Below, one piece after another: positions 1 through 64,000 of a stretch of 64,000 nucleotides of DNA. Below the pieces are notes generated by a model. The model did no database searches. It worked only from the letters and a program-made list of their open reading frames with translations, and was not told where the DNA came from. Numbering within the stretch: the first letter of the stretch is position 1; each line of letters starts with the position of its first letter. A program made the position numbers and the translations under genes. Origin of the DNA: Thermococcus sp. (lineage in GTDB: Archaea > Methanobacteriota_B > Thermococci > Thermococcales > Thermococcaceae). The stretch spans positions 7,604 to 71,603 of the forward strand of contig NZ_JAMOQU010000089.1 of NCBI RefSeq assembly GCF_027063845.1, in the 5' to 3' direction.

Positions 1-266
1 CAACCGGTATAGTTGCCAAGGGCCCTCTTCTTCATGCGGTCCATCATGGCTTTTATCCTGAAATGCATGGTCATATTGACGGTGGTATTGTCGTCAGGTA
101 TCGTGAAGTCCATGGCCATCGTGAAGTTCTCATCATAATGGGCCGTTTTTATGTTCTTTATGGCCTTAATGACCTTCTCCTCGGTTAGGCCGGTGCTCTT
201 ACCAACGCATCCGGCGGCGAGGACAACAATCGCAACGAGGAACAGCGAGAGGGCAACCTTCCTCAT
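1..266 (-). CDS. putative lipoprotein, N-terminal part (gene runs off the left edge)
   Basis: ATG at 266 is preceded by GGAGGT. Translation MRKVALSLFLVAIVVLAAGCVGKST... gives a signal peptide plus a lipobox-like AAGC. The frame stays open to position 1. It is absent from the ORF track because it is open-ended. Confidence 0.55.
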   Translation of the reverse strand, partial: MRKVALSLFLVAIVVLAAGCVGKSTGLTEEKVIKAIKNIKTAHYDENFTMAMDFTIPDDNTTVNMTMHFRIKAMMDRMKKRALGNYTG

Positions 267-509
267 CACTACTACCTCCGCTCGTTTTCAAGTAGGGGAG
301 GAGAATCGAGTTTAAATACTTTTCGATTAAGGAAAAATTGAAAACTATATTGGATAAAACACCCTCATTGTAAGTGGTTACAACTAGAGGAATATCGTTC
401 TTGAGAGAGAAGAAAGAGGTTAACACCACTCCCCGAGGACCATAAAGTTTCCCGTCAACAGGCCCTCACTTCCCCCAGCAGAGATGTAAGTTCTCCGCTC
501 GAAAACACC

Positions 510-895
510 TCAAAGAAGTCTCCTATTGGAATCCACACTAAGAACAAGCCTCATGCTGAGCTTGGTGGTTATAATATAGGGGTTTTCAAGCGGACCGGCG
601 TTCACGGTCTCCGTCCTGTTGAGCTGTAACGTTAAGTGATAAATCTCATCTGAACGGGTGATGTTTACAAGCTTTCCGTTCTGGGCGACGTATCTGATGA
701 AGTTCAAAACGTTCCACTCAATCCACGCACTGTTGAAGGCCAAATCTCTGAGAAAAGTATCGTTGGTTTCAGGGTTCAAAACAACAGCATACTCCCTTCC
801 ATCCCTGATTATCCTCCAGAACGCGCTGGAGTTCTAAAGGATGTAAGAAGTGTAAGGAGAAAAACAACAAAAATCGCCAGGAGAACGCGTTTCAT
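510..895 (-). pseudogene. secreted hypothetical protein, apparently frameshifted
   Basis: ATG at 895 opens a 28-codon ORF, MKRVLLAIFVVFLLTLLTSFRTPARSGG*, which is a signal peptide ending at 809. The 510..779 ORF frame is open upstream to 833 with no ATG/GTG. The two frames overlap at 809-833, so a 1-nt shift would fuse them. Confidence 0.45.
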
Positions 896-898
896 CAG

Positions 899-1114
899 TT
901 ATACTTCGAATTTCTGGAGGAAAATCCTCAAATCCGTTTTGAAGGGCTCCTCGGCGCGCTGGAGCTCCTCGTTCAGAAGCTGGAGGAAGTTCTCCTCGTC
1001 GGTCGCCTCCTCCCAGAGCCTTCTAACGAGGTTCTCCAGCCTGTCCCAGTACTCCACGTAGGGGCGGGCTTCAAAGAGGGCCCGTTCAAGCTTTTCGTCG
1101 TTTTTCACCGCCAT
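899..1114 (-). CDS. small helical hypothetical protein
   Basis: 71-aa ORF that overlaps the upstream PrsW-like gene by 10 nt (operonic). Acidic and helical composition. No family recognised. Confidence 0.5.
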   Translation of the reverse strand: MAVKNDEKLERALFEARPYVEYWDRLENLVRRLWEEATDEENFLQLLNEELQRAEEPFKTDLRIFLQKFEV

Positions 1115-1809
1115 CCCCTCCTGAAGAGGTAATACCAGAACCTCTGCCTGTCTTCTTCTTCTCCCAGGATGAGGAAGTAGCGGAGGATGGAGAGGTTAAC
1201 GAGGAGGAGGAATATCAGCATTATGTTATAGGCCGGAACAGTCGCGCTCAAGAAGGCGAAGTAGTCCCAGGTGAAGTGAAGGAATATCGCAAGGGCGTAG
1301 AAGTTGCCCAGGATTACGGGTCGGCCCTCCGCCCTTAGGCCGTAGCCCACCCCTATTATAGCGGTCCACGTTGCGTGGGCGATTGGCGTCAGGAATGCCC
1401 TCGTCAGCGTCACCGCGACGCCCCAGCCGAGGCCGTAGAGGAAGTTTTCGGTGGCGGCGAAGCCGAGACCCGCGGCGACTCCGTAGACGAGGCCGTCCAT
1501 TATACCGTCCATCTGGCCGGCCTTATAGGGAAACCTGACCGCGAGGGCCTTGGCCGGCTCCTCAACGAGACCAGCAACAAGCGCAACGTAAAAGGCCGTC
1601 GTTGGGAGAATGGGCTGTATAAGACCTCCAACGGTCAGAACACTCTCTAGGATGTAAGATATGCCAACCGAGAGCGTCGCACCGAGGAGGAACGTCGCTA
1701 TAACGTAGCGCTTTGGTTCTGGCTCGTACTTGTCCTTGTGATAGAAGTACCAGAGTATCGCGAGTGCAGGAGCGTAGGCGAAGAACAAAAGCGTTGTCAG
1801 CACGTCCAT
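1105..1809 (-). CDS. PrsW-family intramembrane metalloprotease
   Basis: Polytopic membrane protein with EEPAK (EExxK), FAATEN (FxxxE) and HATW (Hxxx) motifs typical of PrsW. ATG at 1809 follows GGTGAT; GTG at 1818 is an alternative start. Confidence 0.65.
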   Translation of the reverse strand: MDVLTTLLFFAYAPALAILWYFYHKDKYEPEPKRYVIATFLLGATLSVGISYILESVLTVGGLIQPILPTTAFYVALVAGLVEEPAKALAVRFPYKAGQMDGIMDGLVYGVAAGLGFAATENFLYGLGWGVAVTLTRAFLTPIAHATWTAIIGVGYGLRAEGRPVILGNFYALAIFLHFTWDYFAFLSATVPAYNIMLIFLLLVNLSILRYFLILGEEEDRQRFWYYLFRRGWR

Positions 1810-1854
1810 CGCTATCACCTATGAGGGTAATCTTTGAGGGGTTTAAATCTTTCG

Positions 1855-2532
1855 TTATAACCGTGAGAGAACTTCCCGAAGCTGGGACAGCTTCCCGAAG
1901 TCTAGGAGTTCATTATCGAGGGGCACCAAAACCCTAAAGTCCTCCGGGTAGAACCGCAGAAATGGCGAAACAATTTCTCTGAGAACGTCGTTGCCGTAGG
2001 CCCAGGGGCTGAACGCGGGCAGGACGATGAGCTTCTCGCCGAGGAGAAAGGCCGGGACCTTAACGATGGCCCCAACCTCGTCCCTGAGCCTTATCGCCGG
2101 GTGCTCGTGGCCGATTATGAAGCGCTCACCTTCAACGACCCTGTGACCGTGAACGAGCTTCCACCTTCCGAGCTTAAGTTCATCAACGACCTCAACGCCG
2201 AGCTCTCGGAGCCAGAGAGTTCCAACGTCGTGGTTCCCTCTGACGAGGACTATCTCTTCAACGAGCGGACCAATCTCTTCGAAAAACGCCTTGAGCTCCG
2301 CCCTCTCACGCCACTCCGGGATGAAGGAGTGCTTCAGGTCGCCGTTTATGATGAGCCTCTTCGGCCTTTCGCGCTTTATCAGGCCCTTTAAATCCCCCAC
2401 GACCTCATGGAAAACCCTGGGGAGGTAGAACCCCTCCCTGGCCATCGCTATCTCGTATCCGAGGTGCAGGTCGGATATGATGAGGTTTCTTCCCAGGAGC
2501 AGTGCCTTCTCAGGGAGGGGCTTCGGTTCCAT
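1855..2532 (-). CDS. calcineurin-like metallophosphoesterase
   Basis: Motifs ISDLHLG, NGDLKH, VRGNHD, HGH and GHEHP match the metallophosphoesterase signature set. Confidence 0.75.
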   Translation of the reverse strand: MEPKPLPEKALLLGRNLIISDLHLGYEIAMAREGFYLPRVFHEVVGDLKGLIKRERPKRLIINGDLKHSFIPEWRERAELKAFFEEIGPLVEEIVLVRGNHDVGTLWLRELGVEVVDELKLGRWKLVHGHRVVEGERFIIGHEHPAIRLRDEVGAIVKVPAFLLGEKLIVLPAFSPWAYGNDVLREIVSPFLRFYPEDFRVLVPLDNELLDFGKLSQLREVLSRL

Positions 2533-2623
2533 GGTTGTGGGTTCGTTTAAATGCTTTTAAACTTTGTTAGGGAAACCGAAAAGGTTTTAAGTCCGTCCGC
2601 CGAGGTAACAATGGTGAGTAAAA

Positions 2624-2902
2624 ATGGCCTATATTGGGTTTGCGAGGAGTCCTCATGGGCCCGCGAGGACATACGAACTTATTCTTGAGGAGCTAAGGAA
2701 AAGGGGATTCCGCGTTGATTTCTCAAAGCACCACTGGATGGGGGATGTTCCATTCGGGCTCGTCATCGCGGAAACGGATAACGGGAAAATAGCGGTCAGG
2801 TGGAACCTTGGGCGGGAATTCAGCCTCAAAATCGAAGAGGTAAGCGACGAGGACTGGGATGAGTTTGTGGAGGACACCCTGGAGTACCTCAGCGGCGATT
2901 GA
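2624..2902 (+). CDS. hypothetical protein (92 aa)
   Basis: Clean ORF with an acidic C-terminus. No recognisable motif. Confidence 0.45.
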   Translation: MAYIGFARSPHGPARTYELILEELRKRGFRVDFSKHHWMGDVPFGLVIAETDNGKIAVRWNLGREFSLKIEEVSDEDWDEFVEDTLEYLSGD

Positions 2903-3464
2903 TGTAGTGGATTCCGGTTTCATTCACCATTTCTTTGACTGTCTCAAGGCCCAGGAGCATGTAGTTTTTGTCCATAGGCGGCGCTATGTAACCGATGTAA
3001 GAACCATTCACGAACTTCCAGCTCCCTATTTCCTGGAAGTAAACCTCGTTGCCGTTTGAGGAGCTCTTGCTCGTCCAAACTACTATTGAGAGGGTTTCAA
3101 GTTTTTGAGTGAAGTTAACTGCAAGGTAGCCGTAGCCAAGGTTCCCCTCGCATTCGGTATCGTTCGTTTCAAAGCCAAGGGCTTTCAACGTTCCAGCATC
3201 AATTTCATAAACGGTGAGCACTCCAGTTGGTGTAAAGTTGTAAACGTACGCGACGGAGCAGTCATCGAGGAGCCTGTCCCCAATGGTGAACTGCCACTTT
3301 CCTTCTGGAGGTGAAGGGCCGAGGTAAATCGCCGTAACGTTAGGGGGTGCAGGGGTTATACCACCCATGAGGTCCTTCCACCAAGGGCCTATGGAGAGGA
3401 CTAGTATCGCAACAAACGCGACCAGTGATAGTATCACTACCCTGCTCTTGAAGGGGCTCTTCAT
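2889..3464 (-). CDS. membrane-anchored/exported hypothetical protein
   Basis: N-terminal MKSPFKSRVVILSLVAFVAILVLSI is a TM/signal anchor. Several N-x-S/T sequons. GGAGG lies 6 nt upstream of ATG 3464 (the track start at 3494 is less likely). GC content looks lower than the neighbours. Confidence 0.5.
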   Translation of the reverse strand: MKSPFKSRVVILSLVAFVAILVLSIGPWWKDLMGGITPAPPNVTAIYLGPSPPEGKWQFTIGDRLLDDCSVAYVYNFTPTGVLTVYEIDAGTLKALGFETNDTECEGNLGYGYLAVNFTQKLETLSIVVWTSKSSSNGNEVYFQEIGSWKFVNGSYIGYIAPPMDKNYMLLGLETVKEMVNETGIHYINRR

Positions 3465-3509
3465 GGGCATCCTCCAAAGGTAGTTGGAGAACATCCTAGA
3501 AATAGTTTA

Positions 3510-4190
3510 TCATTCTAGATGTTTTCTCTTTTGGACGTTCTCAATCACATCGAACAGGCTCCACAGATCCCTTATGACGTGAAGGTGCGGAATTAGGGCA
3601 AGCTTCTCTCGGTTCTTCTCAACGAAGCGAGCGGTAAACGGGAAGTAGTACCACACGAACTCCGTGTTCTCGTCGCCCCTGCCAATGAAGCGCCAGGGCT
3701 TGTCGTCCACCCAGATGAAGGTCTCGTTCCCGTACTTCTCGCGGACGAGCTGAAAGGCCTCGTCGAGCGTCATCTTCCTGCCAAAGACGATAACGTCGTC
3801 GAAGAGGTCATAGAGGCCGGCCATCTTCAGCCGTTTGACCTTCATGCCGTCTATGAAGTCCTCTGCCGAGAAGGATATGACCGTGTGCCCCTCTTCCCTA
3901 AGTCGCTTTAGGAACTCAGGGGCATCGTCTATGGGCCGACTAAGCTTCGCCCTCTCGATGAACCACGTCTCGAAGAACTTTGTCCGGAGGAAGAACGGCG
4001 GTTTGTGGGTCTTTTTATGGCCCCCGAGGCTCGGCCTCTCGAACTGGAGCTCAATTTTGGTCAACAGCTTCGCCCACAGCCCCTTTCCAGGGAGCCAGCG
4101 GTAGCGCTTCTCAAGTGCCCGCTTAAAGGCCTCCTCTATGCAGGAGTAGCTGTCCACGAGCGTTCCGTCGAAGTCGAAGCCGATTATCAT
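3510..4190 (-). CDS. HAD-superfamily hydrolase
   Basis: MIIGFDFDGTLVDS is HAD motif I (DxDGT), and a late VDD motif is present. The internal ATG at 4190 was chosen over the track start at 4271. Confidence 0.7.
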   Translation of the reverse strand: MIIGFDFDGTLVDSYSCIEEAFKRALEKRYRWLPGKGLWAKLLTKIELQFERPSLGGHKKTHKPPFFLRTKFFETWFIERAKLSRPIDDAPEFLKRLREEGHTVISFSAEDFIDGMKVKRLKMAGLYDLFDDVIVFGRKMTLDEAFQLVREKYGNETFIWVDDKPWRFIGRGDENTEFVWYYFPFTARFVEKNREKLALIPHLHVIRDLWSLFDVIENVQKRKHLE

Positions 4191-4366
4191 TGACGACCCC
4201 TTAACTGGGGAGGATGATGGACATTTAAGCGTTGTCCCGGGTGACTTTTTCCATGTCGGATGATACGGCATGACCTGGAGGGCTCCAAAAACTATAACCC
4301 TAATAACTCGAAAAAGTTTTAACCACGCGTCACCTCACAAGCCTCGCATACACTTGGGGTGATAAA

Positions 4367-5662
4367 ATGAAGAGGGCTGGAGCCATAGTTCTCGTCCTTA
4401 TAGTACTCGGTGGGCTGGGCTTCGTGAGCGCCTGGCCGACGAACGGACCGACCCTCGAAGACCCAATGAACGTCCACCAGAAGCTGACCTACAAGGCCAT
4501 ACAGGCTGTCTACAGGGACAACCCGACCCTCGGCTCGATACTCATGCAGTACCGGGACCAGCTCCTCTACGGAGCATACGACGAGGACTGGCGCGGTGGA
4601 AGCATCGAGTTCAAGGGCAAGACCTACACCCTCCAGAGCCAGTACCACTTCCTTGACCCGATGGATCACGCCGAGCTTCTTACAGTCAATCTCTTTGGCG
4701 ATGCGGACACATCGGCCGCCGACATGGCCCAGAGGCTCTACGAGCAGGCGGTTCAGCTCTGGAAGGAGGGCAAAAGGGAGGAGGCCATGCTATACCTCGG
4801 CAGGACGGTTCACATTCTCGAGGACATGAGCATGCTCGTTGCCCACACGACCCCCCACATGTTCGAAGACCTTGAGCAGTTCAAGTACATAGAGAACGCC
4901 CACGACTTCGTCGAGAACGAGGTTTCCCCCGCCGTCGCCGACGACATACTCAACGACCGCGTCCCCCTCGACCTCACGCCGATAAAGTGGTGGCAGATTC
5001 CTCAGGAGAAGGAGAGGTTCATCATGGGGAAGGACATCTACGTTGCCGACAACGAGAACGGCCACATGAGCCTCGCCAACGGCGTCGCCTGGGCCTACGC
5101 CGACCTCATCGCCCACAACTCCTGGCGTTACATGCTCTACTCGACCGGCAAGGACATCAATCTCTGGAGCGAGCGCGGCCACCTCGGAAGCTACTTCTGG
5201 ACGAAGGAGCTCAAGAAGGGCGACTGGAGCGTCCTCAAGCTTGAGTTCAAGGGAGCCAGCTCAATAACCATCGTCTTCAAGGACATAGACATGCAGAACG
5301 CCTACTTCAAGACCCTCGGCTACGTTGAGGTCTACGACAAAAACTGGAACCTAATCGCCCGCTACGCCCAGGACCCGAACCCGCTCAAAGACACCAGAGT
5401 CACCGTTCCGGGGGATACAGTCTACATCTACACCCACGTTGATAAGGACGACTGGCTCGACGACGATGTCGACGGCTGGGCGATAAGGAACATCGAGCTC
5501 CACGCCAACTTCGACGTGAACGCACCGAGCGGCTTCAAGACCCTCGACGGTAGAGAGTACAGCCTCGTCCAATGGTCCGTCTACGAGACCATGCAGTACG
5601 ACATAAGGGCCGTCGCCGGGCTCATGGAAAAGTTCTTCGAGGACGTCGGCGTTACCAGCTAA
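4367..5662 (+). CDS. secreted zinc-dependent phospholipase C-like protein with a C-terminal beta-rich domain
   Basis: The signal peptide ends VSA|W. Mature W1, VHQKL, YGAYDEDW, YHFLDP, HILEDMSMLVAH and ENAHDFVE align with Bacillus cereus PLC zinc ligands W1, H14, D55, H69, H118/D122/H128 and H142/E146. Confidence 0.75.
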   Translation: MKRAGAIVLVLIVLGGLGFVSAWPTNGPTLEDPMNVHQKLTYKAIQAVYRDNPTLGSILMQYRDQLLYGAYDEDWRGGSIEFKGKTYTLQSQYHFLDPMDHAELLTVNLFGDADTSAADMAQRLYEQAVQLWKEGKREEAMLYLGRTVHILEDMSMLVAHTTPHMFEDLEQFKYIENAHDFVENEVSPAVADDILNDRVPLDLTPIKWWQIPQEKERFIMGKDIYVADNENGHMSLANGVAWAYADLIAHNSWRYMLYSTGKDINLWSERGHLGSYFWTKELKKGDWSVLKLEFKGASSITIVFKDIDMQNAYFKTLGYVEVYDKNWNLIARYAQDPNPLKDTRVTVPGDTVYIYTHVDKDDWLDDDVDGWAIRNIELHANFDVNAPSGFKTLDGREYSLVQWSVYETMQYDIRAVAGLMEKFFEDVGVTS

Positions 5663-5746
5663 TCTCTTCTCTTTTTTTGAGCACAAAGCATATATTCCAC
5701 CCAGCCAACTTTTAAACGACCGTCTTAACCTTTCGAGGTGATTGCC

Positions 5747-7093
5747 ATGGGAAAGCACTACCTTCCCAACCTCGCTCAGAGGGATGAAATGCTGAAGGAA
5801 ATCGGCTTCAGCTCAATCGAAGAGCTCTTCTCGGACGTCCCCGAGGGAATGGTGAAGGAGTTCAACCTCCCAGAGGGAAAGAGCGAGTACGAGGTCTTCC
5901 TCGAGCTCAACGAGGTCCTTTCGAAGAACAAAACCGTCCTCGAGATGCCGAGCTTCCTCGGCGCTGGAACCTACTTCCATTACGTCCCAGCTCACGTTAA
6001 GTACCTCATCGAGAGGAGCGAGTTCCTGACCGCTTACACCCCCTATCAGCCCGAGATAAGCCAAGGTATGCTCCAGGCTCTCTTTGAGTACCAGAGCATG
6101 ATGGCCGAACTCTACGGCCTGCCGGTCGTCAACTCCTCGATGTACGACTGGGGAACGGCAATAGCTGAGGCCGCTTTGATGAGCGTCAGACTTCACAGGG
6201 GCAAAAGGAAGCGCTTCGTGATTCCAAAGGCGATAAGCCCTGAGAAAAAGGCCGTCATCGAGACATACACGCGCGGTGCAAACCTTGAGATAGTCGAGGT
6301 TCCCTGGGACGAGAGGGGCCAGCTCGATATCGAGAAGCTCAAGGAATCCGTTGAAAATTCGGCTGGTGTTTACGTCGAGATGGCCAACTTCTTCGGCCTG
6401 GTTGAGGAGAACGTTAGAGAGATAGGCGAGATAGCCAAGGAAGCAGGAGCTTACTTCGTCGTTGGGGCCGACCCGACGATGCTCGGAATCTTCGAGGCGC
6501 CGGGCGAACTCGGGGCGGACATAGCGGTCGGTGAGGCTTCATACCTCGGCAACCCGATGAACTTCGGCGGGCCGAGGGCAGGAGTTTTCGCGGTCAGGAA
6601 CGACAAGAAGCTCATCCGCCAGATGCCGGGCAGGATAATCGGAATGACGAGAGATGCTGAAGGAAAGAGGGCCTTTGTCATGACCCTCCAGACGAGGGAA
6701 CAGCACATAAGACGCGCCAAAGCTACCTCAAACATCTGTTCGAACGAAGCACTCGTTGCCGTTGCTTCCGCCATACATCTGGCCAGTCTCGGGCCGAAGG
6801 GCTTGAGGGAGCTCGGCGAGGTCATACTCAAGAACACCGCCTACCTGAAGAAGAGGCTGGGCGAAGTGGCCGAGATTCCCTTCGAGGGCCTCTACTTCAA
6901 GGATGTTCCTGCTCGCTTCGAAAAGCCATACAGCGAGATACACGAGGCCCTTCTCGCGAGGGGAATACACGGCGGCTACTACATAGGTAAGCACTTCCCG
7001 GAGCTCGGCGAGACCGCGCTCTTCTCGGCAACTGAGACGACGAGGAAGGAATGGGTTGAGGTCCTAATCGAGGCCCTCAAGGAGGTGGCCTGA
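5747..7093 (+). CDS. gcvPA: glycine dehydrogenase (decarboxylating) subunit 1
   Basis: Length and sequence are typical of split P-protein subunit 1. It is followed immediately by subunit 2. ATG 5747 follows GGTGAT. Confidence 0.93.
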
Positions 7094-8602
7094 ATGTTCC
7101 GCCAGGCTAAGTGGGACGAACCCCTAATCTTCGAGCTTTCCCGCGAGGGACGGGTCGGTTATACGTTGCCGAAGCCGATTGAGGACGTTGATGTCGAAAT
7201 TCCCGAGAAGCTCAGAAGGAAGAGCAAACTCGGCCTTCCCGAGCTGAGCGAGCCGGAGATAGTGAAGCACTACACCCGCTTGAGCGAGATGAACTATGGA
7301 GTAGATTCTGGCATCTATCCCCTCGGCTCGTGCACCATGAAGTACAACCCCAAGATAAACGAGGAGATTGCCGGTCACCCCGGGGTCGCCTACGTCCACC
7401 CGTATCAGGACGAGAGAACCGTCCAGGGCGCGCTTAGAATAATGTGGGAGCTGGAGCAGTGGCTCAAGGAGATAACCGGCATGGACCGCTTCACGCTCCA
7501 ACCAGCTGCCGGGGCAAACGGCGAATTCACCGGCGTTTCCATAATAAGGGCTTACCACCTCGACAACGAGGAACCCCAGAGGGACGAGATGCTGGTGGCC
7601 GATTCCGCCCATGGAACGAACCCGGCCAGCGCGGCGATGGCCGGCTTCAAGGTCATCGAGATTCCCTCGACGGAAGAAGGGACGATGGACCTGGAGGCCC
7701 TTGAGAACGCGGTCGGCGAGAGGACGGCTGGATTAATGCTCACAAACCCCAACACCCTCGGTATCTTTGAGGACGAGATATTGGAGATAGCGAAGATAGT
7801 GCATAAGGCCGGCGGGCTTCTATACTACGATGGGGCGAACCTCAACGCCGTCCTCGGAAAGGTTAGACCAGGCGACATGGGCTTCGACGTTGTTCACCTC
7901 AACCTGCACAAGACGTTCTCAACACCGCACGGTGGAGGCGGGCCGGGAAGCGGGCCGGTCGGAGTTAAGGACTTCCTCAAGGACTACCTGCCCGTTCCGC
8001 TGGTGAGCTACGACGAGGAGAACGACCGCTACTACCTCGACTACAACGTGCCCAAGAGCATAGGGAAGGTGAAGGAGCTCTACGGCAACTTCGCGGTCAT
8101 GGTGAGGGCTCTCGTTTACCTCAAGGTCATGGGCAAGGAGGGACTGAAGAACGCGAGCGAGATAGCTGTTCTCAACGCCAACTACCTGACGAGAAAGCTT
8201 TTGGGAACGAAGGGCTACGAGTTGCCAGGCAAAAAGCTTAGAAAGCACGAAACCGTCTTTTCAGCCGAACCGATGAAGAAGGAAACTGGCGTGACGGCAA
8301 TGGACGTGGCGAAGAGACTTCTCGACTTTGGACTGCACGCGCCCACCGTTTACTTCCCGCTGATTGTGCACGAGGCTCTGATGATTGAACCGACAGAAAC
8401 CGTCAGCAGGGAAGAGATTGACGCATACGTCGAGGCGCTGAAGAGGATAAGCGAGGAAGCCTACAACAACCCCGAGGTCGTTAAGGGCGCTCCCCACAAC
8501 ACAGCAGTTAGGCGCGTGGACGACGTTCTTGCCGCCAAAAAGCCCGTCCTCAGCTGGAGGATGTACCTCGAGCTGAAGGAGAAGGGCGAAGTAGACTACT
8601 AA
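7094..8602 (+). CDS. gcvPB: glycine dehydrogenase (decarboxylating) subunit 2
   Basis: The start abuts the gcvPA stop. The PLP-lysine region [16 protein letters not shown] is typical of P-protein subunit 2. Confidence 0.95.
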
Positions 8603-8647
8603 CTCCAATTTTTCTATATCATTTTACGGACCCTTAAAAAGAAACCC

Positions 8648-8670
8648 GGTCTAAAATAACTTTTTAGACC
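8648..8670. terminator. hairpin with T-run downstream of gcvPB
   Basis: GGTCTAAAA-taact-TTTTAGACC is an inverted repeat containing T5. A further T5 lies at 8609-8613. Confidence 0.3.
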
Positions 8671-8697
8671 TCCTTGAAATTGCGGTAGAATAAAGAA

Positions 8698-8990
8698 TCA
8701 CGAACCTTGGTCAAACTTCGCGCTCAGCCTTTGAGAAAGGCTGGCGAAAAGAGCGCCCTTCTCACCAAAGGGCAAAAACAGTCGTGCATTTGCCGAGTGC
8801 AAGTTTGGACAGGGTTTAACACCAAACAAGGCTTTTCAAGCAGTTCCAACTTTGTTATTAGCGTCCGAAGGACGCCGTTTAAAGGATGGAACACTCACCA
8901 AAGAGCACGTGGATAAGAAACCCACTTGGAAATTAATACTTCAAAAAAGCACTTAATCTTCCGCCAGCGCTTGCGAAGCAAGGGCTGTAA
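8698..8990 (-). repeat. tRNA-3'-anchored hairpin-rich repeat unit (copy A)
   Basis: A unit of about 290 bp that ends exactly at the CCA end of tRNA-Thr(GGU). Long identical runs are shared with 38886-39185. Hairpins: CAGCCTTTgagaAAGGCTG, GCGTCCgaaGGACGC, and a GCTTGCG.AAGC palindrome. Confidence 0.8.
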
Positions 8991-9067
8991 TGGAGCCCCG
9001 GGCGGGGTTTGAACCCGCGACCTGCCGCTTACCAAGCGGCCGCTCCACCAGGCTGAGCCACCGGGGC
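8991..9067 (-). tRNA. tRNA-Thr (anticodon GGU), CCA encoded
   Basis: Cloverleaf read by hand: acceptor GCCCCGG/CCGGGGC, anticodon loop TTGGTAA, T-arm GCGGG-TTCAAAC-CCCGC, discriminator U plus CCA. TATA CTTTATAAATTT lies about 35 nt upstream at 9097-9110. Confidence 0.9.
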
Positions 9068-9098
9068 GCTGTTGACGTTGATACGATGGAGGGAGCCT

Positions 9099-9698
9099 TT
9101 ATAAATTTTTCTCTCCGAGCTTCTCGACGAGACCCCCAAGGACATCCTTGAACGCTGAAGCGTCAATCCACTTGATGCCCATCTTCTGCGCCCACGTCAG
9201 GATTCCAACGTCCGCAGAAACTATCGTCGCGTCCAGCTCTTTGGCGAGAAGGATTAACTCAAAGTCCTCCTTGCTGTCAACGATTCCTTCTCGAAGGGCC
9301 TTGCGGTAGTTCCTCCGGAGCTTCTGGATTATCTTGTCCACGTTGTCCGTCTCGACGACGCTTTCTCGAACGGCCTTCTCTGCAACTCTAAGCCCCTTGT
9401 CAACCCGTCTCCTTATGTCGTCTATGAGCTCGTAAACGACGAAGGCCGGAATCTTGAGGTCGTGCAGGTTGGGGGGCTTCTTGATGATGTAGAGCTCTAT
9501 CTCCGGCTTCAGTTCCTCGTCAACGAAGTGCATGACCTCACGGTAGATACCAGGTGGCATGTAAAACTCCACCTTCCCGAAGAGCTTCTCGGCGTAGTCT
9601 AAGAAGGTCCTCATGGCCTCGGTCGGGTTATCGCCGAAGTCCTTCCGGATTTCGGGGTTGACGAATATGCTCGTGTCGAGGACGAACCTCAGCGTCAT
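9099..9698 (-). CDS. PIN_5/UPF0278 family protein (HARP-type, RNA-free RNase P homolog)
   Basis: FVLDTSIFVNPEI (PIN acidic motif), GLRVAEK, DSKEDFELILLAKELDATIVSADVGILTWAQKMGIK. I recall the same pattern for Aquifex Aq_880-type proteins. ATG 9698 chosen. Confidence 0.6.
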   Translation of the reverse strand: MTLRFVLDTSIFVNPEIRKDFGDNPTEAMRTFLDYAEKLFGKVEFYMPPGIYREVMHFVDEELKPEIELYIIKKPPNLHDLKIPAFVVYELIDDIRRRVDKGLRVAEKAVRESVVETDNVDKIIQKLRRNYRKALREGIVDSKEDFELILLAKELDATIVSADVGILTWAQKMGIKWIDASAFKDVLGGLVEKLGEKNL

Positions 9699-9750
9699 CG
9701 GCCACCACAAGGTTATTTAGGGTCTGGGCTTTAAAAGGTTGGGTGGAAGC

Positions 9751-10959
9751 ATGAAGGTCGGCGTTGCTTTCGGGGTTAGCGAACTCGCGAATCCGAAGTC
9801 GTTTGAGAAGAAGGCCTCCGAGTTCCTCACAACCCTCGCAAAGGACTTCGACGTCGTCGGCGGTTTTATGCTGAGCTCAAAGGCGGACTTTCGGGAGGCC
9901 AAGGAGGAGCTCAACTTCAACGAGGTTGACGCCATAATCCTCTACCCCTTAACGGGTGGAACTGAAGGGTTCCTCAAAGAGTTCTTCGTCTTCAGAAGGC
10001 CCACCGTAATCTTCGGCGACCCCTTCAACAACTCCCTCGCCGCTGGAATCGAAATCAGGGAGTTCCTGCGTGAGCGGCTCGTTCCCTCGACGCTTGTCAA
10101 GGACATGAACGAGCTCAAGGCCGCTTTGCTTGCCTACGAGGATTCCCTCGAAACCCTTGAACCATTCCTCCGGGCCAGGCTCGGCCTCATCGGCAGAATC
10201 TCCCCCTGGCTCGTCAACGAGAAGTTTGAGCTCCCCTACACGAGGATTAGCCTCAAGAAGTTCTACGAGTACTACGATAAGGTGAGTGATGAAGACGGCT
10301 GGAAAGTCGTTGAGGAAATCTTTGAGCGGGCGAGTGAAGTGAAGGAACCCGGAAAAGATGCCTTAACAAAGGCGGGCAGAATCTACCTCGCAATCAAAGA
10401 AATCCTGCGCGATTACAGGCTCGATGGCTTCACGATAGGCTGTTTCGACTTCATAGGCAAGCTCAACGCAACGCCCTGTCTGGCCCTCGCGATGTTCAAC
10501 GCCGAGGGAATTCCAGCGGGCTGTGAGGGCGAGCTGAACTCGCTCCTCGGGATGTACATTGTAAAGAAGTACTTCGATAAGCCCGCCTTCATGGGCAACG
10601 TTGCGGACTTCGGGGAAGACCACGTGATAATCGCCCACTGCACCGCACCCCTGCTCTGGCGCTACCGCTTGAGGAGCCACTTCGAGAGTGGCATAGGTGT
10701 TGGCGTTGACGTCGAGTTTCCGAGGGGGAAGGCGAGCCTCTTCAAGCTCTGCGGGAGGCGTGCGGTGGTTGCGGGCGTTGAGGTTGTCGGAAACGAGCAT
10801 CTTGAGAACAGGTGCAGGACGCAGGTGAAGCTCAGGATTGAGGATGCCCCAGAGTTCCTCGACGGAACACTCGGAAACCACCACTTGATGGCCTACATTG
10901 ACCCTGAAGAACTGGCAGATTTGCTCAGCGAACTGGGCTTTGAGGTTATGCTTTACTGA
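9751..10959 (+). CDS. L-fucose/L-arabinose isomerase-like sugar isomerase family protein
   Basis: Length of about 400 aa. The central CFDF...TPCLALAMFNAEGIPAGCEGELNS region and the late HC...GNHH motifs resemble the fucose-isomerase-like fold. The assignment is tentative. Confidence 0.4.
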   Translation: MKVGVAFGVSELANPKSFEKKASEFLTTLAKDFDVVGGFMLSSKADFREAKEELNFNEVDAIILYPLTGGTEGFLKEFFVFRRPTVIFGDPFNNSLAAGIEIREFLRERLVPSTLVKDMNELKAALLAYEDSLETLEPFLRARLGLIGRISPWLVNEKFELPYTRISLKKFYEYYDKVSDEDGWKVVEEIFERASEVKEPGKDALTKAGRIYLAIKEILRDYRLDGFTIGCFDFIGKLNATPCLALAMFNAEGIPAGCEGELNSLLGMYIVKKYFDKPAFMGNVADFGEDHVIIAHCTAPLLWRYRLRSHFESGIGVGVDVEFPRGKASLFKLCGRRAVVAGVEVVGNEHLENRCRTQVKLRIEDAPEFLDGTLGNHHLMAYIDPEELADLLSELGFEVMLY

Positions 10960-11029
10960 TTTTCTCTTTCGATTCATATACCAAAAGGTTATAGCCACAA
11001 ACGTTCTAAGTTTTTAGGGGGTGAGAGCT

Positions 11030-11203
11030 ATGAGGCCAGCCCAAGCCGCGATAGAGTACCTGTTTATGATTGCCCTTGCGCTGATTATGGTTTATGTAGC
11101 CGTACGTTTAATGCGTCAAACAACAGAACAGGCGACCCAGCAAATAAATAAAACGAGTGAAGAGCTCATCCAGATTCTCCGGAATATGAGCTCTAACGGG
11201 TAG
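11030..11203 (+). CDS. small class III signal peptide (archaeal type IV pilin-like) protein
   Basis: MRPAQAAIEYLFMIALALIMVYV has a short basic leader, the QAAIEYL motif (DUF361-like) and a hydrophobic helix. GGGGGTGA lies upstream of ATG 11030. Confidence 0.6.
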   Translation: MRPAQAAIEYLFMIALALIMVYVAVRLMRQTTEQATQQINKTSEELIQILRNMSSNG

Positions 11204-13493
11204 CTGAGACAATTCCAAGTTTTTCTCCTATCAATGCTGCAGTGAGTACCAAGACAAGGCCAAGTGCCACTATCCCTGGATGTAACGATGCTGCGGCAAA
11301 CGCCACAACTATGAGCGCTACCCTGTATGCTTTGTTGAGGTGCCCTTTCAGCCATCCTGTGAATCCCACCGATAGCATGTAGAGCACGAGTATCGTTGCA
11401 AGAAGGTCATAGACCACCGTCGCCGCCATTTTTATCGTCCAATCGCTGACCGTTATTATGAACATCTCCGGGTGCGTGAAGTAGATGTAGGGGCCGATGT
11501 ATCCCGCTATTGCGTAGCGAACGGCGTTGAGGGCCGTCTTCCAGAAGTCACCGCCTGCCAAGGCCGAACCCGCGTAGCTGGCGAGCGCTACGGGTGGCGT
11601 TATATCTGCAAGGATTCCGAAGTAGAACACGAAGAAGTGCGCCGCGAGGAGGGCTATGGCTGTTCCAAAGCCCGGAACCGGCTGGTTATATGGGGGGACG
11701 GAGCTAACTGCTTGGTAAATCGCGGGCGCCATGACGAGTGATGTTATGATGTAGTTCGCCGTTGTCGGGACGCCCATTCCAAGTATCAGGCTGAAAATCA
11801 TCGTGACTATGAGCAGGAGCCAGAGGTTTCCGCCCGTGAGGTCTGCCAGACGATAGCCGAGGGAGTTGGCGAGGCCGGTTATCGTTAGAGAGCCCTGTAT
11901 AAGTCCAGCACTTGCAGCCGCGAGCATAACGGCTGTGCTCGTCTTTCCTGCCTCTATCATTGACTCGTAGGTCGCCGAGAACATCTCCTTTCCGTCGTGC
12001 GTCTTCGATATCGCTCCAACGATTAGCGAGAAGATTATTCCAAAGATTCCCGTAAGGAAGAGAAGGTTCTCCTTGCTCATGCCGATTGCCTGGTTGAAGG
12101 CTATGAACAGCAGGAACAGCGCCGTTATGTAGAACTTCTCGTTGAACTCCACTTCCTTCTTCAGCGCGCCGAGGACGAAGAGGAGAGCCGTTAGGGCGAC
12201 GAGGAGTGGGTAGCCTTTGCCTACGAACATTATGAACGTTCCGATGAGAACTATTGCCACGTAGAGTGCTTCATTGCCCTTAATCCCGTCTTTGGAAATC
12301 CAGGCAACCCAGATTGCGATTCCCAAGGAGGATATTGCCGCGATGTGAGCCGGGATTCCCCAGACGAGGGCGACCGTTATGACGACTATCGGCAGGAGGA
12401 TGTAGCTCTTCCTCAGGAAGTAGCGTATCGGCTTGAAGTGCTCCTTGGGCATGCCCTTGAGGCCGAGCCTCTTGGTTTCCCTGTCTATGAAGAGGTAAAC
12501 TCCCGAGTAGTAAACGAGGGCCGGAATAACGGCCGCGATGATTATCTTATTGTACGGTATTCCAAGGAACTCCGCCATTATGAAGGCCGCCGCGCCCATT
12601 ATCGGGGGCATTAGCTGGCCACCGGTCGATGCCACAGGTTCAACGGCCCCCGCTATTTCTGGAGGGTAGCCGGCCTTCTTCATCAGCGGTATCGTGAAGG
12701 TTCCGGTGGTAAGGACGTTGGCGACGCTTGAACCGCTGACGGTTCCCATGAGACCGCTCGCTATGACGGCGGCTTTGGCCGGGCCTCCCGGGCGGGAGCC
12801 GAATAAGCTTAACATGAACTCGGTAATGTAGTCGCTTATGCCTATTTTGAGCAGGAAGGCTCCGAAGAATATGAAGGCGAAAACATAAATCGTCATGACG
12901 TAGAGTGGTGTCGCGAAGATTCCCTCGCTGGCGAGGTACATGTGTTCCGTGAACACCATCCAGTTGAAGTTAATGTTCTGAATGGCGTAGCCAAGGAACA
13001 CTATGACGACCAGGGGGAGAACCCAGCCTATCACCCTCCTTGTGGCTTCGAGGACGACGAGTACGGCTATGAGGGCGAATATCACGTCCCTCTGGTAAAC
13101 CGTCGCGTTCTCGGCGTAGCTTGGATACCTGAAGAACAGGTAAAACATCGTTATCAGACTCAGGGCTATGAAAACGTAGTCAATCAATCCAACGTTTTTG
13201 AATCTCTCAGAGCGCCGGAAGGGGTAGAGAAGGTAGGCTATGATAAGAATCATCGCTAGAACGAAAGCCTCTCCCTGCTGGCTCTGGAGTGTGTAGAGAA
13301 GGAAGTTGAGCTTTATTCCAACGCGGGAAAGCATGTCGTAGAGGGCTCCGTTGAAGTTGAAGATGAAGAGAATCTCGTATATTCCAATGAGCACCGCCGA
13401 TACCGTCACGACCATTTCAAGCTTTGGGGGCAGTTTTCTCGTCCTGCTTATTACCTCCTCAAGTTCCTCAACTTCCACATGCTTCTCTTCCAA
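11193..13493 (-). CDS. TRAP transporter fused (DctQM-type) permease, TAXI-associated
   Basis: Polytopic protein of about 770 aa downstream of a TAXI receptor and a DUF1850 gene. A TTG at 13493 with GGAGGTG 5 nt upstream follows the DUF1850 stop directly. Confidence 0.85.
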   Translation of the reverse strand: MEEKHVEVEELEEVISRTRKLPPKLEMVVTVSAVLIGIYEILFIFNFNGALYDMLSRVGIKLNFLLYTLQSQQGEAFVLAMILIIAYLLYPFRRSERFKNVGLIDYVFIALSLITMFYLFFRYPSYAENATVYQRDVIFALIAVLVVLEATRRVIGWVLPLVVIVFLGYAIQNINFNWMVFTEHMYLASEGIFATPLYVMTIYVFAFIFFGAFLLKIGISDYITEFMLSLFGSRPGGPAKAAVIASGLMGTVSGSSVANVLTTGTFTIPLMKKAGYPPEIAGAVEPVASTGGQLMPPIMGAAAFIMAEFLGIPYNKIIIAAVIPALVYYSGVYLFIDRETKRLGLKGMPKEHFKPIRYFLRKSYILLPIVVITVALVWGIPAHIAAISSLGIAIWVAWISKDGIKGNEALYVAIVLIGTFIMFVGKGYPLLVALTALLFVLGALKKEVEFNEKFYITALFLLFIAFNQAIGMSKENLLFLTGIFGIIFSLIVGAISKTHDGKEMFSATYESMIEAGKTSTAVMLAAASAGLIQGSLTITGLANSLGYRLADLTGGNLWLLLIVTMIFSLILGMGVPTTANYIITSLVMAPAIYQAVSSVPPYNQPVPGFGTAIALLAAHFFVFYFGILADITPPVALASYAGSALAGGDFWKTALNAVRYAIAGYIGPYIYFTHPEMFIITVSDWTIKMAATVVYDLLATILVLYMLSVGFTGWLKGHLNKAYRVALIVVAFAAASLHPGIVALGLVLVLTAALIGEKLGIVSATR

Positions 13494-13495
13494 AG

Positions 13496-13951
13496 TTAAC
13501 ACCTCCCTAAGGCTGTGAGAATCAGGGGGCACCTCTCAACCCGGAAATGTACGAGTCCCGGGGTCGGTGGCCTGATTACAGACGCGTTGTTCACGACGAT
13601 TTGAGGCCGGTTGAAGGGTATGAACCAGTAGTCGAGGCTCTTCCCGAGGGGCTGGTTGATGACCTTGTAGTAATAGTCGCCCTCCCTGCCCTGGATGTCC
13701 TCCGGAAGGCCGGCCCCGAAGTCCTTCCAGAGCATCTTCCTGACGAACATCCCGCTCGAGTTGACCTCGATTACCTCGACTACCTCGCTGTGTTCCACAC
13801 TGTGGTTGTACTCAATCCTAAGCCAGACTTCACCGAGGTGATAAACATACGAGGATGATTCAGTCGTTATCACCAGGGAATTAACAGGAAAAACGGATGT
13901 GACAAGGAGTAAGATGACAAAAAAGAAAAGGGTCCTTTTCAAGACCCTCAC
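13496..13951 (-). CDS. DUF1850 domain protein (TAXI-TRAP operon)
   Basis: N-terminal TM, then the NHSVEHS and FGAGLPED motifs characteristic of DUF1850. It lies between the TAXI receptor and the permease. Confidence 0.75.
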   Translation of the reverse strand: MRVLKRTLFFFVILLLVTSVFPVNSLVITTESSSYVYHLGEVWLRIEYNHSVEHSEVVEVIEVNSSGMFVRKMLWKDFGAGLPEDIQGREGDYYYKVINQPLGKSLDYWFIPFNRPQIVVNNASVIRPPTPGLVHFRVERCPLILTALGRC

Positions 13952-14988
13952 CCGCTCGGTGGCTTGATATTGTCAGGGACGTTGAGGCCCTTCTCTTCAT
14001 AGTATTTGTAGGCACCTGGGTGGAGCGGTATGCTCATACCGTCGAGGGCCGTGTCGAGGCTTATGTACTTGGCCTTCTGGTGGACCGCGCGGAGCTGATC
14101 AACGTTGTCGAAGAGCACCTTGGTCATATCGTAGACGACGTTCTCTGGAAGGTCGGCGCTGACGACGAGGATTGCCTTGACGGCGAGGGTTGGCGTGTCC
14201 TCAGTCATTCCCTTGTAGGTGTCCTTCGGGAGAACCTGCCTGACGTAGAAGATGTAGCCCTCGCTCTTGAGCTTGTTGAGAATATCGTCCGATATTGGGA
14301 TGACTCTAACGGGCGTTGTAACGGCTATCTGGGTTATGGCCGGGGTCGGGGCTCCGGAAACTATTACAGCCGCGTCAATCTGGCCGAGCTTGAGGGCCTG
14401 GGCGGCCTGGCTGAACTTCTGGTTGACCTTCTGAATCTTGTCCCAGACGCCAGCCGCCTTAAGAATCTGTTCGGCCGCAACGGCCGTTCCGCTTCCCGGA
14501 GCACCTATTGCAACTTTCTTTCCGGCCAAGTCCTGAAGGCTCTTTATGTCGCTGTCCGCCCTAACAACGAACTGGACCGTCTCAGGGTAGAGTGCCGCGA
14601 CACCGCGAAGCTTCTTTATCGCGCTTCCCTCAAACATGTAAAGGCCGTTGTAGGCATAGTAAGCCACGTCGTTCTGCATAATCGCGGCCTGGGCGTTGCC
14701 GTCGCCGATGGCCTTGGCGTTAGAAACGCTTGCACCGCTGGTAACAGCCTTAGCTTTTATGCCCGCCTTGTTAAGGAGCTCCGCGTATTTGGAGCCCAAC
14801 GGATAGTAGACTCCGCTGGTTCCTCCAGTGTAGATTGTTATGGTCCCTGTGTAGGTCGTTTCCCCGGACGTTCCCGAGGTTCCGGTCTGGGTTCCCGTCT
14901 GGCTTTCGCTTCCTTCGCCCATACAGCCGGCCACGAACACTGACAGTATCAATACGGCCACGAGGGCCAGGGTTGTTAACCTCTTCAA
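13948..14988 (-). CDS. TRAP transporter solute receptor, TAXI family (lipoprotein)
   Basis: Lipobox VAGC and a Thr/Gly/Ser linker. GGTSGVYYPLG, TSGASVSN, IMQNDVAYYA and DLAGKKVAIGAPGSGT match TAXI hallmarks. TTG 14988 follows GGAGGTG. Confidence 0.85.
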   Translation of the reverse strand: MKRLTTLALVAVLILSVFVAGCMGEGSESQTGTQTGTSGTSGETTYTGTITIYTGGTSGVYYPLGSKYAELLNKAGIKAKAVTSGASVSNAKAIGDGNAQAAIMQNDVAYYAYNGLYMFEGSAIKKLRGVAALYPETVQFVVRADSDIKSLQDLAGKKVAIGAPGSGTAVAAEQILKAAGVWDKIQKVNQKFSQAAQALKLGQIDAAVIVSGAPTPAITQIAVTTPVRVIPISDDILNKLKSEGYIFYVRQVLPKDTYKGMTEDTPTLAVKAILVVSADLPENVVYDMTKVLFDNVDQLRAVHQKAKYISLDTALDGMSIPLHPGAYKYYEEKGLNVPDNIKPPSG

Positions 14989-15216
14989 ACCACACACCTC
15001 CACATCAATGTACACAATATGGCTATATGGCCATATTGGTCTATTAGTGTACTTTTCCTTTTTAAATAGTTTGCGTTACAACTTCGAAAAACCTACGAGC
15101 CATGTTTTATTGTTACTACTCAATTTTCGAAGGTAAATGGGTATATTTTGCACACTCTCGCGGCTATCCCCATAACGTTTTATAACCTCCCCGCTAACCT
15201 GGCCCCGGTGGAAGCC

Positions 15217-16035
15217 ATGAAGGTCATCATGACCACGAAAATCGACAGGGCTTCGATGAACATAATGGAGAAGCTCATCGAGAACTTCGGGTTCAAGGAA
15301 ACCGACATGGTCTTCGACGGTAACCCAGTTTACAGGAACGGGGAGACGCTGATACTCACGACCAACGACGAGATGATTTACTACGACAACCTCGACAAGG
15401 CTATAGATGCCCAGCTCGGTTTTATGCCCGAGGTGATAGCCTTCGCCTCTAGGCATTCGAGCAAGCAGAAGTTACCGGCACTGACGACCCATGTAACTGG
15501 CAACTGGGGAAAGGCCATGTACGGCGGGAAGGACAAGAGTTTAGCGATAGCGTTGCCGAGTGCAATGAAGCTTGCCCTCCTCAAGATGAACGAGCTAAAC
15601 GACCTCGGCTGGACCGTCTGCTACGAAGCAACGCACCACGGACCGAGCGAGCTCGGAGTTCCGAGCTTCTTCATAGAGATTGGTTCGAGCGAGGAGGAGT
15701 GGGTAAACAACAGGGCGGGCGAGATAATAGCCGAGACAATCGTTTACGTCCTTGAGAACTACGAAAAAGCTAAGTTCAAGGTTGCCATCGGAATAGGCGG
15801 CGGCCACTATGCACCGAAGCAGACGAAGCGTGCCCTTGAGACCGACATAGCCTTCGGCCACATAGCCCCGAAGTACGCGCATCCCCTCTCCCGGGAGATG
15901 TTCCGGAAGGCCATTGAGAGAACCGCCGAGAAGGTCGAGGCGATATACGTTGACTGGAAGGGTAGCAAGGGTGAGACGAGGCAACTCGCGAGGTCGCTGG
16001 CGGAGGAGCTCGGCCTTGAGTTTATCAGGGACTGA
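15217..16035 (+). CDS. dtdA: D-aminoacyl-tRNA deacylase, archaeal DTD2 type
   Basis: About 272 aa. The regions [17 protein letters not shown] and YEATHHGPS match the DTD2 family. ATG 15217 follows GGTGG. Confidence 0.75.
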
Positions 16036-16150
16036 GCCGAAACCTTTAAAGAGACTACGGGCCAGTTAAGTTCAGTTTCGGGTTAGCTAAGTTTATATAC
16101 CACTCCCATACAAACTCCAAAGGGTGTTAAACTCTTCGGAGGGTGAAAAG

Positions 16151-17272
16151 ATGCTGAAGCTGATTGAGGACGCCATCGAGAGAACCTCGGCGGCCCAGCC
16201 CAAGGCCGTTCCGGAGGTTCAGCCCCAGTCGGACATAGATGAGGAGCTTAAGAAGCTCCTTGAGCAGATTCAGGCCAAGATATACGTCGTCGGTGTCGGC
16301 GGTGCCGGTTGTAACACCGTTAACAGGATGATGCAGGTTGGAATCGAGGGTGCTAAGATAATCGCAATAAACACCGATGCACAGGATTTGCTCAAGATTA
16401 GGGCCCACAAGAAGATACTCATCGGAAAAGAGCTTACCAGAGGCCTTGGTGCCGGCAACAACCCCAAGATGGGTGAGGAAGCCGCAAAGGAGAGCGAGAG
16501 GGAAATCAGGGAGGCCCTTGAAGGCGCGGACATGGTATTCATCACCTGCGGTCTCGGTGGAGGAACCGGAACCGGTGCAGCACCAGTAGTCGCAGAGATA
16601 GCCAAGAAGATGGGTGCCCTGACCGTTGCCGTGGTTACCCTTCCGTTCACCGTTGAGGGCATCAGGCGCATCAAGAACGCCGAGTATGGTCTCGAGAGGC
16701 TCAGGAAGAACACCGACACCGTCATCGTCATCCCGAACGACAAGCTCATGGAGGTTGCCCCGAACCTGCCGATTCACATGGCCTTTAAAGTTGCGGACGA
16801 GATACTCGTCCAGGCCGTCAAGGGCATCACCGAGCTCATCACCAAGCCAGGTCTTGTCAACCTCGACTTCAACGACGTGAGAGCAGTCATGAAGGACGGC
16901 GGCGTTGCGATGATAGGCATCGGCGAGAGCGACAGCGAGAAGAGGGCTTTGGAGGCCGCCCAGCAGGCACTCAACAGTCCGCTCCTCGACGTTGACATCA
17001 GCGGTGCCAAGGGCGCTCTCATAAGCATCAGCGGAAGCGACGTCAAGCTCGAGGAGGCCCAGCAGATTATCGAACTCGTCACCAGCAAGCTTGACCCGGA
17101 GGCGCAGGTCATCTGGGGTATCCAGCTTGACGAGGAGCTCGGCAAGATGATTAGAATCCTCCTCGTTGTCACCGGCGTCAGCTCGCCGTATGCCGTCGCC
17201 GAGGAAGAGGAGAAGTCCTACTTCGGCGAAGAAGAGAAGAGAACAATCAAGCTCGACCTTGACGAGCTTTGA
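16151..17272 (+). CDS. ftsZ: cell division protein FtsZ
   Basis: [13 protein letters not shown] and the tubulin signature [22 protein letters not shown] lies before ATG 16151. Confidence 0.97.
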
Positions 17273-17293
17273 ATCCTTTAAACTTTTAGAGGG

Positions 17294-17488
17294 GTGAATG
17301 AAGTGACGAGCACCGTCGAGAAGATTAAAACGTTCCTCTCAGAGTCCAAGAGGGTACTCCTCGTTACGAGAAAGCCAGGAATGAAGGAGTTTAAGCTGGC
17401 CGTCAAGATTACCGGTATTGGAATGATTCTCATAGGCCTTATAGGAATGCTCATTAGGATGGTCGGTTACTTCATCACGGGCTCGTGA
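17294..17488 (+). CDS. secE: preprotein translocase subunit SecE (Sec61 gamma)
   Basis: 64 aa with a single C-terminal [13 protein letters not shown] motif. Conserved position upstream of spt5-rpl11. Confidence 0.85.
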
Positions 17489-17498
17489 GGGTTGCGCC

Positions 17499-17957
17499 AT
17501 GAGCGAGGGAAAGATATTCACCGTCAGCGTTACCGTAGGTCAGGAAACCACGACCGCGAACCTCGTTTACAGCAAGGCTAAGACTTACAACATCCCTATT
17601 CAGGCCATCCTTGCACCAAGCAAGGTTAAGGGGTACATATTTGTGGAGGCCCCAAACAAGAGCGCCGTTGACGAGGCTATAAGGGGAATCCGCCACGCGA
17701 AGCGCGTTCTCCCCGGTGAGATTCCCTTCCACGAGATAGAGCACTTCCTCGAGGAGAAGCCAGCGGTTAGTGGCTTCGAGCCCGGCGACATCGTCGAGCT
17801 CATAGCCGGCCCGTTCAAGGGTGAGAAGGCCAAGGTCGTCAGGGTTGACGAGAGCAAGGACGAAATTGTCGTCGAGCTCATAGGCTCAATCGTCCCGATA
17901 CCGGTCACGGTGAGGGGCGAATACGTTAGACTTATAAGCAAACGCCAGAAGGAGTGA
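17499..17957 (+). CDS. spt5: transcription elongation factor Spt5 (NusG)
   Basis: NGN domain plus a KOW motif ([18 protein letters not shown]). Synteny secE-spt5-rpl11. Confidence 0.93.
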
Positions 17958-17991
17958 CAGGCCCGAGACAAAAGTAAAGGTGGTGAGATGA

Positions 17992-18483
17992 ATGCCACAG
18001 GTTGTCGAAGTCCTCGTTGAAGGTGGAAAGGCCACACCCGGACCCCCGCTCGGTCCGGCCATCGGTCCCCTTGGACTGAACGTTAAGCAGGTCGTTGACG
18101 AGATAAACAAGGCCACTAAAGAATTCGAGGGAATGCAGGTTCCCGTCAAGATTATCGTTGAGGACCCCAAGAAGAAGACCTTCAGGATTGAGGTCGGTAT
18201 TCCGCCAACCAGCCAGCTCATCAAGAAAGAACTCGGCATTCCGAAGGGCTCAAGCGAAGCTGGCCACACTCCGGTCGGGAACCTCACCATGGAGCAGGTC
18301 GTCAAGATAGCCAAGATGAAGATTGACCAGATGCTCTCACCGACCCTCAAGGCTGCAGCGAAAGAAGTCATAGGAACCGCCCTCAGCATGGGCGTTACCG
18401 TCGAAGGCAAGGACCCGAGGGAAGTTCAGAGGGAAATTGACGAAGGACTCTACGACGAGATTTTTGAGAAAGCCGAGGAGTGA
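17992..18483 (+). CDS. rpl11: 50S ribosomal protein L11 (uL11)
   Basis: [20 protein letters not shown] signature. Confidence 0.96.
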
Positions 18484-18562
18484 GGGAAAACTTTAAAAAT
18501 CCCTCCTTTTACGCATCTTTGACTTTTTCGGCTCAAATCGAAAACGAAAGGGAGGGCTGTAA

Positions 18563-19213
18563 ATGGCCTTCGACAGGCAGAAACTCGTGGAAGCGGTGAA
18601 GGAGGCGAAGGCCCGGGCTAAGCCGCGCAACTTCACACAGACCGTCGAGATAGCAGTCAACCTCAAGGATATCGACCTCCGCAAGCCGGAGAACAGGTTT
18701 AAGCTTGAGGTTGTACTGCCCCACGGTCGTGGGAAGGAGCCAAAAATCGCGGTCATCGCTGATGGTGCCGTGGCTGAGGCGGCTAAAAAGCTCGGGCTTG
18801 ATGTGATTAGTGGAGAACAGCTTGAGGAGATAGCGAAGAGCCCGAGGGAAGCGAGGAAGCTGGCGAAGCGCTACGACTTCTTCATTGCCGCAGCTCCGCT
18901 GATGCCCAAGATAGGTAAGTACCTCGGTAGGTACCTCGGTCCGAGGAACAAGATGCCGCAGGTCGTTCCGCCGACCATGACCAACCTCGAGCCCATAGTC
19001 AACAGGCTCAAGAAGACCGTCAGAATACAGCTCAAGAACAACCCGGTTGTCCACGCCCCGATAGGCACAGAGGACATGGACGACGAGAAGCTCGCTGAGA
19101 ACGCCGAGGCGGTTCTCAACGCCATTATCAACAAGCTCGAGCGCGGAGAGAACCAGGTAAAGTCAGTGTACGTGAAGACCACAATGGGCCCGGCCGTTAA
19201 GGTTGAGAGGTGA
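18563..19213 (+). CDS. rpl1: 50S ribosomal protein L1 (uL1)
   Basis: Typical uL1 sequence and position. Own TATA (CTTTAAAAATCC, about 18491). Confidence 0.95.
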
Positions 19214-19218
19214 GGGAG

Positions 19219-20241
19219 ATGGCCCACGTAGCCGAGTGGAAGAAGAAGGAAGTTGAGGAACTCACCAAGATTATCAAGAGCCACCCAGTGATTGCCCTCG
19301 TTGACGTGGCCGGTGTCCCCGCTTACCCGCTCAGCAAGATGCGTGACAAGCTCCGCGGGAAGGCCCTTCTCAGGGTCAGCAGGAACACCCTCATCGAACT
19401 GGCCATAAAGAGGGCCGCCCAGGAGCTCAACAAGCCTGACCTCGAAAAGCTCGCCGACTACATCGAGGGAGGAGCGGCGATACTCGCCACCGAGATGAAC
19501 CCCTTCAAGCTCTACAAGCTCCTCGAGGAGAGCAAGACCCCTGCCCCGGCCAAGCCAGGAGCGGTCGTTCCCAAGGACGTCGTCATTCCAGCCGGACCGA
19601 CCTCGATTCCACCGGGCCCGCTCGTCGGTGAGATGCAGGCCCTTGGAATCCCGGCGAGGATTGAGAAGGGTAAGGTTAGCATTCAGAAGGACTACACCGT
19701 CCTCAAGGCGGGAGAGGTTATAACCGAACAGCTCGCGAGAATCCTCAACGCCCTCGGTATCGAGCCCCTCGAGGTCGGTCTCAACCTGCTCGCCGCTTAC
19801 GAAGACGGCATCGTCTACACTCCTGATGTCCTCGCGATAGACGAGCAGGAGTACATCAACATGCTCCAGCAGGCCTACATGCACGCATTCAACCTGTCAG
19901 TTAACACCGCCTATCCGACCAAGCAGACCATCGAAGCCATCATCCAGAAGGCCTACCTTGGTGCCAAGAACGTTGCAGTCGAAGCTGGCTACATCACGCC
20001 TGAGACCATCGAGGACATCTTTGGCAGGGCCCTTCGTGCCGTCCTGCTCATAGCGCAGAACCTGCCCGAGGAGTTGCTTGACGAGAAGACCAAAGAGCTT
20101 TTAAACGCTCAGGCCCAAGTGGCCGTTGCCGCGGCTCCTCAGCCAACCGAGGAGAAGGTTGAGGAGGCCGAGGAAGAAGAGGAAGAAGAGGAGGCATCCG
20201 AGGAGGATGCGCTCGCCGGACTGGGCGCCCTCTTCGGCTGA
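19219..20241 (+). CDS. rplP0: 50S ribosomal protein L10/P0 (uL10)
   Basis: P0 N-domain, with acidic tail [21 protein letters not shown] shared with P1. Confidence 0.95.
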
Positions 20242-20300
20242 ATTACTTTCCCTCGCACACGTGTGAATAAAGGAATGAAGATGATTGGAGGTGTGAAAAG

Positions 20301-20621
20301 ATGGAGTACGTGTATGCCGCTCTGCTGCTCCACGCCGCTGGTAAGGAGATAAACGAGGAGAACCTCAAGGCCGTCCTTGAGGCCGCTGGAGTCACTCCGG
20401 ATGAGGCCAGGATAAAGGCTCTCGTTGCAGCGCTCGAGGGCGTCAACATCGACGAGGTCATCGAGAAGGCCGCCATGCCTGTCGCCGCTCCGGTCGCTGT
20501 CGCCGCCGCTCCGGCTCCCGCCGAGGGCGGTGCCGAGCAGGCTCAGGAGGAGGAAGAGGAGGAAGAGGAAGAGGTCAGCGAGGAGGAGGCCCTCGCTGGT
20601 CTCGGCGCCCTCTTCGGCTGA
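20301..20621 (+). CDS. rpl12: 50S ribosomal stalk protein P1 (L12)
   Basis: [22 protein letters not shown]..., Ala/Pro hinge, and C-terminal [12 protein letters not shown]. Confidence 0.95.
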
Positions 20622-20639
20622 ACTCCTCTTCTCTTTTGT

Positions 20640-20659
20640 CCGCCCTCGGGCGGGCTTTT
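20640..20659. terminator. GC hairpin plus T4 between convergent rpl12 and a membrane-protein gene
   Basis: CCGCCCtcGGGCGG followed by CTTTTC. Confidence 0.35.
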
Positions 20660-20670
20660 CAAAACTTTTC

Positions 20671-21099
20671 TCAGCGCTTCCTGAAGACGACAACCGTCTT
20701 CCACGTCCTTCTGTATCCCTCTGGGTTGAGCCTTCTCCTCAGCAACTCCATAAAGACCACGTAAGTTACAAAGAAGATGACGGAAACGACAACCTTTTCG
20801 ACCGTGTTCCTGAGGCCATTGAGTGCGTTTATCCAGGCTATGCCGAGGGCTCCAAGCATCAGGAATCCCGCGGTCTCGTACAGGGCAACGTTTCTCGGAA
20901 GTCTCTCAAACTTTCTGAGGGTCACTCCGACAACTAAAGTAATTAGGCCGATGAGCCCTAAAACCACAGTTGTTGTATCCACGGCACTTGCTCCATATCT
21001 CTGCGCCAGCAGGGGGTAAAGGGGAAGCGCCGGTGCAAGTGCAAAAAAGCCTGCAATGGTGACCCCACTCACGATGAGCACTTTTGTGCTTCTTCTCAT
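20671..21099 (-). CDS. hypothetical integral membrane protein (about 4 TM)
   Basis: 142-aa hydrophobic ORF. No family recognised. Confidence 0.55.
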   Translation of the reverse strand: MRRSTKVLIVSGVTIAGFFALAPALPLYPLLAQRYGASAVDTTTVVLGLIGLITLVVGVTLRKFERLPRNVALYETAGFLMLGALGIAWINALNGLRNTVEKVVVSVIFFVTYVVFMELLRRRLNPEGYRRTWKTVVVFRKR

Positions 21100-21190
21100 C
21101 CCTCTTCCCCAATTAACATTGGCCGAGGTAACCTAAAAGGTTTTCGTAAACCGCAAGGTTTATGTTTAGCCCATCGGAACCATCAGGGGT

Positions 21191-21268
21191 GGGCCGGTGG
21201 CCTAGCCTGGACGGGGCGTCGGCCTTCGGAGCCGAAGGTCGCGGGTTCGAATCCCGCCCGGCCCGCCA
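21191..21268 (+). tRNA. tRNA-Arg (anticodon UCG), CCA encoded
   Basis: Acceptor GGGCCGG/CCGGCCC, anticodon stem-loop TCGGC-CTTCGGA-GCCGA, T-arm GCGGG-TTCGAAT-CCCGC. Confidence 0.9.
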
Positions 21269-22085
21269 TTGAAACTTTGCCTTCGCAAAGTTTCATCAAA
21301 GTTTGTAGCTCTTTCTGGAAGGATATATTTCAAGAGATTTTCCATTTAATTGGCCGTATTGGGTAAAAGAACTTTTTAAATTGCCCCTTTTGGAAGGGTT
21401 TACCTTTAAATCGATGCCCGAAGGGCGTCAAGAAGAGAGTAAACCCCTTTGTAGGGTGCTGTTTTTGTGTTCTCCATTTGAAAAGAGCAATTTCGTGAGT
21501 AAAATCGATTTTATGGGGGTCTTTGGCGAGGAGCTACTAACTTTTGGTGAAGCTTTTGAAAAAAGCTTCCTTCGCAAGCGCTGGCGGAAGAGTAAGTGCT
21601 TTTCTAAGGATTAGCAAGTTTTGAGATGGGTTTACTCAACTTGCCCCTTGATTAGTGTTTCACTCTAAGAAGGCGTCCTTCGGACGCCGATGATAAGTTG
21701 AAACTACGCAGGAGCTTCATTTAGTTTTTAAACCCCTAGTCAATGTTGCACTTTTGGTGCACGACTGGCCTTTTGCTCGTTAGAGAGAAGGGCCTCATAT
21801 CGCCAGCCTTTCCCAAAGGCTGTTGCAAAGTTTCATCAAAGCCGGCATGCCTTTTGAATGGTTCGTTCTCAGGGGTTTACTTCCAAACTCGCCAGTTTTA
21901 AGCGTGTTTCCTCCATTAGCACCCGAAGGGCGCTGTTTAAAACTAAACACTTTCCTCCACACGCCATCATGAGCGTAAACCCCGAATCCATCGACTGTTT
22001 GATAACGCATGCAACTTTTCTTTTACCCTTTCGGACAGTTAAACCATTTTGGTCAAGCTTTGCGCAAGCAAAGCTTGCTGGCCTC
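21269..22085 (+). repeat. array of about three diverged tRNA-anchored hairpin-rich repeat units
   Basis: It starts at the base after the CCA of tRNA-Arg. Approximate units: 21269-21560, 21560-21845, 21845-22085. The middle unit aligns along its length with the reverse complement of 8698-8990 and 38886-39185. Motifs: GCAAAGTTTCATCAAAG (21286, 21825), CGCCAGCCTTTCCCAAAGGCTG (21801), TTCGCAAGCGCTGGCGGAAG (21571), GGCGTCCttcGGACGCC (21672). Confidence 0.75.
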
Positions 22086-22185
22086 AGGAGTGGTGGCCCT
22101 CCGCACCCCTCGGTGCCGGGCCAACCGCTCATCATCGGCCGGATTATTTTTATACCACCGCCTTAAATCCCCAGCGGTGGTTGGT

Positions 22186-22665
22186 ATGATGCTCCCAGAT
22201 TGGAAGATAAGAAAGGAGATTTTAATCGAGCCCTTCTCTGAGGAGTCCCTGCAACCTGCTGGCTACGACCTTCGCGTTGGCGATGAGGCTTACCTCAACG
22301 GTGAAATCCTGAACGTTAAAGAGCTCGGAACCTTCGTGATTCCCCCTAAAACGTACGCTCTCGTTTTGACCCTTGAGAGAATCAAGCTTCCTGACGACGT
22401 TATGGGCGATATGAAGCTGAGAAGCAGTCTCGCGAGGGAAGGAGTGATTGGGTCTTTCGCCTGGGTTGACCCGGGCTGGGACGGGAAGCTGACCCTCGGC
22501 ATCTACAACGCCTCTGAGGAGCCTGTTGAGCTCTCCTACGGGGAGAGGTTCGTTCAGATTGCCTTCATCCGCTTGGAAGGGCCTGCAAAGAAGCCGTACC
22601 GCGGAAAGTATCAAGGAAGCGCTGGAATCGCGCTCTCAAAGCGCAGAACCAGGGAACTTAAGTGA
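22186..22665 (+). CDS. dcd: dCTP deaminase family protein
   Basis: MMLPDWKIRKEI..QPAGYDLRVG..WVDPGWDGKLTLGIYN is typical of the dCTP deaminase/dUTPase fold. TATA ATTATTTTTATA at 22143-22154. The track ORF start at 22009 lies inside the repeat array and was rejected. Confidence 0.85.
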   Translation: MMLPDWKIRKEILIEPFSEESLQPAGYDLRVGDEAYLNGEILNVKELGTFVIPPKTYALVLTLERIKLPDDVMGDMKLRSSLAREGVIGSFAWVDPGWDGKLTLGIYNASEEPVELSYGERFVQIAFIRLEGPAKKPYRGKYQGSAGIALSKRRTRELK

Positions 22666-22876
22666 ATTAAATCCAATTGTCTCGAAGCGCCTAAAGGTTT
22701 TCTATCAGGGCCATCGTCTGGATTTGGGGACCATATCTGGGTGGTGTCTTTTTATCACATTTTAACAATTGTCGTAAACCCTACAATGCTCAGCACCTGG
22801 CAGATTTTCCCCGTGCCCAAAAGGCATGTATACTTAGGTGTACATCCAATTTGGAGGCTTTAGAGACCGTTTTTAC

Positions 22877-22893
22877 CGAAAGCTTTATATACC
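22877..22893 (+). promoter_or_regulatory. BRE/TATA of the histone gene
   Basis: CGAAAGCTTTATATACC about 50 nt upstream of ATG 22942. SD GGAGGTG at 22929-22935. Confidence 0.5.
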
Positions 22894-22941
22894 TCCGATT
22901 GCTTAGAGGGTACCGAAAAAGCTTTTACGGAGGTGTTGTGA

Positions 22942-23145
22942 ATGGCCGAGCTTCCAATTGCCCCGATTGACAGGCTTATTAGGAAGGCCGGCGCCGAGAG
23001 GGTCAGCGAGGAGGCCGCCAAGGTCCTCGCCGAGTACCTCGAGGAGTACGCCATCGAGCTCGCCAAGAAGGCCAACGAGTTCGCCAGGCACGCCGGCAGG
23101 AAGACCGTCAAGGCCGAGGACATCAAGCTCGCCATCAAGGCCTGA
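22942..23145 (+). CDS. archaeal histone (HMf family)
   Basis: 67 aa: [67 protein letters not shown]. Confidence 0.96.
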
Positions 23146-23214
23146 TGGCCTTTTTGGCTTTTCTACCCATTTCCAAACCGTTAGCGTTTTAAGCCTCTTC
23201 TCGCGCTTTCGACC

Positions 23215-24489
23215 ATGCCGGAAATAGCCGTTCGAATGACCAGGCGCAATCATAACGCCTTCGTTCACCTCCTTGGGGCCCTTGAGAGCCAGGGCTTTGA
23301 CTTGGGCGAGCTCCTCATAACGAAGGACTTCAACGAGATTCTCAAAGCCCGGCCGAAGGTCGTCCTCTACTCCTTCTTCACGGAGGAAATCTGGGGCGAC
23401 CTCCCGAGGGAAGTCCGGCTTTTGAAGGAGAACGGCGCGCTTCTCGTGGCGGGAGGCTATCATGCGATAGCGATGCCCAAGCACACGCTCAACGTCCTCG
23501 GGTTTGACGTAGCCGTCATCGGAGAGGGCGAGGAGGTAATATACCAGCTCCTAACGACCCTGAAGAGGACAAACTACAGAATAACCTCCGAACTCGCCAA
23601 GGTGAAGGGTCTCGCCTTCTACCTCAACGGTGAGTTCACCTTTACCGGCTTCGCGAAAGTCGAGGACTTCTGGCGTTTTCCTCCGTATCCCGAGAGCGTC
23701 CGCCTGATTTCGCCGATAGAGATAAGCAGGGGCTGTCCCTTCCGCTGTTACTACTGTCAAACTCCCTACATCAAGGGCTTCCGCATGAGGCACAGGCCCA
23801 TAGACCAGATTGTGAAGTACTCACGGAGAATGAAGGACATGCGCTACATAACGCCGAACGCCTTCGCCTACGGTTCTCCGGGGGCGATACTGAAGCTCAA
23901 CAAGCTCGAGGCCCTTCTCAAGGCCCTTCAGCCCCTCAGGAAAGAGGGCAGGAGGCTCTTTTATGGAACCTTCCCGAGCGAGGTGAGGCCTGAGTTCGTC
24001 CTGCCCGAGACCCTTGAGCTCCTCATTGACTACGCCGACAACAGGAGGCTTGCAATCGGAGCCCAAAGCGGGGACGACGCGATGCTAAAGGCCATGCACA
24101 GGCTCCACAGGGTCGAGCACGTTCAGCGGGCCGTTGAGTACATGCTCGAGTACGGCTTTGAGCCTGTGGTTGACTTCATCGTCGGCCTGCCGAACGAGAG
24201 CGCGGAGAGCCAGAGGAGGAGCATCGAACTGATGAAGTGGATTATGCGGAAGGGCGGAAAGGTTAGGGCACACTACTTCATGCCTCTCCCAGGGACCCCC
24301 TGGGCGCGGTGCAAGCCGAGTCCGCTGAGCGAGGAGATGAAGAAGTTCCTCGGTAGAATGGCCGCTAAGGGAAAAATAGAGGGCTCATGGGGAGTCCAGA
24401 TAGAGCTTTCAAAAAGGCTCCAGAAGCTGATAGAGGAGTTCTACGAGGAGCCGATGAGCTACCACGGAAGTATAAACTCAGTCTGCTGA
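23215..24489 (+). CDS. radical SAM protein with N-terminal B12-binding-like domain
   Basis: SRGCPFRCYYCQTP is the CxxxCxxC cluster. The N-terminal Rossmann-like region is typical of the MJ_1487-type family. Confidence 0.75.
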   Translation: MPEIAVRMTRRNHNAFVHLLGALESQGFDLGELLITKDFNEILKARPKVVLYSFFTEEIWGDLPREVRLLKENGALLVAGGYHAIAMPKHTLNVLGFDVAVIGEGEEVIYQLLTTLKRTNYRITSELAKVKGLAFYLNGEFTFTGFAKVEDFWRFPPYPESVRLISPIEISRGCPFRCYYCQTPYIKGFRMRHRPIDQIVKYSRRMKDMRYITPNAFAYGSPGAILKLNKLEALLKALQPLRKEGRRLFYGTFPSEVRPEFVLPETLELLIDYADNRRLAIGAQSGDDAMLKAMHRLHRVEHVQRAVEYMLEYGFEPVVDFIVGLPNESAESQRRSIELMKWIMRKGGKVRAHYFMPLPGTPWARCKPSPLSEEMKKFLGRMAAKGKIEGSWGVQIELSKRLQKLIEEFYEEPMSYHGSINSVC

Positions 24490-24535
24490 ACCCAAAAGCT
24501 TTTAACTTCACGGAGTATTGGATGGCGAGGGCGTT

Positions 24536-24937
24536 ATGTACGCCGAAAACTATAAAAGATTCCTGGAGCTTATAGACGAACTGCGAGAGTTTGAAGGCGC
24601 CCTCATCGTTGAGGGCATGCGAGACGAGGTGGCTCTGAGGAATCTGGGGGTCAGAGCGGAGATAATCAGGCTCTCCCGCCTGCCTCTACCAGAGGTCGCG
24701 CTCATCGCCTCATCCTACGGCGAAGTCAAGATACTCACAGACTTTGACAGAAAGGGGGAGGAGCTGGCCAAAAAGCTCCTTCGCTACCTGGCCGGCTACC
24801 CCTGCAGGGTGGACGTGGAAACCCGGAAGGAGCTCAAGAAGCTGGTCAAGAAGGACATCAAGGGCATTGAAGACCTCTACGGCCTATACCTGAAGGTAAT
24901 CTCCGTTTCTGACCCCCTGCTGGAGGGGATTCGATGA
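24536..24937 (+). CDS. Toprim domain protein (UPF0292 family)
   Basis: ALIVEGMRDEVAL (Toprim Glu) and LTDFDRKGEELA (DxD). It lies immediately upstream of, and overlaps, dnaG. Confidence 0.75.
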   Translation: MYAENYKRFLELIDELREFEGALIVEGMRDEVALRNLGVRAEIIRLSRLPLPEVALIASSYGEVKILTDFDRKGEELAKKLLRYLAGYPCRVDVETRKELKKLVKKDIKGIEDLYGLYLKVISVSDPLLEGIR

Positions 24938-25005
24938 AGAGAAAGAAGACGATACTCCAGCAGGTTTTGGCTGAAAAACGAAAAAAGGCTAAAGAGGGTG
25001 GTTTC

Positions 25006-26319
25006 ATGTCAGGAAAAGACGAGTTTGGAACGACCAAATACGTCATCTACGCCGAGTTTGAGGCTAACGGCATCGTCGAAAGGCCCGACGTTGTTGGTGC
25101 TATTTTCGGACAGACCGAAGGTCTTCTCGGAGACGACCTCGACCTGAGGGAGCTCCAGAAGACCGGAAGGATTGGAAGGATTCGCGTCGAGGTTCACAAC
25201 AAGGCCGGCAAGACCTACGGAACCATTACCGTCCCATCGAGCCTCGACAGGGTCGAGACGGCAATCCTCGCCGCGGCGCTTGAAACCATTGACCGCGTTG
25301 GTCCGGCCGAGGCCAAGATAAGGGTCCTCCGCATAGAGGACGTTCGCGCCACAAAGAGGAAGTACATCATTGAGAGGGCCAAGGAGATACTCGAAACCCT
25401 CATGGAGCAGGAGATTCCCGAAACCCAGGAGCTCACCGAGGAGGTCAAGAAGGCAGTTCGCGCCAAGGAGCTCATCGAGTACGGCCCTGAGAAGCTTCCC
25501 GCTGGACCGCACGTCCCGTTCTCCGACTCAATCATCGTCGTTGAGGGAAGGGCCGACGTCCTCAACCTGCTCAAGCACGGCATAAAGAACGCGATAGCCG
25601 TGGAGGGAACCTCGATTCCGGAAACCATAATCAAGCTCAGCAAGGAGAGAATAGTTACCGCCTTCACCGACGGCGACCGCGGTGGAGAGCTCATCCTCAA
25701 GGAGCTCCTCCAGGTTGCCGATGTGGACTACGTAGCCCGCGCCCCCGAGGGCAAGGAGGTCGAGGAACTCACCAAGAAGGAGATAGTCAAGGCCCTGAGG
25801 AGCAAGGTTCCCGCCGAGCAGGTCATCAACGAGATGTTCAACAAGGGTAAGAGCTTCTACGAGCTGATAAGGGAAAGGGAAGAGAGGAAGCCCGAGCCCA
25901 GGAAGGTCGAGCCGAGGGAGCCGAGGGTCGTCCCGGTCAAAGTCGAGGAAAAGAAGCCGGAGAAGGTTGAGAAAGTCGAAAGGCCAGAACCCAAGGAGGA
26001 GAAGATAGTCAAGCCCATCGAGAAGGCCCGCGTTCCAGAGCTTGAGGAGTTCGGTGAGTTCATCGAGCGCGTTAAGAAGGACGGAATAGCACTCCTCCTC
26101 GACGAGAACAAGAACGTCATAGCGGAGATTCCAGTCAGGGAGCTCACGAACCAGCTCAAGGAGCGCAAGGACGTTTACGCGGTCGTCTTCAACGGCGTCA
26201 TCACCCAGAGGCTCATCGACACAGTCAGCGAAACCGGCGTTCGCTACCTAATCGGCGCGAGGAAGTACAACGTCGTTAGAAGGCCCGTCCAGCTCAAGAT
26301 AATAACCTTCGCCGAGTGA
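25006..26319 (+). CDS. dnaG: archaeal DnaG primase-like protein (exosome-associated)
   Basis: Toprim core IVVEGRADVLNLLKHG...AFTDGDRGGELI. Lys/Glu/Pro-rich linker. GAGGGTGG lies before ATG 25006. Confidence 0.9.
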   Translation: MSGKDEFGTTKYVIYAEFEANGIVERPDVVGAIFGQTEGLLGDDLDLRELQKTGRIGRIRVEVHNKAGKTYGTITVPSSLDRVETAILAAALETIDRVGPAEAKIRVLRIEDVRATKRKYIIERAKEILETLMEQEIPETQELTEEVKKAVRAKELIEYGPEKLPAGPHVPFSDSIIVVEGRADVLNLLKHGIKNAIAVEGTSIPETIIKLSKERIVTAFTDGDRGGELILKELLQVADVDYVARAPEGKEVEELTKKEIVKALRSKVPAEQVINEMFNKGKSFYELIREREERKPEPRKVEPREPRVVPVKVEEKKPEKVEKVERPEPKEEKIVKPIEKARVPELEEFGEFIERVKKDGIALLLDENKNVIAEIPVRELTNQLKERKDVYAVVFNGVITQRLIDTVSETGVRYLIGARKYNVVRRPVQLKIITFAE

Positions 26320-27048
26320 TTAGCGGAGGATTACTCCGCTCCTTCCCCTTTTTATTGACATTCCCTTTTCCCTTGGGGTGTACAGGAGGGGGCTTTTCCT
26401 CACGTAAAGCCGTTCTCCCATGCCCTCCCTGGAAACGACTTCAACGACGTAGTGGGCGTAGAGTGAGAACCACGAGAGGAACTTCCCCGATGTTCTGTCC
26501 CTGTTGAGAACCCACAGGTTTATGGACTCCCTACTGTCTGCTTCGCTAAGTGCCATGAACCTCTGAAATATTCTCAGTGTGTTTCTCTCCCCCAGGAAAA
26601 ACGCAAAGCCATCGAGTGTGAAATCCACGCGGACAACCCGCTGGTCGCCCATTTTCTCCTGTTCAATTGTCCTGAACAGCATTGAATACTTGGGAACGAA
26701 CGTGTCTGCTGAAAGGTTTTCCCCTGAGTAAACGAAGTCTTCATTGTATTTGATACCGTGAAGGGAGCCAAAGACGTCTATGACTGCCAGGTTACCGCTT
26801 TCACCAAGGGCGCGAAGGTCAACGCCTGAGGGAAAGAGTTCAATTTCCAGCGTAGAGAGGGGCAAAACGGTGTTCGTTACAACTCCGAAGTCTCCCATTT
26901 CAACTCGATTTCTCATAATCTCAAAGGCTATTGTCCAGCCGGTTGAATAGGTGTTGTGAATTATCAGGAGGTTGCCGTTTGGAATCAAACCTCCTCCTAT
27001 TGCACGGTCGAGTTTCCTGATTCCAGTGCTCAGTAGCTCCATGGTCAC
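26320..27048 (-). CDS. KaiC/RadA-like (RecA superfamily) protein with a degenerate Walker A
   Basis: The N-terminus STGIRKLDRAIGGGLIPNGNLLIIH follows the KaiC/RAD55 template, but the P-loop position reads NTYSTGWT with no GxxGxGK[ST]. A Walker-B-like LAVIDVF is retained. Confidence 0.55.
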   Translation of the reverse strand: MTMELLSTGIRKLDRAIGGGLIPNGNLLIIHNTYSTGWTIAFEIMRNRVEMGDFGVVTNTVLPLSTLEIELFPSGVDLRALGESGNLAVIDVFGSLHGIKYNEDFVYSGENLSADTFVPKYSMLFRTIEQEKMGDQRVVRVDFTLDGFAFFLGERNTLRIFQRFMALSEADSRESINLWVLNRDRTSGKFLSWFSLYAHYVVEVVSREGMGERLYVRKSPLLYTPREKGMSIKRGRSGVILR

Positions 27049-27158
27049 CCCACCGTAACGTTCGTAAATTAAATTTTAACGTTTAGGTTTATCTCTCTTT
27101 TGGAATTTCGGACTAACCTTTATAACCGCTTTCCCCATTCCCCCACAGGTGGTTAAAG

Positions 27159-28874
27159 ATGGTGGAGGAGCTAATCTGGAAGTACGCGCTCATCAACGCC
27201 TACACCCACAAGGGTAAGGCGAACCCGAAGGCGGTTATAGGGAAGGTTCTCGGCGAGAACCCGGAGCTGAGGCCAAAAGCCAGGCAGATAATCCCGCTCG
27301 TGAACGAGATAGTTGAGAAGGTAAACGCCCTCTCCCTTGAGGAGCAGGAGGCGAAGCTGAGGGAGATTTACCCAGAGTTCTTCGAGGAGAAGAAGACCAA
27401 GAAGGAGGAGAAGAAGGGCCTTCCCCCGCTTCCCAGGGCGGAGAAGGGAAAGGTCGTCACCCGCTTCGCACCTAACCCCGACGGTGCCTTCCACTTGGGG
27501 AACGCGAGGGCCGCTATTCTGAGCCACGAGTATGCAAGGATGTACGACGGCAAGTTCATACTCCGCTTCGACGACACCGACCCCAAGGTCAAGAGACCGG
27601 AGCCGATTTTCTACGAGTGGATTAAGGAGGACCTTGAGTGGCTCGGCTTCAAGATTGACGAGATACACATAGCGAGCGACAGGCTTGAGATATACTACGA
27701 CTACGCCGAGAAGCTGATAAAGATGGGCAAGGCCTACGTCTGCACCTGCCCGCCGGAGAAGTTCCGCGAGTTAAGGGACAAGGGAATAGCCTGCCCGCAC
27801 AGGGACGAGCCGGTCGAGGTTCAGCTCGAACGCTGGAGGAAGATGCTGAACGGAGAGTACAAGGAGGGTGAAGCTGTCGTCAGAATAAAGACCGACCTAA
27901 AACACCCCAATCCCGCCGTCAGGGACTGGCCCGCTCTGAGAATCATAGACAACCCCAACCACCCGAGGACTGGGAACAAGTACCGCGTCTGGCCCCTCTA
28001 CAACTTCGCATCTGCCATAGACGACCACGAGCTCGGCGTCACCCACATCTTCCGCGGACAGGAGCACGCCGAGAACGAGACGAGGCAGAGGTACGTTTAT
28101 GAGTACCTCGGCTGGGAGTACCCGGTCACGGTGCACCACGGCAGGCTGAGCATCGAGGGGGTTATCCTCAGCAAGTCCAAGACGAGGAAGGGCATAGAGG
28201 AGGGCAAGTACCTCGGCTGGGACGACCCGAGGCTCGGAACGATTAGGGCCCTGAGGAGGCGCGGAATAAGGCCCGAGGCGATAAGGGAGCTAATCATCGA
28301 GGTCGGTCTGAAGAGGAGCGACACGACGATAAGCTGGGACAACCTTGCTGCCATAAACAGGCGCATAATAGAGCCGATAGCTAACAGATACTTCTTTGTC
28401 GCCGACCCGATTCCAATGTACATAGAGGGGGCCAAGGAGTTCGTTGCTGAGATTCCGCTCCATCCAGACCATCCAGAGAGGGGCGTTAGAAGGCTTAAGT
28501 TCGTTCCAGGAAAGCCGGTTTACGTCTCCAAGGACGACATGGAGCTCTTCAGGCCAAGGAACTTTGTTCGCCTTAAGGACCTCTTCAACGTCGAAATCCT
28601 TGAGGTGAGCGAGGACGGTATTAAGGCAAGGTTCCACAGTGTTGACTACGAGATAGCGAGAAAGAACAGGTGGAGGATGGTTCACTGGGTCACCGAGGGC
28701 AAACCCTGTGAAGTCTGGGTTCCCGAGGGCGAGGAGCTCATCATAAGGGAGGGGCTACTTGAAAGCGACGCCCACGTTAAGGTCGATGACGTCGTCCAGT
28801 TCGAGCGCTTCGGCTTCGTGAGAATAGATGAGGTAAAAGATGGAAAGGTCAGGGCGATTTTCGCCCACAAGTGA
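27159..28874 (+). CDS. gltX: glutamyl-tRNA synthetase (archaeal type)
   Basis: HIGH motif as FHLGNARAA and KMSKS motif as ILSKSK. Archaeal/eukaryal-type length. Confidence 0.95.
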   Translation: MVEELIWKYALINAYTHKGKANPKAVIGKVLGENPELRPKARQIIPLVNEIVEKVNALSLEEQEAKLREIYPEFFEEKKTKKEEKKGLPPLPRAEKGKVVTRFAPNPDGAFHLGNARAAILSHEYARMYDGKFILRFDDTDPKVKRPEPIFYEWIKEDLEWLGFKIDEIHIASDRLEIYYDYAEKLIKMGKAYVCTCPPEKFRELRDKGIACPHRDEPVEVQLERWRKMLNGEYKEGEAVVRIKTDLKHPNPAVRDWPALRIIDNPNHPRTGNKYRVWPLYNFASAIDDHELGVTHIFRGQEHAENETRQRYVYEYLGWEYPVTVHHGRLSIEGVILSKSKTRKGIEEGKYLGWDDPRLGTIRALRRRGIRPEAIRELIIEVGLKRSDTTISWDNLAAINRRIIEPIANRYFFVADPIPMYIEGAKEFVAEIPLHPDHPERGVRRLKFVPGKPVYVSKDDMELFRPRNFVRLKDLFNVEILEVSEDGIKARFHSVDYEIARKNRWRMVHWVTEGKPCEVWVPEGEELIIREGLLESDAHVKVDDVVQFERFGFVRIDEVKDGKVRAIFAHK

Positions 28875-28875
28875 T

Positions 28876-30180
28876 TCATTCTTTCTTTCCAAATATTTCG
28901 TTGCCCAGCGCACCGAATCCAACAAGCACTACTGCGAGCAGGGCACCAATCCAGTTAGCCCCTCCAGCTTTAGCCGTTGTGTAGAGGGAGTAGAGCCCCA
29001 TTGGTATGAGGACTATGAACAGAATGGCCCCAGCTACTTTCTGGATGGTACTTGGCTGAACCCCTGTAATCTCTCCGACCCTCTTGGAAACTACCGGAAT
29101 GTACTCAAAGACCGCCGTGAAGAATATAGTTGTAGAAACCCCGAGCAACATTGCCTGGGCCAGGCTGGGTATTGAATCTGGAATCCCAATTAGTAAAACG
29201 AGCCCCATCAGGTACATGGCTGCCTTGTTCCTTCCGACTCTGGTGTTGAACTCTATTATCTGGAGACCAACCTCGGCTGTTGGCAATATGCTGGTGATTC
29301 CAGCGAAGAATATTGAAACCGCTATCAGTAGCAGAAGACCTTTGTAGTCAGCGAGAATTGTTGGGAGCTGTCCCATGAGGTGAATCGCTCCCTCTTCTCC
29401 ACCGTACACGTACTTCAAGAGCTCCTCCGGGGTAGAGGGCGCTATGGCGTAAACTATCGTAATTGTGGAGAGGATTCCGATAATGGCCTGTATAATAACA
29501 CCCGCCCCAATGATGAGCTTGGCGTTGAAGCGCTCGTTCATGAAACTGCCAAGCATCAGGTAGAAGGCGAATCCAAGGCCGATGCCGTAGATGGCCCTTT
29601 CAATGGCAGCCATCACGAGGTCTACAGTTACCGGATGCCTGCTCATTATCATGTGTTTTGCCATGCCCAGAAACGCCGCGGTCGACGGAATCTTCGACAC
29701 GAATGCCACAGTCGTAACGACGACTGAGATAACGAGTACCATTGAACCCGCTGCCATTATCGTGAACGTCTTCTCCTTGGCCCTCGTCAGGACGATGAAA
29801 ACTATCACCACCATTAGAACCTTGGCTATGAGCCTTCCTACGGTCCCGGTTCCAACAATTGGGGACAGGAGAACGAGCATAGTGTTGGCGGTATAGTATG
29901 AGAGGAACACGACTATCAGCGCCAGCACTGCGAGTATCATGGCTGGTTTTCTTAGAACTTTGTTGTAGAGCTCAACAAAGTAGTAGCCCGATTTTGTGAC
30001 CTTCTCTGCCTCTGTTATAGCAACGTACGTAAACACGGCCAGGAACAGCAGATGCACTACAAGCCCCGTTAGCCCGTATTCCATCCAGAACTGAGGGAAC
30101 AGCCCAATTGTTCCTATGCCCGTTGCAAATCCAGCAACGAGGAACATCAAGTACAGCGTCCACTTCCTTATTTCATCCAT
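28876..30180 (-). CDS. divergent NSS/SNF-like sodium-dependent transporter (tentative)
   Basis: About 11-12 TM. N-terminal GFATGIGTIGLFPQFWMEYG resembles the NSS GxAVGLGNxWRFPY motif. GC content looks lower than the neighbours. Confidence 0.45.
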   Translation of the reverse strand: MDEIRKWTLYLMFLVAGFATGIGTIGLFPQFWMEYGLTGLVVHLLFLAVFTYVAITEAEKVTKSGYYFVELYNKVLRKPAMILAVLALIVVFLSYYTANTMLVLLSPIVGTGTVGRLIAKVLMVVIVFIVLTRAKEKTFTIMAAGSMVLVISVVVTTVAFVSKIPSTAAFLGMAKHMIMSRHPVTVDLVMAAIERAIYGIGLGFAFYLMLGSFMNERFNAKLIIGAGVIIQAIIGILSTITIVYAIAPSTPEELLKYVYGGEEGAIHLMGQLPTILADYKGLLLLIAVSIFFAGITSILPTAEVGLQIIEFNTRVGRNKAAMYLMGLVLLIGIPDSIPSLAQAMLLGVSTTIFFTAVFEYIPVVSKRVGEITGVQPSTIQKVAGAILFIVLIPMGLYSLYTTAKAGGANWIGALLAVVLVGFGALGNEIFGKKE

Positions 30181-30305
30181 CCCAACCACCCCCAAGAGCT
30201 TTCCTTTCGAATGGAATCCTAAAAATTAAAAGCTTTACCGTGCGATTCCCCTTAAAAATTTAGAATTGAAATCTTTATTTGAATTGAAACGTGGCTTTGG
30301 AACAT

Positions 30306-32813
30306 TCAGTCCAGGCCAACCCACTTCACGAGGCCGAGCAGGAACTTGTGGGGAAGCTTCTCGTGGTGCGGGTAAACGCGCAACGCGTAGTGCCAGCAGG
30401 GGTCTCCGAGGTGCCTCAGCGCGCTCCCGCGGTAGGTGTAGAGCCACTTTCCACCTTCGAGCCGCTTCGGATGCCTGAGCTCGACGATGTGCGGCCTCTC
30501 TATGTGATATCCCTCCGCCCTGACTCCATAGTAGAGCTCGACGCGAACATCTTCAGGCTTCAGCCCGTCGAGGTCAACCGTCACCTCGAGGCCGGAGCGG
30601 TCATCGAGGACTTTAACGTCAACGAAGCCTACCTTCGGCCACGACTCGGTTACGCGGTCCTTCCACTCGGCTATCTCCTTGGCTCCACGGTAGCCCTCCT
30701 TCGTGAGCCATATGTGGTTGCTCATAGCCTTTGAGTAAAACTTGTCCATGTACTCCTTGACCATTCTGTGGGTGCTGAAGCGCGGGGCGATGCTCTTTAT
30801 GCTCTCCTTCATCATGTAAATCCACTTCGGCCTGTTGCCGTAGTAGGTAGGGATAATCTCTCTCTCAAGGAGGTCGTAGAGGGCCTGTGCGTCCTTCACA
30901 TCGTCGGCCTCGCTCTCGGGCTCGGTGCTCTCCTCGCCTATGACCCAGCCGTTCTTTCCGTTGTAGCCCTCGACCCACCAGCCGTCGAATATGCTCGCGT
31001 TCAAAACCCCGTTCAATCCAGCTTTCATTCCGCTCGTCCCGCTGGCTTCAAGGGGCCGTCTCGGCGTGTTCAGCCAGACGTCAACGCCCGCCACCATCAG
31101 CCTCGCGCTTCCCATGTCGTAGTTTTCCAGGACGAATATCTTGCCCCTGAACTCGGGCATCTTGCTGACCTCGTAAATCCTCCTCAGGAACTCCTTTCCA
31201 CCCCAGTCGTTGGGGTGGGCCTTTCCACCGAAGACTATGTAAACCGGCCTCGTCGGGTCGTTCAGGAGCTTTCTGAGCCTGTCAAGGTCCGTGAGAAGAA
31301 GAACCGCGCGCTTGTATGTTGCAAAGCGCCTCGCGAAGCCTATTATGAGCGCGTTCTCGTCTATAGCCGGAATCGGGTCGTCGGTTCCGAGGCGTTCGTT
31401 CCGCTCCATCGCCTTCCGCCTGAGGAGCTCAATGAATTGCCTTTTGGCCTCGAGGTGGGCTTCCCAGAGCTCTTCATCGGGAATCCTCTCGACGGCGTAC
31501 CAGATACCCTCAAGGTTCGTGTGCTCGCGCCAGACCTTGCCGATGTAGCGGTCGAAGAGCTTCCTCATCTCGTTGTGGACCCACGTCATTGTGTGAACGC
31601 CATTGGTTATTGGTTCGATGGGTATCTCGTCGAGTGGAACCCCCGGCCAGATGTCCTGCCACATCCTTCTGCTCACTTCTGCGTGCAATTTGCTGACGGC
31701 ATTAACGTAGCTTGACGTCCTAATCGCGAGTAGTGTCATGTTAAACTGTTCTCCCTCCCTGCCGAGTTCGAGGAGCTCTCCCCTATCTTTGAGGAACTTG
31801 GCGAGTCGTTTCCGAACCTCCTCAATCGGAAACCTGTCGTGGCCAGCTGGAACCGGCGTGTGAGTCGTGAAGACCGTCGTCCCCCTAACGACGCTCAGCG
31901 CCTCGGTGAACGTGAGGCCCTCGTCCATGAGCCATGCAATCCTCTGGAGGTTCGCGAAGGCAGGATGCCCCTCGTTCAGGTGGACGATGCCGGGCTCTAT
32001 TCCCAAGGCTTTTAACAGTCTCATTCCACCGATGCCGAGGAGGATTTCCTGCTTTATCCTCTTGTCCATCTCTGCGTTGTAGAGGTAGTCGCATATCTTC
32101 CTGTCGTCTGGGCTGTTCTCGGGGACGTCCGTGTCGAGGAGGTAAATCCTTACTCTGCCAACCTGAACCTCGAAAGCCCTCGCATAGACCGTCCTGTCCT
32201 CAATCGGCACCTCGATTAGGAGCCTCTCCCCGTTCCTGTCGAGGACGGGCTTTATCGGCATTTCCTCGGGTCTGTACTCAGGGAAAACCTCAATCTGGTT
32301 TCCGTTCTCGTCTATCTCCTGACGGAAGTAGCCATGCTTGTAGAGCAGGCCAACGGCTATGAAGGGCAAACCGAGGTCGCTCGCTGTCTTGACGTGGTCG
32401 CCAGCCAAGATACCAAGCCCGCCGGAGTAAATGGGCAGGCTCTTGCTTATACCGTACTCCATGCACAGGTACACAATCGGCTTGTCCCAGTTGGGATAAT
32501 TGGTTGAGAACCAAGTTGAGTCCGGGTTCATGTAGTCCTCGAACTGCTCCATGACGAGCTCGTAGAGGTTCATGAAGTCGTCATCACGAAGGAGCTCGCG
32601 GAACCTGTGGTGGGGTGTGTCAAGGAGTAGCTTCACCGGGTTCTTGTACTCGGCCCAGTGCTCGGGGTCTATCTTTTCCCAGAGCTTCGTAGCTCGCCTG
32701 TTCCAGCTCCACCAGTAGTTGTAAGCTAAATCAGCGAGCCCCCTGAGCGGACTCGGAAGTTTCTCACGGATTGTTTCATAAGTGCACTCGTCAACCCTCG
32801 CCATAGAAACCAC
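30306..32813 (-). CDS. malP: alpha-glucan (maltodextrin/glycogen) phosphorylase, GT35
   Basis: 835 aa. PLP-lysine motif EASGTSGMKAGLNG. YSGGLGILAGDH near the N-terminus. Confidence 0.93.
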   Translation of the reverse strand: MVSMARVDECTYETIREKLPSPLRGLADLAYNYWWSWNRRATKLWEKIDPEHWAEYKNPVKLLLDTPHHRFRELLRDDDFMNLYELVMEQFEDYMNPDSTWFSTNYPNWDKPIVYLCMEYGISKSLPIYSGGLGILAGDHVKTASDLGLPFIAVGLLYKHGYFRQEIDENGNQIEVFPEYRPEEMPIKPVLDRNGERLLIEVPIEDRTVYARAFEVQVGRVRIYLLDTDVPENSPDDRKICDYLYNAEMDKRIKQEILLGIGGMRLLKALGIEPGIVHLNEGHPAFANLQRIAWLMDEGLTFTEALSVVRGTTVFTTHTPVPAGHDRFPIEEVRKRLAKFLKDRGELLELGREGEQFNMTLLAIRTSSYVNAVSKLHAEVSRRMWQDIWPGVPLDEIPIEPITNGVHTMTWVHNEMRKLFDRYIGKVWREHTNLEGIWYAVERIPDEELWEAHLEAKRQFIELLRRKAMERNERLGTDDPIPAIDENALIIGFARRFATYKRAVLLLTDLDRLRKLLNDPTRPVYIVFGGKAHPNDWGGKEFLRRIYEVSKMPEFRGKIFVLENYDMGSARLMVAGVDVWLNTPRRPLEASGTSGMKAGLNGVLNASIFDGWWVEGYNGKNGWVIGEESTEPESEADDVKDAQALYDLLEREIIPTYYGNRPKWIYMMKESIKSIAPRFSTHRMVKEYMDKFYSKAMSNHIWLTKEGYRGAKEIAEWKDRVTESWPKVGFVDVKVLDDRSGLEVTVDLDGLKPEDVRVELYYGVRAEGYHIERPHIVELRHPKRLEGGKWLYTYRGSALRHLGDPCWHYALRVYPHHEKLPHKFLLGLVKWVGLD

Positions 32814-32818
32814 CGCGT

Positions 32819-32835
32819 ATCATCATGGGTGATAC
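32819..32835 (-). promoter_or_regulatory. Thermococcales glycolytic motif (TGM, Tgr/TrmB-like operator) in the malP promoter
   Basis: TATCAT-catgg-GTGATA matches 11/12 of the published TATCAC-N5-GTGATA consensus. It lies between the TATA (minus-strand GTTTTTAAGG, 32851-32860) and ATG 32813. Confidence 0.6.
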
Positions 32836-32898
32836 TAATTTCTCGCGAACCTTAAAAACACTGTCGCTCGGCGTTCGACGAAAGGAGAAAAGAAGAAG

Positions 32899-34776
32899 TC
32901 ATGCCCGCTCCAAAACGAACGGGCTTATATAGTCCCCGTACTCCTCCCTGGCCTCAAGGAGCCTCTTCCTCTCCTCTTCGAGAACCCGGAAGAGCTCCTC
33001 GGGAACTTCTCTGACCTTCTCGCGGTAGATTTTCTCTATGCGCTCAATCTTCGCGAGGAGTTCTGGAACCCTTATTGTGAACTGCTTCTCGTAGTCTTCT
33101 CTGCTGTACTCCTTGTTGAGAACCTCCTTGAAGAGCCTTGCCAAATCCTCGTACTTCGGAATGTACCCTATCGGCGTCTCGATGGCATCAACGTCGCCGT
33201 GAACGCGAAGCTCCATCCACTTGAGCCATACCGCTTTGTCGAGCTTGTGGTTGAGCCACTTGCCGTTCTCGTCGCGGAGGAAGTAGTTAACGGCGAATAT
33301 CTTCGGCGTCTTCCTCAGCTTCTCACCGAACCGCAGGTAGTTCTCGATGTACTCGCCGAGCGGGACGCTCATAAAGTCGAGTATGGCCATTGGGTTGAAG
33401 GCCCTAACGCCTTCCTTTCCGAGGGTCGCCGCCGTCGTCTCGCTCTCAAGCGAGGCGCCCATCGTTATAACACCGTGCTTCCAGTCAAAGGCTTCCCTCA
33501 CCGGGGGCCAGGTGTCCTTATCGCGACCGCCGAAAATCATTCCGCCGACTTCAACACCGCATGGGTTCTCGAGGGCTTCCAAATCCACGTTCGGAAAGTG
33601 CTCAAGCGAAACAGTGAAGCGCGCGTTCTTGTGGCTCGGCGGTATCTCGTTTCCTTCTTTGTCCTTCTTGCCCTTCCACCACTTTCCGCTGTGGTTTTCT
33701 CCTTCGTCAGGAATCTCGATGCCCATCTCGTTCCAGTAGGGCTTTCCGTCCTTGACGAGGACGTTGGAGAAGATTATCTCGACCGGAGAGTGGAGGACCT
33801 TCCATATTATCGGGTCGTCCTCTGGATTAACGCCCTGGATTATGCCAAAAACACCTTTCTCGACGTTGGCACCGCGCGCTACGCCGTTGACCGGAAGGAT
33901 AAACGTGAGGTCGTCTCCGACTATGTTCTCCCAGGGAATCATGGCGGTGGAAGTCTTACCGCACATGCTTGGATATGCACCTGTGAAGTAGGTCTTCCTG
34001 CCGTTCGGGCCGTTAACACGCATTAGGAACATGTGCTCGCTGAGCCAGTCCTCTTTAACTGCCTTCTGGATGGTGAGCCTGAAGGCGAGCTTCTTCAGGC
34101 CGATGGTGTTGCCACCGTACTGGGTGTTGACGGAGTAAACGGTGTCGTCCACAAGGTCAATGTAAATCCTCCTCTTGTCGAGGTTCTTGCTGGTCTTCCT
34201 CTCGTCGAGCTCTCCTGCCGAGTGGATGAAGCGGAAGAACTTCGCGTTCCTTCCGAGGCGTTTGAACTCCTCGTAGCCCTTTCTGTAGAGTATGAACTCA
34301 GAATGGGCTACGTAGGCCGAGTCGGTGAGCTGGACGGCGGGAATCGTGAATATCGAGTTCTTGGGCCCGAGAACGAAGAAGCAGATGAACAGCTCCTTGC
34401 CCTTCATGACACCCCTCATGAGCTCCCTAATCTCCTTCAGGCCCTCTTCACGGTCCTTGGTGTTGAGGAAGGGAATCTCCTTTCCGCCGGGGACGAGGAG
34501 CTTGGTGTTGGCCTTGTCCCTGGCCTGGTCGTAGTAGTTGTCGTAGTGGACGGTGTGGTTCGGCGTTTCGAGCATCTTCTCCTCGCCGTAGTAGAGGGCC
34601 TTCCAGCGGACGTACTGCTCGTCCTCTTCGCTGTCGGTGCAGACGAAAACCTTGCCCGGCTCGAGCCACTCAATCCACTCCGCCAAAAAAGCGTGAAGCT
34701 CGGGGTTGTCGATTGCCTTAACCTTCTCAAACTGTTCCTCCGGGAGGAGTTTCCTAAGCTTTTCAAGGGCGTCCAT
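32899..34776 (-). CDS. pck: phosphoenolpyruvate carboxykinase (GTP)
   Basis: About 625 aa GTP-PEPCK, with the P-loop region YPSMCGKTS. The second ATG (34776) has GGAGGCG 6 nt upstream; 34791 is an alternative start. Confidence 0.93.
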   Translation of the reverse strand: MDALEKLRKLLPEEQFEKVKAIDNPELHAFLAEWIEWLEPGKVFVCTDSEEDEQYVRWKALYYGEEKMLETPNHTVHYDNYYDQARDKANTKLLVPGGKEIPFLNTKDREEGLKEIRELMRGVMKGKELFICFFVLGPKNSIFTIPAVQLTDSAYVAHSEFILYRKGYEEFKRLGRNAKFFRFIHSAGELDERKTSKNLDKRRIYIDLVDDTVYSVNTQYGGNTIGLKKLAFRLTIQKAVKEDWLSEHMFLMRVNGPNGRKTYFTGAYPSMCGKTSTAMIPWENIVGDDLTFILPVNGVARGANVEKGVFGIIQGVNPEDDPIIWKVLHSPVEIIFSNVLVKDGKPYWNEMGIEIPDEGENHSGKWWKGKKDKEGNEIPPSHKNARFTVSLEHFPNVDLEALENPCGVEVGGMIFGGRDKDTWPPVREAFDWKHGVITMGASLESETTAATLGKEGVRAFNPMAILDFMSVPLGEYIENYLRFGEKLRKTPKIFAVNYFLRDENGKWLNHKLDKAVWLKWMELRVHGDVDAIETPIGYIPKYEDLARLFKEVLNKEYSREDYEKQFTIRVPELLAKIERIEKIYREKVREVPEELFRVLEEERKRLLEAREEYGDYISPFVLERA

Positions 34777-35018
34777 TTTTGTCGCCTCCATCGGATGTGT
34801 GCATCTTACCTATTTAAAGTTCCTTCGTCGTTGTGACCATCAACTGGGCGATTAAAGGACCTTTGTCTGATATAACGTCGAATTTTTTGGGCAGAGTTGT
34901 CAACTACTGAACCAAGTAATGGTCATCAATGGGCTCCTGGACGCATCCATGTGAATGAACGATGAAGGGCGCAAAGTATTTTAACTGGGAGTGATACAAT
35001 AAAGCGGTGCGGTGCAAG

Positions 35019-36104
35019 ATGAAGGCAGTGATTTTGGCCGGAGGCAAGGGAACGAGGCTTCTTCCCCTGACCGTGTACAGGCCCAAGCCAATGATACCCT
35101 TCTTCAACAGACCCCTAATGGAGTACACCCTCCTGAGCCTCATTGAGGCCGGTGTTGACGAAGTTTACGTTCTCGTCGGTTACCTTAAAGAGCGCATAAT
35201 CGACTACTTCGGCGACGGGAGTGAGTGGGGGATAGAGATTCACTACTCCAACAAGGAAAACGTGAAGCTCGGAACCGCTGGGGCCACCAAAAAGGTCGTC
35301 AAGCACATGGACGACACCTTTCTGGTCGTTTCAAGCGACGTGCTAACGAACCTCGATTTGAGGGCCCTCTACGAATACCACAAAAAGAAAAAGGCCCTCG
35401 CCACGATAGCGCTTTCCGAGGTTGATGACCCGACACAGTACGGCATAGCGATAATAGACGAGAACGGGAGAATTCAGCAGTTCAAAGAGAAGCCGAGACC
35501 CGAGGAAGTGTTTAGTAACCTCGTCAACGCGGGCATCTACGTCTTCGAGCCCGAAGCGTTCGACCACGTTCCCAAGAACAAGAACTTCGACTTCTCCAAG
35601 GACCTCTTCCCGAGGATGCTCAAAAACGACCTTCCGCTCTACGGGTTCCCCTTCAAGGAGTACTGGAACGACGTTGGAAGGCCGTCGAGCTACCTTCAGG
35701 CGACGGAAGATGTTTTCCTTGGGAGGCTCATCCTGCCGCAGGTGAAGACCGAAAGCCTTAAGGGCAACCTTGAGCACGGGGGAGCGCTCTACACTGGCAG
35801 GCGTTGCGTTCTGCGGAAGCCAGAAATCAGGGGCTTCGCGGTCATTGGTGATGACGTTGAGATAGGCAGAAACGTTAAAATTGAACGCTCGGTAATCTTT
35901 TCAGGCGTGACCATCGAGGACGGTGCCGAAATAAAGGAGGCCATAATAGGAGAAAACGTTCACATAGGCAAGGGCGTTGTCATACAGCCCGGCAGCGTCA
36001 TCGGCGACAACACGCTCATCGAGGACTTCAGCAAGATAGGCTCGAATGTGAAGATTTGGGTCGAGTCAAGGATTGGTCGGGAGAGTATAATACTCCCAGA
36101 TTGA
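35019..36104 (+). CDS. sugar-1-phosphate nucleotidyltransferase with C-terminal left-handed beta-helix
   Basis: MKAVILAGGKGTRLLPLT signature. C-terminal hexapeptide repeats. Confidence 0.85.
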   Translation: MKAVILAGGKGTRLLPLTVYRPKPMIPFFNRPLMEYTLLSLIEAGVDEVYVLVGYLKERIIDYFGDGSEWGIEIHYSNKENVKLGTAGATKKVVKHMDDTFLVVSSDVLTNLDLRALYEYHKKKKALATIALSEVDDPTQYGIAIIDENGRIQQFKEKPRPEEVFSNLVNAGIYVFEPEAFDHVPKNKNFDFSKDLFPRMLKNDLPLYGFPFKEYWNDVGRPSSYLQATEDVFLGRLILPQVKTESLKGNLEHGGALYTGRRCVLRKPEIRGFAVIGDDVEIGRNVKIERSVIFSGVTIEDGAEIKEAIIGENVHIGKGVVIQPGSVIGDNTLIEDFSKIGSNVKIWVESRIGRESIILPD

Positions 36105-36105
36105 G

Positions 36106-36825
36106 GTGGTGGAAGTGGAAGTGTATTATTCGCAGAGGTTTAATCCCGAGGAGCTTGCCCTCCTTGGAAGGGCCATAGGAACGGTCTCCCACGGAACGAT
36201 AATAGTCGGCAGGGATGGAAGGGCCATCTCGCGCTACGGCAAGAGGGCGATGGTGGTTGGCATCGTCAGCACAGGTTCAACGATAATGGACGTCCGCCTG
36301 ATTCCGCTCATAGCGCTCAAGGACTTCGCCCACAAGAAGGGCCTTCCGCTGGCCTACGTCTACTACTACGGGGGCGTCCGCGTTTACGTCAGCGGAATCG
36401 ACGTCGACGAGATAAACGCCATCCTCGAGAGCAGGAGCTTCATCGAGGCCCAGCCCAACGACATCGGTGCGACGGTTTACTACCCCAACGCCCTCGACGA
36501 CTTCATGCACGACCTCTTCAAGCACTACAACTTCAAACTCGGAGGAAAGGCCCTCGTTGATGCAATGAACACCCCTGCGGTGCTCTTCTTCCCCAGGATG
36601 AACGAGCACTTCGGTTTTGAGGTCGAACTCATGAACGACATGATGACAAGCTACCTGCCGCCGAAACCCAAGGAGGTCTTCCTTCACAAGCTGAACAAGG
36701 GGGACTACGACTTTGGAATGCGCTTTAGACCCGATGGCGTCGTGGAGTTTTACCGGGAGGACGAGCAGAAGGAGTTCATGAGCATGTGGTCGCTCTTCGA
36801 CTACCTCAAGAGGCTCTCAGTATGA
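36106..36825 (+). CDS. phosphohexomutase domain-I-like protein (short, 239 aa)
   Basis: The GTIIVGRDGRAISRYGKRAMVVGIVSTGSTIMDVRLIP pattern resembles PGM/PMM domain I. The protein is about half the usual length and I see no TASHN-type active-site loop. GTG start 1 nt after the previous stop. Confidence 0.45.
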   Translation: MVEVEVYYSQRFNPEELALLGRAIGTVSHGTIIVGRDGRAISRYGKRAMVVGIVSTGSTIMDVRLIPLIALKDFAHKKGLPLAYVYYYGGVRVYVSGIDVDEINAILESRSFIEAQPNDIGATVYYPNALDDFMHDLFKHYNFKLGGKALVDAMNTPAVLFFPRMNEHFGFEVELMNDMMTSYLPPKPKEVFLHKLNKGDYDFGMRFRPDGVVEFYREDEQKEFMSMWSLFDYLKRLSV

Positions 36826-36873
36826 CGGCAGTTTTATAAGCCCCCTGCCGAGGGGTTTACACGTTCTTCCATT

Positions 36874-37509
36874 TTGGGGGTGACGGGCTTGGGGATATTC
36901 ATTGTGCTCGAGGGCATAGACGGCGCTGGAAAATCAACTCAGGCAAAGCTACTCAAGCTGTGGCTTGAGGAGAGGGGCTATGAAGTCGTTCTAACAAAGG
37001 AACCCACGGACACACCGTTCGGAAAGCTCATCAGGAAACTGGTCTTGACGGGTGGAAGGGAAGGAATCATTGACGGGGCTAAAATAAGTCACGAGGCGGA
37101 GGCTCTGCTCTTCGCGGCGGACAGGGCCGAACACGTTGACAAGCTTATAAAACCCGCGCTCGAATCGGGAAAGGTTGTGATTTCGGACCGCTACTTTTAC
37201 TCGTCGCTCGCCTATCAGTGGGCGAGGGGACTTGACCTTGAGTGGCTGATAGACCTCAACCGCTTTGCAATAAGGCCCGACCTCGTTCTGCTTCTCGACC
37301 TTCCTGTCAAGGAGAGTATGAAACGCATAAGAACGAGGAGCATAAAGACCGAGTTCGACAAAATAGTGGAGCTCCAGAAAAAGGTTCGCGAAAACTACCT
37401 CAAGCTCGCGGAGCGCTTTCCTGAGATTAAAATCGTCAACGCACTGGAGGACGTTGAAGGGGTTCACAAGCAGATTGTTGCACTCGTTGAGGCCCTGCTC
37501 GAGAAATGA
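36874..37509 (+). CDS. tmk: thymidylate kinase
   Basis: [16 protein letters not shown]-loop and DRY motif (ISDRYFYSS). The exact start codon (TTG/GTG) is uncertain. Confidence 0.9.
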
Positions 37510-37510
37510 A

Positions 37511-37587
37511 TGGAGCCCCGGGCGGGATTTGAACCCGCGACCGGCGGATTACAAGTCCGCCGCCCCGCCAGGCTAGGCTACCGGGGC
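37511..37587 (-). tRNA. tRNA-Thr (anticodon UGU), CCA encoded
   Basis: Acceptor GCCCCGG/CCGGGGC, anticodon loop CTTGTAA, T-arm GCGGG-TTCAAAT-CCCGC. Its 3' end lies 2 nt from the tmk stop. Confidence 0.9.
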
Positions 37588-37613
37588 AGGCTCGCTTTAG
37601 GGGACTCCTTTGG

Positions 37614-37625
37614 GAGTTATAAACC
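37614..37625 (-). promoter_or_regulatory. TATA box for tRNA-Thr(UGU)
   Basis: Minus-strand GGTTTATAACTC about 32 nt upstream of the tRNA 5' end. Confidence 0.5.
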
Positions 37626-37644
37626 TTTTCCCCTTTCTAACCGC

Positions 37645-37658
37645 AAAATTTATAAACG
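37645..37658 (+). promoter_or_regulatory. TATA box for the tRNA-Asn/tRNA-Met pair
   Basis: AAAATTTATAAACG about 34 nt upstream of tRNA-Asn. The two tRNAs are 5 nt apart, so they are probably co-transcribed. Confidence 0.5.
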
Positions 37659-37685
37659 TCCCCTGTATCCCCTACATTGGGTCGA

Positions 37686-37761
37686 GCCGCCGTAGCTTAG
37701 TCGGTAGAGCGCCGGACTGTTAATCCGGCGGTCCCCGGTTCGAATCCGGGCGGCGGCGCCA
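37686..37761 (+). tRNA. tRNA-Asn (anticodon GUU), CCA encoded
   Basis: Acceptor GCCGCCG/CGGCGGC, anticodon loop CTGTTAA, T-arm CCCGG-TTCGAAT-CCGGG. Confidence 0.9.
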
Positions 37762-37766
37762 TCAGT

Positions 37767-37844
37767 GGGCCCGTAGCTCAGCCTGGTCAGAGCGCGCGGC
37801 TCATAACCGCGTGGTCGGGGGTTCAAAGCCCCCCGGGCCCACCA
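37767..37844 (+). tRNA. tRNA with CAU anticodon (elongator Met or Ile2), CCA encoded
   Basis: Acceptor GGGCCCG/CGGGCCC, anticodon loop CTCATAA. G1:C72 and the absence of a GGG/CCC anticodon stem argue against an initiator. Met and agmatidine-modified Ile2 cannot be separated by eye. Confidence 0.85.
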
Positions 37845-38663
37845 TAGCAAACTTTTCTGGGGAAAAGTTTGACCAAAAGTGTTTGACTATTCAAAGTGTG
37901 GAGTTTATAGTTCGTGCACGTCAAGGAGTGTCTCTTGTTGGGAGTTTCTTTTTGACTTGCTATTCAGAGAGCGTTTCCTCCCCGAAAGGCGTCCGAAGGA
38001 CGCCGATGATAAGTTGAAACTATTACAAGGCTTGTTTTTAATGCTAAACTCGCGTTAAGTTCTTCAATTTGAAAGTGCACAACTGAGGTTTGCTTGTTTG
38101 GTAGACGAGCGCTTTTCGCCAGCCTTTCCCAAAGGCTGTGGGCAAAGTTTCATCAAAGTTCGTGATTCCTTTTGAAAAAGCCTATTCTTTGAGTGGATTT
38201 CTTTTTGAGTTGCTCTTTTGATGAAATGAATTCCTTTGAAAGCGCCTTTTACAGGGGGTTCAAGTCTTTGCGCTCCTTCGGAGCGCGGTTCAAGTAGAAC
38301 CCGCGTGAAAGAGGGTGTATCTTTAAAAAATTCAATCTTCAAGGGTCAGTTTAGAGTTTAAAATCCCTTTGTAGAGGAGCCTCAAGGAAGAATCACAAGC
38401 TTTTGGTGAAGCTTTTTCCAAAAGCTTCCTGCGCAAGCGCTGGCGGAAGATTAAGCACTTTTTAGAAGTGTAAGTTTCAGAAGGAGCTTCTATTATATCT
38501 CGCCTCCTATTGCGAGGGTTTTTCTCTCTTTGAAGGCACCCGACAGGCGCATTTTTGAATGAAACACTAATCAAAGGAGCGAATAGGGCCCTGCTTGAAA
38601 ACAGGGACACGCCCAAGAAAGGCACATCATTTCCGCCAGCGCTTGCGCAAGCAGGGGCTGATG
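37845..38663. repeat. array of tRNA-anchored hairpin-rich repeat units between convergent tRNA-Met and tRNA-Pro
   Basis: Forward units lie at about 37845-38160 and about 38160-38450. A truncated reverse unit at about 38490-38663 ends at the CCA of tRNA-Pro. Motifs: GGCGTCCgaaGGACGCC (37988), CGCCAGCCTTTCCCAAAGGCTG (38118), GCAAAGTTTCATCAAAG (38142), CTGCGCAAGCGCTGGCGGAAG forward (38429) and its complement (38631). Confidence 0.75.
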
Positions 38664-38741
38664 TGGTGGGGCCGCCGGGATTTGAACCCGGGTCACGGGC
38701 TCCCAAAGCCCGCAGGATGGGCCAAACTACCCTACGGCCCC
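38664..38741 (-). tRNA. tRNA-Pro (anticodon UGG), CCA encoded
   Basis: Acceptor GGGGCCG/CGGCCCC, anticodon stem-loop CGGGC-TTTGGGA-GCCCG, T-arm CCGGG-TTCAAAT-CCCGG. TATA AAAATTTAATAAGG lies about 30 nt upstream (38768-38781). Confidence 0.9.
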
Positions 38742-38885
38742 CTGCGGTAGGTGCATCACGGGTTGCCTTATTAAATTTTTCGCCGCTGAACTGGATGATG
38801 ATTTCACGTCAACAAAGCTAAAAGGAAAGAATGAGAGAGCTTCGAAGGCTGATATAGTGCATTCCAAATAAGGACAAATAAGGAG

Positions 38886-39185
38886 TCGCGAACTTTGATG
38901 AAACTTTGCCCACAGCTTTTGAGAAAGGCTGGCGAAATGAGTACCCTTCTCACCGAAGAGCAAAGGAGTCAATCGTGCACTGTTAGAGTGCAAGTTTAGA
39001 AAGGGTTTAATATCAAACAGGGTTTTTCAAGCAGTTCCAACTTTGTTATTAGCGTCCAAAGGACGCCGTTTAAAGAATGGAACACTCACCAAAGAGCACG
39101 TGAACAAGAAACCCACTTGAAAATGATAAATACTTCAAAAAAGCACTTAATCTTCCGCCAGCGCTTGCGCAAGCAAGGGCTGATG
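38886..39185 (-). repeat. tRNA-3'-anchored hairpin-rich repeat unit (copy D)
   Basis: A unit of about 300 bp ending at the CCA of tRNA-Leu. It is the closest relative of copy A (8698-8990). Confidence 0.8.
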
Positions 39186-39273
39186 TGGTGCGGGGGCGGG
39201 GATTTGAACCCCGGAACCCCTACGGGAGTGGATCTTGAGTCCACCGCCTTTGACCAGGCTCGGCAACCCCCGC
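39186..39273 (-). tRNA. tRNA-Leu (anticodon CAA), long variable arm, CCA encoded
   Basis: Acceptor GCGGGGG/CCCCCGC, anticodon loop CTCAAGA, extra arm CCCGTAGGGG, T-arm CCGGG-TTCAAAT-CCCCG. Confidence 0.9.
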
Positions 39274-39325
39274 GCTCGCGGGACTCCCGAAGAAGTGAAA
39301 AAGGGCTGAGTTTATAAACCTTGCT

Positions 39326-40015
39326 TCAGCGCTCCATCCTCTTGACTCCATCTTTCGTGCCGACGAGGACAAGGTCAGCTATGTCCGCGAAGATTCCGTT
39401 CTCGATGACGCCTGGAATGTTGTTGAGCTCTATCTCAAGGTCGAGCGGGTCCTCTATGCGGTGGAACCTTGCGTCGAGTATGAAGTTGCCGTTGTCCGTA
39501 ACGACGGGCCCGTCCTTCTTCTCGGCCATCCTCAGCTCGGCGGTGGCGTTGAAGACCTCTATCTCCTCCGCGATTGCGCGCCAAGCAACGGGAATCACCT
39601 CGATGGGAACGGGCATTCTCTGACCGAGCCACTCGACGAGCTTGGTCTCGTCAACGAGGACGACGAACATTCCGGCTCTGTACTCGATGATTTTCTCCAT
39701 CGTCAAAGCCGCACCGCGCCCCTTGATGAGGTTCATCTGCGGGTCAACCTCGTCCGCCCCATCAACCGCTATGTCTATCGCGTCAACCTCGTCGAGGCTC
39801 ACCACGGGAACCCCTGCCTCAAGGGCCAAGAGCCTCGCCTGGTATGAGGTGGGGACGCCGTAAACCTCCTCAAGTTCACCGTCCATGATGAGCTTACCAA
39901 GGTAGCGGATGAAGTAGGCGGTTGTGGAGCCGGTACCGAGGCCGACGACCATTTCATCCTCGATTAGCTTTAGGGCCTCCTTGGCGACGGCCTTCTTCAT
40001 TTCCTCAACGTTCAT
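39326..40015 (-). CDS. rpiA: ribose-5-phosphate isomerase A
   Basis: GLGTGSTTAYFI, DGADEVD and KGRGAALTMEK motifs. Confidence 0.93.
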   Translation of the reverse strand: MNVEEMKKAVAKEALKLIEDEMVVGLGTGSTTAYFIRYLGKLIMDGELEEVYGVPTSYQARLLALEAGVPVVSLDEVDAIDIAVDGADEVDPQMNLIKGRGAALTMEKIIEYRAGMFVVLVDETKLVEWLGQRMPVPIEVIPVAWRAIAEEIEVFNATAELRMAEKKDGPVVTDNGNFILDARFHRIEDPLDLEIELNNIPGVIENGIFADIADLVLVGTKDGVKRMER

Positions 40016-40019
40016 GAAA

Positions 40020-40391
40020 TCACCCCGTCACGTTGGTCACATTAAACACGCATTTAATCCCGGCCGTCCCATTGTGGACGACCCGGTAGAGGAGGCTCTG
40101 GTTGGAGTAGCAGACCGGCTGGAAGTTGATGGCCACCGAGTAGCTGAGCATCGTGAAGTAGAGCCAGAACAACAGCCAGCCCCAGAAGGCCTTCCTGAGT
40201 ATCGCCCGCTGGTCGGGAACGTCGGGCGGGAGCTCCTTGACGACCGCCATCACGAACTTGTCCACGAAGAAGTATAGCAGGAAGCCGAGTATCCATGCGC
40301 TCCTGTTGTAGTACGCCAGCAGTCCGCTGATTACCCCGGTGATAATGCCCCATATATAAACCGCGAACGAGAACTTGTACTCTATCTTCAC
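40020..40391 (-). CDS. hypothetical membrane protein (3 TM)
   Basis: 123-aa hydrophobic ORF 4 nt upstream of rpiA. No family recognised. Confidence 0.5.
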   Translation of the reverse strand: MKIEYKFSFAVYIWGIITGVISGLLAYYNRSAWILGFLLYFFVDKFVMAVVKELPPDVPDQRAILRKAFWGWLLFWLYFTMLSYSVAINFQPVCYSNQSLLYRVVHNGTAGIKCVFNVTNVTG

Positions 40392-40460
40392 GTCCTCCCA
40401 CCTAAGGGGCTCTTGTGGGAGAGATTTAAAACGTTATCGAAAAGGTGCAGAAAGGAAGGC

Positions 40461-42416
40461 TCACTTGAGCCTTATGGCGTCGAGGTTGTTGGGCGCGCGC
40501 GTTGATATGCCGAACTTCCTGTGTATGCTGGAGCTGAGGTCGAGGCACTTGTGGGCCTCGCCGTGGACGGTGATTATCCTTTCCGGCCTCGGCCTGACGC
40601 GGGCGACGTAGCTTATAAGTTCTCTCCTGTCCGCGTGGCCGGAGAAGCCGTCTATCGTGTGGACCTCCATGTTGACCTGAACGACCTCCGTCCTGCCGTC
40701 CTCGCCGATGAGCGGTATCTCGCGCAAACCTCTCTGAACCTGCCTTCCGAGCGTGCCCTCGGCCTGGTAGCTGACGAAGATGATGCTGTTCTTCGGGTCG
40801 GGGGCGAGCTGTTTGAAGTATTCGACGCTCGGTCCACCGACGAGCATGCCCGAGGTGGCTATGATTATCGCAGGCTCCCCGCTGTCTATGATATCCTGCC
40901 TCTCGCGCGAGTTGGCGACGGGTTTGAATATCGGGTTGAGGAACGGGTTGTAGCCCTCGTGGAATATCTGCTCGCGGAGGCTCTTGCTGAGGTACTCCGG
41001 GTAAGCTGTGTGGATTGCGGTAGCTTCCCAAATCATTCCGTCGAGGTAAATCGGAACTTCTATTCCCCCGACGCGCGCGTACTCCTCGAGAACCATCATT
41101 ATCTCCTGGGCCCTTCCAACGGCCATCGCCGGGATGAGCACCTTTCCACCGCGCTTGATGGTTTCTCTTATAACCTCTATGAGCTTCTTCTCGGCCTCCT
41201 CACGAGGCATCTGATAGTCGTTGCTTCCGCCATAGGTGGACTCCATGACCAGGGTCTCAAGGCGCGGGAACCTGCTCACGGCGGGCTCGAAGAGCCTGGT
41301 CGGAATGAACTTAAAGTCTCCGGTTACGGCTATGTTGTGGAGTCCATTGCCTATGTGGAGGTGGACAATGGCTGAACCGAGTATGTGACCAGCGTTGTGG
41401 AGGGTCAACCTTATGTCGGGGGCTATGTCCCTGACCTCGCCATAGTCGAGGGTTATGGTGTGCTTTATAACCTCCTTTATGTCCCTTGGTCTGTACAGGG
41501 GCTCGACGCCGTTCATGTGCTGAATCTCAATGAAGTCCTGCTGGAGGAGGGTCATCAGGTCCCTCGTCGGGGGAGTGGTGTAAATCGGCCCGTCGAAGAG
41601 CTTGTAGCGGAAGAGGTAAGGTAGCATTCCGCTGTGGTCGAGGTGGGCGTGGGTTATGATTATCGCGTCAAGAAGGCCCTCGTCAAGGACGTAGCGGAAT
41701 TCTGGAGCGTCGAAGTGCGGAAACGCTTTGAGCGGGTCTTTCATCGCGGCGATGTTCACACCGAAGTCAACAAGAACGTAGCTCTCATCGGTCTGAACCA
41801 AGAGAGCGCTCCTTCCAACCTCGCGGAAGCCACCCAAACCGGTAATCCTAATCCACCTGCTCTTGTACTCGGACTTGCGGTAGATGTTCCTGCCGACCTG
41901 CCTGAGGAACTTCCTCCTGTCCTTGCTCTCGGTCTGGAGAATCTGCCTTATCGAGTAAATCGTCTGGCTCTGGAGCGGAGGAGTCCTGACGACTCTCGGC
42001 GCCCAGTGAACCTTCTGCGTGATTAGGCGAAGCGTCTCGCCGTTTTTCCCGATGACGAGGCCGGGCTTCTTGGCCTCTATGAGAACTTCGCCGACTGAGG
42101 GGTCGAAGCTGATGTTGGTTATCTCGGCCTCCTTCGGGACGAGCTCCTTAATCATCTCCTCTGCCTTCTCGGGCGGAATCAGGATGTCCGGGTCAGGACG
42201 GACGCTTATCCTCTTCTTCAGAACCTTCGCGAGGTTCCTGATGAGGTCACCGTCCTTCATTATCGCCTCTGGGTTCTTGGTGTAGATGACGAGCTCCGGC
42301 CCCTCGAACTCGACGTCGGTTATCCTCGCGTTCGGCGGAACCATCTGGGCTATGACCTCGCGAATCTCCTTGAGTATCTCGTCAACGTAGGTTTCCCTCC
42401 GAATCAACGCCACCAC
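40461..42416 (-). CDS. fttA: aCPSF1/FttA: KH-domain beta-CASP metallo-beta-lactamase ribonuclease (transcription termination factor)
   Basis: Two N-terminal KH-like domains (VIGKNGETL), HAHLDHSG MBL motif, beta-CASP C-terminus. Conserved pairing with psmB. Confidence 0.93.
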   Translation of the reverse strand: MVALIRRETYVDEILKEIREVIAQMVPPNARITDVEFEGPELVIYTKNPEAIMKDGDLIRNLAKVLKKRISVRPDPDILIPPEKAEEMIKELVPKEAEITNISFDPSVGEVLIEAKKPGLVIGKNGETLRLITQKVHWAPRVVRTPPLQSQTIYSIRQILQTESKDRRKFLRQVGRNIYRKSEYKSRWIRITGLGGFREVGRSALLVQTDESYVLVDFGVNIAAMKDPLKAFPHFDAPEFRYVLDEGLLDAIIITHAHLDHSGMLPYLFRYKLFDGPIYTTPPTRDLMTLLQQDFIEIQHMNGVEPLYRPRDIKEVIKHTITLDYGEVRDIAPDIRLTLHNAGHILGSAIVHLHIGNGLHNIAVTGDFKFIPTRLFEPAVSRFPRLETLVMESTYGGSNDYQMPREEAEKKLIEVIRETIKRGGKVLIPAMAVGRAQEIMMVLEEYARVGGIEVPIYLDGMIWEATAIHTAYPEYLSKSLREQIFHEGYNPFLNPIFKPVANSRERQDIIDSGEPAIIIATSGMLVGGPSVEYFKQLAPDPKNSIIFVSYQAEGTLGRQVQRGLREIPLIGEDGRTEVVQVNMEVHTIDGFSGHADRRELISYVARVRPRPERIITVHGEAHKCLDLSSSIHRKFGISTRAPNNLDAIRLK

Positions 42417-42417
42417 C

Positions 42418-43026
42418 TCAGAACAGCGCTTTGAGTTCCTCCTCGCTCCACTCGCGGTAGCCGTCCTTCGTTACCGTCACGAGTGTAACCCCACCCCCCG
42501 TATATATGTCCCTGCGGGTGGAAGCTTTTATCGCCTTCAGGGCGAGCCTTATTCCATCCTCCAGTGAGAGGTCATCGCGGTAGTTCTCCTCAAGGATTGA
42601 GAAGGCGAACTCCATTCCGGAACCGGCGGCGGTGAACTTGTCCTCCGTGACGCCACCGGCCATATCTATCGAGTAGAGGCCCGGCTTCTCGTCGTAGCCG
42701 GCAATCAGAAACCAGCCGTAGTATGGCATGAAGCGGTTCCCGTGCAGGATGTTCGACGTGAGAGTGGCGAGGGCTCTGACGCTCATCTCCCTGCCGACCC
42801 TCGCGCGGTAGAGCTTTGCCTCAGCCCTTAGAAGTCTGACGAGGCTCAGTATGTCGCCAACGCTCCCCGCTCCTGCCAGGGCGAGGTGCTCGTCTATCTG
42901 GAAGACCTTCGTGACGCCCTCGGAAAGCACCATGTTGCCGAGCGATGCCCTTCTGTCTGCCGCTAAAACTACACCGTCCTTGCAAACTACGCCGACGGTA
43001 GTGGTTCCCTTTAGGTTCTCAGTCAA
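42418..43026 (-). CDS. psmB: proteasome subunit beta
   Basis: A short propeptide followed by the [19 protein letters not shown] active-site Thr. Confidence 0.95.
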
Positions 43027-43128
43027 CTACAACACCCCTGGAGTTGGTTTTTAGAATAGAAGAACCTCTGAACCCCGCTTAGAGAAAGAGTATTTAAAGG
43101 TTTCGCCCCACTCCCTTAGGTGGTTGTC

Positions 43129-44295
43129 ATGGCAAAGGAAGTAATCCTTCTAACCGGCCCGCCCCTCAACGGGCGCGACGAATACCTGAGCGAGGCCCTT
43201 GAAAAGGCCAGCGGGGAGAGCTACGCCTACTACCACGTCTTCGAATACCTCAGGGAGGTCGGAAAGGAGAGGGGTGTTAAGATAACCCGCAAGAACGTCC
43301 TCGACTTCGCGATAAACCACCAGGATTTGATGAACGAGATTCGCGACGAGGCCTTTGAGAGAATCAGACGGGAGATAGACGAGAGCGACAAAAGGTTCCA
43401 CCTCGTTTCGACGCCAAGTCTCTTCCGCTGGGGGAGCGGGAGCGTCATAGGATTCACCCTCAGCAACCTTAAGCTCTTACGGCCCGACAGGGTCATCATC
43501 GTCCTCGACGACGTGCTCTCGGTCAGGAGGAGGATAATCAACGACCCGGAGTGGTTCGAGCGCTTCGGCAACGACCCGAACAACATAAAGCTTACCACTC
43601 TTGTAATGTGGCGTGAAGATGCAATAAACCACGTGAAAACATTAGTCCACGAGCTCAAGAAGGAGGGAATAAACGTCCGCTACGTCCTCCAGTTCGGCAT
43701 AAGGCACCCACCGGAGGTTTTCCTCGACCTGCTGTTCAGGGAGAAAGAGAAGCCCCTCGTCTACCTCAGCTATCCGATGACCGGCCACGAGGAGGAATAC
43801 TACCACCGCGTTCGGGGCTTCTACGACAAGCTGAGTGAGCACTTTACCGTTCTCGACCCCGGAGCTTTAGACGACTGGTGGGTCGTCGCCGAGTACGACA
43901 ACCAAGTGGCGAAGAACCCGAACGTGAAGAAAATCAGGATAAAGCACCTCCTTGACGGGAACGAGGTGGACGAGCTCGACAGGGAAGATATTGAGCAAGC
44001 CACAGAGATACTCAGGAGACAGCTCGTCGAGAGGGACTTTAACCTCGTAGATGTCAGCAGGGCCATAGCTGTCTACCACTATGCCGAGGGCGTTTCAGCG
44101 GGGGTCGTCAGCGAGATGGCTGAAGCGTACAGGACGCTTGCGGCGATATACCTCTATTACCCCTTCAAGAGAAGACCCAGCCCGTTCATGGAGTTCTACG
44201 GCATGCAGAACCCATCGAGGCGGACGATGTTCAGGGACGAGGACGAGATGATAAGGGCCATGGTGGATGAGAAGGACTACTGGACGAAGGGCTGA
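43129..44295 (+). CDS. two-domain hypothetical protein (kinase-like N-domain with degenerate P-loop plus a nucleoside 2-deoxyribosyltransferase-like C-domain)
   Basis: The N-terminal ILLTGPPLNGRDEY occupies the P-loop position but lacks GK[ST]. The C-terminal VYLSYPMTG ... DVSRAIAVYHYAEGVSAGVVSEMAEAY follows the YxAGPxx ... sDxvvA...S.G..xExxxA template of the deoxyribosyltransferase-like fold. This is a domain inference only. Confidence 0.35.
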   Translation: MAKEVILLTGPPLNGRDEYLSEALEKASGESYAYYHVFEYLREVGKERGVKITRKNVLDFAINHQDLMNEIRDEAFERIRREIDESDKRFHLVSTPSLFRWGSGSVIGFTLSNLKLLRPDRVIIVLDDVLSVRRRIINDPEWFERFGNDPNNIKLTTLVMWREDAINHVKTLVHELKKEGINVRYVLQFGIRHPPEVFLDLLFREKEKPLVYLSYPMTGHEEEYYHRVRGFYDKLSEHFTVLDPGALDDWWVVAEYDNQVAKNPNVKKIRIKHLLDGNEVDELDREDIEQATEILRRQLVERDFNLVDVSRAIAVYHYAEGVSAGVVSEMAEAYRTLAAIYLYYPFKRRPSPFMEFYGMQNPSRRTMFRDEDEMIRAMVDEKDYWTKG

Positions 44296-44357
44296 TTTTT
44301 CTTTTTACTTCCCAAGAACCTGCGGGAGAATTGAGAAGGAAATGAAGGGAGAAGAAA

Positions 44358-45623
44358 TTACTTCTTGACCCATCCGCGGTGTTTCATGGCCTCGTAGACC
44401 CTCTGAACGGCAACGACGTAGGCGGCGTCACGCATGTGGATGTTCTTCTCCTTGTGAGTGTTGAAGACGTCCCAGAAGGCCTTGGTCATCTTGTCGTCGA
44501 GCTTCTTCCTGGTCTCCTCAACGGTCCAGTAGAAGCCGTTGATGTTCTGCACCCACTCGAAGTAGCTGACGGTGACACCACCGGCGTTACAGAGGAAGTC
44601 CGGAATCTGGAGGACGCCCTTCTCGTGGAGTATCTCGTCGGCCTCAGGCGTGACCGGACCGTTGGCGACCTCGGCGACAATCTTGGCCTTGACTTTGTCG
44701 GCGTTTTCCTTGGTAATAACTCCCTCGATTGCCGCTGGAGCGAGGATGTCAACCTCGAGCTCGAGGAGCTCCTCGTTGGTGATGTTCTGGGTTCCCGGCA
44801 TGTCCTTAACTGAGCCGTGCTCCCTCTTCCACTTGAGGACCTCGTCAGCAGATGGGAGTCCGTCCGGGTTGTAGATGCCGCCCTTGCTGTCGCTGACGGC
44901 GACGACCTTCATGCCGAACTCCTCGCTCATTATCTTGTGGAGGTAGTAGCCGGCGTTACCGTAGCCCTGGATGGCGATGGTCTTGCCCTTGAGGTCGTCC
45001 CAGCCGAGGGCCTTGGCGGCCTCACGGATCGTGAATGCGGCACCACGGGCGGTGGCGTCCATCCTGGCGACGATACCGCCAACTCCCGGCGGCTTACCGG
45101 TGATAACACCGAAGGCCGGGCCCTTCCTTCTCATTATGGTCTCGTACTCGTCCATCATCCAGGCCATTATTTTCGGGTTAGTGTAGACATCCGGAGCCGG
45201 AATGTCGGTCCACGGGCCGATGACGTCGTAGACGGCCCTTATGTAGGAGCGAGCAAGCCTCTCCTGCTCCCTCTCGCTGAGTTTCTTCGGGTCAACGATG
45301 ATACCACCCTTACCGCCACCGTACGGAAGGTCAACGACGGCGACCTTCCAAGTCATCCAGGTGGCGAGGGCCTTAACTGTACTGAGAGTCTCGGCCGGGT
45401 GCCACCTTATACCACCCTTGGTCGGGCCGCGGGCCCAGTTGTGCTGAACGCGGAATCCGGTGAAGACCTTGACAGAACCGTCGTCCATCTCAACGGGGAC
45501 ACTGACCTCAACAATCCTCATGGGCCTCTTGAGCCACTCAAGGGCCTCTTCGCTTATGTCCATAAACTGGGCAGCCCTCTCGAGCTGCTGAACGGCCATC
45601 TCAAACGGGTCAATCTCGACCAT
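44358..45623 (-). CDS. gdhA: glutamate dehydrogenase
   Basis: Catalytic-lysine region [10 protein letters not shown] and dinucleotide fold [29 protein letters not shown] about 55 nt upstream. Confidence 0.96.
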
Positions 45624-46220
45624 TCATATCACCTCAGGCTTTCGGTAATCTGCGATATCCCCTACGACCTTTGCATATATAAACCTTTCGGGAAAGGAGG
45701 AAGGAGAGGGCTTAGTTTGCAACAAAAAGTTAGCATCTCAAATTTTCGAAGAAATAAAAAGCGCTCCCGAAATTTTTAGCCAAAAAGAGGGATGTACATC
45801 CAAGATTTTATGAACATTGGTGAACATTGAGGTGCAACGGTGAAGGAAAGAATAGAAACCCTCAGCGAGAAGTCGGTCATCATCCCGTCAGCTCACTCTC
45901 GTTCCAATCATCGGGCGACTCCTTCTTGGGGGTTCTGATTAAAAACTCTTTTGTGAACAATACTTCATGCTTTGTGTCGTCGCATTGCCAGTCCATTTCA
46001 AAAGGTTATTGTCATAATGACTCCAAACTCCGCCACTGAATAGGCATATCTGAAAAAATGACAAAAAAGGATTTCAGGTTATTTTACGACAAAGTAAATC
46101 GTCTTTCGTCGAAATAAAGGCCCAAAAAGCTTTTTAAACAATGATGTCCTTTATACGTAGTGCCCCGTTAGTGGGCATTCGATCCCAATAAAATACAACC
46201 CTGATTGGAGGTGGTTAAAA

Positions 46221-47780
46221 GTGGAACAGCAGAGGGACCAGTGGGCGACCAAGATTGGTTTAATTTTGGCTATGGCTGGAAACGCGGTCGGCCTCGGTAA
46301 CTTCGTGAGGTTCCCAACTCAGGTCGCCCAGAACGGTGGCGGCGCCTTCATGGTGCCGTATTTCATAGCGCTGTTCTTCCTCGGTATTCCAGTGATGTGG
46401 ATTGAGTGGGTCGCCGGTCGCTACGGTGGCAAGTATGGTCACGGTACCCTCGGTCCAACGTACTACCTCATGGCCAGGGAGAGCGTTAAGCCCAGAAGCG
46501 CCCTCTGGTGGGGTGTCATAAGCGGTATGCTCGCGTTCTCGCTGACCATACTCCTCAACAGCTACTACTTGCACCTCATAGGCTGGTCTGCGGCATACTC
46601 CTGGTTCAGCATAACCGGAGCCTACTTCGGCAAGAATACCGGTGAGTTCTTTGTTCAATATCTCAACAACCACGCAGAAGTTATGTTCTTCTGGGGTATC
46701 ACCGTTATACTGCTGGCCATAGCGGTTGGTCAGGGTGTCAGCAAGGGTATCGAGAGATGGGTTAAGGTCATGATGCCGTTGCTCTACATATTCGCCATCA
46801 TAATGGTCGGCTACATCTTTGTACTCGGTTCGCCAGTTGACCCGAACTGGAGCACCATAGATGGTTTCAGGTTCATCTGGACTCCAAACTGGGGCTACCT
46901 AAAGGAGCACCTGGCGGCAGTTATGCTGGCAGCAACGGGACAGATATTCTTCACCCTCTCGCTCGGTATGGGTATCATCCAGAACTACGCCAGCTACCTC
47001 GGTCCCAAGGATGACGTTGCACTCTCAGGCATCGCAACGGTCTCACTCAACGAGTTCGCCGAGGTTGTCCTCGGTGGTTCAATAGCCATACCGCTTGCCA
47101 CAGCCTACGCTCCCAAGATTGTTCCACCAGAGGTTCTCGCCAAAGGCAAGACCGAGGTGTTATCCTGGATTGGACACAAGTTCGGACTCGGCTTCTCGTA
47201 CACCAGCCTGCCCAACGCTTTCGTCAGCATGGGTGAGGCGGGAAGGCTCTTCGGTGCACTCTGGTTCCTCCTGCTCTGGTTTGCAGGATTCACCTCGGCA
47301 ATAGCGATGTACAACTACGTCGTTGCACTGCTCGAGGAGGACCTCGGCATAAAGAGGAACGTTGGAACCTGGGTCGTTCTGGTGATATACTTCCTCGCGG
47401 GACTGCCGGTCATCTACATTGACGGCTACATGGACCAGGTTGACGCGTGGGTGAGCTTCCAGCTGACCCTGCTGGCGCTCTTCGACATCATTGTCGCGGT
47501 GTACCTCTTCAAGCCCGACAACTTCTGGAAGGAGCTCCACGAGGGAGCCTGGATGAAGGTCCCGGAGTGGTACAAGCCGATAATCCTCTACATTGCGCCG
47601 CTACTCCTCATGATACCGCTCCTCGGAATGGTCAAGAGTCTCATAGGCACGACCCTCGAGTGGCCTGCCAGGATTGCAATATTGCTAATGTGGGTCATTG
47701 GCTTCATCGAGAGCTACTACTCAATCAAGAAGAAGTACGGCGAGGAGCTCGAGAAGAACGAGGTTATCATAAAGGTCTGA
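46221..47780 (+). CDS. sodium-dependent transporter, NSS (SNF) family
   Basis: WATKIGLILAMAGNAVGLGNFVRFPTQVAQNGGGAFMVPY is the NSS signature. 12 TM. GTG start follows GGAGGTGG. Confidence 0.9.
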   Translation: MEQQRDQWATKIGLILAMAGNAVGLGNFVRFPTQVAQNGGGAFMVPYFIALFFLGIPVMWIEWVAGRYGGKYGHGTLGPTYYLMARESVKPRSALWWGVISGMLAFSLTILLNSYYLHLIGWSAAYSWFSITGAYFGKNTGEFFVQYLNNHAEVMFFWGITVILLAIAVGQGVSKGIERWVKVMMPLLYIFAIIMVGYIFVLGSPVDPNWSTIDGFRFIWTPNWGYLKEHLAAVMLAATGQIFFTLSLGMGIIQNYASYLGPKDDVALSGIATVSLNEFAEVVLGGSIAIPLATAYAPKIVPPEVLAKGKTEVLSWIGHKFGLGFSYTSLPNAFVSMGEAGRLFGALWFLLLWFAGFTSAIAMYNYVVALLEEDLGIKRNVGTWVVLVIYFLAGLPVIYIDGYMDQVDAWVSFQLTLLALFDIIVAVYLFKPDNFWKELHEGAWMKVPEWYKPIILYIAPLLLMIPLLGMVKSLIGTTLEWPARIAILLMWVIGFIESYYSIKKKYGEELEKNEVIIKV

Positions 47781-47790
47781 GGTGGTGACG

Positions 47791-47898
47791 ATGGAGAGCT
47801 GGGTAATCTACATGCTCTTTGCCTGGTTTGTTATTTTTGCGATGATGTACTGGAGCATTGGAAAGCTCCTCAAGGCCGAGAAGGCACAAGGGTCTTAA
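47791..47898 (+). CDS. small single-TM protein, candidate NSS transporter small subunit (MetS-like)
   Basis: Not in the ORF track (35 codons). GGTGGTGA lies 2 nt before the ATG, which is 10 nt after the NSS stop. MESWVIYMLFAWFVIFAMMYWSIGKLLKAEKAQGS has one TM plus a basic tail. Confidence 0.55.
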   Translation: MESWVIYMLFAWFVIFAMMYWSIGKLLKAEKAQGS

Positions 47899-47934
47899 GG
47901 CCCTCCTTTCTTTTCAACTTTTGGAGGTGTAAAC

Positions 47935-48669
47935 GTGAAGAGCAAGGATATTCTGCTCGACACAGCAGAGGTTCTTGAATCAACCCTCGATAGAATAGAC
48001 CGTCTCACGGTTCTCACGGAGAAGGAGAAAGAACGCGTGAAGGCTAAGATTAAGGAGGCCGCCGAGAACTTCAGGAGGCTCGCTGAGGAGGTCAAGAAGG
48101 ACAACGAGGAGCTCGCAGAGTTCTTCTACAAGAAGGCCAAGGAGTTCAAGCTCATGAGCACCGACAAGGCCATAGAGAGGGAGGGTAAGAAAAACTACCT
48201 CAGGCTCGCCGATAGGATACTCCTCTATTCCCGCTCCGCTGAGTACGACTTCAAGCCCGAGAAGCTGGCCGAGCTAAAGAAGGTTTATCGGAGGTATCTG
48301 TTTGGGATGACGGCATTCTTTGTGCTCACCGGTTTCTATCTCAACCAGTTTTTGGCCATAACTGCCCTAATCCTTGCGATTCCGATAATCCTCTCGATGC
48401 TCTCTCTCCAGAGAAGGGGCTACCTCGGACTTCTGCTGGCGTATTCTGCGATACCAATACCAATCATCGTTGGGGTAATGGCCCTGAGGTCAAGCATATA
48501 CAATCTAATTACGCCAGAAAAAATTACGGAAATAATGGCCAAAACCCACTGGAGCGCCAGCACAGTCAAGGCATACCTGGTGTTCCTCATGCTCCTCTCT
48601 GCGGTTGAGCTGTACCTGATAGGGAGTGCAATCGTTGGTCTCTACAAGCACCGCCACGCGTTCCTCTGA
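47935..48669 (+). CDS. hypothetical membrane protein with N-terminal coiled-coil region
   Basis: A charged helical N-terminus of about 110 aa followed by about 4 TM. GTG start follows GGAGGTG. Confidence 0.5.
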   Translation: MKSKDILLDTAEVLESTLDRIDRLTVLTEKEKERVKAKIKEAAENFRRLAEEVKKDNEELAEFFYKKAKEFKLMSTDKAIEREGKKNYLRLADRILLYSRSAEYDFKPEKLAELKKVYRRYLFGMTAFFVLTGFYLNQFLAITALILAIPIILSMLSLQRRGYLGLLLAYSAIPIPIIVGVMALRSSIYNLITPEKITEIMAKTHWSASTVKAYLVFLMLLSAVELYLIGSAIVGLYKHRHAFL

Positions 48670-48674
48670 TGAAG

Positions 48675-48992
48675 TCAGTAAAGGGCCTCGTTCCCCTTTT
48701 CCCCCGTTCTTATTCTTATGGCCTCTTCGACGGGGATGATGAATATCTTTCCGTCGCCGGGGGTTCCGCTCCTTGCGGTCATAACGATTGTGTTGATAAC
48801 TTTTTCAAGGTCCTCGTCCTTGACGACGAGCTCAATCTTCATCTTTGGTAGGAGGTCGTAGGGTGGTACACCTCCCTGAACACCCCTCCATTGAACAGGA
48901 TACGCCGTCAAGGGCACGATGCCAATCTCCTTGAGGGCGCTTTTTACCCTCTCAAAATCGTTTCCCCTGATAATGGCCTCAACCTTCTTCAT
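48675..48992 (-). CDS. P-II (GlnB-like) family signal transduction protein
   Basis: 105 aa: MKKVEAIIRGNDFERVKSALKEIG ... KIELVVKDEDLEKVINTI...TGTPGDGKIFIIPVEEAIRIRTGEKG, which is the P-II fold template. Confidence 0.8.
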   Translation of the reverse strand: MKKVEAIIRGNDFERVKSALKEIGIVPLTAYPVQWRGVQGGVPPYDLLPKMKIELVVKDEDLEKVINTIVMTARSGTPGDGKIFIIPVEEAIRIRTGEKGNEALY

Positions 48993-49055
48993 GGACGACC
49001 ACAGATAATAATTCTCAGAACTTCAAAAAAGGCTTTCGAAAACAAAAATGAAAGC

Positions 49056-51161
49056 TCAGGAAATCTGGGCCAAAAACTTTCTCAGCCTCTTTATCGAAAT
49101 CCGGGTTTTTCTCGCGAGCTCTTCAAGGTCAGTGTTAAGTAAGTCCTCGGGTGTTTTTATCCCCGCTTTGTTCAGCTTCGCGAGGGTTTTAGGGCCGATG
49201 CCCTTGATGTCAATGAGGTTCTTTACTTTTGCGCGTTTTTTCTCGACCCTCGGCTTCTCGGGCGTTCCAATCCTCTCGACCCTCTTGGCGAGCCTCGTGT
49301 CAACTCTCTTCGTGAGGGGAACCTTTGGCTTCCTCCTTTTCACGAAGGCGAGGGAAGTTGCGTAGAACCTCTCCGCCAGTTCTTTCCTCTGATCTTCGGC
49401 TTCTGAAGTTGAAGTTTTAACAGCCCCTTCTCGGGAGTTATCCCCAGCCTTCACGGTCTGCCCTTCGGCGGAAACGTTCTCTTTTAGAGCTTTGAAGGTA
49501 GCGTCGCTCCCCTCGGGCGGGACCTCGGGCGGTTCGACGAACTCCTCAAGCTCGGGCGGATTGTCGCTGATGTAGTAGGAAACTATAACTGGCTTGAAGG
49601 GGTTGTCGCGTTCCTCGAGCCCCTCGAGGAGTGAAACGTCCATCTCACCGGTCCTGAAATACTTGACTACCTCGTTGGCGAGCCTGTGGAAGTCCCTGCT
49701 GTGGAGCAAAACGCGCTTCTCGGCGTAGGCCTTTGCCTGGCCAGTTGTTATGAGGAACTGCCAGTCGCTCGCCTCGAGGATTAAGAGTTCTCTCGCGAGC
49801 TGTTCTATCGCCCTGTCGCCAAGCTTGTCCTTCCCGTAAAAGCGGCTCGCCAGCGCGACCATACGCTCTTCCGCGCGGTAGATTTCCTCCCACGTCCATT
49901 CGGTTTGCTCGTTCCACCAGGTCGAGTGGTCCGCGTTGGCACCCCACGAGCCTTCGGGCAGTTCAACCTCAAGCCTCTCGCCGGAGTAGTTAGAGAGGAA
50001 GGCCGAGAGCGTCGTCGTCTTGATTCCGCGCTCGGCTAAAAGCTCAAGAACCCTGCCAAGCCACTTAACTCCCTCGTACCACCAGTGGCCGAAGAGTTCT
50101 GTGTCATAGGGAGAGACTATTATTCCTTTCTCGCCCGTTTCCTCCTCGAACCTCGAGAGCAGGCCCTCGACGAGGGAAACGAAGTGTCTCGCATGCTCTT
50201 CAACCCGTTCAAGGGCCTTCTCGGGGTCGTAGAAGCCCTTCTCGCCCAAATCAACGTCCTTGCCAGTTATACGCCAGTACTGGTTACCGCTCTTCGGGGC
50301 CTTCCTGTGGAACTCCCTGTACCAGAAGTCGCCGGGGTAGCCGTAGTGGGCGCTCCAGACCTGATGCCCCGTCTCGCGGTTCCTCGTGAAGACCGCAACG
50401 TTTGACCCCTTGACCCAGTAGGGTCGGAGCATTGCGAGCGAACCGGTGGGAACCGGGGCGCCGTAGGAGTCGCTGACCGGTCCGTTATCAATGAGGTTGC
50501 TCTCGACGAAGAAGTACTCGATTCCAAACTCCCCGAGGAACTTCTCTATCCCCTTCCTCTTAACAGTCCTCCCGCCCGGGAGCTTCCACTCGCCACTCGG
50601 CCGGTAGGCGCACTCGGAAACCCACATCCCCCGCGGTCTCCTTCCGAAGTGCTTCTCGTAGGTCGCTACTCCGTTGGCTATCTGGGAGCGTATCGACTCC
50701 TCCCGCCAGAGGAGGGGAAGGTAGGCGTGTGTCGCGGGGGAGGTTATGATTTCAAGGTAGCCATCTCCCTGAAGTTCCCGGAATTTGCCGATTACGTCGC
50801 CGGTTATGGCCTTCCAGTAGGAGTAAACGCGCTCGAAGTGGCGGAGGACTTCCCTAACGGGCTTCTCAGGGTATTTACTGGATTTTAGGTCCTCCCTTGT
50901 TCTTTCGATTTTCCTCAAGAGGTACTTCTCAAACTCGGCCTTGATGTAGTCGTCCGCCAGCTGTTCCATCAGGACGGGCGTTATGTTCACCACGAGCTGG
51001 AAGCGAACGCCAGAGTCCCTCAAGCGCTCGAACTCCATTAGCAGGGGCAGGTAGCTCTCGCTCATTGCCTCGTAGAGCCACTCCTCTCCGAAGGGCCACT
51101 TGCCGTGTTTCCTAACGTAGGGAATGTGAGTGTGGAGGACGAACGTGAAGTAGCCTTTCAT
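49056..51161 (-). CDS. GH57 1,4-alpha-glucan branching enzyme with C-terminal helix-hairpin-helix repeats
   Basis: GH57 N-terminus FVLHTHIPYVRKHGKWPFGEEWL. C-terminal LIDIKGIGPKTLAKLNKAGIKTPEDLL is an HhH. Confidence 0.88.
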   Translation of the reverse strand: MKGYFTFVLHTHIPYVRKHGKWPFGEEWLYEAMSESYLPLLMEFERLRDSGVRFQLVVNITPVLMEQLADDYIKAEFEKYLLRKIERTREDLKSSKYPEKPVREVLRHFERVYSYWKAITGDVIGKFRELQGDGYLEIITSPATHAYLPLLWREESIRSQIANGVATYEKHFGRRPRGMWVSECAYRPSGEWKLPGGRTVKRKGIEKFLGEFGIEYFFVESNLIDNGPVSDSYGAPVPTGSLAMLRPYWVKGSNVAVFTRNRETGHQVWSAHYGYPGDFWYREFHRKAPKSGNQYWRITGKDVDLGEKGFYDPEKALERVEEHARHFVSLVEGLLSRFEEETGEKGIIVSPYDTELFGHWWYEGVKWLGRVLELLAERGIKTTTLSAFLSNYSGERLEVELPEGSWGANADHSTWWNEQTEWTWEEIYRAEERMVALASRFYGKDKLGDRAIEQLARELLILEASDWQFLITTGQAKAYAEKRVLLHSRDFHRLANEVVKYFRTGEMDVSLLEGLEERDNPFKPVIVSYYISDNPPELEEFVEPPEVPPEGSDATFKALKENVSAEGQTVKAGDNSREGAVKTSTSEAEDQRKELAERFYATSLAFVKRRKPKVPLTKRVDTRLAKRVERIGTPEKPRVEKKRAKVKNLIDIKGIGPKTLAKLNKAGIKTPEDLLNTDLEELARKTRISIKRLRKFLAQIS

Positions 51162-51165
51162 TTAG

Positions 51166-51182
51166 TATCACCGTTGGTGTTT
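51166..51182 (-). promoter_or_regulatory. TGM-like operator in the branching-enzyme promoter
   Basis: Plus-strand TATCAC-cgttg-GTGTTT matches 10/12 of TATCAC-N5-GTGATA. It lies 5 nt upstream of ATG 51161 and downstream of the candidate TATA AGGTTAAATACG. Confidence 0.35.
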
Positions 51183-51287
51183 AAGCTTCATCGTATTTAA
51201 CCTTATTCGGAACAGACCTGTCACGATGGTCAGTAATGTGCATGGAAAACGTTTTATCTTCAGATTCCAACTGAGTATGGTGATAAC

Positions 51288-51548
51288 ATGAGGGCGATGG
51301 AGCTAGCAGGAACGGAGAGCGGGTTCATAGCCGGTGCCCTGGCGGTCGTTCTTCTGGGTTCAATACTGAGCGTGCTCTCATCCCCCATGGACGCCTTCAC
51401 AAAGCTCGCGTACGTGCTCTACGATATGGGACTCGTCGGCCTATCCTTCGGACTGCTGAGCGAAGCCATTGAGGGGAACAAAAGCGACACAACCAGGGCG
51501 GCTCTCGCGATTGCGGGGGCGCTCGTTCTGCTCGCGCTGAGGCTTTAA
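51288..51548 (+). CDS. small hypothetical membrane protein (3 TM)
   Basis: 86-aa hydrophobic ORF. GGTGAT lies before the ATG. Confidence 0.5.
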   Translation: MRAMELAGTESGFIAGALAVVLLGSILSVLSSPMDAFTKLAYVLYDMGLVGLSFGLLSEAIEGNKSDTTRAALAIAGALVLLALRL

Positions 51549-51587
51549 CCTTTTAACCCCCGCCCTCTACTCTTTTCGGGTGAGAGA

Positions 51588-53540
51588 ATGAAGGAAGAGA
51601 TGAGTTCAGTTGACATACGTTACGTCGTTAGGGAGCTCCAATGGCTCGTTGGCTCTCGCGTTGACAAGGTTTACCACGACGGCGACGAGATAAGGATTAA
51701 ACTCCGCACGAAAGAGGGAAGGGCCGATTTAATCCTCCAGGCGGGGAAGAGGTTCCACCTCACGAGCTACGTCAAGGAGGCGCCGAAACAGCCTTCGAGC
51801 TTCACGATGCTCCTGAGAAAGCACCTGAGCGGAGGCTTTATAGACGCGATAGAGCAGCACCAGTTCGACAGGATTGTCAAGATTCGTGTCGGCGACTACA
51901 CGCTCATTGGCGAGCTCTTCAGGAGGGGCAACATCGTCCTCGTTGATTCCGAGAACAGGATTGTGGCCGCTTTGAGATACGAGGAGTACAAGGACAGGGC
52001 GATAAAGCCCAAGGCAGAGTACAAGTTCCCGCCAGCGAGGGAAAACCCGCTTGAGGTCAGCTTCGAGCGCTTTCTTGAGCTGATGAGGGAGGATGAAAAC
52101 CTTGAGCTGGTTCGTGCCCTGGCGAGGAAGCTCAACATGGGCGGGATGTACGCCGAGGAAATCTCCATAAGAGCGGGCTTTGAGAAAACCACCCCAGTGA
52201 GGGAGCTGAGCGACGAGGATTTGAGGAAGGTCTACGAGGCGATGATGGGAACCTTCAACGACGAGCCGAGGCCGAACATCGTCTACAAGGACGGAAACAT
52301 GCACGACGTCGTTCCGATAGAGCTGAAAATCTACGAGGGCCTTGAGAAGCGCTATTTTAAAACGTTCAGCGAGGCCCTCGACGAATACTTCGGTAAGCTC
52401 ACAATCGAGAAAGCCAAAATCGAAAAAACGAGAAAGCTCGAAAGCAAAAAGAAGCAACTGCTGGCGACGCTTAGGAAGCAGGAGGAGATGCTCAAGGGCT
52501 TCGAGAAGGCAATGAACGAGAACCAGGAGATAGGGGATTTAATATACGCGAACTACACGATGGTTGAACGGCTTTTGGACGAGTTCAGGAAGGCCACAGA
52601 AAAGCTCGGCTGGGAGGAGTTCAAAAGGAGAATAGAGGTGGGCAAAAAAGAGGGCAACAAAGTTGCGCTCATGGTGAAGGCCATCGACCCGAAGGAGAAG
52701 GCCGTAACTATTGAGCTCGAGGGGAGGAAGGTCAAGCTCTACCTCAACAAAAGCATAGGTGAGAACGCCGAGCTCTACTACGAGAAGGCCAAGAAGTTCA
52801 GGCACAAGTACGAGGGTGCCCTGAAGGCCTACGAAGACACGAAGAGGAAGCTCGACGAGGTCGAGAAGCTCATCGAGGAGGAAATGAAGAAGGAACTGAA
52901 CGTGAAGCGCATAGAGAGGAGAAAGAAGAAGTGGTTCGAGAAGTTCCGCTGGTTCGTTTCGAGCGAGGGGTTTCTTGTCTTAGCGGGAAAGGACGCGAGC
53001 ACCAACGAGACGCTCATCAAAAAGCACATGACCGAGAACGACCTCTACTGCCACGCCGATGTTTACGGCGCTCCCCACGTCGTCATCAAGGACGGGCAGA
53101 AGGCAGGGGAGAAGACGATATTCGAGGCCTGCCAGTTCGCAGTTTCGATGAGCAGAGCGTGGAGTCAGGGGCTGTATGGAGCGGACGCCTACTGGGCGTA
53201 TCCAAATCAGGTGACTAAGCAAGCTCCCAGCGGTGAGTACCTTGGGAAGGGCGCCTTCATGGTCTACGGAAAGAGGAACTGGCTTCGCGGGCTTCCGCTC
53301 AAGCTGGCGGTGGGAGTTATAAACTACGAGGGGGAGGATTACGTCGTCTGCGCGCCCGTTGACGCTATTAAGGCCCACACGAGCAAGTACATCGTCATAA
53401 GGCCCGGCAGGCTCAAGAAGGGCGAGCTCGTCAAGAAGATACGCGGAATCCTTGAGAAGTGGGGCTACAAGGTTCGCGAGGAGGATTTGAACGCGATTCT
53501 TCCGCCCGGAGGGGGAGAAATAGCGGAGGTGGTAGGTTAA
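51588..53540 (+). CDS. NFACT-family protein (FbpA/Rqc2/RqcH homolog, ribosome quality control)
   Basis: NFACT-N at the N-terminus, a long coiled coil, and an NFACT-R-like C-terminus ([17 protein letters not shown]). Confidence 0.85.
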
Positions 53541-53953
53541 ACCAGCTCCTTCCCCGTCCCCGTCATGACGAGCTTGCCGTGCTTCACTCCCTTGAGGCTC
53601 AAAAGCCTGTCCGCTATTTCCTTTATCCTGCTCGCCTTCCCCTTGACGATGACAACCTCAAGGCAGTTGTGCTCGTCCATGTGGACGTGAATGCTGGAAA
53701 CTATTTCATCAAGGTAGTCGTGCTGTAAATCGAGGAGCTCTTTAACGACGTCCGCTTCATCGTGGTTGTAGAGCATCGTTATCGTTCCGGCAACTTCCGC
53801 GTCTCCAGTTTCCCACTCGTGCCTGATTATGAAGTCCCTCATCAAATCCCTTATCGCCTCGCTCCTGTTCACGTAGCCCTTCTCCTCGATTATCCTGTCG
53901 AACTTTTCAAGCAGTTCCTCAGGTACGGAGACGCCGAAACGAACCACCCTCAT
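53537..53953 (-). CDS. nikR: nickel-responsive transcriptional regulator NikR
   Basis: Ribbon-helix-helix [19 protein letters not shown] and the metal site [15 protein letters not shown] 53953 follows GGTGGTG. Confidence 0.9.
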
Positions 53954-53979
53954 AACACCACCAACCCAAGTGATGGCAC

Positions 53980-53999
53980 GGAAGTTATAAACCTGTTCC
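53980..53999. promoter_or_regulatory. shared palindromic TATA region between nikR and the divergent operon
   Basis: GGAAgTTATAAacctgTTCC. The TTATAA core is about 37 nt from the nikR ATG and about 45 nt from ATG 54035. Confidence 0.4.
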
Positions 54000-54034
54000 A
54001 AAAGTCTTTTATCCGAACCGGAGTAGGTTCGAGC

Positions 54035-54478
54035 ATGAAGGATGAGCTTTACTCAATAGCGCGGAGGGAGTTCGCGGAGGATTTAATCTTCGAGATTGAG
54101 GGAAAGCCCGTTACGCTCTCGATAAAGGGCCTGCTCATAGCGAGGGCAGAGAGGGAGGGCTACAACTTCTCGTTCTTTGAGGTGACCGAAACGGAAACCG
54201 TGCTTGCGGTCCAGATGAAGGGGTTTATCGTCTACATAGCCATCGAGAGCGACGAGGAGCTCGACGACGAGGAGTACGCAGAGGTGGGAAAGGCCATGCT
54301 CGAACATCTGACCCCGAAGATTGCCCTGCTCGTGACGAAGGCGGAGAAGGACTACTCGGGAAAAGCTGACATACTCCTCGACGACGGCATGTCTCCAGAC
54401 ATGAAGGAGTTCTTCTACTCGCTCCTCGTGAAACACAGACAGGGGAAGAGCCCCTACGAGCAGACCGAGGTCGCGTGA
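54035..54478 (+). CDS. hypothetical acidic protein (147 aa), first gene divergent from nikR
   Basis: ATG 54035 chosen because the track start at 53762 would overlap nikR. No family recognised. Confidence 0.5.
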
Positions 54479-54487
54479 GGTGTTGGG

Positions 54488-55270
54488 ATGAAAGGGGGGT
54501 ACAGGATTTTGGCAATCATCGTCATCGCGCTCATAGCGGTTGGCGTCGTAAACTACCTGTCTAAGAGCGGGGAAAGCGGGCAGGAGGAGGAAAGCGTTAA
54601 ACCCGTGGAAAAACCCACCCTCTGGGGCCTCACCGACCCACCGCTTCTCGAAAACGTGAGCTGGGAAAGGAACGGGAACGTCGAGGTAACGACGCTTCCC
54701 AGGAACCTCACAGGGAACCTGGAAGAGCAACTCAGGACCCTCGGCTACTACCCCGTCTACGCCAACTGGAGCGACTACCGGTGGACAATCTGGAGCGGGA
54801 GAAAGGCATACTACGTTGGAGAAACTAAGGACGGCATTTTAGTGGCGCGGGGAGGCCTGAAGGCGGTCGTTGAGTGGGTGAATGAGACATCAAAGTGCGG
54901 AAAGCCAGGTTGGAAGACCACCGTCATCGACCCGAGCCCCCAGAAGGCCCTCTCCTACACGGCCTCGCTTATAGGCGAGGCACTGGAAAAAGACGGTACA
55001 ATCGTCGTTCCCTCCGAGTGGGGCGGAAAAATCCCCTGGAACCTCGCCAACTACAGTGTAGAGGCGGGGAAAGTGAAAATACTGATTCTAATCTACGCAA
55101 CGGACAAACAGCTTGAGTACGCGAGGTCGCTCCTGGAGGGGAAAACGCTCTGCATCTCCGCCCTTGGCTATCGTGCGCTTGTAGTATTCAACGGCCCCGC
55201 GTGGGATGTCTCAAGGGCCTACGACTCGATTGAGAGCGTTGCCGATACAAGAGGAGCTTCCTGTGGGTGA
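54488..55270 (+). CDS. membrane-anchored exported protein, paralog 1 of a three-member tandem family
   Basis: N-terminal TM, then WGLTDPPLLENVSWE, LRTLGYY, CGKP and ILILIYATDKQLEYARSLL blocks shared with the next two genes. Confidence 0.6.
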   Translation: MKGGYRILAIIVIALIAVGVVNYLSKSGESGQEEESVKPVEKPTLWGLTDPPLLENVSWERNGNVEVTTLPRNLTGNLEEQLRTLGYYPVYANWSDYRWTIWSGRKAYYVGETKDGILVARGGLKAVVEWVNETSKCGKPGWKTTVIDPSPQKALSYTASLIGEALEKDGTIVVPSEWGGKIPWNLANYSVEAGKVKILILIYATDKQLEYARSLLEGKTLCISALGYRALVVFNGPAWDVSRAYDSIESVADTRGASCG

Positions 55271-56052
55271 TGGAAATGAAGAGGCTCGTTGCTGGAATAA
55301 TCCTTGCCCTTTTTATCTTCGCGGGCGTGGTTTACTGGAAGTACTACTACATCGAGCCCGTTCCAAAACCCCAAATATGGGGGTACACGGACCCACCGAG
55401 TTTGGAGAACATGAGCTGGGAGAAGATGGGCCCAGTCGAAATACTTAACGAGACCACTGAGAACGCGGGAGGACTTTACGGAAGTGTGCTCTCCGAACTC
55501 TCAAAGATTGGCTACTCAATGGTATCTGGAAACTGGAGCAGTAAAACGTGCCAGTGGAGCTACTGGACGAGGGGGACAAAGAGCTACTACCTGGCCTACA
55601 ACGGAACGAAGTTTCTGGTTATACGCGGGGAGACGGGGGCGGTTTTGAACGCCAGCGATGAGCACTGGCTCTGCGGGAGACCCCTTGACTCAGGCCCACT
55701 GCCGTCGCCAAGCCCCTGGAAGGTAGCCGAGGCGATGGCAATCTCGCTGGCCAACAAGTTCATGGAGAACAACGTTACTACAATCCCTGCCAACTGGACT
55801 GGACCCATGCCAGACTGGTACCTCGCTAAGTTCTCCTTCAAGGCAAACGTCGGAGAAGGTGTCGAAGTCCTCATTCTCGTGTACTCAAGCGATGACCAGG
55901 TGAAATACGCTGAGTACGTGATGAAAAAGGAAGACAGGAGCATAAAGTTCCTGAGAAACGACGGCGGTGATTACTACACCCTCATAGCCCTTAAGGGAAG
56001 AAAAGCGGACGTTGACAGGGCCATTGAGATAATCCAGAAACCGGAGAGCTAA
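55270..56052 (+). CDS. membrane-anchored exported protein, paralog 2
   Basis: Its start overlaps the paralog 1 stop (TGATG). WGYTDPPSLENMSWEK, LSKIGYS, CGRP and VLILVYSSDDQVKYAEYVM blocks. T-runs lie after the stop. Confidence 0.6.
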   Translation: MEMKRLVAGIILALFIFAGVVYWKYYYIEPVPKPQIWGYTDPPSLENMSWEKMGPVEILNETTENAGGLYGSVLSELSKIGYSMVSGNWSSKTCQWSYWTRGTKSYYLAYNGTKFLVIRGETGAVLNASDEHWLCGRPLDSGPLPSPSPWKVAEAMAISLANKFMENNVTTIPANWTGPMPDWYLAKFSFKANVGEGVEVLILVYSSDDQVKYAEYVMKKEDRSIKFLRNDGGDYYTLIALKGRKADVDRAIEIIQKPES

Positions 56053-56161
56053 CATTTTTCCTTTTTCATAACCCCCAGACGATTCTCAAGAACGATTCAA
56101 AACAACTTGAAACCATAGCAAAGGTTATATTCTCCCGAGACGTAACAACTAACGAGGGCCA

Positions 56162-57508
56162 ATGGCGGGCAAACTGATTGCTTCCGTTGCCGTTTCGGCG
56201 TTGCTCTCATCCCTCGCGTGGATAATCCTCCAGCTCAACCACCTCCTCGGAGTCCTCCTCTTTATTTCCGCAGTTATTGTACCCCCACTGGTTTTCAGGA
56301 ACTACTACAGCAAAAGGCCCCTCCGGCTGGCACCGTTTTTGATAATCTCGCTCATCCTGATGCTCCTCTTAATGCCCCCTCCAGTTACGGGCCCGAACGT
56401 CGAGTTTGGTCTCCACTTTGTCACTGGTTGTTGGGGGAGAGGGGGCAATACCTGGCCACTGAGCGGTGGGGAGCTCGCCTACTCCTGCAACAAACCGATT
56501 GCGTACTCGACGATTCTCGTCAGCGGGGTCGCTTGGAAGTCCTCAGGGGTCAGACTTCCAGTTCTCGGTCGTTATGTAACCCTCCATGAACCACGTGGGA
56601 AGGCTGATAACGCCTATCGCGAGGCCGCAAAACGCGTTGAGTCGGAGGGCTACTTATTGATTGTGGAGAACTACGTAAGCGACTCCGACATCATGAGGGA
56701 TGCCCTCTTCGTTAAGAACAACGAATGCATCTATCTTGCGAAAACGAGGATTCTCGGCGGTGGCCTCGCCGTTATCTCGGCGCGGGGCCCCTGCAGGGGC
56801 GTCAAGGGGTTTGCACTCCGCTGGCACGACGGCTACCTCTGGAACGCCAGCGAGCCGCCAACCTTTGAGGAGTATCGGTTCAACTGGAGTACCGAGGACG
56901 GCCTAAAAGTCGGGAAGTTTCTGTCCTCGGACTGGCCCGACGAGTGGGTTAAGAACACCTACAAAGCCATAGAAATCGAGCTCAAGGGAACCGGATACGC
57001 CAAGCGGATGGAGGGGAAAAGCGGGGACTGCAGGTGGTCTCTCTGGACAATGGGTGAAAAGTCGCACTACGTCTCTCTGAAGGGAAAGGAAATCCTCGTT
57101 ATAAGCGGGGAAACCAGAAAAGTTGAGAACTCCGCGGAGAGGATTTCGCCCTGTGGAATGAAGAACGCCCGCGAAGTCCACGAGCCGACGCCTGAAGAGG
57201 TGCTTAACTCCGTAATTAAGGAGCTCAACGGGAGCCTCGTCCTGAAACCCGCCGGGGAACCTGTCCTCTGGTCCCTCGCTGGAAAAGAGTTTTTGACATC
57301 TGTGGGTGGTAGAAACCTCAGCGTGAACCTTCTCGTGTACGGAATTCGCGGGCAGTGCGACTACGCTCGCTACCTGCTCGATACATCCAACGAAACGACT
57401 TCCATCTGCCTCAAACGCAGAGGATACTTCGTCGCCGTGGCAGTTAAAGGGGAAGCCAAAGAAGTACAATTCGTCTTATCGTCAATAAAGCAACCGAAAA
57501 GAACTTAA
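56162..57508 (+). CDS. polytopic N-terminus plus exported domain, paralog 3 (extended)
   Basis: 3 N-terminal TM. The C-terminal half carries WNASEPPTFEEYRFNW, LKGTGYA, CGMK and VNLLVYGIRGQCDYARYLL blocks. Own TATA AAAGGTTATATTC about 30 nt upstream. Confidence 0.6.
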   Translation: MAGKLIASVAVSALLSSLAWIILQLNHLLGVLLFISAVIVPPLVFRNYYSKRPLRLAPFLIISLILMLLLMPPPVTGPNVEFGLHFVTGCWGRGGNTWPLSGGELAYSCNKPIAYSTILVSGVAWKSSGVRLPVLGRYVTLHEPRGKADNAYREAAKRVESEGYLLIVENYVSDSDIMRDALFVKNNECIYLAKTRILGGGLAVISARGPCRGVKGFALRWHDGYLWNASEPPTFEEYRFNWSTEDGLKVGKFLSSDWPDEWVKNTYKAIEIELKGTGYAKRMEGKSGDCRWSLWTMGEKSHYVSLKGKEILVISGETRKVENSAERISPCGMKNAREVHEPTPEEVLNSVIKELNGSLVLKPAGEPVLWSLAGKEFLTSVGGRNLSVNLLVYGIRGQCDYARYLLDTSNETTSICLKRRGYFVAVAVKGEAKEVQFVLSSIKQPKRT

Positions 57509-57553
57509 GGAAATGCAGTTTCTTTACCTCGATGCGCCATGATGGTCAGGAGT

Positions 57554-57649
57554 GATTGTTTTTGGCTTTGAAGGTCGCTTCTTGAGCCCTGACATAGCCG
57601 TTAGGCGGGATTGTTTTTGGCGCTGAGCTGAGGAGGGATTGCTTTTGGC
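57554..57649 (+). repeat. three direct copies of GATTG(T/C)TTTTGGC
   Basis: Copies at 57554-57566, 57609-57621 and 57637-57649 (spacing 55 and 28 nt) in the intergenic region upstream of trpB2. Confidence 0.6.
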
Positions 57650-57750
57650 CTCGCCGTTCTGCCACTTAAACGCTCCGGTTTAGTTCTCACGCTCTTATTC
57701 CCTCACCCTTTGGGACTTCTCAAAACCCCAAAACCGGCGGAGGTGGTAGA

Positions 57751-59073
57751 ATGAAAGCCGTTCTGCCCGATTCAAAGATACCCAAGAGGTGGTACAACAT
57801 ACTGCCCGACCTCCCGGAGCCCTTGGCTCCACCCCTTGACCCGGAGACCGACGAGCCGATAAGGCCGGAGAAGCTGGTGAGGATTTTCGCAGAGGAGCTC
57901 GTAAAGCAAGAGATGAGCACGGAAAGGTACATCGAGATTCCAAAGAAGGTTCGTGAACTCTACGCCAAGATAGGCCGTCCGACGCCACTTTTCCGCGCCA
58001 CAAATCTCGAAAAGGCCCTTGGCACGCCCGCTAAAATTTACTTCAAGTACGAGGGGGCAACGGTAACGGGAAGCCACAAGATAAACACCGCCCTGGCCCA
58101 GGCCTACTACGCGAAGGAACAGGGGATAGAGAGGCTCGTTACCGAGACTGGGGCGGGACAGTGGGGAACGGCTTTGAGCTTAGCGGGTGCTCTGCTCGGC
58201 CTTAAAATCAGGGTCTACATGGCGCGCGCGAGCTACCAGCAGAAGCCCTACAGGAAGACGATAATGCACCTCTACGGTGCTGAAATCTACCCCAGTCCGA
58301 GCGACAGAACGGAGATAGGCCGGAAGTTCCTGAGCGAGAACCCCAACCACCCTGGAGGGCTGGGAATAGCGATAAGCGAGGCGATTGAAGACGTTTTAAA
58401 GGACGAAAAAGCCCGCTACGCCCTCGGAAGCGTCCTCAATCATGTGCTCATGCACCAGACCGTTATAGGCCTCGAAGCCCAGGAGCAGATGAAAGAATTT
58501 GAGAAGCCGGACGTTATAGTCGGGTGCGTCGGAGGTGGAAGCAACTTCGCGGGATTAGCATACCCGTTCGTGAGGGACGTTCTGAGCGGAAAGGCCGACT
58601 ACGAGTTCATAGCGGTCGAGCCCAAAGCCGCCCCGAGCATGACGCGCGGGGTTTACAAGTACGACTTCGGTGACTCCGGCGGTTACACCCCAAAGATGAA
58701 GATGCACACACTCGGCCACACCTACTACGTCCCACCGATTCACGCTGGAGGGCTTCGCTACCACGGTTTAGCTCCAACTCTGAGTGTCCTGATAAATCAT
58801 GGCATCGTCAAGCCAGTCGCTTACCACCAGACCGAGGTCTTCCAAGCTGCCGAGCTCTTCGCGAAGACTGAGGGTATAATTCCAGCCCCGGAGAGCGCCC
58901 ACGCGATAAAGGGCGTAATAGACAGGGCGTTGAAAGCGAAGGAAGAAGGAAGGGAGGAGGTCATACTCTTCAACCTGAGCGGTCACGGCCTGCTCGACCT
59001 GAAAGGCTATGAGGACTACCTGGACGGAAAGCTCGAGGACTACGAGCCCGACTACTTCCCGGCCCTCGGCTGA
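57751..59073 (+). CDS. trpB2: tryptophan synthase beta chain-like protein, TrpB2 type
   Basis: 440 aa with the N-terminal extension typical of TrpB2. PLP lysine in [17 protein letters not shown] motif. Confidence 0.9.
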
Positions 59074-59085
59074 ACCTTTCTTTTT

Positions 59086-60090
59086 TTAAATGTGGCCAAG
59101 CCTTTTCGCGAGCTCAGCGTTGAGGACTGAACCTCCAGCCGCGCCGCGGACGAGGTTGTGGCCTGTAACTACGTACTTGAATGCTGAGCCGCTCTCCTCA
59201 AGCCTTCCAACCGTAACAGTCAGCCCCCTTCCCCTGTCCCTGTGGAGCCTCGGCTGGGGAACGTCTGTGTAAACGAGGGGCCTCTCGTAGCTCGGCAGGT
59301 CGAGCTTTCTCAGCGGGTCGAAGGAGCGAAAGGCTTCCCTTATATCCTCCACGCTCCCGCGCTCGAGCTCAATGAATACCGCCTCCGTGTGCCCGTGAAG
59401 AACCGGAACGCGCGTGGCTATGGCAGAGACCTCGAAGGACGCCGGCTTTATCCTGTCCCCCTCCAAGCTCCCGAGGATTTTCCTGCTCTCGTTCTCAATC
59501 TTCCATTCCTCACCTTCGATGAGCGGAATCACGTTGTCCTGGATGGTAAATGCTGAAAGGCCCGAGAAGCCGGCTCCGCTTATGGCCTGCATCGTGGCCA
59601 CATGAATTCGTCTAATCCCGAACTCCCTCAGGGGGGCGAGGGAAACCGTCAAAATCGCGGTGGAGCAGTTCGGATTTGTCACTATGAAGCCGTCCCAGCC
59701 CCTTTTTTCGCGTTGAACCTCGATGAGCTTCATGTGCTCCGGATTAACCTCGGGGACGAGTATGGGCACGTCATCGTCGTAGCGGTGAGACCTGGCGTTG
59801 GTGAAGACCGGGATTTGCTCGGCGAGCTTTTCCTCGACTTCTCGCGAGATTGAAGCAGGGAGGGCGTTGAAGGCAATGTCAACGTTGGGCTCACTGAGAA
59901 ACTCGCCGAGCGAGACGACTTCAATATCCTTAAACTCCTCAGGCGCGTCCTCGACGAGCTCGCCGTAACGCCTCCCTGCTGAGCGCTCGGAGGCGACGAG
60001 GGCTTCAATTTTGAACCACGGATGGCCTTGGAGGAGCCTCACGAATGTTCTCCCGACGAGGCCAGTTGCACCGAGAACGGCGGCCCTCAT
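59086..60090 (-). CDS. asd: aspartate-semialdehyde dehydrogenase
   Basis: MRAAVLGATGLVGRTF and the active-site NPNCST. Confidence 0.93.
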   Translation of the reverse strand: MRAAVLGATGLVGRTFVRLLQGHPWFKIEALVASERSAGRRYGELVEDAPEEFKDIEVVSLGEFLSEPNVDIAFNALPASISREVEEKLAEQIPVFTNARSHRYDDDVPILVPEVNPEHMKLIEVQREKRGWDGFIVTNPNCSTAILTVSLAPLREFGIRRIHVATMQAISGAGFSGLSAFTIQDNVIPLIEGEEWKIENESRKILGSLEGDRIKPASFEVSAIATRVPVLHGHTEAVFIELERGSVEDIREAFRSFDPLRKLDLPSYERPLVYTDVPQPRLHRDRGRGLTVTVGRLEESGSAFKYVVTGHNLVRGAAGGSVLNAELAKRLGHI

Positions 60091-61265
60091 TTCATCACCT
60101 CCCTGAAGGCTTCGAGCGTCGGCTCTATTGGCTCGGGAAGGGTGAAGCGGTTTACGACGACGTTCGGGTCCTTGAGCCCGTGCCCCGTCGTCACGAGGAC
60201 GTAGCTTTCGCCCCTGTCAAGCTCCCCGCTTTCGAGGAGCTTCATGAGGCCCGCCAGGGGAGCCGCGGAGGCGGGCTCGACGAAGAGACCTTCCTTACTA
60301 GCCAGCAGTTCCTGGGCCCTCAGTATTTCCTCGTCGCTAACGCTCTCGAAGAGGCCACCAGATTCCTCAACCGCGCGCCAGGCCTTGGGCCAGTTGGCGG
60401 GGTTGCCTATCCTTATGGCGGTGGCAACCGTCTCGGGGTTCTCAACGGGCTCGAACGGCTTTTTGGCCTTCCAGGCCCTCGCGAGCGGTGCCGCGCCCTC
60501 GGCCTGTATCCCTATCATGCGGGGGAGCTCATCGGTTATCCCCTTCTCGTAGAGCTCCTTGAAGCCCTTCCATATCGCCGAGATGTTTCCCGCGTTTCCA
60601 ACCGGAAGGACGACGTTGTCCGGCACGAAGCCGAGCTGGTCGTAGATTTCGAGCGCTATCGTCTTCTGACCCTCGAGGCGGAATGGATTTATCGAGTTGA
60701 GCATGTAGATGCCGAGCTTTGCGCTTGCCTCAACGACGACCCTGAGGGCGTCGTCAAAGTTGCCCTTAACTGGAACGACCCTCGCCCCGTAGATTATCGC
60801 CTGGGCGAGCTTTCCGAGGGCTATCTTACCGCTCGGCACCAAGACGTAGGCCTTTATTCCCGCTCTGGCCGCGTAGGCCGCGAGGGAAGCCGAGGTGTTG
60901 CCCGTTGAAGCGCATATCACCTTGTCCATGCCGAGTTCGAGGGCCTTGGATACTCCAACCGTCATGCCCCTGTCCTTGAAGGAGCCGGTTGGGTTGGCTC
61001 CCTCGTTCTTGGCGTAGAGCTCAACGCCGAGTTCCCTCTCGAGGTTGCTGAGCCTGTAGAGGGGCGTTCCACCCTCGTTCAGCGAAACTCTCTTCCTCAC
61101 GGGAAGCCAGCTCTCGTACTTCCACAGCGTCACGTTCTTTCCATCGAAAACGTCCTCGGCCCTCTCAAGGTCCGTAACGACCTCAAGCAGGCCACCGCAG
61201 TCGCATCTATAGCGGAGCTCGTTTTCGTCGTATTCCCTACCGCATTCGATACACCTCAAAACCAT
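60087..61265 (-). CDS. thrC: threonine synthase
   Basis: N-terminal Cys-rich ribbon (CIECG...CDCGG). PLP lysine in TGSFKDRG. Confidence 0.93.
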   Translation of the reverse strand: MVLRCIECGREYDENELRYRCDCGGLLEVVTDLERAEDVFDGKNVTLWKYESWLPVRKRVSLNEGGTPLYRLSNLERELGVELYAKNEGANPTGSFKDRGMTVGVSKALELGMDKVICASTGNTSASLAAYAARAGIKAYVLVPSGKIALGKLAQAIIYGARVVPVKGNFDDALRVVVEASAKLGIYMLNSINPFRLEGQKTIALEIYDQLGFVPDNVVLPVGNAGNISAIWKGFKELYEKGITDELPRMIGIQAEGAAPLARAWKAKKPFEPVENPETVATAIRIGNPANWPKAWRAVEESGGLFESVSDEEILRAQELLASKEGLFVEPASAAPLAGLMKLLESGELDRGESYVLVTTGHGLKDPNVVVNRFTLPEPIEPTLEAFREVMK

Positions 61266-62134
61266 ACGGCACCCCTTCCGGCTTTTGTGACGTAGACATC
61301 AACCTCGATTCCGAACTCCTCGAAGGCCTCCGCAACGGCCTTCCCTATTTGAGCCACGTCCCCACCCACCGCAAACACGGCCGGACCCGAGCCGGAAACC
61401 GAAAAGCCGTAAGCGCCCGCCTCAAGGGCGGCCTTTCTTGCCCTATCGTACCAGGGCATGAGCCTCCTCCTGTATGGCAGGGCTATTCTGTCGTCGAGGA
61501 GCCTTCCGACTGCCTTAAGGTCGTTTTCCTTCAGCGCGAGAACCAGGGAAGAGGCGAGCGCGATGTTTCTGATGGCGTCTTTCAGCGGTATCTTTGGCGG
61601 GAGGACGCGCCTCGCCTCGCTCGTTGGAATCTCGACGGCTGGTAAAACGGCAACAACCTCAAAGTCCACCGGGATCCTCTGGACCCTCAGGGGCTCGTAG
61701 GACTCTATGATAGTGAAGTCTCCGTAGTAGGCCGGAACAACGTTGTCGCCGTGAGCACTGCCGGAAGCGGCCCTCTCGCCCTCCATCGCGGCCCGGAGTA
61801 TTAGCCTCTCATCCTCAACTCCGAGAACCCTAGCCATTGCGAGCGCCCCCGCGAGGGATGAAGCGCCCGAACTGCCGAGCCCGCTCCTCGGCCTTATCCC
61901 CTTCTTCAGCTCCATTTTGAGTGCAATATTTTCACCAACCATCTCGGCGAGAGCTCTGGCCGCAACGACCGCCGTGTTTCGCACATCGGCTGGCACGTCG
62001 TGCCCCTTCACGCGTATCTCCCACTCGCTCGATTCCCTGAAGGACAGCTCGTCGTAGGGCTCGCCTATGCCTACGCCGAAGACGTCAAACCCGGGCCCAA
62101 AGTTTGCTATGGTAGCGTGAACGCGAACCTTCAT
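61256..62134 (-). CDS. thrB: homoserine kinase
   Basis: ANFGPGFDVFG and the GHMP motif PRSGLGSSGAS. Confidence 0.93.
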   Translation of the reverse strand: MKVRVHATIANFGPGFDVFGVGIGEPYDELSFRESSEWEIRVKGHDVPADVRNTAVVAARALAEMVGENIALKMELKKGIRPRSGLGSSGASSLAGALAMARVLGVEDERLILRAAMEGERAASGSAHGDNVVPAYYGDFTIIESYEPLRVQRIPVDFEVVAVLPAVEIPTSEARRVLPPKIPLKDAIRNIALASSLVLALKENDLKAVGRLLDDRIALPYRRRLMPWYDRARKAALEAGAYGFSVSGSGPAVFAVGGDVAQIGKAVAEAFEEFGIEVDVYVTKAGRGAVWF

Positions 62135-63140
62135 CGAAGACCACCCCGTGTATCTCCCTCAAAGCCGGCACGAGCTCCTCCCTCTCGACCGTTATTGAGA
62201 AGTATCCGTTCCCCTTCACTCCCTTCCAGTCGGGGAGCTCTTCAACACCTACAATTGATATCCTCGCCCTCTCTCCCTCGACCCGGTGGACAATTATCGG
62301 CCAGTCGTCGCCGAAGTCTGACACAAGGGTTCCAAGGCGCCAGTCCTCGGTTCTGCCGAGTATCAGCGGAATACTTCCGAGGGGTTCGATGGTTCTTGGG
62401 TGGAGTGCCTTCATCCCGAGCTTCGCCGCCAAAAGGGCCCTCTCGCGCGAGAGGAAGTGTATCAGCCTGGCTTCCGGAACGAGCCTCGGGTCGGCGGTGT
62501 ATATCCCCTTCACGTCGCTCATTATGAGAACGCCCTTCGCATCGAGCATCGCCCCCAAAGCCGAGGCTGTGTAATCGCTACCGCCCCTGCCGAGGGTTGC
62601 CGTTTTTCCGTTGAGGTTTCCTATGAAGCCTGTAACTACTGGAACCGCTTTTTCTGCCAGCTCTCCGAGTTTCCGAACGCGGGGCAGGCTGGCTGAAAAG
62701 TCTATTTCCGCGTTCCCAAAGCTCCCGCGAAGGGTTAGGATTTCCCTCGCGTCCACGGGAATCGCCGGGATTCCTTCGTTTTCAAGAGCTTTTGCGAACA
62801 GCACTGCGGAGAGCCTCTCCCCGAAGGAGAGGATGTAGTCCCTCCACTCAGGGTCGTAACGGCGCCTTGCAACGGCTTTTTCGAGCTCGCTGAGAAGGGG
62901 CTCTATATCCGCACCGAGCCTGTTCGCTATCTTGTAGTGCTCGAGTGCTATGCTCTCAAAGGTTCTCCAGTCTGGCCACTCCGAGAGCTTCACAAGCTTC
63001 TCCGTGACACCCCTGAGGGCAGAAACGACGACAACTACCCTGCTTCCCTCGAGGAGGTAGTCAACTAACTTCAGTGCGCTCCAGAACGAGCCCTTCACCG
63101 AGCTTCCTCCGAACTTGACGACGGAGAGTTTCTCGACCAC
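62085..63140 (-). CDS. aspartate kinase (short form, single ACT-like tail)
   Basis: VVKFGGSSV and TLGRGGSDYTASALGA motifs. GTG 63140 lies about 35 nt downstream of TATA TTCATTAAAAGG. The 3' end overlaps thrB by 50 nt. Confidence 0.8.
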   Translation of the reverse strand: MVEKLSVVKFGGSSVKGSFWSALKLVDYLLEGSRVVVVVSALRGVTEKLVKLSEWPDWRTFESIALEHYKIANRLGADIEPLLSELEKAVARRRYDPEWRDYILSFGERLSAVLFAKALENEGIPAIPVDAREILTLRGSFGNAEIDFSASLPRVRKLGELAEKAVPVVTGFIGNLNGKTATLGRGGSDYTASALGAMLDAKGVLIMSDVKGIYTADPRLVPEARLIHFLSRERALLAAKLGMKALHPRTIEPLGSIPLILGRTEDWRLGTLVSDFGDDWPIIVHRVEGERARISIVGVEELPDWKGVKGNGYFSITVEREELVPALREIHGVVFDEGSRSRYHSKLWARV

Positions 63141-63260
63141 CGATGGTTGACCACCCGCTTTAGCGCACCTTTTAATGAATATAAACCTTTCGAAAGAAGG
63201 CCCATCTAAGTGACAAAATTTCGCTGAAAATCCCAATAGATTTAGAAATTTGGAAAAATA

Positions 63261-64000
63261 TTATATCACCACTTGAACAGTTGACAGGGCCCTTGAGAAC
63301 ATTATCCTTCTTCCTATGACCTCCCAGTGAATCGCGTTCAAAGCGCTCCCGAGACGGGAAAGCGGAACGCGAACTGACACCCAAGGAATTCCCTTTTCCT
63401 CGTGCCTCTCGAAGGGAAAGCTCCCGAGCGAGTCAACTCCCACAACGCTGACTATTCCATCGCTTCCCTCGACACGGTAAGTCACTATGGGTATCCCGGA
63501 GCTCTCATAACCAACGACCGTGCCGATGTGCCAGTCTCTCGTCCTGCCGAGGTGTATTGGCCCCGCCACTTCAGCCGCCTTGGGATGTAGCACCTTCATT
63601 CCGAGCCTCGCGGCCACGTAGGCCTCCCCAAAGGAAACAAAAGGTATGAGCCTCGCCCCTAATACTTTCCTTGGGTCCGCGGTGTAAATCCCCTCAACAT
63701 CACTCATTATGATGACACCGCTCGCCCCGATTAGACTTCCGAGGGCCGAGGCCGTGTAATCGCTACCACCCCTGCCGAGGGTCGTTCTGAAACCGCTGTA
63801 ACCGCCAACGAAGCCAGGAACTACCGGCACAAGGCCTTCCTCAAGGGCTTCCTCGACCGGCTTCACGGTTTTCCTGCTCGCCCTGAGGTCTATTTCCGCG
63901 TTACCGAAACGCCCGTCCGTCATCAGGATTTCCCACGGCTCGAAAAGCACGGCTGGAATGCCCCTCCTCCTCAGGGCCTCGGTGAATATTATCCCTGAGA
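63261..64000 (-). CDS. second aspartate kinase paralog (5' end outside the window)
   Basis: The frame is open to the window edge. TLGRGGSDYTASALGS, IIMSDVEGIYTADPR and LHPKA align residue-for-residue with the downstream kinase. Confidence 0.75.
   Translation of the reverse strand, partial: SGIIFTEALRRRGIPAVLFEPWEILMTDGRFGNAEIDLRASRKTVKPVEEALEEGLVPVVPGFVGGYSGFRTTLGRGGSDYTASALGSLIGASGVIIMSDVEGIYTADPRKVLGARLIPFVSFGEAYVAARLGMKVLHPKAAEVAGPIHLGRTRDWHIGTVVGYESSGIPIVTYRVEGSDGIVSVVGVDSLGSFPFERHEEKGIPWVSVRVPLSRLGSALNAIHWEVIGRRIMFSRALSTVQVVI

What the first reader, a model, noticed from the sequence alone, without database searches (positions are those of the whole stretch)
8698..8990. A repeat unit of about 290 bp abuts tRNA-Thr(GGU) and recurs behind an unrelated tRNA 30 kb away
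The sequence from 8698 up to the base before the tRNA CCA end (8991) matches 38886-39185, which abuts tRNA-Leu(CAA). By eye the two share long identical runs:
- ttcaagcagttccaactttgttattagcgtcc
- aaggacgccgtttaaag
- atggaacactcaccaaagagcacgtg
- atacttcaaaaaagcacttaatcttccgccagcgcttgcg

The two tRNAs are different genes, so this is not a segmental duplication that carried a tRNA along. The unit is AT-rich with embedded GC hairpins, has no credible ORF, and sits in the same orientation relative to the tRNA in both places. That pattern fits three ideas: a non-autonomous element that targets tRNA 3' flanks, a co-transcribed structured RNA, or a relic of tRNA-targeted integration. I do not recognise it as a described family.
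Basis: seen in the sequence. Interest (0 to 1): 0.7.

Follow-up and report, generated by a model that had tools for sequence, protein, structure and literature searches.

The report
Repeat modules behind Thermococcus tRNA genes
The ~300-bp repeat is real and belongs to an apparently undescribed family of non-coding, hairpin-bounded DNA modules that sit directly behind tRNA genes in some Thermococcus archaea, come and go between close relatives, and lie at the points where these chromosomes get inverted.

Summary
Window 8683-8990 and 38872-39185 are about 86% identical, and each starts exactly 3 nt after the CCA of a different tRNA.

- **Family.** It has two module types, which I call A and B. 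They fill every non-coding tRNA 3' flank in the window. A modules lie behind at least nine different tRNAs in other Thermococcus genomes, including T. kodakarensis.
- **Anatomy.** An A module has a head hairpin plus an invariant 15-mer, then a T-tract. A long imperfect palindrome follows, with a covarying GC hairpin. It ends in an inverted tail hairpin and a 17-mer.
- **Not a known family.** It has no ORF, Rfam, Pfam, plasmid, virus or literature match.
- **Turnover.** T. nautili lacks the A module at two orthologous loci. Another strain lacks a 540-bp block that is flanked by the 17-mer as a direct repeat. Outside the hairpins, orthologous modules diverge at about the neutral rate.
- **Rearrangement.** The tRNA-Pro segment between modules is inverted relative to T. 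nautili. The "conserved sequence following tRNA-Gly" at which Cossu et al. (2017) mapped an inversion crossover is a B module.

Best reading: MITE-like modular repeats that serve as recombination substrates. An RNA role (tRNA trailer or sRNA) is not excluded, and how the modules spread is unknown.

The parts
8991..9067 (-). tRNA-Thr(GGU); its CCA end is at 8991-8993.
   Evidence: ARAGORN; Rfam tRNA, 64 bits.
8683..8990 (-). A module copy 1, the reported unit. It comprises a 3-nt spacer, head, body, tail and 17-mer.
   Evidence: nhmmer 314 bits; blastn against copy 2, E 7e-104.
8965..8987 (-). Head hairpin CAGCCCTTG-CTTCG-CAAGCGCTG. It overlaps the invariant 15-mer AAGCGCTGGCGGAAG at 8958-8972.
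   Evidence: Motif coordinates. The 15-mer is exact or within 2 mismatches in all 22 non-redundant family heads listed and occurs 5 times in the window against 0.08 expected.
8939..8952 (-). GTGCTTTTTTGAAG. The T6 tract at 8943-8948 lies 43-48 nt after the tRNA end. It is a probable stop for tRNA transcription, or possibly a TATA-like box.
   Evidence: Coordinates. T4-T6 is conserved at this position in all aligned copies. The function is inferred.
8812..8926 (-). Long imperfect palindrome: GGGTTT box (8915-8926), GTGTTCCA (8887-8896), apical GC hairpin GGCGTCC-TTC-GGACGCT (8860-8876), GTTGGAACT (8842-8850), AAACCC box (8812-8819).
   Evidence: On covariation, 9 of 19 pairs show double changes, 94% of cells are paired, and 0 of 500 shuffles reach the observed score.
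8725..8746 (-). Tail hairpin CGC-CAGCCTTT-CTC-AAAGGCTG, preceded by CTTTT. It is the inverted homologue of the head, so the two form terminal inverted repeats.
   Evidence: Inverted repeat I4, 8740-8749 with 8959-8968.
8705..8721 (-). 17-mer boundary motif GCGAAGTTTGACCAAGG (M), followed by TTCGTGATTC. It is orthologous to the 3' arm of the hairpin that directly follows tRNA-Thr in T. nautili.
39186..39273 (-). tRNA-Leu(CAA).
38872..39185 (-). A module copy 2. Head 15-mer at 39152-39166, T-tract 39133-39146, central hairpin 39051-39067, tail 38913-38934, 17-mer 38893-38909.
   Evidence: nhmmer 314 bits.
38664..38741 (-). tRNA-Pro(UGG).
38500..38663 (-). Partial, diverged A module abutting tRNA-Pro (CCA-CAT-CAGCCCC..AAGCGCTGGCGGAAA).
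21191..21268 (+). tRNA-Arg(UCG).
21271..21571 (+). B module. It opens with the hairpin plus 17-mer (Hf, TGAAACTTTGC-CTTC-GCAAAGTTTCATCAAAG, 21270-21301). The body has a GC hairpin. It closes with the inverted hairpin Hr (CTTTTGGTGAAGCTTTT-GAA-AAAAGCTTC, from 21541).
   Evidence: (I2, I8). It is homologous to the tRNA-Gly flank of Cossu et al..
21572..21841 (+). A module without its own 5' hairpin arm, following Hr. It ends with the 17-mer at 21825-21841, a direct repeat of 21285-21301.
   Evidence: The core 21572-21824 is absent in T. nautili, and the 540-bp block between the two 17-mers, counting one 17-mer copy, is absent in L146.
21844..22081 (-). Degenerate module on the other strand, starting with a hairpin plus motif directly behind the C/D-box sRNA sR47 (22082-22139, -).
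   Evidence: weak, E 5e-5.
37767..37844 (+). tRNA-Met(CAU), preceded by tRNA-Asn at 37686-37761.
37845..38173 (+). A-like module with an Hf-type head (hairpin at 37848-37879) and typical central hairpin, tail and 17-mer (38142-38158).
   Evidence: nhmmer 287 bits.
38139..38430 (+). B module ending in Hr (from 38400).
   Evidence: nhmmer with the B model, E 3.5e-24.
38430..38478 (+). A head fragment (15-mer at 38435-38449 plus T-tract) facing the partial A behind tRNA-Pro.

Best explanation
**What it is.** The unit is one member (type A) of a family of ~300-bp non-coding DNA modules bounded by inverted hairpins. In a subset of Thermococcus species these modules occupy the DNA immediately 3' of tRNA genes and a few other small-RNA genes. 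They occur singly or in arrays of 2-3, always in the tRNA's orientation.

**Boundaries.** Modules of types A and B share boundary elements: a short hairpin, the motif RYCAAAG or GCGGAAG, and the 17-mer GCAAAGTTTCATCAAAG.

**How it behaves.** I read the modules as MITE-like, largely selfish or weakly domesticated DNA.
- Copies are gained, lost and swapped by recombination at these shared boundaries.
- Between the boundaries they drift at about the neutral rate.

**Main consequences.**
- They supply the first ~45 nt of the tRNA 3' trailer, a hairpin plus a T-tract.
- They scatter 100-300 bp of homology behind unrelated tRNA genes. This homology seeds inversions, deletions and re-association of flanks, whether through host recombination or through the pTN3-type integrase.

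**Status of each step.**
- Shown: family membership, anatomy, the tRNA-end position, presence/absence polymorphism, location at an inversion, and a B module as the sequence at a published crossover.
- Inferred: the selfish nature, the trailer/terminator role, and the way new copies arise.
For: **1. Position.**
- All 22 non-redundant A heads retrieved with a position-neutral pattern follow a structured element. Twelve lie exactly 3 nt after a tRNA CCA, and 8 distinct anticodons are identified among them. Eight follow the Hr hairpin; the seven whose upstream sequence is available lie inside arrays that start at a tRNA, and L129's contig ends too soon to tell. Two follow a GC mini-hairpin.
- T. 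nautili adds tRNA-Met.
- In the 64-kb window, no copy lies outside three small-RNA-gene intergenic regions.

**2. MITE-like anatomy.**
- Terminal inverted repeats are present in both A and B, and the body is a foldback.
- There is no ORF or Pfam hit.
- Copies within one genome are 61-87% identical.

**3. Helices look like DNA-level palindromes.**
- The helices covary.
- 174 of 180 cells are Watson-Crick, with 3 G-U against 2 A-C, so there is no strand bias.

**4. Turnover at orthologous loci.**
- tRNA-Thr(GGU) locus: T. nautili has CCA-T-[intact hairpin+17-mer]. The window has CCA-TTA-[A]-17-mer with the same downstream TTCGTGATTCT.
- tRNA-Arg locus: there are three or more allelic states. L146, whose flanks are 98-99% identical to the window, lacks a 540-bp block that is flanked in the window by the 17-mer as a direct repeat. 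T. nautili has B but not the A core.
- Next to rpiA: T. kodakarensis has A where T. peptonophilus has B.

**5. Rate of change.**
- Window against T. nautili: the B module has 24% mismatches and the reverse module 14.5%.
- Four-fold degenerate sites differ by 4-28%, pooled 14.5%.

**6. Rearrangement.**
- The ~0.8-kb tRNA-Pro segment is inverted between the window and T. nautili. Both ends lie in A/H repeats.
- In T. nautili a full A module abuts tRNA-Met. It is 84% identical to the window copy behind tRNA-Leu(CAA) and 89% identical to the copy behind tRNA-Thr(GGU).
- The HARP-tRNA-Thr and rpiA-tRNA-Leu loci are adjacent in T. kodakarensis and T. peptonophilus but 30 kb apart here.

**7. Published experiment (Cossu et al. 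2017, PMC5495485).**
- An in vivo inversion, and the Int-pTN3 crossover in vitro, fell in the 3' half of tRNA-Gly plus the 'strictly conserved sequences immediately following'.
- That printed sequence is Hf + B module + Hr (E 1.7e-13 against the window's B).
Against: **Against a MITE-like element**
- A modules have no target-site duplication.
- No transposase-bearing relative with the same ends was found. My genome-wide scan was wasted on a GC-rich pattern, so this absence is weak evidence.
- The one event with clear polarity is a loss: the L146 deletion between the 17-mers. The gains are inferred by parsimony only.

**Features that suggest function or a site-specific mechanism**
- The head 15-mer is invariant from T. 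kodakarensis to this genome, and the hairpins are kept by compensatory changes. Some features are therefore under selection, which could be for a host function.
- The exact 3-nt spacing from CCA is not explained by plain recombination. It hints at a site-specific mechanism or a processing constraint.
- Published dRNA-seq shows that tRNA 3' flanks in T. kodakarensis are rich in orphan start sites. That fits a functional RNA role.

**Limits of the negative searches**
- The plasmid collection searched is probably poor in archaeal plasmids.
Confidence: 0.55

Rival explanations
1. **Functional RNA module.** The head is a conserved tRNA 3' trailer: a processing or termination hairpin directly after CCA, followed by a T-tract. 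The body is a small-RNA gene, either read through from the tRNA promoter or transcribed from its own promoter. The T-rich box YTTTTYTAARR would act as the TATA box, with a start near the GGGTTT box about 70 nt after the tRNA. On this reading the family spreads because it is useful behind stable-RNA genes.
For: - The hairpin lies 0-4 nt after CCA in every module-bearing tRNA.
- T4-T6 is conserved 44-49 nt downstream.
- The 15-mer is invariant across species.
- The helices covary, and both strands fold better than shuffles, z about -4.
- In T. kodakarensis, 28 of 53 unnamed orphan sRNA start sites lie within 1.2 kb of a tRNA, 23 of them downstream. Sense starts lie at +67 to +85 behind four tRNAs.
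- A start site lies inside the T. kodakarensis A module, 69 nt from the tRNA end.
- Tko-sR44 is co-transcribed with tRNA-Arg.
Against: - The only start site inside the T. kodakarensis A module is antisense. No sense start is listed there.
- A T6 run inside a functional read-through RNA would terminate archaeal RNA polymerase.
- The helices show no G-U strand bias.
- Module bodies diverge at about the neutral rate.
- Modules are dispensable at orthologous loci in close relatives and absent from T. barophilus and P. furiosus at the loci checked.
- The 15-mer is equally conserved in copies that are not next to a tRNA.
Confidence: 0.25
2. **Cassette system with a dedicated site-specific mechanism.** Modules would be inserted at the tRNA 3' end, or into the loop of the hairpin plus 17-mer, by a recombinase that recognises these hairpins. 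Alternatively, synthesis would be primed by the tRNA end. Either way arrays would build up as integron cassettes do at attI/attC.
For: - The spacing from CCA is exactly 3 nt in 12 of 12 abutting copies.
- In both A insertions seen relative to T. nautili, the 5' arm and loop of the resident hairpin are replaced and its 3' arm plus motif is kept.
- The B+A block is flanked by a 17-bp direct repeat, as att sites would be.
- Arrays are co-oriented and anchored at tRNAs.
- The loop of the central hairpin occurs in both complementary forms.
Against: - No candidate enzyme is linked to the modules in any locus read.
- The hairpin arms are separated by only 3-5 nt, unlike typical tyrosine-recombinase cores.
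- No circular or free form is known.
- All the observations can also be produced by homology-driven recombination between the many similar boundaries.
Confidence: 0.12
3. **Relic of integrated plasmids or viruses.** Elements that used the tRNA genes as attachment sites would have left their att-proximal end behind each tRNA.
For: - Thermococcales integrative elements do target tRNA genes (PMC5495485).
- The sequence starts right at the tRNA end.
Against: - There is no duplicated tRNA 3' fragment anywhere in the window.
- There are no integrase or other coding remnants.
- No match was found in phage/virus or viral-contig collections. The only two 17-mer hits are chance.
- pTN3 uses the 5' half of tRNA-Leu (positions 2-44) and lies upstream of it, not downstream.
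- Modules also follow a C/D-box sRNA.
Confidence: 0.05
4. **Plain segmental duplication or assembly artefact.**
For: Contigs of the same population often end inside these regions, which shows that assemblers struggle with them.
Against: - The tRNAs themselves are unrelated beyond generic tRNA features.
- Independent assemblies reproduce the window exactly.
- Related copies occur in isolates with complete genomes.
Confidence: 0.02

Closest known systems
MITEs and other small intergenic foldback repeats of prokaryotes (Sulfolobus SM-type MITEs, Neisseria Correia elements, enterobacterial ERIC/IRU and REP/BIME)
   Same: - They are short and non-coding.
- They have terminal inverted repeats and a foldback body.
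- They occur as many diverged intergenic copies.
- They are present or absent between close strains.
- They can be co-transcribed with neighbours and act as recombination substrates.
   Different: - A modules have no target-site duplication, and no cognate transposase is known.
- Placement is extreme in its specificity: exactly 3 nt after a tRNA CCA, or behind a sister module.
- The boundaries are hairpins shared between two otherwise different module types.
- The modules form co-oriented arrays.
tRNA-gene-targeting integrative elements of Thermococcales (pTN3, TKV/pT26-2 family) and Int-pTN3-driven inversions (Cossu et al. 2017, PMC5495485)
   Same: - Both are associated with tRNA genes.
- The modules lie at inversion breakpoints of the kind that paper describes.
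- A B module is the downstream sequence at their mapped tRNA-Gly crossover.
   Different: - The modules encode nothing and carry no att duplication.
- They lie 3' of intact tRNAs, whereas pTN3 recombines in the 5' half of tRNA-Leu.
- They would be substrates of such recombination, not agents of it.
Integron gene-cassette arrays (attC hairpins)
   Same: - Short units form co-oriented arrays, each bounded by an imperfect-palindrome site.
- Gain and loss occur at the site boundaries.
   Different: - The units carry no genes.
- No integrase is linked to them.
- The anchor is a tRNA 3' end.
- The resemblance is in architecture only.
tRNA-linked small RNAs (Tko-sR44-tRNA-Arg in T. kodakarensis, plant tRNA-snoRNA dicistrons, mascRNA/MALAT1, bacterial tRNA 3' external transcribed spacers)
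   Same: A structured sequence lies directly downstream of a tRNA and could be released by tRNA 3' processing.
   Different: - No sense transcript has been demonstrated.
- A T-tract lies 45 nt into the unit.
- It has no C/D or H/ACA boxes.
- It is dispensable between close relatives.
IS200/IS605-derived palindrome-associated elements (PATEs) and TnpB omega-RNA ends
   Same: - Both have subterminal hairpins at both ends and no target duplication.
- Both insert in a fixed orientation next to a specific short sequence.
   Different: - The flanks of the two end hairpins are inverted, as in terminal inverted repeats, rather than direct.
- No TnpA or TnpB is linked to the modules.
- The one TnpB fragment seen nearby (L147) shares no sequence with them.

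Membership tests
MITE | Small (under about 600 bp) and non-coding | tested here: met
   The units are 280-310 bp. ORFs are short, not shared between copies, and have no Pfam hit.
MITE | Terminal inverted repeats | tested here: met
   - A: GCTGGCGAAA / TTCCGCCAGC, plus the head and tail hairpins.
- B: AAAGTTTGTAGCTC / GAGCTACTAACTTT, 93%.
MITE | Target-site duplication flanking each copy | tested here: not met
   The flanks of five complete tRNA-abutting A copies differ: TTA/AGC, CAT/TGG, TTA/TTG, CAA/TGC, TTA/AGT. The 17-bp direct repeat around the B+A block is a shared module boundary, not a per-copy duplication.
MITE | Multiple dispersed copies with insertion polymorphism | tested here: met
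   The window holds at least 6 A-type and 2 B-type members or fragments. Copies are absent at orthologous loci in T. nautili and L146.
MITE | Autonomous element with the same ends encoding a transposase | tested here: inconclusive
   None was found in any locus read or in the 13 metagenome hits. The genome-wide scan was uninformative.
Any Rfam RNA family | Covariance-model match at or near the gathering score | tested here: not met
   No hit on any module at the gathering threshold or at E up to 1.
Integrated-element remnant (att-flanked) | Direct repeat of the tRNA 3' (or 5') segment at the far end, and coding remnants | tested here: not met
   The T-arm pattern matches six of the seven intact tRNA genes plus one chance site inside an ORF, and no orphan tRNA fragment. 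There are no coding remnants.
Intrinsic-terminator-like tRNA trailer | Hairpin followed by an oligo-T tract just downstream of the gene | tested here: inconclusive
   The hairpin starts 3 nt after CCA. However, the T4-T6 tract lies about 20 nt beyond it, and a bacterial-type scan does not flag it. No 3'-end mapping data are available.
Structured RNA (generic) | Compensatory base changes with G-U tolerance on one strand | tested here: inconclusive
   Compensatory changes are clear. But pairs are 97% Watson-Crick with 3 G-U against 2 A-C, which fits a DNA palindrome equally well.

The most novel reading that the evidence does not exclude
The modules are cassettes of a dedicated insertion system specific to Thermococcus. 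The system would recognise the mature 3' end of a stable-RNA gene (CCA+3), or the loop of the hairpin plus 17-mer, and would build co-oriented arrays there. That would make it an archaeal, gene-less analogue of integron cassette capture, or a tRNA-end-primed insertion. The invariant 15-mer and the 17-mer would be the protein recognition sites.
Probability: 0.13. Interest if true: 0.8.

Novelty: new variant of a known kind. Interest (0 to 1): 0.6.

Why it matters
Thermococcales chromosomes are scrambled by frequent large inversions whose endpoints sit at pairs of tRNA genes, often different ones such as Leu x Thr or Leu x Gly. Cossu et al. (2017) showed that the pTN3 integrase can recombine any two sequences sharing about 100 bp or more. 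They could not get inversion between the bare tRNA-Leu and tRNA-Thr genes.

A family of 300-bp modules parked directly behind unrelated tRNA genes would supply the missing homology.
- Here it lies behind exactly a tRNA-Thr and a tRNA-Leu.
- It brackets a segment that is inverted relative to T. nautili.
- One of its members is the sequence at their mapped tRNA-Gly crossover.

This turns "why tRNA genes?" into a testable statement about a specific repeat family.

It also offers an origin for many of the unexplained AT-rich orphan sRNA start sites reported next to tRNA genes in T. kodakarensis. And it explains why assemblies of these genomes break at tRNA clusters.

Tried and rejected
- **Wasted genome scan.** I scanned genome contigs with the GC-rich 18-mer CGCAAGCGCTGGCGGAAG.
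- **Wasted protein search.** The 170-aa ORF at 20425-20937 turned out to be a spurious frame over the acidic ribosomal protein gene.
- **Plasmid, phage and viral searches.** These gave no match, or chance 17-mer matches only. The plasmid set may lack archaeal plasmids.
- **Rfam.** No hit at the gathering or the permissive threshold.
- **Strand assignment from G-U pairs.** There is no bias.
- **A long-range head-tail RNA helix.** It is perfect with G-U pairs in copy 1. It is not kept in copies whose tail has the Hr form (T. kodakarensis, L122, L123, L126), so I treat it as terminal-inverted-repeat homology rather than an RNA helix.
- **Other motifs considered by eye and dropped for lack of a match:** a bulge-helix-bulge splicing motif, C/D boxes, ORB origin boxes and CRISPR-repeat similarity.
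- **TnpB/omega-RNA link.** The only TnpB fragment near a module locus (L147) shares no sequence with the modules.
- **Bacterial promoter/terminator scan.** Uninformative for an archaeon.
- **The T. nautili rpiA locus.** I could not fetch it by exact-protein look-up. I recovered the region instead from the genome FASTA in the supplement of PMC5495485.
- **An exact model of the tRNA-Pro inversion.** It is unclear whether the whole inter-tRNA block was inverted or only the segment between inverted A copies. Paralogous copies blur orthology.
Full report
**1.
- Window 8689-9016 and 38877-39211 align at 85% identity over 336 columns, E 7e-104. A global alignment of 8683-8990 with 38872-39185 gives 86.6% identity, and the longest exact run is 41 nt.
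- The flanking genes are tRNA-Thr(GGU) at 8991-9067(-) and tRNA-Leu(CAA) at 39186-39273(-). These tRNAs share only generic tRNA features.
- Both units lie on the tRNA's strand and begin three bases after the CCA.
- The units are 43-46% GC in a 54.5% GC window.
- Their ORFs are short, differ between copies and have no Pfam match.

**2. The window holds a family, not a pair.** blastn, pattern searches and an nhmmer profile of the copies find further members:
- an A copy at 21572-21841(+);
- an A-like copy at 37845-38173(+);
- a head fragment at 38430-38478(+);
- a partial copy at about 38500-38663(-), abutting tRNA-Pro.

A second module type, B, was recognised from its own conserved ends. It lies at 21271-21571(+) and 38139-38430(+). 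A degenerate module follows the C/D-box sRNA sR47 on the other strand.

Nothing related occurs elsewhere in the 64 kb. The other C/D sRNA, sR58, has no module. Of the seven tRNAs, five have a 3' end facing non-coding DNA (Thr-GGU, Arg, Met, Pro, Leu), and all five are followed by a module. The other two are followed at once by another tRNA or by a converging gene.

**3. Organism and relatives.**
- Neighbouring proteins place the window in a Thermococcus close to T. nautili, T. prieurii and T. henrietii. The RNA-free RNase P (PIN_5) protein is 98% identical.
- A metagenome scan used a pattern taken from the module head, so it was neutral with respect to tRNA position. It returned 13 loci. The one genome scan yielded four Thermococcus loci.
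- Together with T. kodakarensis KOD1, there are 22 non-redundant A heads.
- Twelve of them start exactly 3 nt after a tRNA CCA. The tRNAs are Thr-GGU, Leu-CAA (twice), Pro-UGG, Leu-UAG (twice), Gly-CCC, Gly-GCC, His-GUG, Arg-CCU, and two that ARAGORN missed. One of those two is an intron-containing tRNA by Rfam.
- Eight follow the inverted hairpin Hr. Seven of them lie inside arrays that begin at a tRNA 300-600 nt upstream, in the same orientation. For the eighth (L129) the contig ends too soon to tell.
- Two follow a GC-rich mini-hairpin (L071, L123).
- T. nautili adds tRNA-Met.
The association with tRNAs is therefore strong but not absolute.
- T. barophilus and P. furiosus show no module at the loci checked.

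**4. Anatomy of an A module, read in the tRNA sense.**
- Three variable bases come first.
- The head hairpin follows: CAGCCCTTG-n5-CAAGCGCTG. It overlaps the invariant 15-mer AAGCGCTGGCGGAAG.
- GTGC plus a T4-T6 tract lies 44-49 nt after the tRNA.
- A GGGTTT box comes next.
- Then comes the helix GTGTTYC...GRAACT, enclosing a 7-bp GC hairpin (GGCGTCC-nnn-GGACGCC).
- An AAACCC box follows, then two small hairpins.
- The tail hairpin is CTTTTCGC-CAGCCTTT-CYC-AAAGGCTG.
- The module ends with the 17-mer GCAAAGTTTCATCAAAG, followed by TTCGTGATTCC.

The head and tail are inverted homologues, so they form terminal inverted repeats (I4). In T. kodakarensis and three other copies the tail has the B-type form TTTTGGTSAAGCTTTTTCCAAAAGCTTS.

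B modules have the same plan with different ends. They open with GAAACTTTGC-nnn-GCAAAGTTTC-ATCAAAG-TTTGTAGCTC and close with its inverse (I2, I8).

Three helices covary. Of 19 pairs, 9 show changes on both sides. 94% of cells are paired, no shuffle out of 500 reaches the observed score, and slid controls collapse.

Both strands fold about 4 SD better than shuffles. In the two helices of the central palindrome, pairs are 174 of 180 Watson-Crick, with 3 G-U and 2 A-C. The structure therefore gives no strand and fits a DNA palindrome as well as an RNA. The loop of the central hairpin occurs in both complementary forms, TTC and GAA.

**5. Not a known family.**
- Rfam gives no hit at gathering or permissive thresholds.
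- Phage and plasmid collections give no match.
- Viral contigs give no match. Two exact 17-mer hits are unrelated coding sequence.
- Sequence strings and topic searches find no description in the literature.
- The T. kodakarensis and T. onnurineus transcriptome papers do not mention such a family.

**6. Turnover at orthologous loci.**

*tRNA-Thr(GGU).*
- T. nautili has CCA-T-CGAAACTTTGC-TGG-GCAAAGTTTGACCAAGG-TTCGTGATTCT, followed by a B-like module and a 97-aa ORF.
- The window has CCA-TTA-[A module]-GCGAAGTTTGACCAAGG-TTCGTGATTCT.
- The A module therefore replaces the 5' arm and loop of the resident hairpin.
- T. kodakarensis and T. peptonophilus have neither a module nor a hairpin there, so a gain in the window's lineage is the parsimonious reading.

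*tRNA-Arg(UCG).* A single look-up with the window's own ribosomal protein P1 returned several alleles.
- L146 has flanks 98-99% identical to the window. It lacks a 540-bp block (the B body, Hr, the A core and one 17-mer copy). In the window that block is bounded by the 17-mer as a direct repeat at 21285-21301 and 21825-21841, and L146 keeps one copy.
- T. nautili has B and Hr. In place of the A core it has 55 nt, consisting of a GC mini-hairpin and the intact hairpin plus 17-mer.
- L138 and L144 carry other modules between the same flanks.
- Because T. nautili, the outgroup, has B, the L146 state is a deletion between the 17-mers.

*Next to rpiA.* T. kodakarensis has A behind tRNA-Leu(UAG), and T. 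peptonophilus has B.

*Rates.* Between the window and T. nautili, four-fold degenerate sites differ by 3.8-28% (pooled 14.5%, 586 sites). The orthologous B module differs by 24% and the reverse module by 14.5%. That is roughly neutral outside the hairpins. The two focal A copies differ by 13%, so their duplication is about as old as that species split.

**7. Rearrangements.**
- In T. kodakarensis and T. peptonophilus the gene for RNA-free RNase P, tRNA-Thr(GGU), tRNA-Pro(UGG), tRNA-Leu and rpiA form one convergent cluster. In the window the two halves of that cluster are 30 kb apart, and each half ends in an A module.
- The supplement of Cossu et al. (2017, PMC5495485) contains T. nautili genome FASTA. 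I reassembled 1.8 kb around its tRNA-Leu(CAA) from the printed lines.
- That region reads: tRNA-Leu -> Hf-B-Hr-A' ... <- tRNA-Pro ... <- A <- tRNA-Met <- tRNA-Asn, then tRNA-Thr(UGU).
- Against the window, the ~0.8-kb block with tRNA-Pro aligns plus/plus. Both flanks (tRNA-Leu on one side; Met, Asn, Thr and thymidylate kinase on the other) align plus/minus. The block is therefore inverted, and both ends lie in A/H repeats.
- The full A module abuts tRNA-Met in T. nautili and tRNA-Leu(CAA) in the window. The T. nautili copy is 84% identical to the window's Leu copy and 89% identical to its Thr copy.
- "The same unit behind unrelated tRNAs" thus has two sources: duplicative transfer, and re-association of flanks by inversion.

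**8. Link to published experiments.**
- Cossu et al. report inversion endpoints at tRNA pairs, including Leu x Thr and Leu x Gly. They report failure of Int-pTN3 to invert bare tRNA-Leu/tRNA-Thr genes, and a need for about 104 bp of identity.
[quoted passage not shown] It contains GGGTTTACCTTTAAATCGACGCCCTCGGGCGTC and ends GGGGCTACAAG-CTTTTGGTGGAGCTTC. That is Hf + B module + Hr.
- It is homologous to the window's B module (blastn E 1.7e-13 plus the shared ends).
- The authors treated it as part of a paralogous gene pair and did not describe a repeat family.

**9. Transcription (published data only).**
- In T. kodakarensis dRNA-seq (Jaeger et al. 2014, PMC4247193), the only start site inside the A module behind TKt22 is on the antisense strand, 69 nt from the tRNA end.
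- From their tables I computed that 28 of 53 unnamed orphan sRNA start sites lie within 1.2 kb of a listed tRNA gene. Twenty-three of these are downstream. About 4.4% of the genome falls in such windows, giving a binomial p of 3e-24. This is inflated by the fact that orphans must be intergenic.
- Sense starts lie 67-85 nt behind four tRNAs.
- I could not read those loci, so I do not know whether they are modules.

**10. Interpretation.**

*Shown.*
- This is a repeat family with defined ends.
- It is placed with high precision behind stable-RNA genes.
- It is modular and polymorphic.
- It is structurally constrained only at its hairpins.
- It sits at an inversion and at a published crossover.

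*Inferred.*
- The modules are MITE-like selfish or weakly domesticated DNA.
- Their shared boundaries mediate gain, loss and exchange.
- Their head serves as the tRNA trailer and stop signal.

*Unexplained.*
- The exact CCA+3 junction.
- The invariant 15-mer.
- The replacement of precisely the 5' arm and loop of the resident hairpin in both inferred A gains.

These three points keep two alternatives alive: a site-specific mechanism (probability about 0.13) and a functional RNA or processing role (about 0.25).

**11. Limits.**
- No complete genome could be scanned, so copy number per genome and the true fraction of modules away from tRNAs are unknown.
- Orthology among paralogous copies is uncertain, so the exact inversion model is open.
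- Archaeal plasmids were probably not represented in the plasmid collection.
- All functional statements rest on sequence and on two published data sets.

Noticed in passing
window 9099-9710 (-): The gene directly upstream of tRNA-Thr(GGU), and co-oriented with it, encodes the PIN_5 protein. Sources name it both 'RNA-free ribonuclease P' and 'RNA ligase partner protein'. In other words, a tRNA 5'-processing enzyme gene sits next to a tRNA gene. The adjacency is conserved in T. nautili, T. kodakarensis and T. peptonophilus.
   Followed up: partly
window 22046-22139 (-): The C/D-box sRNA sR47 is followed at once by the same hairpin plus CAAAA motif that follows tRNAs, and then by a degenerate module. 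[quoted passage not shown]
   Followed up: partly
T. kodakarensis KOD1 genome (tables of PMC4247193): 28 of 53 unnamed orphan sRNA start sites lie within 1.2 kb of a tRNA gene, mostly downstream. The paper does not comment on this.
   Followed up: partly
L147 1999-2518 (-): In another Thermococcus MAG the ribosomal P1 gene is followed by a truncated membrane-protein gene and a TnpB fragment (Cas12f1-like_TNB) at the contig end. No tRNA-Arg was found in the sequence available. The fragment shares no sequence with the modules.
   Followed up: no
L140 about 5280-5334; L071 100-145; L123 about 1700-1760: A GC-rich mini-hairpin module (GGGGCTTCGCCCC or GGGGGCTAACGCCCCC, followed by CAC...) occupies the place of a tRNA end. 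It lies in front of an A head or an Hf hairpin.
   Followed up: no
A2 alignment columns 129-131 (window 8867-8869, 39058-39060, 21679-21681, 37995-37997): The 3-nt loop of the central GC hairpin appears in complementary versions in different copies (TTC/TTT against GAA/AAA/AGA), as if the hairpin tip had been flipped.
   Followed up: no
L122 2855-2900: One A copy, behind tRNA-Gly(CCC), carries an extra insertion of about 45 nt made of two mini-hairpins, between the tail hairpin and the 17-mer.
   Followed up: no
L134 11027-11320 (-): T. nautili has a 97-aa ORF with no Pfam hit on record between tRNA-Thr(GGU) and gcvPB. It is absent from the window.
   Followed up: no
window 40461-42416 (-): The gene for the aCPSF1/FttA-type KH + beta-CASP ribonuclease, the archaeal transcription termination factor, lies 1.2 kb from the tRNA-Leu locus. 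The synteny rpiA - 123-aa protein - aCPSF1 - proteasome is conserved in T. kodakarensis, T. peptonophilus and T. barophilus.
   Followed up: no
L150, L151, L153 contig ends: Several metagenome contigs of the same population end inside the tRNA/module region. The repeats break short-read assemblies.
   Followed up: partly

Follow-up and report, generated by a model that had tools for sequence, protein, structure and literature searches.

Quasi-palindromic extragenic cassettes behind tRNA and small-RNA genes in a Thermococcus clade

Results

A dispersed family of cassettes has three members in the gap behind tRNA-Arg

The ~810 nt of non-coding DNA downstream of tRNA-Arg(TCG) in a Thermococcus sp. 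genome (GCF_027063845.1, contig NZ_JAMOQU010000089.1) hold three quasi-palindromic extragenic cassettes of ~250–310 bp that belong to a dispersed family specific to one lineage. The gap under study (21269–22081/22085) lies in a 64-kb stretch of this contig, hereafter the window. Its array is better read as a set of already diverged cassettes juxtaposed by recombination than as a locally amplified tandem repeat. A first-pass annotation had described ~820 bp of non-coding sequence after the CCA of tRNA-Arg, which is borne out, and had left room for a protein conserved in relatives, which is not the case: the gap has no gene calls in 10 orthologous loci and hence no conserved ORF, and the orthologous gaps differ by indels that would shift the frame. 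It had also placed three related, hairpin-keeping units across the whole interval up to the dcd promoter. Three such units of ~250–300 nt are present, the flanking two recognizable through profiles only, and so are all the hairpins that it named, but the units do not fill the interval, part of which is occupied by the C/D box sRNA sR47. This gene was missed in the first pass and is 100% identical between the window and T. nautili. Searches with Rfam (E ≤ 10; positions 21150–22200 and 37400–39400) found no family besides tRNAs and sR47, and at either gathering or E ≤ 10 thresholds there were no tRNA-like pseudogenes inside the units.

Each cassette consists of a body between two inverted end modules, of type T1 or T2, which bracket every unit; unit sizes are 250–320 nt. 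An end module is a perfect 9–11-bp hairpin plus a purine-rich 7-mer, typified by GAAACTTTGC..GCAAAGTTTC + ATCAAAG for T1 and CAGCCCTTGC..GCAAGCGCTG + GCGGAAG for T2. The body has as its core a 117-nt domain in which three helices are nested; for this domain we built a covariance model (R1) that was run with filters off over the whole window. Scoring was confined to three tRNA-associated arrays and gave 8–9 cassette copies in 64 kb (Table 1); overall, copies were counted in the window and in ~210 kb of related loci. The T1 core motif, AAGYTTSAYCAARR, has nine matches in the window where 0.66 are expected, and all nine, like every central domain, lie within the three arrays, where T modules are found on both strands in alternating orientation. 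The bodies are AT-rich, with a G+C content of 39–47% against 54.5% for the whole window, and the folding z-score is −4.9 for the whole gap and −3.9 for unit A2.

Table 1. Positions of the tRNA-Arg array components and of the other cassettes in the window
Feature	Positions	Strand	Evidence and remarks
A1, A-type	8679–8990	−	Directly behind tRNA-Thr(GGT); nhmmer 309 bits; R1 118 bits
tRNA-Arg(TCG)	21191–21268	+	ARAGORN; Rfam tRNA 62 bits; trailed by S1 and S2
T1 end module, GAAACTTTGC-cttc-GCAAAGTTTC + ATCAAAG	21271–21301	+	Sequence; begins 2 nt past CCA
S1 body, B type (central three-helix domain 21364–21476)	21302–21541	+	R1 47.1 bits, E 6e-9; nhmmer 14.7 bits
Orphan T1 module closing S1, GAAGCTTTT-ttc-AAAAGCTTC + ACCAAAA	21542–21569	−	Core motif; hairpin fold
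S2, A-type cassette	21566–21841	+	BLAST E 1e-30 to 1e-32; nhmmer 264 bits; R1 100 bits
S2 T2 half-module, CGCAAGCGCTG + GCGGAAG	Start of S2, ~21570	+	
S2 central domain	21624–21738	+	R1 100 bits
S2 distal hairpin, CAGCCTTTcccAAAGGCTG	21804–21822	+	
S2 T1 core	21825–21841	+	
S3 body (central domain 21870–21986)	21842–22046	− (best reading)	nhmmer 19.5 bits; R1
T1 module, CAAGCTTTGC-ttgc-GCAAAGCTTG + ACCAAAA	22047–22079	−	Core motif, hairpin fold; begins 2 nt past sR47 3′ end
sR47 C/D box sRNA	22082–22139	−	Rfam RF01131, 42.8 bits (gathering score 40)
A4, T1 start module, A-type body and end	37845–38177	+	Behind tRNA-Met; nhmmer 233 bits; R1 95 bits
B2, B-type, S1 paralogue	38142–38462	+	Families D5, D16; R1 26.4 bits; z 9.6 against S1
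Degenerate cassette	38388–38663	−	Behind tRNA-Pro(TGG); nhmmer E 9e-14; T2 module right after tRNA
A2, A-type	38867–39185	−	Directly behind tRNA-Leu(CAA)

The middle segment of the gap had been noted to resemble the reverse complement of units near 8698 and 38886, and in that orientation BLAST aligned 21566–21841 with 8707–8982 (72% identity, E 9e-31) and with 38893–39177 (73%, E 2e-32). The more degenerate S1 is colinear with B2, where the repeat families D5 and D16 lie, and its nhmmer score was reached in none of 1,000 shuffles. The nhmmer score of S3 was likewise reached in 0 of 1,000 shuffles on the minus strand and the plus strand had no match, whereas R1 scored its central domain alike on both strands (40.2 bits on minus, 40.0 on plus). 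The T1 module beside sR47 is kept in all orthologous loci, and alignments resume at ~22046–22048. The best explanation of this arrangement is a pair of plus-strand cassettes behind tRNA-Arg and a single minus-strand cassette behind sR47; the end modules left as orphans at the joints have the appearance of remnants of earlier recombination.

The units were not amplified in place

The first-pass annotation proposed that one ancestral unit was amplified in place to three head-to-tail copies that then diverged. The three central domains are indeed regularly spaced, 245–260 nt apart, and S1 and S2 share the plus-strand orientation. A repeated module does follow the tRNA, as had been stated (the 17-mer GCAAAGTTTCATCAAAG, at 21285 and 21825). 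The periodicity of the central domains is visible at the profile level only. Tandem Repeats Finder detected no array in the gap, even at a score of 30, and self-BLAST of the gap returned nothing beyond the same 17-mer, so that self-alignment, by which the proposal was to be judged, shows no significant internal periodicity. The neighboring pairs S1–S2 and S2–S3 are not detectably alike (local alignment z < 1 against dinucleotide shuffles), whereas each unit has its closest relative at another locus: S2 aligns with A1 and A2, behind tRNA-Thr and tRNA-Leu, at z > 50, and S1 with B2 at z 9.6. S3 is inverted, and the order of a B-type followed by an A-type unit recurs at 38142–38470, where a T2 half-module comes after B2 just as one stands at 21570, and behind a T. 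nautili tRNA-Leu, so that the order is a property of the family and not peculiar to the tRNA-Arg locus. Local amplification is thus contradicted already and can hardly be upheld. Juxtaposition of diverged cassettes is instead suggested by relatives in which the same locus has units deleted, inverted, or exchanged.

Cassettes sit at transcript 3′ ends

End modules start 0–6 nt past the 3′ end of a transcription unit: five of the six tRNA transcription units in the window are followed by one, as is sR47, and so are most tRNAs in related loci. Between convergent genes, the 313 nt separating tRNA-Leu(CAG) and tRNA-Val in T. profundus hold one central domain, and the 591 nt separating tRNA-Leu(TAG) and tRNA-Pro in T. 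peptonophilus hold two. Cassettes are absent behind tRNA-Leu at T. sibiricus-group loci and behind some tRNAs of the clade, so they are not a general requirement of tRNA genes. In the genome of T. 5-4, the stop codon of a protein-coding gene marks the start of one T1 module, which indicates an association with 3′ ends generally and not with tRNAs alone. A 16-nt pattern, GCAAGCGCTGGCGGAA, proved too short for a search of a 596-Gb genome collection, yielding ~120 chance bacterial matches and one Thermococcus MAG (L087). A longer pattern describing the A-type start with its T2 module matched only five metagenome contigs.

Non-autonomous transposable elements of MITE-, foldback-, or REPIN-like kind offer one account of such a family. 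A hypothetical transposase encoded elsewhere would recognize the hairpin termini, insertion would occur right after gene 3′ ends or beside other copies, and the array would be an insertion pile-up. Like Correia/ERIC-like elements and the archaeal SM and PATE elements, the cassettes are small and non-coding, have terminal inverted repeats and a strong capacity to fold back, and occur as several diverged copies, several per 64 kb here, that differ in orientation and in presence or absence between close relatives. Their bodies drift near-neutrally, as described below. Identical T1 variants, loop included, stand behind different tRNAs in different species, CAAACTTCGC-ctgc-GCGAAGTTTG following tRNA-Arg in T. 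nautili and tRNA-Val in T. profundus. Within the window, A1 and A2 are 86% identical over 306 nt, and thus closer to each other than to the counterpart that follows tRNA-Leu(CAA) in a metagenome contig (75%).

We nevertheless consider transposition rather unlikely. The unit joints examined show no target-site duplications, the A unit is not bordered by direct repeats at 21570 and 21824, and the cassettes have neither a clean empty site nor a known parent IS. Where the A unit corresponding to S2 appears to be missing, remnants persist: in T. nautili it is cut to 53 nt that keep AAACCCCC and a G+C-rich hairpin, and in the related locus L125 only GCGCTGGCGG is left, which argues for deletion rather than insertion. 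Copies within the genome are mostly old (~73% identical), and plasmid, phage, and viral collections contained no element with the same ends. The ends of the cassettes are themselves perfect hairpins, and their near-constant distance of 0–6 nt from the upstream gene end, seen on both sides of convergent tRNA pairs, would be hard to obtain by insertion.

The proximity to tRNA genes also raises the possibility of decayed ends of integrated plasmids or viruses (pTN3-, TKV-, or pT26-2-like), since it is at tRNA genes that the integrative elements of Thermococcales attach (PMC5495485, PMC7253208). This origin appears very improbable. The units are not bounded by duplicated tRNA fragments (att) and carry neither integrase remnants nor ORFs; blastn searches with the entire gap, at distant settings, against 72,556 plasmids and 50,697 phage and virus records returned no similarity, the A-start pattern had no matches in viral contigs, and pTN3 draws on nt 2–44 of tRNA-Leu, in its 5′ part, and not on the 3′ flank.

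Stems are compensated while bodies drift

Among 35 distinct T1 modules, full Watson–Crick swaps were found at five stem positions, together with 16 different loops, and G–U pairs were nearly absent. The consensus structure of the A units has 83% of cells paired, compared with 33–51% when slid, and 26 double-change pairs, compared with 15.1 ± 2.6 in shuffles (0 of 500). In 22 central-domain sequences from other genomes, 82% of pairs are Watson–Crick and 15 of 23 pairs show at least two Watson–Crick types, against one to five when slid, although these pair counts rest on a model-fitted alignment and hence lean toward that structure. From a MAFFT alignment of 27 diverged central domains that was not structure-fitted, RNAalifold recovered the apical hairpin alone. 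As a caveat on covariation, an unbranched or palindromic fold is present equally in DNA and on both strands. Relative to T. nautili, the unit bodies are 78–85% identical, third codon positions are 85.5% identical, and the tRNA and sR47 are 99–100% identical. Compensatory evolution of the stems thus goes on alongside near-neutral drift of the primary sequence at approximately the synonymous rate. Protein-binding sites of the TGM, SurR, and ORB-like kinds were looked at by eye and discarded as candidates, the stems covarying instead of conserving sequence.

At 37 °C, all seven units compared fold better on the tRNA-sense strand than on the antisense strand, and the sense strand carries 71 G–U pairs against 31. 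This strand test, which combines G–U versus A–C counts with energies, weakly favors the tRNA-sense strand, but it is partly circular and is no proof of RNA. The modules also lack the layout of classical intrinsic terminators: a scan for a consensus hairpin with U-tract found none at the modules, and the T-runs are displaced, sitting 15–25 nt past the hairpin and not directly behind it. A sigma-70 promoter and terminator scan was uninformative for an archaeon.

On a model in which each unit is the gene for, or part of, a structured noncoding RNA, the unit would be cotranscribed with the tRNA, freed by tRNA 3′ processing, and shielded by its terminal hairpins. The compensatory changes in conserved helices, long-range ones included, and the strand preference just described would fit, as would the placement of units directly behind tRNAs in tRNA orientation. 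The one indirect hint of a transcript is TON_nc006 of T. onnurineus, a primary transcript that starts inside the orthologous spacer (TSS 159404, minus strand), but it runs antisense to the tRNA, and the window does not preserve its TATA-like box; nor do the units contain a conserved promoter. Several further observations make an RNA gene improbable. The units have no Rfam match at E ≤ 10; the bodies are low in G+C, whereas structural RNAs of hyperthermophiles are G+C-rich (66–70% G+C for the rRNA and tRNA of P. abyssi; PMC3124441), and predicted fold stability of the bodies at 85 °C is weak, at only −8 to −14 kcal/mol. The bodies drift at the synonymous rate while the adjoining sR47 and tRNA are conserved, T1 stems are nearly free of G–U, and the T6 runs behind the T2 module in A1 and A2 would halt read-through.

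Arrays coincide with synteny breakpoints

In relatives whose histones are identical, units have been lost, turned around, exchanged, or linked to other tRNAs. Units are inverted in loci L122 and L131, and the rpiA–tRNA-Leu segment is joined to dcd in L123 and L129 and to gcvP2 in L152–154. With such differences between close relatives, the arrays coincide with synteny breakpoints.

Discussion

By analogy with bacterial repeats, we propose, at about even confidence, that these are REP/BIME-like extragenic palindromic cassettes at transcript 3′ ends with a putative function. They would be hairpin-forming DNA or RNA retained for its pairing, and might serve in 3′-end formation, in protection, or to insulate convergent RNA genes under heavy transcription from each other. 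Recombination, gene conversion, or a hypothetical mobilizing enzyme may have spread them between loci, and as a side effect they would offer the scattered homology at which chromosomal inversions of Thermococcus cross over. Against retention for a function, the near-synonymous divergence of the bodies is equally explained by a mainly selfish or neutral element. If the cassettes are neutral debris, they would remain useful for annotation and for marking rearrangement hot spots, and nothing more. They are in any case a sizeable unannotated feature, and since hairpin modules follow tRNA 3′ ends at most loci examined, they bear on how archaeal stable-RNA transcripts end.

The cassettes share several features with bacterial REP, BIME, and REPIN sequences. 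Both have short, perfect or near-perfect extragenic palindromes that lie at 3′ ends or separate convergent genes and form clusters in which orientation alternates, with compensated stems and variable loops, and both are lineage specific and substrates of rearrangement. REP and REPIN sequences have as hallmarks a GTAG or CGTC tag, a RAYT (Y1 HUH transposase) gene, and hundreds of copies per genome. The present cassettes are archaeal and 250–310 bp long, with a 117-nt three-helix core between palindromes, whereas a REP is a 20–40-nt palindrome or close doublet. They also lack the GTAG/CGTC tag, the bases before the hairpins being variable (TT, TAG, CAG, TC, GTA, CAT, TTA, and others), and in the data seen the copies stand almost only behind tRNA and sRNA genes.

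Within the Thermococcales, the sRk48 and sRk52 RNAs of P. abyssi (Phok et al. 2011, PMC3124441) are likewise multicopy and intergenic with covarying secondary structure. These RNAs are ~130 nt long, have their own BRE/TATA promoter, and contain a K-loop that binds L7Ae (PMC3124441). They occur in T. sibiricus and Pyrococcus, whereas no cassette turned up at those T. sibiricus loci that were examined, and the family has no conserved promoter. Identity of the cassettes with the sRk48/52 repeats was set aside, as size, promoter, K-loop, and distribution differ. A literature search covering MITEs, REPs, Thermococcus tRNA-flank repeats, and the motif strings turned up no earlier description of the cassette family.

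A broader claim, which we hold as possible though somewhat doubtful, is that the family is a hitherto unrecognized archaeal counterpart of REP/BIME/REPIN, homing to or retained at tRNA and small-RNA 3′ ends in one Thermococcus clade, and that it is the real dispersed homology behind rapid inversions. Inversions frequently scramble Thermococcales genomes and have their borders at tRNA genes. In Thermococcus these tRNA genes are in opposite orientation, and the inversions were ascribed to pTN3 integrase activity at tRNA genes or at any paralogous stretch (Cossu et al. 2017, PMC5495485). At one inversion border, however, tRNA-Leu and tRNA-Thr are too dissimilar to recombine, and the integrase failed when given tRNA genes only (PMC5495485). 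In the window, these two tRNAs are followed by cassettes 86% identical over 306 nt. If the broader claim is true, it would explain breakpoints at differing tRNA pairs such as tRNA-Leu/tRNA-Thr that pTN3 integrase could not recombine from the tRNA genes alone, the ~300-bp cassette common to both tRNAs being a concrete source of homology for this published paradox.

The tRNA borders of Cossu et al. (PMC5495485) come from the same genus, and T. nautili itself is among our orthologous loci; the sequences downstream of those tRNAs are not described there as a repeat family. A tRNA-Gly pair with identical sequence downstream of both tRNAs recombined in culture, and the crossover of the laboratory inversion fell in a 176-bp segment identical between BD01_1557 and BD01_1976 that comprises the tRNA 3′ half and the following sequence (PMC5495485). 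The sequence downstream of the T. nautili tRNA-Gly BD01_1557 (S9 Fig of PMC5495485) is a T1 module followed by an S1-type unit.

Three Units in the tRNA-Arg–dcd Gap

The gap between the tRNA-Arg and dcd genes contains only short, mechanical, overlapping ORFs, none of them conserved, and it was left empty by gene callers at 10 of 10 orthologous loci. The first-pass annotation had repeat units filling it up to the dcd promoter and overlooked an sR47-family C/D box sRNA gene; because sR47 occupies the last stretch, the repeats themselves span 21269-22081. A contig of the uncultured Thermococcus MAG GCA_027063285.1 matches the window exactly, and the window's dcd shares 90% identity with the T. 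henrietii gene. The sR47 sequence is unchanged (100% identity) in T. nautili and falls under the Rfam gathering score at four related loci (L123, L131, L156, and L158).

The region had also been described as a tandem repeat, a description that the usual tests did not bear out. Tandem Repeats Finder returned no array in the gap, even at a score of 30, and self-BLAST of the gap gave a sole match, the 17-mer GCAAAGTTTCATCAAAG at 21285 and 21825, which confirmed the repeated module. For pairwise tests the gap was partitioned into S1 (21269-21569), S2 (21570-21824), and S3 (21825-22081); local alignment scores of S1 with S2 and of S2 with S3 were at chance level (z < 1 against dinucleotide shuffles). 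S2, an A-type unit, is a clear member of a dispersed family: as reported earlier, it aligns with the reverse complement of the copies near 8698 and 38886 (8707-8982 and 38893-39177; 72-73%, E about 1e-31), and it also matches 37986-38176 on the plus strand. S1, a B-type unit, is colinear with 38142-38462 (repeat families D5 and D16; z 9.6).

A sequence profile built from seven clear A units matched the S1 body on the plus strand (14.7 bits) and the S3 body on the minus strand only (19.5 bits), beating 1000 shuffles in both cases. A covariance model, R1, was trained on ten A units, using their 117-nt central domain, which has three nested helices with a G+C-rich apical hairpin as closure. Searched against the whole window with filters off, R1 scored four training copies at 95-120 bits and matched S1, S3, and one further site (see table), with no other convincing match in the whole window. 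From the profile and R1 matches, the gap therefore does hold three units, at 245-260 nt spacing. The earlier count thus stands, with three central domains, but adjacent units are not closest kin and the third is reversed. Judged by sequence, S1, S2, and S3 are old paralogues, each nearer to copies elsewhere than to its neighbor, and local tandem amplification of one unit is the least probable of the explanations we considered.

Features of the tRNA-Arg–dcd gap and a further match to the R1 model
Feature	Position	Strand	Score or remark
tRNA-Arg(TCG)	21191-21268
S1 central domain	21364-21476		R1 47.1 bits, E 6e-9
S3 central domain	21870-21986		R1 40.2 bits minus, 40.0 plus
C/D box sRNA, sR47 family	22082-22139	minus	Rfam 42.8 bits; between array and dcd promoter
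dcd	start 22186		TATA box ~22147
Further R1 match	38223-38337		26.4 bits

Unit Architecture and Position

Inverted end modules stand at both ends of every unit. Each consists of a perfect 9-11-bp hairpin with a purine-rich 7-mer next to it on the inner side and is of type T1 (GAAACTTTGC-loop-GCAAAGTTTC+ATCAAAG) or T2 (CAGCCCTTGC-loop-GCAAGCGCTG+GCGGAAG). Two modules of the first-pass annotation correspond to these once read on the opposite strand, TTTTGGTGAAGCTTT... being T1 and CGCCAGCCTTTCCCAAAGGCTG a T2-like module. The window has nine copies of the T1 core AAGYTTSAYCAARR, versus 0.66 expected, all of them inside the three tRNA-associated arrays. Modules start 2-3 nt past the CCA of the window's tRNA-Arg, tRNA-Met, tRNA-Thr(GGT), tRNA-Pro, and tRNA-Leu, and a T1 module starts 2 nt past the sR47 3′ end. 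No module follows the window's sixth tRNA unit, tRNA-Thr(TGT), which lies directly against a convergent ORF. Most tRNAs of related loci likewise have modules behind them, and convergent tRNA pairs enclose one unit in T. profundus (313 nt) and two in T. peptonophilus (591 nt). In T. 5-4, a T1 module begins at the stop codon of a protein gene (genome text, PMC5495485 supplement), and the association is therefore with transcription-unit 3′ ends in general. From this unit grammar and the module positions, the array at 21269-22081 reads tRNA-Arg> [T1> S1 <T1] [T2'> S2 <T2-like] T1core> [S3 body, minus strand] <T1 <sR47.

The units form a lineage-specific family of quasi-palindromic extragenic cassettes at the 3′ ends of stable-RNA genes, present at loci of T. 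nautili, T. peptonophilus, T. profundus, T. onnurineus, and T. sp. 4557 and not found at T. sibiricus-group loci. Bacterial REP/BIME elements share the feature proposed here, hairpin-forming sequence at transcript ends, and the cassettes may work like them; candidate roles are 3′-end formation, protection, or insulation between convergent, heavily transcribed genes. They may also supply dispersed homology for inversions. We give this reading as a whole, cassette family, REP/BIME-like role, and inversion homology together, an even chance of being correct.

Before the sR58 C/D box sRNA gene (45860-45915, minus; 77.9 bits) lie ~300 nt of AT-rich noncoding DNA, and no T module lies behind it. A 137-nt Rfam tRNA match at L136 (96-232), missed by ARAGORN and presumably an intron-containing tRNA, has an A-type cassette directly behind it, and at L134 ...CACCA immediately precedes a cassette without a tRNA call. 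Small G+C-rich hairpins (GTGGGGCTTCGCCCCAC and GGGGGCGTTAGCCCCC), one standing where the window has an A unit, adjoin T modules in T. nautili and T. 5-4 (L130 2328-2380; Cossu et al. 2017 genome supplements) and may be a second small repeat family.

Maintained Pairing and Transcription

Cassette stems are preserved through compensatory change while the sequence drifts. Among 35 distinct hairpins of type T1 in the window and relatives, with 16 different loops and mismatches nearly absent, full Watson-Crick swaps occur at five stem positions (e.g., GC/TA at 13 vs. 21 and AT/GC at 20 vs. 15). For the A unit as a whole, the RNAalifold consensus contains 88 pairs; 83% of its cells are paired versus 33-51% in slid controls, and double-change pairs number 26 versus 15.1 ± 2.6 in shuffles (0 of 500), statistics that, like all those on structure here, rest on paralogues and close orthologues and overstate independence. 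Across 22 distinct central domains of other genomes, in an alignment fitted to the model and so biased toward structure, 82% of cells are Watson-Crick and 15 of 23 pairs occur in two or more Watson-Crick types, versus 1-5 in slid controls. In an unfitted MAFFT alignment of 27 domains, the two outer helices seem by eye to covary between unit types, with outer stem variants GGGTTT/AAACCC, GAGAAC/GTTCTC, and GGAATTT/AAATTCC and inner stem variants GTTTCA/TGAAAC or GGGTTTAC/GTAAACCC; for the same alignment, RNAalifold returned the apical hairpin only and not the outer helices. Folding energy gave z −3.9 for A2, the unit behind tRNA-Leu(CAA), and −4.9 for the whole gap.

A structured RNA linked to the tRNA, to be weighed with this pairing, is improbable in light of composition, stability, and divergence. 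The units are 39-47% G+C versus 54.5% for the window, their predicted stability at 85 °C is just −8 to −14 kcal/mol, and no Rfam family matches them at E ≤ 10. Identity of the unit bodies to T. nautili, with indels, is 78% for S1 and 85.5% for S3, about the level of third codon positions in neighboring genes (85.5% overall, 80.6% in dcd), against 99-100% for the tRNA, sR47, and dcd promoter. In 7 of 7 units, folding was somewhat more favorable for the tRNA-sense than for the antisense strand, with more G-U pairs, in a weak and partly circular test. T6 runs behind the T2 modules of A2 and of A1 (behind tRNA-Thr(GGT)) would limit tRNA read-through. Transcript evidence is limited to one indirect case: in T. 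onnurineus NA1, dRNA-seq placed a primary 5′ end of modest abundance, TON_nc006, at 159404 minus (PMC5316973 supplement). This start lies antisense to the tRNA inside the orthologous spacer from tRNA-Arg (158981-159056) to dcd (159674), at about 2731 (minus) of L156, with a TATA-like ATATAATAG ~20 nt upstream that is not conserved in the window.

Turnover and Synteny Breaks

Ten loci from different genomes were found via the exact histone protein beside dcd. T. nautili and two relatives retain S1 and S3 (88-92% identity) and have, instead of the A unit, 53 nt still with AAACCCCC and a G+C-rich hairpin; L125 has the A unit reduced to GCGCTGGCGG, and L122 and L131 have units in reverse orientation or swapped for a different unit type. 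Upstream of the array, L123 and L129 carry rpiA and tRNA-Leu(CAA), whose window counterparts lie at 39186-40015 (minus), and at L152-154 an array joins rpiA-tRNA-Leu to gcvP2, which in the window flanks the cassette behind tRNA-Thr. With units deleted, flipped, or swapped and neighbor genes altered, the arrays mark breaks in synteny: loci exchange units, and these lie at rearrangement breakpoints. A true nonautonomous transposon is a serious contender, if on balance an unlikely one.

Between T. onnurineus and T. sp. 4557, inversions are bordered by oppositely oriented tRNA pairs, Leu/Thr and Leu/Gly, and the pTN3 integrase could not invert tRNA-Leu against tRNA-Thr in vitro (PMC5495485). That the cassettes are debris of integrated elements is very improbable. 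Window cassettes behind tRNA-Thr(GGT) and tRNA-Leu(CAA) share 86% identity over 306 nt, on alignment the kind of homology absent from the tRNA-Leu and tRNA-Thr genes themselves. Behind BD01_1557, the T. nautili tRNA-Gly at the crossover of a laboratory inversion, a T1 module, CAAACTTCGC-ctgt-GCGAAGTTTG+ACCAAGG, is followed by an S1-type unit (sequence printed in S9 Fig, PMC5495485), colinear with window 21272-21431 (70.6%, E 2e-13) and 21521-21555. Behind a tRNA-Leu, T. nautili has B-then-A order (genome text, PMC5495485 supplement).

The tRNA-Leu behind rpiA varies (window 39186-39273; L137 6753-6840; L144 6727-6814), being CAA in the window and many relatives, TAG in T. peptonophilus, and CAG in T. 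profundus, which suggests exchange within or at tRNA-Leu genes. An orphan T2 half-module with TAAGCACTTTTT faces the degenerate cassette behind tRNA-Pro (38430-38469 and 39132-39171); these arms, separated by 662 nt, have 93% complementarity, and a recombination event joining them would invert tRNA-Pro together with its promoter.

Two other repeats lie in the window. A 200-nt direct repeat (62398-62597 and 63583-63782; 70% identity, 1185 nt apart) falls in two adjacent minus-strand ORFs, probably tandem paralogous genes. An 83-nt repeat (20165-20247 and 20545-20627; 81% identity) encodes, as expected, the acidic C-terminal tails common to ribosomal stalk proteins P0 and L12.

Follow-up and report, generated by a model that had tools for sequence, protein, structure and literature searches.

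A structured, polar repeat family anchored to the 3' ends of stable-RNA genes in Thermococcus

Two convergent tRNA genes in the 64,000-nucleotide stretch of Thermococcus DNA that we analysed (hereafter the window) are separated by 819 non-coding bases, at positions 37845-38663, which hold three repeat units with short hairpins between them. The locus raises the question of what such repeats are and how they are tied to the RNA genes at whose ends they begin. A preliminary description had seen here a head-to-head array that points away from the two tRNAs, with copies that follow the orientation of the neighbouring tRNA, and had proposed a mechanistic link to tRNA transcription, processing or recognition.

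The array between tRNA-Met and tRNA-Pro

Both tRNA genes proposed as borders of the array were confirmed, tRNA-Met(CAT) at 37767-37844 on the forward strand and tRNA-Pro(TGG) at 38664-38741 on the reverse strand (ARAGORN and Rfam), the latter anchoring the right side. The left side is anchored by the 3' end of a transcription unit (37686-37844) that comprises tRNA-Met and tRNA-Asn(GTT) (37686-37761, forward strand, also found by ARAGORN), the Rfam tRNA matches being 76 bits for tRNA-Asn and 66.8 bits for tRNA-Met. The GC content of the region between the convergent genes falls to 42-46%.

The array begins 3 nt past the CCA end of tRNA-Met with an anchor hairpin, H, of the M2 type, CAAACTTTTC-TGGG-GAAAAGTTTG (37848-37871, forward strand), which is supported by the sequence itself, by hairpin scans and by covariation across the family, and after which comes ACCAAAAG. 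This hairpin opens unit U1 (37848-38141 with the hairpin, body 37872-38141, forward strand; blastn, nhmmer, folding). The 3' two-thirds of U1 are X-type, with 70-77% identity to other X copies by blastn, and we regard this X-like unit as chimeric because its 5' ~100 nt differ from the X-type remainder. The nhmmer match spans 37922-38171 on the forward strand (154 bits) and the fold has a z-score of -2.5. A central GC hairpin, GGCGTCC-GAA-GGACGCC (37988-38004, forward strand), and a distal hairpin detected by the hairpin scan, CAGCCTTT-CCC-AAAGGCTG (38120-38138, forward strand), are both found within the unit.

Unit U2 (38142-38407, forward strand, or to 38428 with its junction hairpin) opens with the M2 module GCAAAGTTTCATCAAAG and is Y-type according to its fold and blastn copies, which lie behind tRNA-Trp (locus L157) and tRNA-Leu (L058 and L136) at 80-84% identity. 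It forms a single long imperfect hairpin (-105.7 kcal/mol, z -4.5) with the apex GCGCTCC-TTC-GGAGCGC at 38270-38286. The two forward units of the preliminary description are hence both present, but they are an X-like and a Y-like unit, not two copies of one unit. The junction hairpin GAAGCTTTT-TCC-AAAAGCTTC (38408-38428, forward strand) is followed by a forward M1 module, CTGCGCAAGCGCTGGCGGAAG (38429-38449, forward strand).

The third unit, U3 (38449-38660, body 38449-38630, reverse strand), is short and X-like and reads best from the tRNA-Pro side, with nhmmer scores of 110 bits on the reverse strand (38661-38388) versus 83 bits on the forward strand, as expected for the reverse unit that had been placed behind tRNA-Pro. 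A reverse M1 module and the tRNA-Pro-proximal hairpin, CAGCCCCTGCTTGCGCAAGCGCTG, occupy 38631-38660 on the reverse strand, and the hairpin itself (38637-38660) sits 3 nt past the CCA end of tRNA-Pro. The module is indeed found forward at 38429 and as its complement at 38631. The M1 arms (38425-38448 and 38631-38654) are 24 nt long, 92% complementary and 182 nt apart, so that the large inverted repeat reported with about 180 bp between its arms does exist, but it represents the terminal arms of U3, which is closed by a 22-bp helix of these two arms (z -5.3). All three borders, U1 at 37848-38141, U2 at 38142-38428 and U3 at 38449-38660 in reverse, lie near those originally given, and the units are in fact delimited by the short hairpins at 37848-37871, 38120-38138 and 38408-38428.

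Anchoring of the family to stable-RNA 3' ends

The units of the family are non-coding, measure ~210-310 bp and fall into three sub-types, X, Y, and Z, U1 and U2 being sub-types of one superfamily. X runs from module M1 (CGCAAGCGCTGGCGGAAG) to module M2, Y runs from M2 to M1, and Z is a third type. Typically one to three units, and up to four, follow a single RNA gene. Each array starts with a 9-11 bp hairpin of M2 or M1 type, and the same hairpins part successive units; these short perfect hairpins form one family, with GAAACTTTGC, CAAACTTTTC, GAAGCTTTT, CAAGCTTTGC or CAGCCTTT paired to its complement. The M2 type reads [G/C]AAACTT[T/C][G/T]C, loop, complement, then ATCAAAG, and the M1 type reads CAGCCCTTGC-loop-GCAAGCGCTG, then GCGGAAG. 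These hairpins are 19-26 nt long, extragenic, and located 0-9 nt after RNA-gene 3' ends as well as between units, with a linker after the CCA that varies (TTA, TA, T, TAG, CAT or none). Each unit also contains a central GC-rich hairpin of 6-7 bp, in the fully compensated variants GGCGTCC, GCGCTCC, GACGCCC, and GGCGCCC.

Within the 64 kb of the window, blastn and profile searches confine the family to four stretches, 8600-8990, 21269-22081, 37845-38663, and 38742-39185. Units are present in 4 of the 4 non-coding gaps that a tRNA 3' end faces and in 0 of the 9 other gaps of at least 150 nt, in agreement with the earlier view that this is not random intergenic drift. We counted 5 copies of the M1 17-mer core CGCAAGCGCTGGCGGAA in the window, where 0.02 would be expected (0 of 100 shuffles), and all five are behind a tRNA and in its orientation, as had been noted.

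A full X unit (38877-39185, reverse strand, 242 bits) is located directly behind tRNA-Leu(CAA) (39186-39273) and is followed by an M2 stub on the side of the tRNA-Pro promoter. It is 86% identical by blastn to the copy at 8689-8987, which belongs to another full X unit (8689-8990, reverse strand, 249 bits) directly behind tRNA-Thr(GGT) (8991-9067), from which a truncated M2-type stub extends to ~8603. A second convergent array (21191-22139, forward strand; ARAGORN, Rfam, blastn, profile search, hairpin scan) leads from tRNA-Arg(TCG) (21191-21268, forward strand) to the C/D sRNA sR47 (22082-22139, reverse strand). There we observe a hairpin H (21270-21295) with a Y unit next to it, a junction hairpin (21549-21569), an X unit (21562-21842), a hairpin (21804-21822) followed by a Z unit, and, on the sR47 side, a further hairpin H (22054-22077), 4 nt from the sR47 3' end. 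The window encodes Pyrococcus-type C/D box sRNAs, sR47 and sR58, in addition to seven tRNAs. It is 99.8-100% identical to contigs from hydrothermal-vent metagenomes, and its RpiA shares 90% identity with the Thermococcus peptonophilus protein, which identifies the source as a Thermococcus that has not been cultured.

Beyond the window, a 21-mer from the M1 module gave one match in a genome-collection scan, a Thermococcus MAG in which tRNA-Ile is immediately followed by an X unit that converges with tRNA-Pro. A metagenome scan with an M2 17-mer returned at least 120 loci; among the matches listed, 25 loci were Thermococcus-like with units, and the array was at a tRNA in 21 of these 25, a sample drawn blind to context and tallied from our own map reading. 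Via RpiA homologues we recovered further, syntenic loci from T. peptonophilus, T. profundus, and several MAGs. The family is found in ~30 other Thermococcus loci, including those of the two named species.

At ~33 tRNA transcription-unit ends, drawn from the window, T. peptonophilus, T. profundus, a MAG, and vent-metagenome contigs, the hairpin begins 0-4 nt (up to 9) after the CCA. More than 15 tRNA species are represented among these ends, some of them intron-containing tRNAs that ARAGORN initially missed. The same hairpins are also found behind the C/D sRNAs sR47 in the window and sR36 in locus L174, behind a 5S-tRNA-Asp operon (L082), and, in one protein-gene case, after the stop codon of cbf5 (L079). 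A solitary unit in L127 has no adjoining RNA gene. The proposed link is thus to RNA-gene 3' ends and is not specific to tRNA. In this Thermococcus, the hairpin and co-directional units are found behind almost all tRNA and small-RNA genes that have free space on that side. A subset of Thermococcus species has the family, which is anchored there to stable-RNA 3' ends, namely those of tRNAs, C/D sRNAs, and a 5S-tRNA operon. Units are missing behind some tRNAs and sR58 in the same loci.

Hairpin constraint, polarity and copying within genomes

Covariation was analysed in 25 tRNA-proximal copies of the M2 type, picked by tRNA position and by the downstream AYYAAR motif, blind to pairing. In these, 96.8% of stem cells are paired and three stem positions are changed on both sides (CG/GC 11:11, UA/CG 16:8, GC/UA 19:5), counts that are not independent events because the copies are related. 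None of 500 shuffles reached the observed covariation score, and pairing drops to 26-54% if the partner is shifted by 1-3 columns. In an unbiased alignment of 17 X units, the internal hairpins are 84% paired and 7 pairs are changed on both sides. The stem of the proximal hairpin is maintained via compensatory changes.

The preliminary description had also suggested folding individual units and looking for covariation. The units do fold with energies below shuffled controls (z -2.5 to -7.2) and the short stems covary, but the 17 X units share almost no long-range fold, as RNAalifold gives -1.4 kcal/mol and 10 pairs. On this ground we rejected a single large conserved RNA fold, long hairpins being present only in some units, such as U2. 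Inverted arms of M2 and M1 are seen in U2 and U3, respectively, and X units have M1 at one end and a weak M1-like complement with a different hairpin at the other. At junctions, the hairpin arms match those of the neighbouring unit, not the other end of their own unit. Compared to its own reverse complement, a unit shows a mean identity of 0.61, versus 0.565 for shuffles; palindromy is not general.

The orientation of copies, first noticed with a short module, is partly automatic for such modules, because units bear them as inverted terminal arms, but it is not automatic for the asymmetric X units. In 14 of 14 single-anchored arrays, strong X-type matches run the same way as the anchoring gene, second and third units included, and the only ambiguous strong X match is in a convergent array. 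Y-type copies are mostly co-oriented, although Y and Z are partly palindromic and their orientation is less clear; one Z-type unit (L122) and several weakly scored units are apparently anti-oriented. Scoring all units with an X-seeded profile gave 32 co-oriented, 14 anti-oriented, and 27 unscored units, figures that are unreliable for weak or palindromic units, and the polarity counts rest on strong X-profile matches. Orientable units run head-to-tail along the anchoring gene, so that two convergent genes give two meeting sets. A replication-linked strand bias was rejected as the cause of orientation, given the opposed sets at convergent tRNAs 800 bp apart.

The strand co-directional with the RNA gene is rich in T-runs, with 174 runs of T4 or longer versus 81 runs of A4 or longer and a bias in 33 of 41 units, which are not independent because homologous copies inherit the bias. 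A T- or C/T-rich tract lies ~18 nt past the proximal hairpin. Among 35 flanks, about half show a run of T4 or longer at +43 to +46 after the CCA, about a third have T5 or longer within 90 nt, and others have C/T-rich tracts; many display merely T3-T4 or C/T-rich tracts at the place expected for a terminator. Internal junctions have the order A-tract, ~27-bp palindrome, T-tract.

Copies are more similar within a genome than at the same gene across species, paralogous flanks being 86-92% identical versus 62-76% for orthologous flanks. The first 160 nt of the tRNA-Leu(CAA) flank in the window are 92% identical to the tRNA-Thr flank, and the Pro and Arg flanks of T. peptonophilus share 86%; across species, tRNA-Leu flanks share 74-76% and tRNA-Arg flanks 62%. 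The same unit types behind different tRNAs in different genomes reach 80-86% identity, about level with coding DNA between these genomes (78-83%). The tRNA-Leu(CAA) gene beside rpiA is followed by an X unit in the window, L136, and L184, by a Y unit in L057 and L058, by a degenerate remnant in strain CX2, and by no unit in the close relatives L181, L183, and strain 21S7. As units are absent behind these orthologous tRNAs and behind some tRNAs and sR58 in loci that carry the family, any function they have must be dispensable.

Collinearity of the window with T. peptonophilus or L057 breaks at 39184/39186, 8984/8991, and 20632-22081, and these synteny breaks coincide exactly with tRNA 3' ends or arrays. 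They agree with the tRNA-linked inversions known in Thermococcales, whose breakpoints are in oppositely oriented pairs of tRNA genes and which were ascribed to a plasmid integrase acting on tRNA genes (Cossu et al. 2017, PMC5495485). Frequent recombination at the arrays is further suggested by half hairpins cut at the loop (L080, L056), tRNA remnants before arrays, and chimeric units. The family is copied or homogenised within genomes, dispensable at any single tRNA, and located at synteny breakpoints.

Candidate explanations and known systems

The repeat system is real: it is structured and polar, propagates within genomes and has its anchor at the 3' ends of stable RNAs. Several kinds of known element were considered for it. 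Searches of Rfam, at the gathering score and at E up to 5, returned tRNA, 5S rRNA, and C/D sRNA models only. A coding role was rejected, as Pfam matches none of the five longest ORFs in the region and the indels in the unit alignment are not multiples of three. The arrays are not CRISPR arrays, since the supposed spacers are mutually homologous, the hairpins differ within an array, and the period is 250-300 nt. A C/D box or K-turn formed by GATGATAAG...CTGA in X units was discarded too, the boxes not being conserved among copies.

The explanation that we prefer, tentatively and with somewhat less than even confidence, is that of a REP/BIME-like or MITE-like family that spreads within genomes, is anchored to stable-RNA 3' ends and probably provides, on read-through transcripts, a zone of termination and insulation made up of the hairpin and oligo-U. 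This zone would act in cis on an RNA polymerase reading out of the RNA gene. The hairpin at the mature end, the T-rich tract ~18 nt further on, and ~4 more T-runs per unit on the same strand might together form a polar zone of termination, 3'-end protection, and insulation, which would block antisense read-through into a convergent tRNA gene and be most useful between convergent tRNA genes. The family would be both self-propagating and locally useful, as bacterial REP/BIME are, and it may have spread by recombination, gene conversion, or a hypothetical hairpin-specific enzyme. Archaeal RNA polymerase terminates at oligo-T and does not need hairpins, which, together with the many flanks that have merely T3-T4, weakens the hairpin-terminator reading. 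To our knowledge, hairpin-dependent termination signals are not established in archaea. Arrays of up to four units also exceed what a terminator needs, and the greater similarity of paralogs than of orthologs, with a patchy distribution among lineages, fits a selfish element too.

Such an element, the main rival and a strong one although we hold it less likely, would be a purely selfish, non-autonomous MITE- or PATE-type mobile element that inserts in fixed orientation at stable-RNA 3' boundaries as 'safe havens'. Its enzyme would be encoded elsewhere, for instance a hairpin-recognising HUH/Y1 transposase or a site-specific recombinase; arrays would arise by repeated insertion at the gene-proximal hairpin or by unequal crossing-over, and any effect on transcripts would be incidental. 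Dispensability, the patchy distribution, and paralogs that are closer than orthologs are all consistent with this, as are identities near the level of coding DNA between units of the same type behind different tRNAs in different genomes. Some units, such as U2 and U3, have inverted terminal arms and fold back on themselves, but junction arms match their neighbours, which a selected hairpin explains better than terminal inverted repeats of the classic sort. Junctions to the anchoring gene are exact, and half hairpins in L080 and L056 are cut at the loop; the targets (tRNAs and C/D sRNAs) have, however, no common DNA sequence that an enzyme could read. The solitary unit of L127 is bounded by two complete hairpins whose loops are identical on one and the same strand, yet no direct repeat that would represent a target-site duplication surrounds it or the unit of L079. 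Related loci totalling ~350 kb revealed no transposase or recombinase with matching ends, and the best within-genome identity of 86-92% does not suggest a recent burst. Plasmids, phages, and viral contigs yielded no copy: blastn against PLSDB and INPHARED gave no plasmid or phage match, a negative that is weak for plasmids because PLSDB is probably poor in archaeal ones, the 48 matches of the M1 17-mer in viral contigs all fall in unrelated GC-rich phage genes, and the M2 and longer M1 seeds gave chance matches only, with no unit homology.

We think it improbable that a dedicated machinery reads the hairpin at the stable-RNA 3' boundary and adds units in a fixed polarity, or that the units yield a new class of tRNA-linked RNA. 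The former would resemble leader-proximal insertion in CRISPR or the tandem insertion of casposons at tRNA ends, with the RNA gene as the leader, the hairpin as the duplicated site, and the unit as the insert, and, if true, would represent a new kind of site-specific cassette system in archaea.

Quite improbable, in our opinion, is that the units are small structured RNA genes, either co-transcribed with the tRNA and processed at the hairpins or expressed from their own promoters. Co-orientation with the RNA gene, short conserved hairpins with covariation, and sequence blocks conserved across species would suit such genes, but several units have a T5-T6 run between the tRNA and the unit body, and inspection by eye reveals no TATA box at a fixed position in the aligned X units. 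Fold energies are under those of shuffles (z -2.5 to -7.2), yet RNAalifold finds -1.4 kcal/mol and 10 pairs for 17 X units, no Rfam family matches, and unit content varies through indels, chimeras, and truncations in addition to being dispensable.

That the units are relics of plasmids or viruses integrating into tRNA genes by an SSV-type integrase is largely refuted and very improbable: Thermococcales mobile elements do integrate into tRNA genes, which are inversion breakpoints (PMC5495485), and an X unit in L062 adjoins an archaeal phage-integrase ORF and a tRNA 3' fragment, but that unit is on the chromosomal side of the fragment, arrays begin past the CCA and not within the tRNA, the window arrays have no tRNA fragment in their interior or at their distal end and are not bounded by a duplicated tRNA 3' part, more than 15 tRNA species and C/D sRNAs are flanked by one family, and the units have no coding capacity, no protein genes, and no plasmid, phage, or viral-contig match.

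Among known systems, REP/BIME elements are the first to compare with the preferred family of termination- or insulation-associated repeats. Both are short imperfect palindromes shortly after genes, within transcription units or at their ends, with stems kept by compensatory change (three pairs changed on both sides, in 24 cells, in the Thermococcus hairpin); both form mosaic clusters with other conserved motifs and alternating arm orientation, and both are species-specific families homogenised within genomes. Roles reported for REP/BIME are those of terminators, 3'-end stabilisers, and recombination sites. In contrast, the host here is an archaeon, the hairpins bound units of 210-310 bp instead of 10-30 nt linkers, and the units are polar relative to the anchoring gene and almost only at stable-RNA genes, a few nt from the mature 3' end. 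No GTAG-type tetranucleotide was found at the hairpin foot, where linkers vary, and, unlike REP/BIME, which are mobilised by RAYT/TnpA-REP, the related Thermococcus loci show no RAYT-like gene, nor an insertion sequence with the same ends.

MITE and fold-back elements (ERIC, Correia, RUP) are likewise small, non-coding, and multi-copy, with inverted terminal arms and long hairpins as in U2 and U3, occur in transcribed intergenic DNA, and may carry terminators. The Thermococcus units differ in that no target-site duplication or parent insertion sequence was found for them, in that copies are stacked head-to-tail at RNA-gene 3' ends and not dispersed, and in that junction hairpins are common to neighbouring units. 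With IS200/IS605-derived PATEs and other HUH-mobilised elements they share hairpins of the same polarity at both ends on one strand (L127), strand-specific behaviour, and an apparent lack of classic terminal inverted repeats or target-site duplication; however, there is no conserved tetra- or pentanucleotide target beside the hairpin, no TnpA/TnpB partner was seen in the loci, and orientation follows the neighbouring gene, not replication, with opposed sets at convergent tRNAs.

Archaeal oligo-T and bacterial bidirectional terminators partly resemble the arrays in having a hairpin and then a T-rich tract on the sense strand, and bidirectional ones also in the internal junctions, with their A-tract, ~27-bp palindrome, and T-tract. 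Nevertheless, the T tract here is ~18 nt from a short hairpin, is often merely T3-T4, and the element is part of a large repeated unit, not a single site. The synteny breaks of the window at tRNA 3' ends or arrays recall the tRNA-linked rearrangement hot spots of PMC5495485, where no repeat family behind tRNA genes is described. Our full-text literature search found no description of this repeat system, only an aside in that paper on 'strictly conserved sequences immediately following' two tRNA-Gly genes. The Thermococcus family is not a member of the REP/BIME or MITE families, because neither a GTAG foot nor, around solitary units, a target-site duplication was found, and we file it as a variant of the REP/BIME-MITE kind of intergenic palindromic repeat.

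As T. peptonophilus (CP014750) and T. profundus (CP014862) are both cultured and fully sequenced, a direct test is possible. If the preferred reading is true, a whole hyperthermophilic archaeal clade flags where its tRNA and small-RNA genes end by means of a common, evolving module of hairpin and repeat, which would be a testable candidate for ending and insulating stable-RNA transcription units in archaea. Dispersed co-oriented repeats at tRNA genes would then offer a sequence basis for the frequent tRNA-linked inversions of Thermococcales, and REP/BIME-like biology would extend to archaea.

Family hairpins behind intron-containing tRNA and C/D box sRNA genes

The family hairpin, which closes off the non-coding repeat units, follows the tRNA-Trp(CCA) genes of two related loci (L157, 3207-3346; L105, 3980-4119) as it does other tRNAs. 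Each of these genes carries a 62-nt intron and was overlooked by ARAGORN run without its intron option. In L157, the intron region contains a box-C-like sequence, GATGATGG.

Two C/D box sRNAs are found on the minus strand of the window, sR47 (22082-22139, Rfam 42.8 bits) and sR58 (45860-45915, Rfam 77.9 bits). The 3' end of sR47 is followed, 4 nt on, by a family hairpin, and sR58 lacks one.

Rearrangements at tRNA genes and hairpins

The block comprising tRNA-Arg and its array (21191-22081 in the window; 19385-20319 in L056, from T. peptonophilus) is inverted in T. peptonophilus; it is flanked by the ribosomal P1/L12 gene on one side and by sR47/dcd on the other. A second pair of loci, L122 (780-955) and L127 (3240-3350), represents one flank in two strains in opposite orientation, with three units and an adjoining tRNA-Val in one strain versus one unit and no tRNA in the other.

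Truncated features occur at a set of three sites, namely a minus-strand tRNA in L080 (395-502), the minus-strand tRNA-Thr(GGT) of L056 (11651-11727), and L106 at about 4320-4333. Among them, we observe a 7-nt tRNA end (CGCACCA) remaining ahead of a hairpin, as well as half hairpins whose break point is precisely the loop; these features resemble scars that recombination or deletion would leave at the hairpins. In L062, a lone tRNA 3' fragment (7695-7730) is overlapped by an archaeal phage-integrase ORF (6868-7791; Pfam Phage_integr_3, 1e-53) and followed by an X unit. This site looks like an integrated element's edge, and the repeat lies to its chromosomal side.

Neighbouring genes, unrelated repeats and viral matches

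An aCPSF1/FttA-like gene with KH and beta-CASP domains (40461-42416, minus strand) lies 1.2 kb from the arrays in the window, adjoined by rpiA and a proteasome subunit gene. aCPSF1/FttA is a termination and cleavage factor of archaea; the proximity is probably coincidental.

Two 83-nt stretches (20165-20247 and 20545-20627) with 81% identity encode acidic C-terminal tails (EEEE...GLGALFG) of neighbouring ribosomal stalk protein genes. A 200-nt direct repeat with 70% identity (62398-62597 and 63583-63782, spaced 1185 nt) probably lies within paralogous genes.

The 17-mer core of module M1, used as search seed, also occurs within one conserved coding sequence of about 30 related phage contigs among the viral contigs L001-L048. 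We rejected these as family copies, the match being due to chance and having no relation to the Thermococcus repeats; it cautions against GC-rich short seeds.
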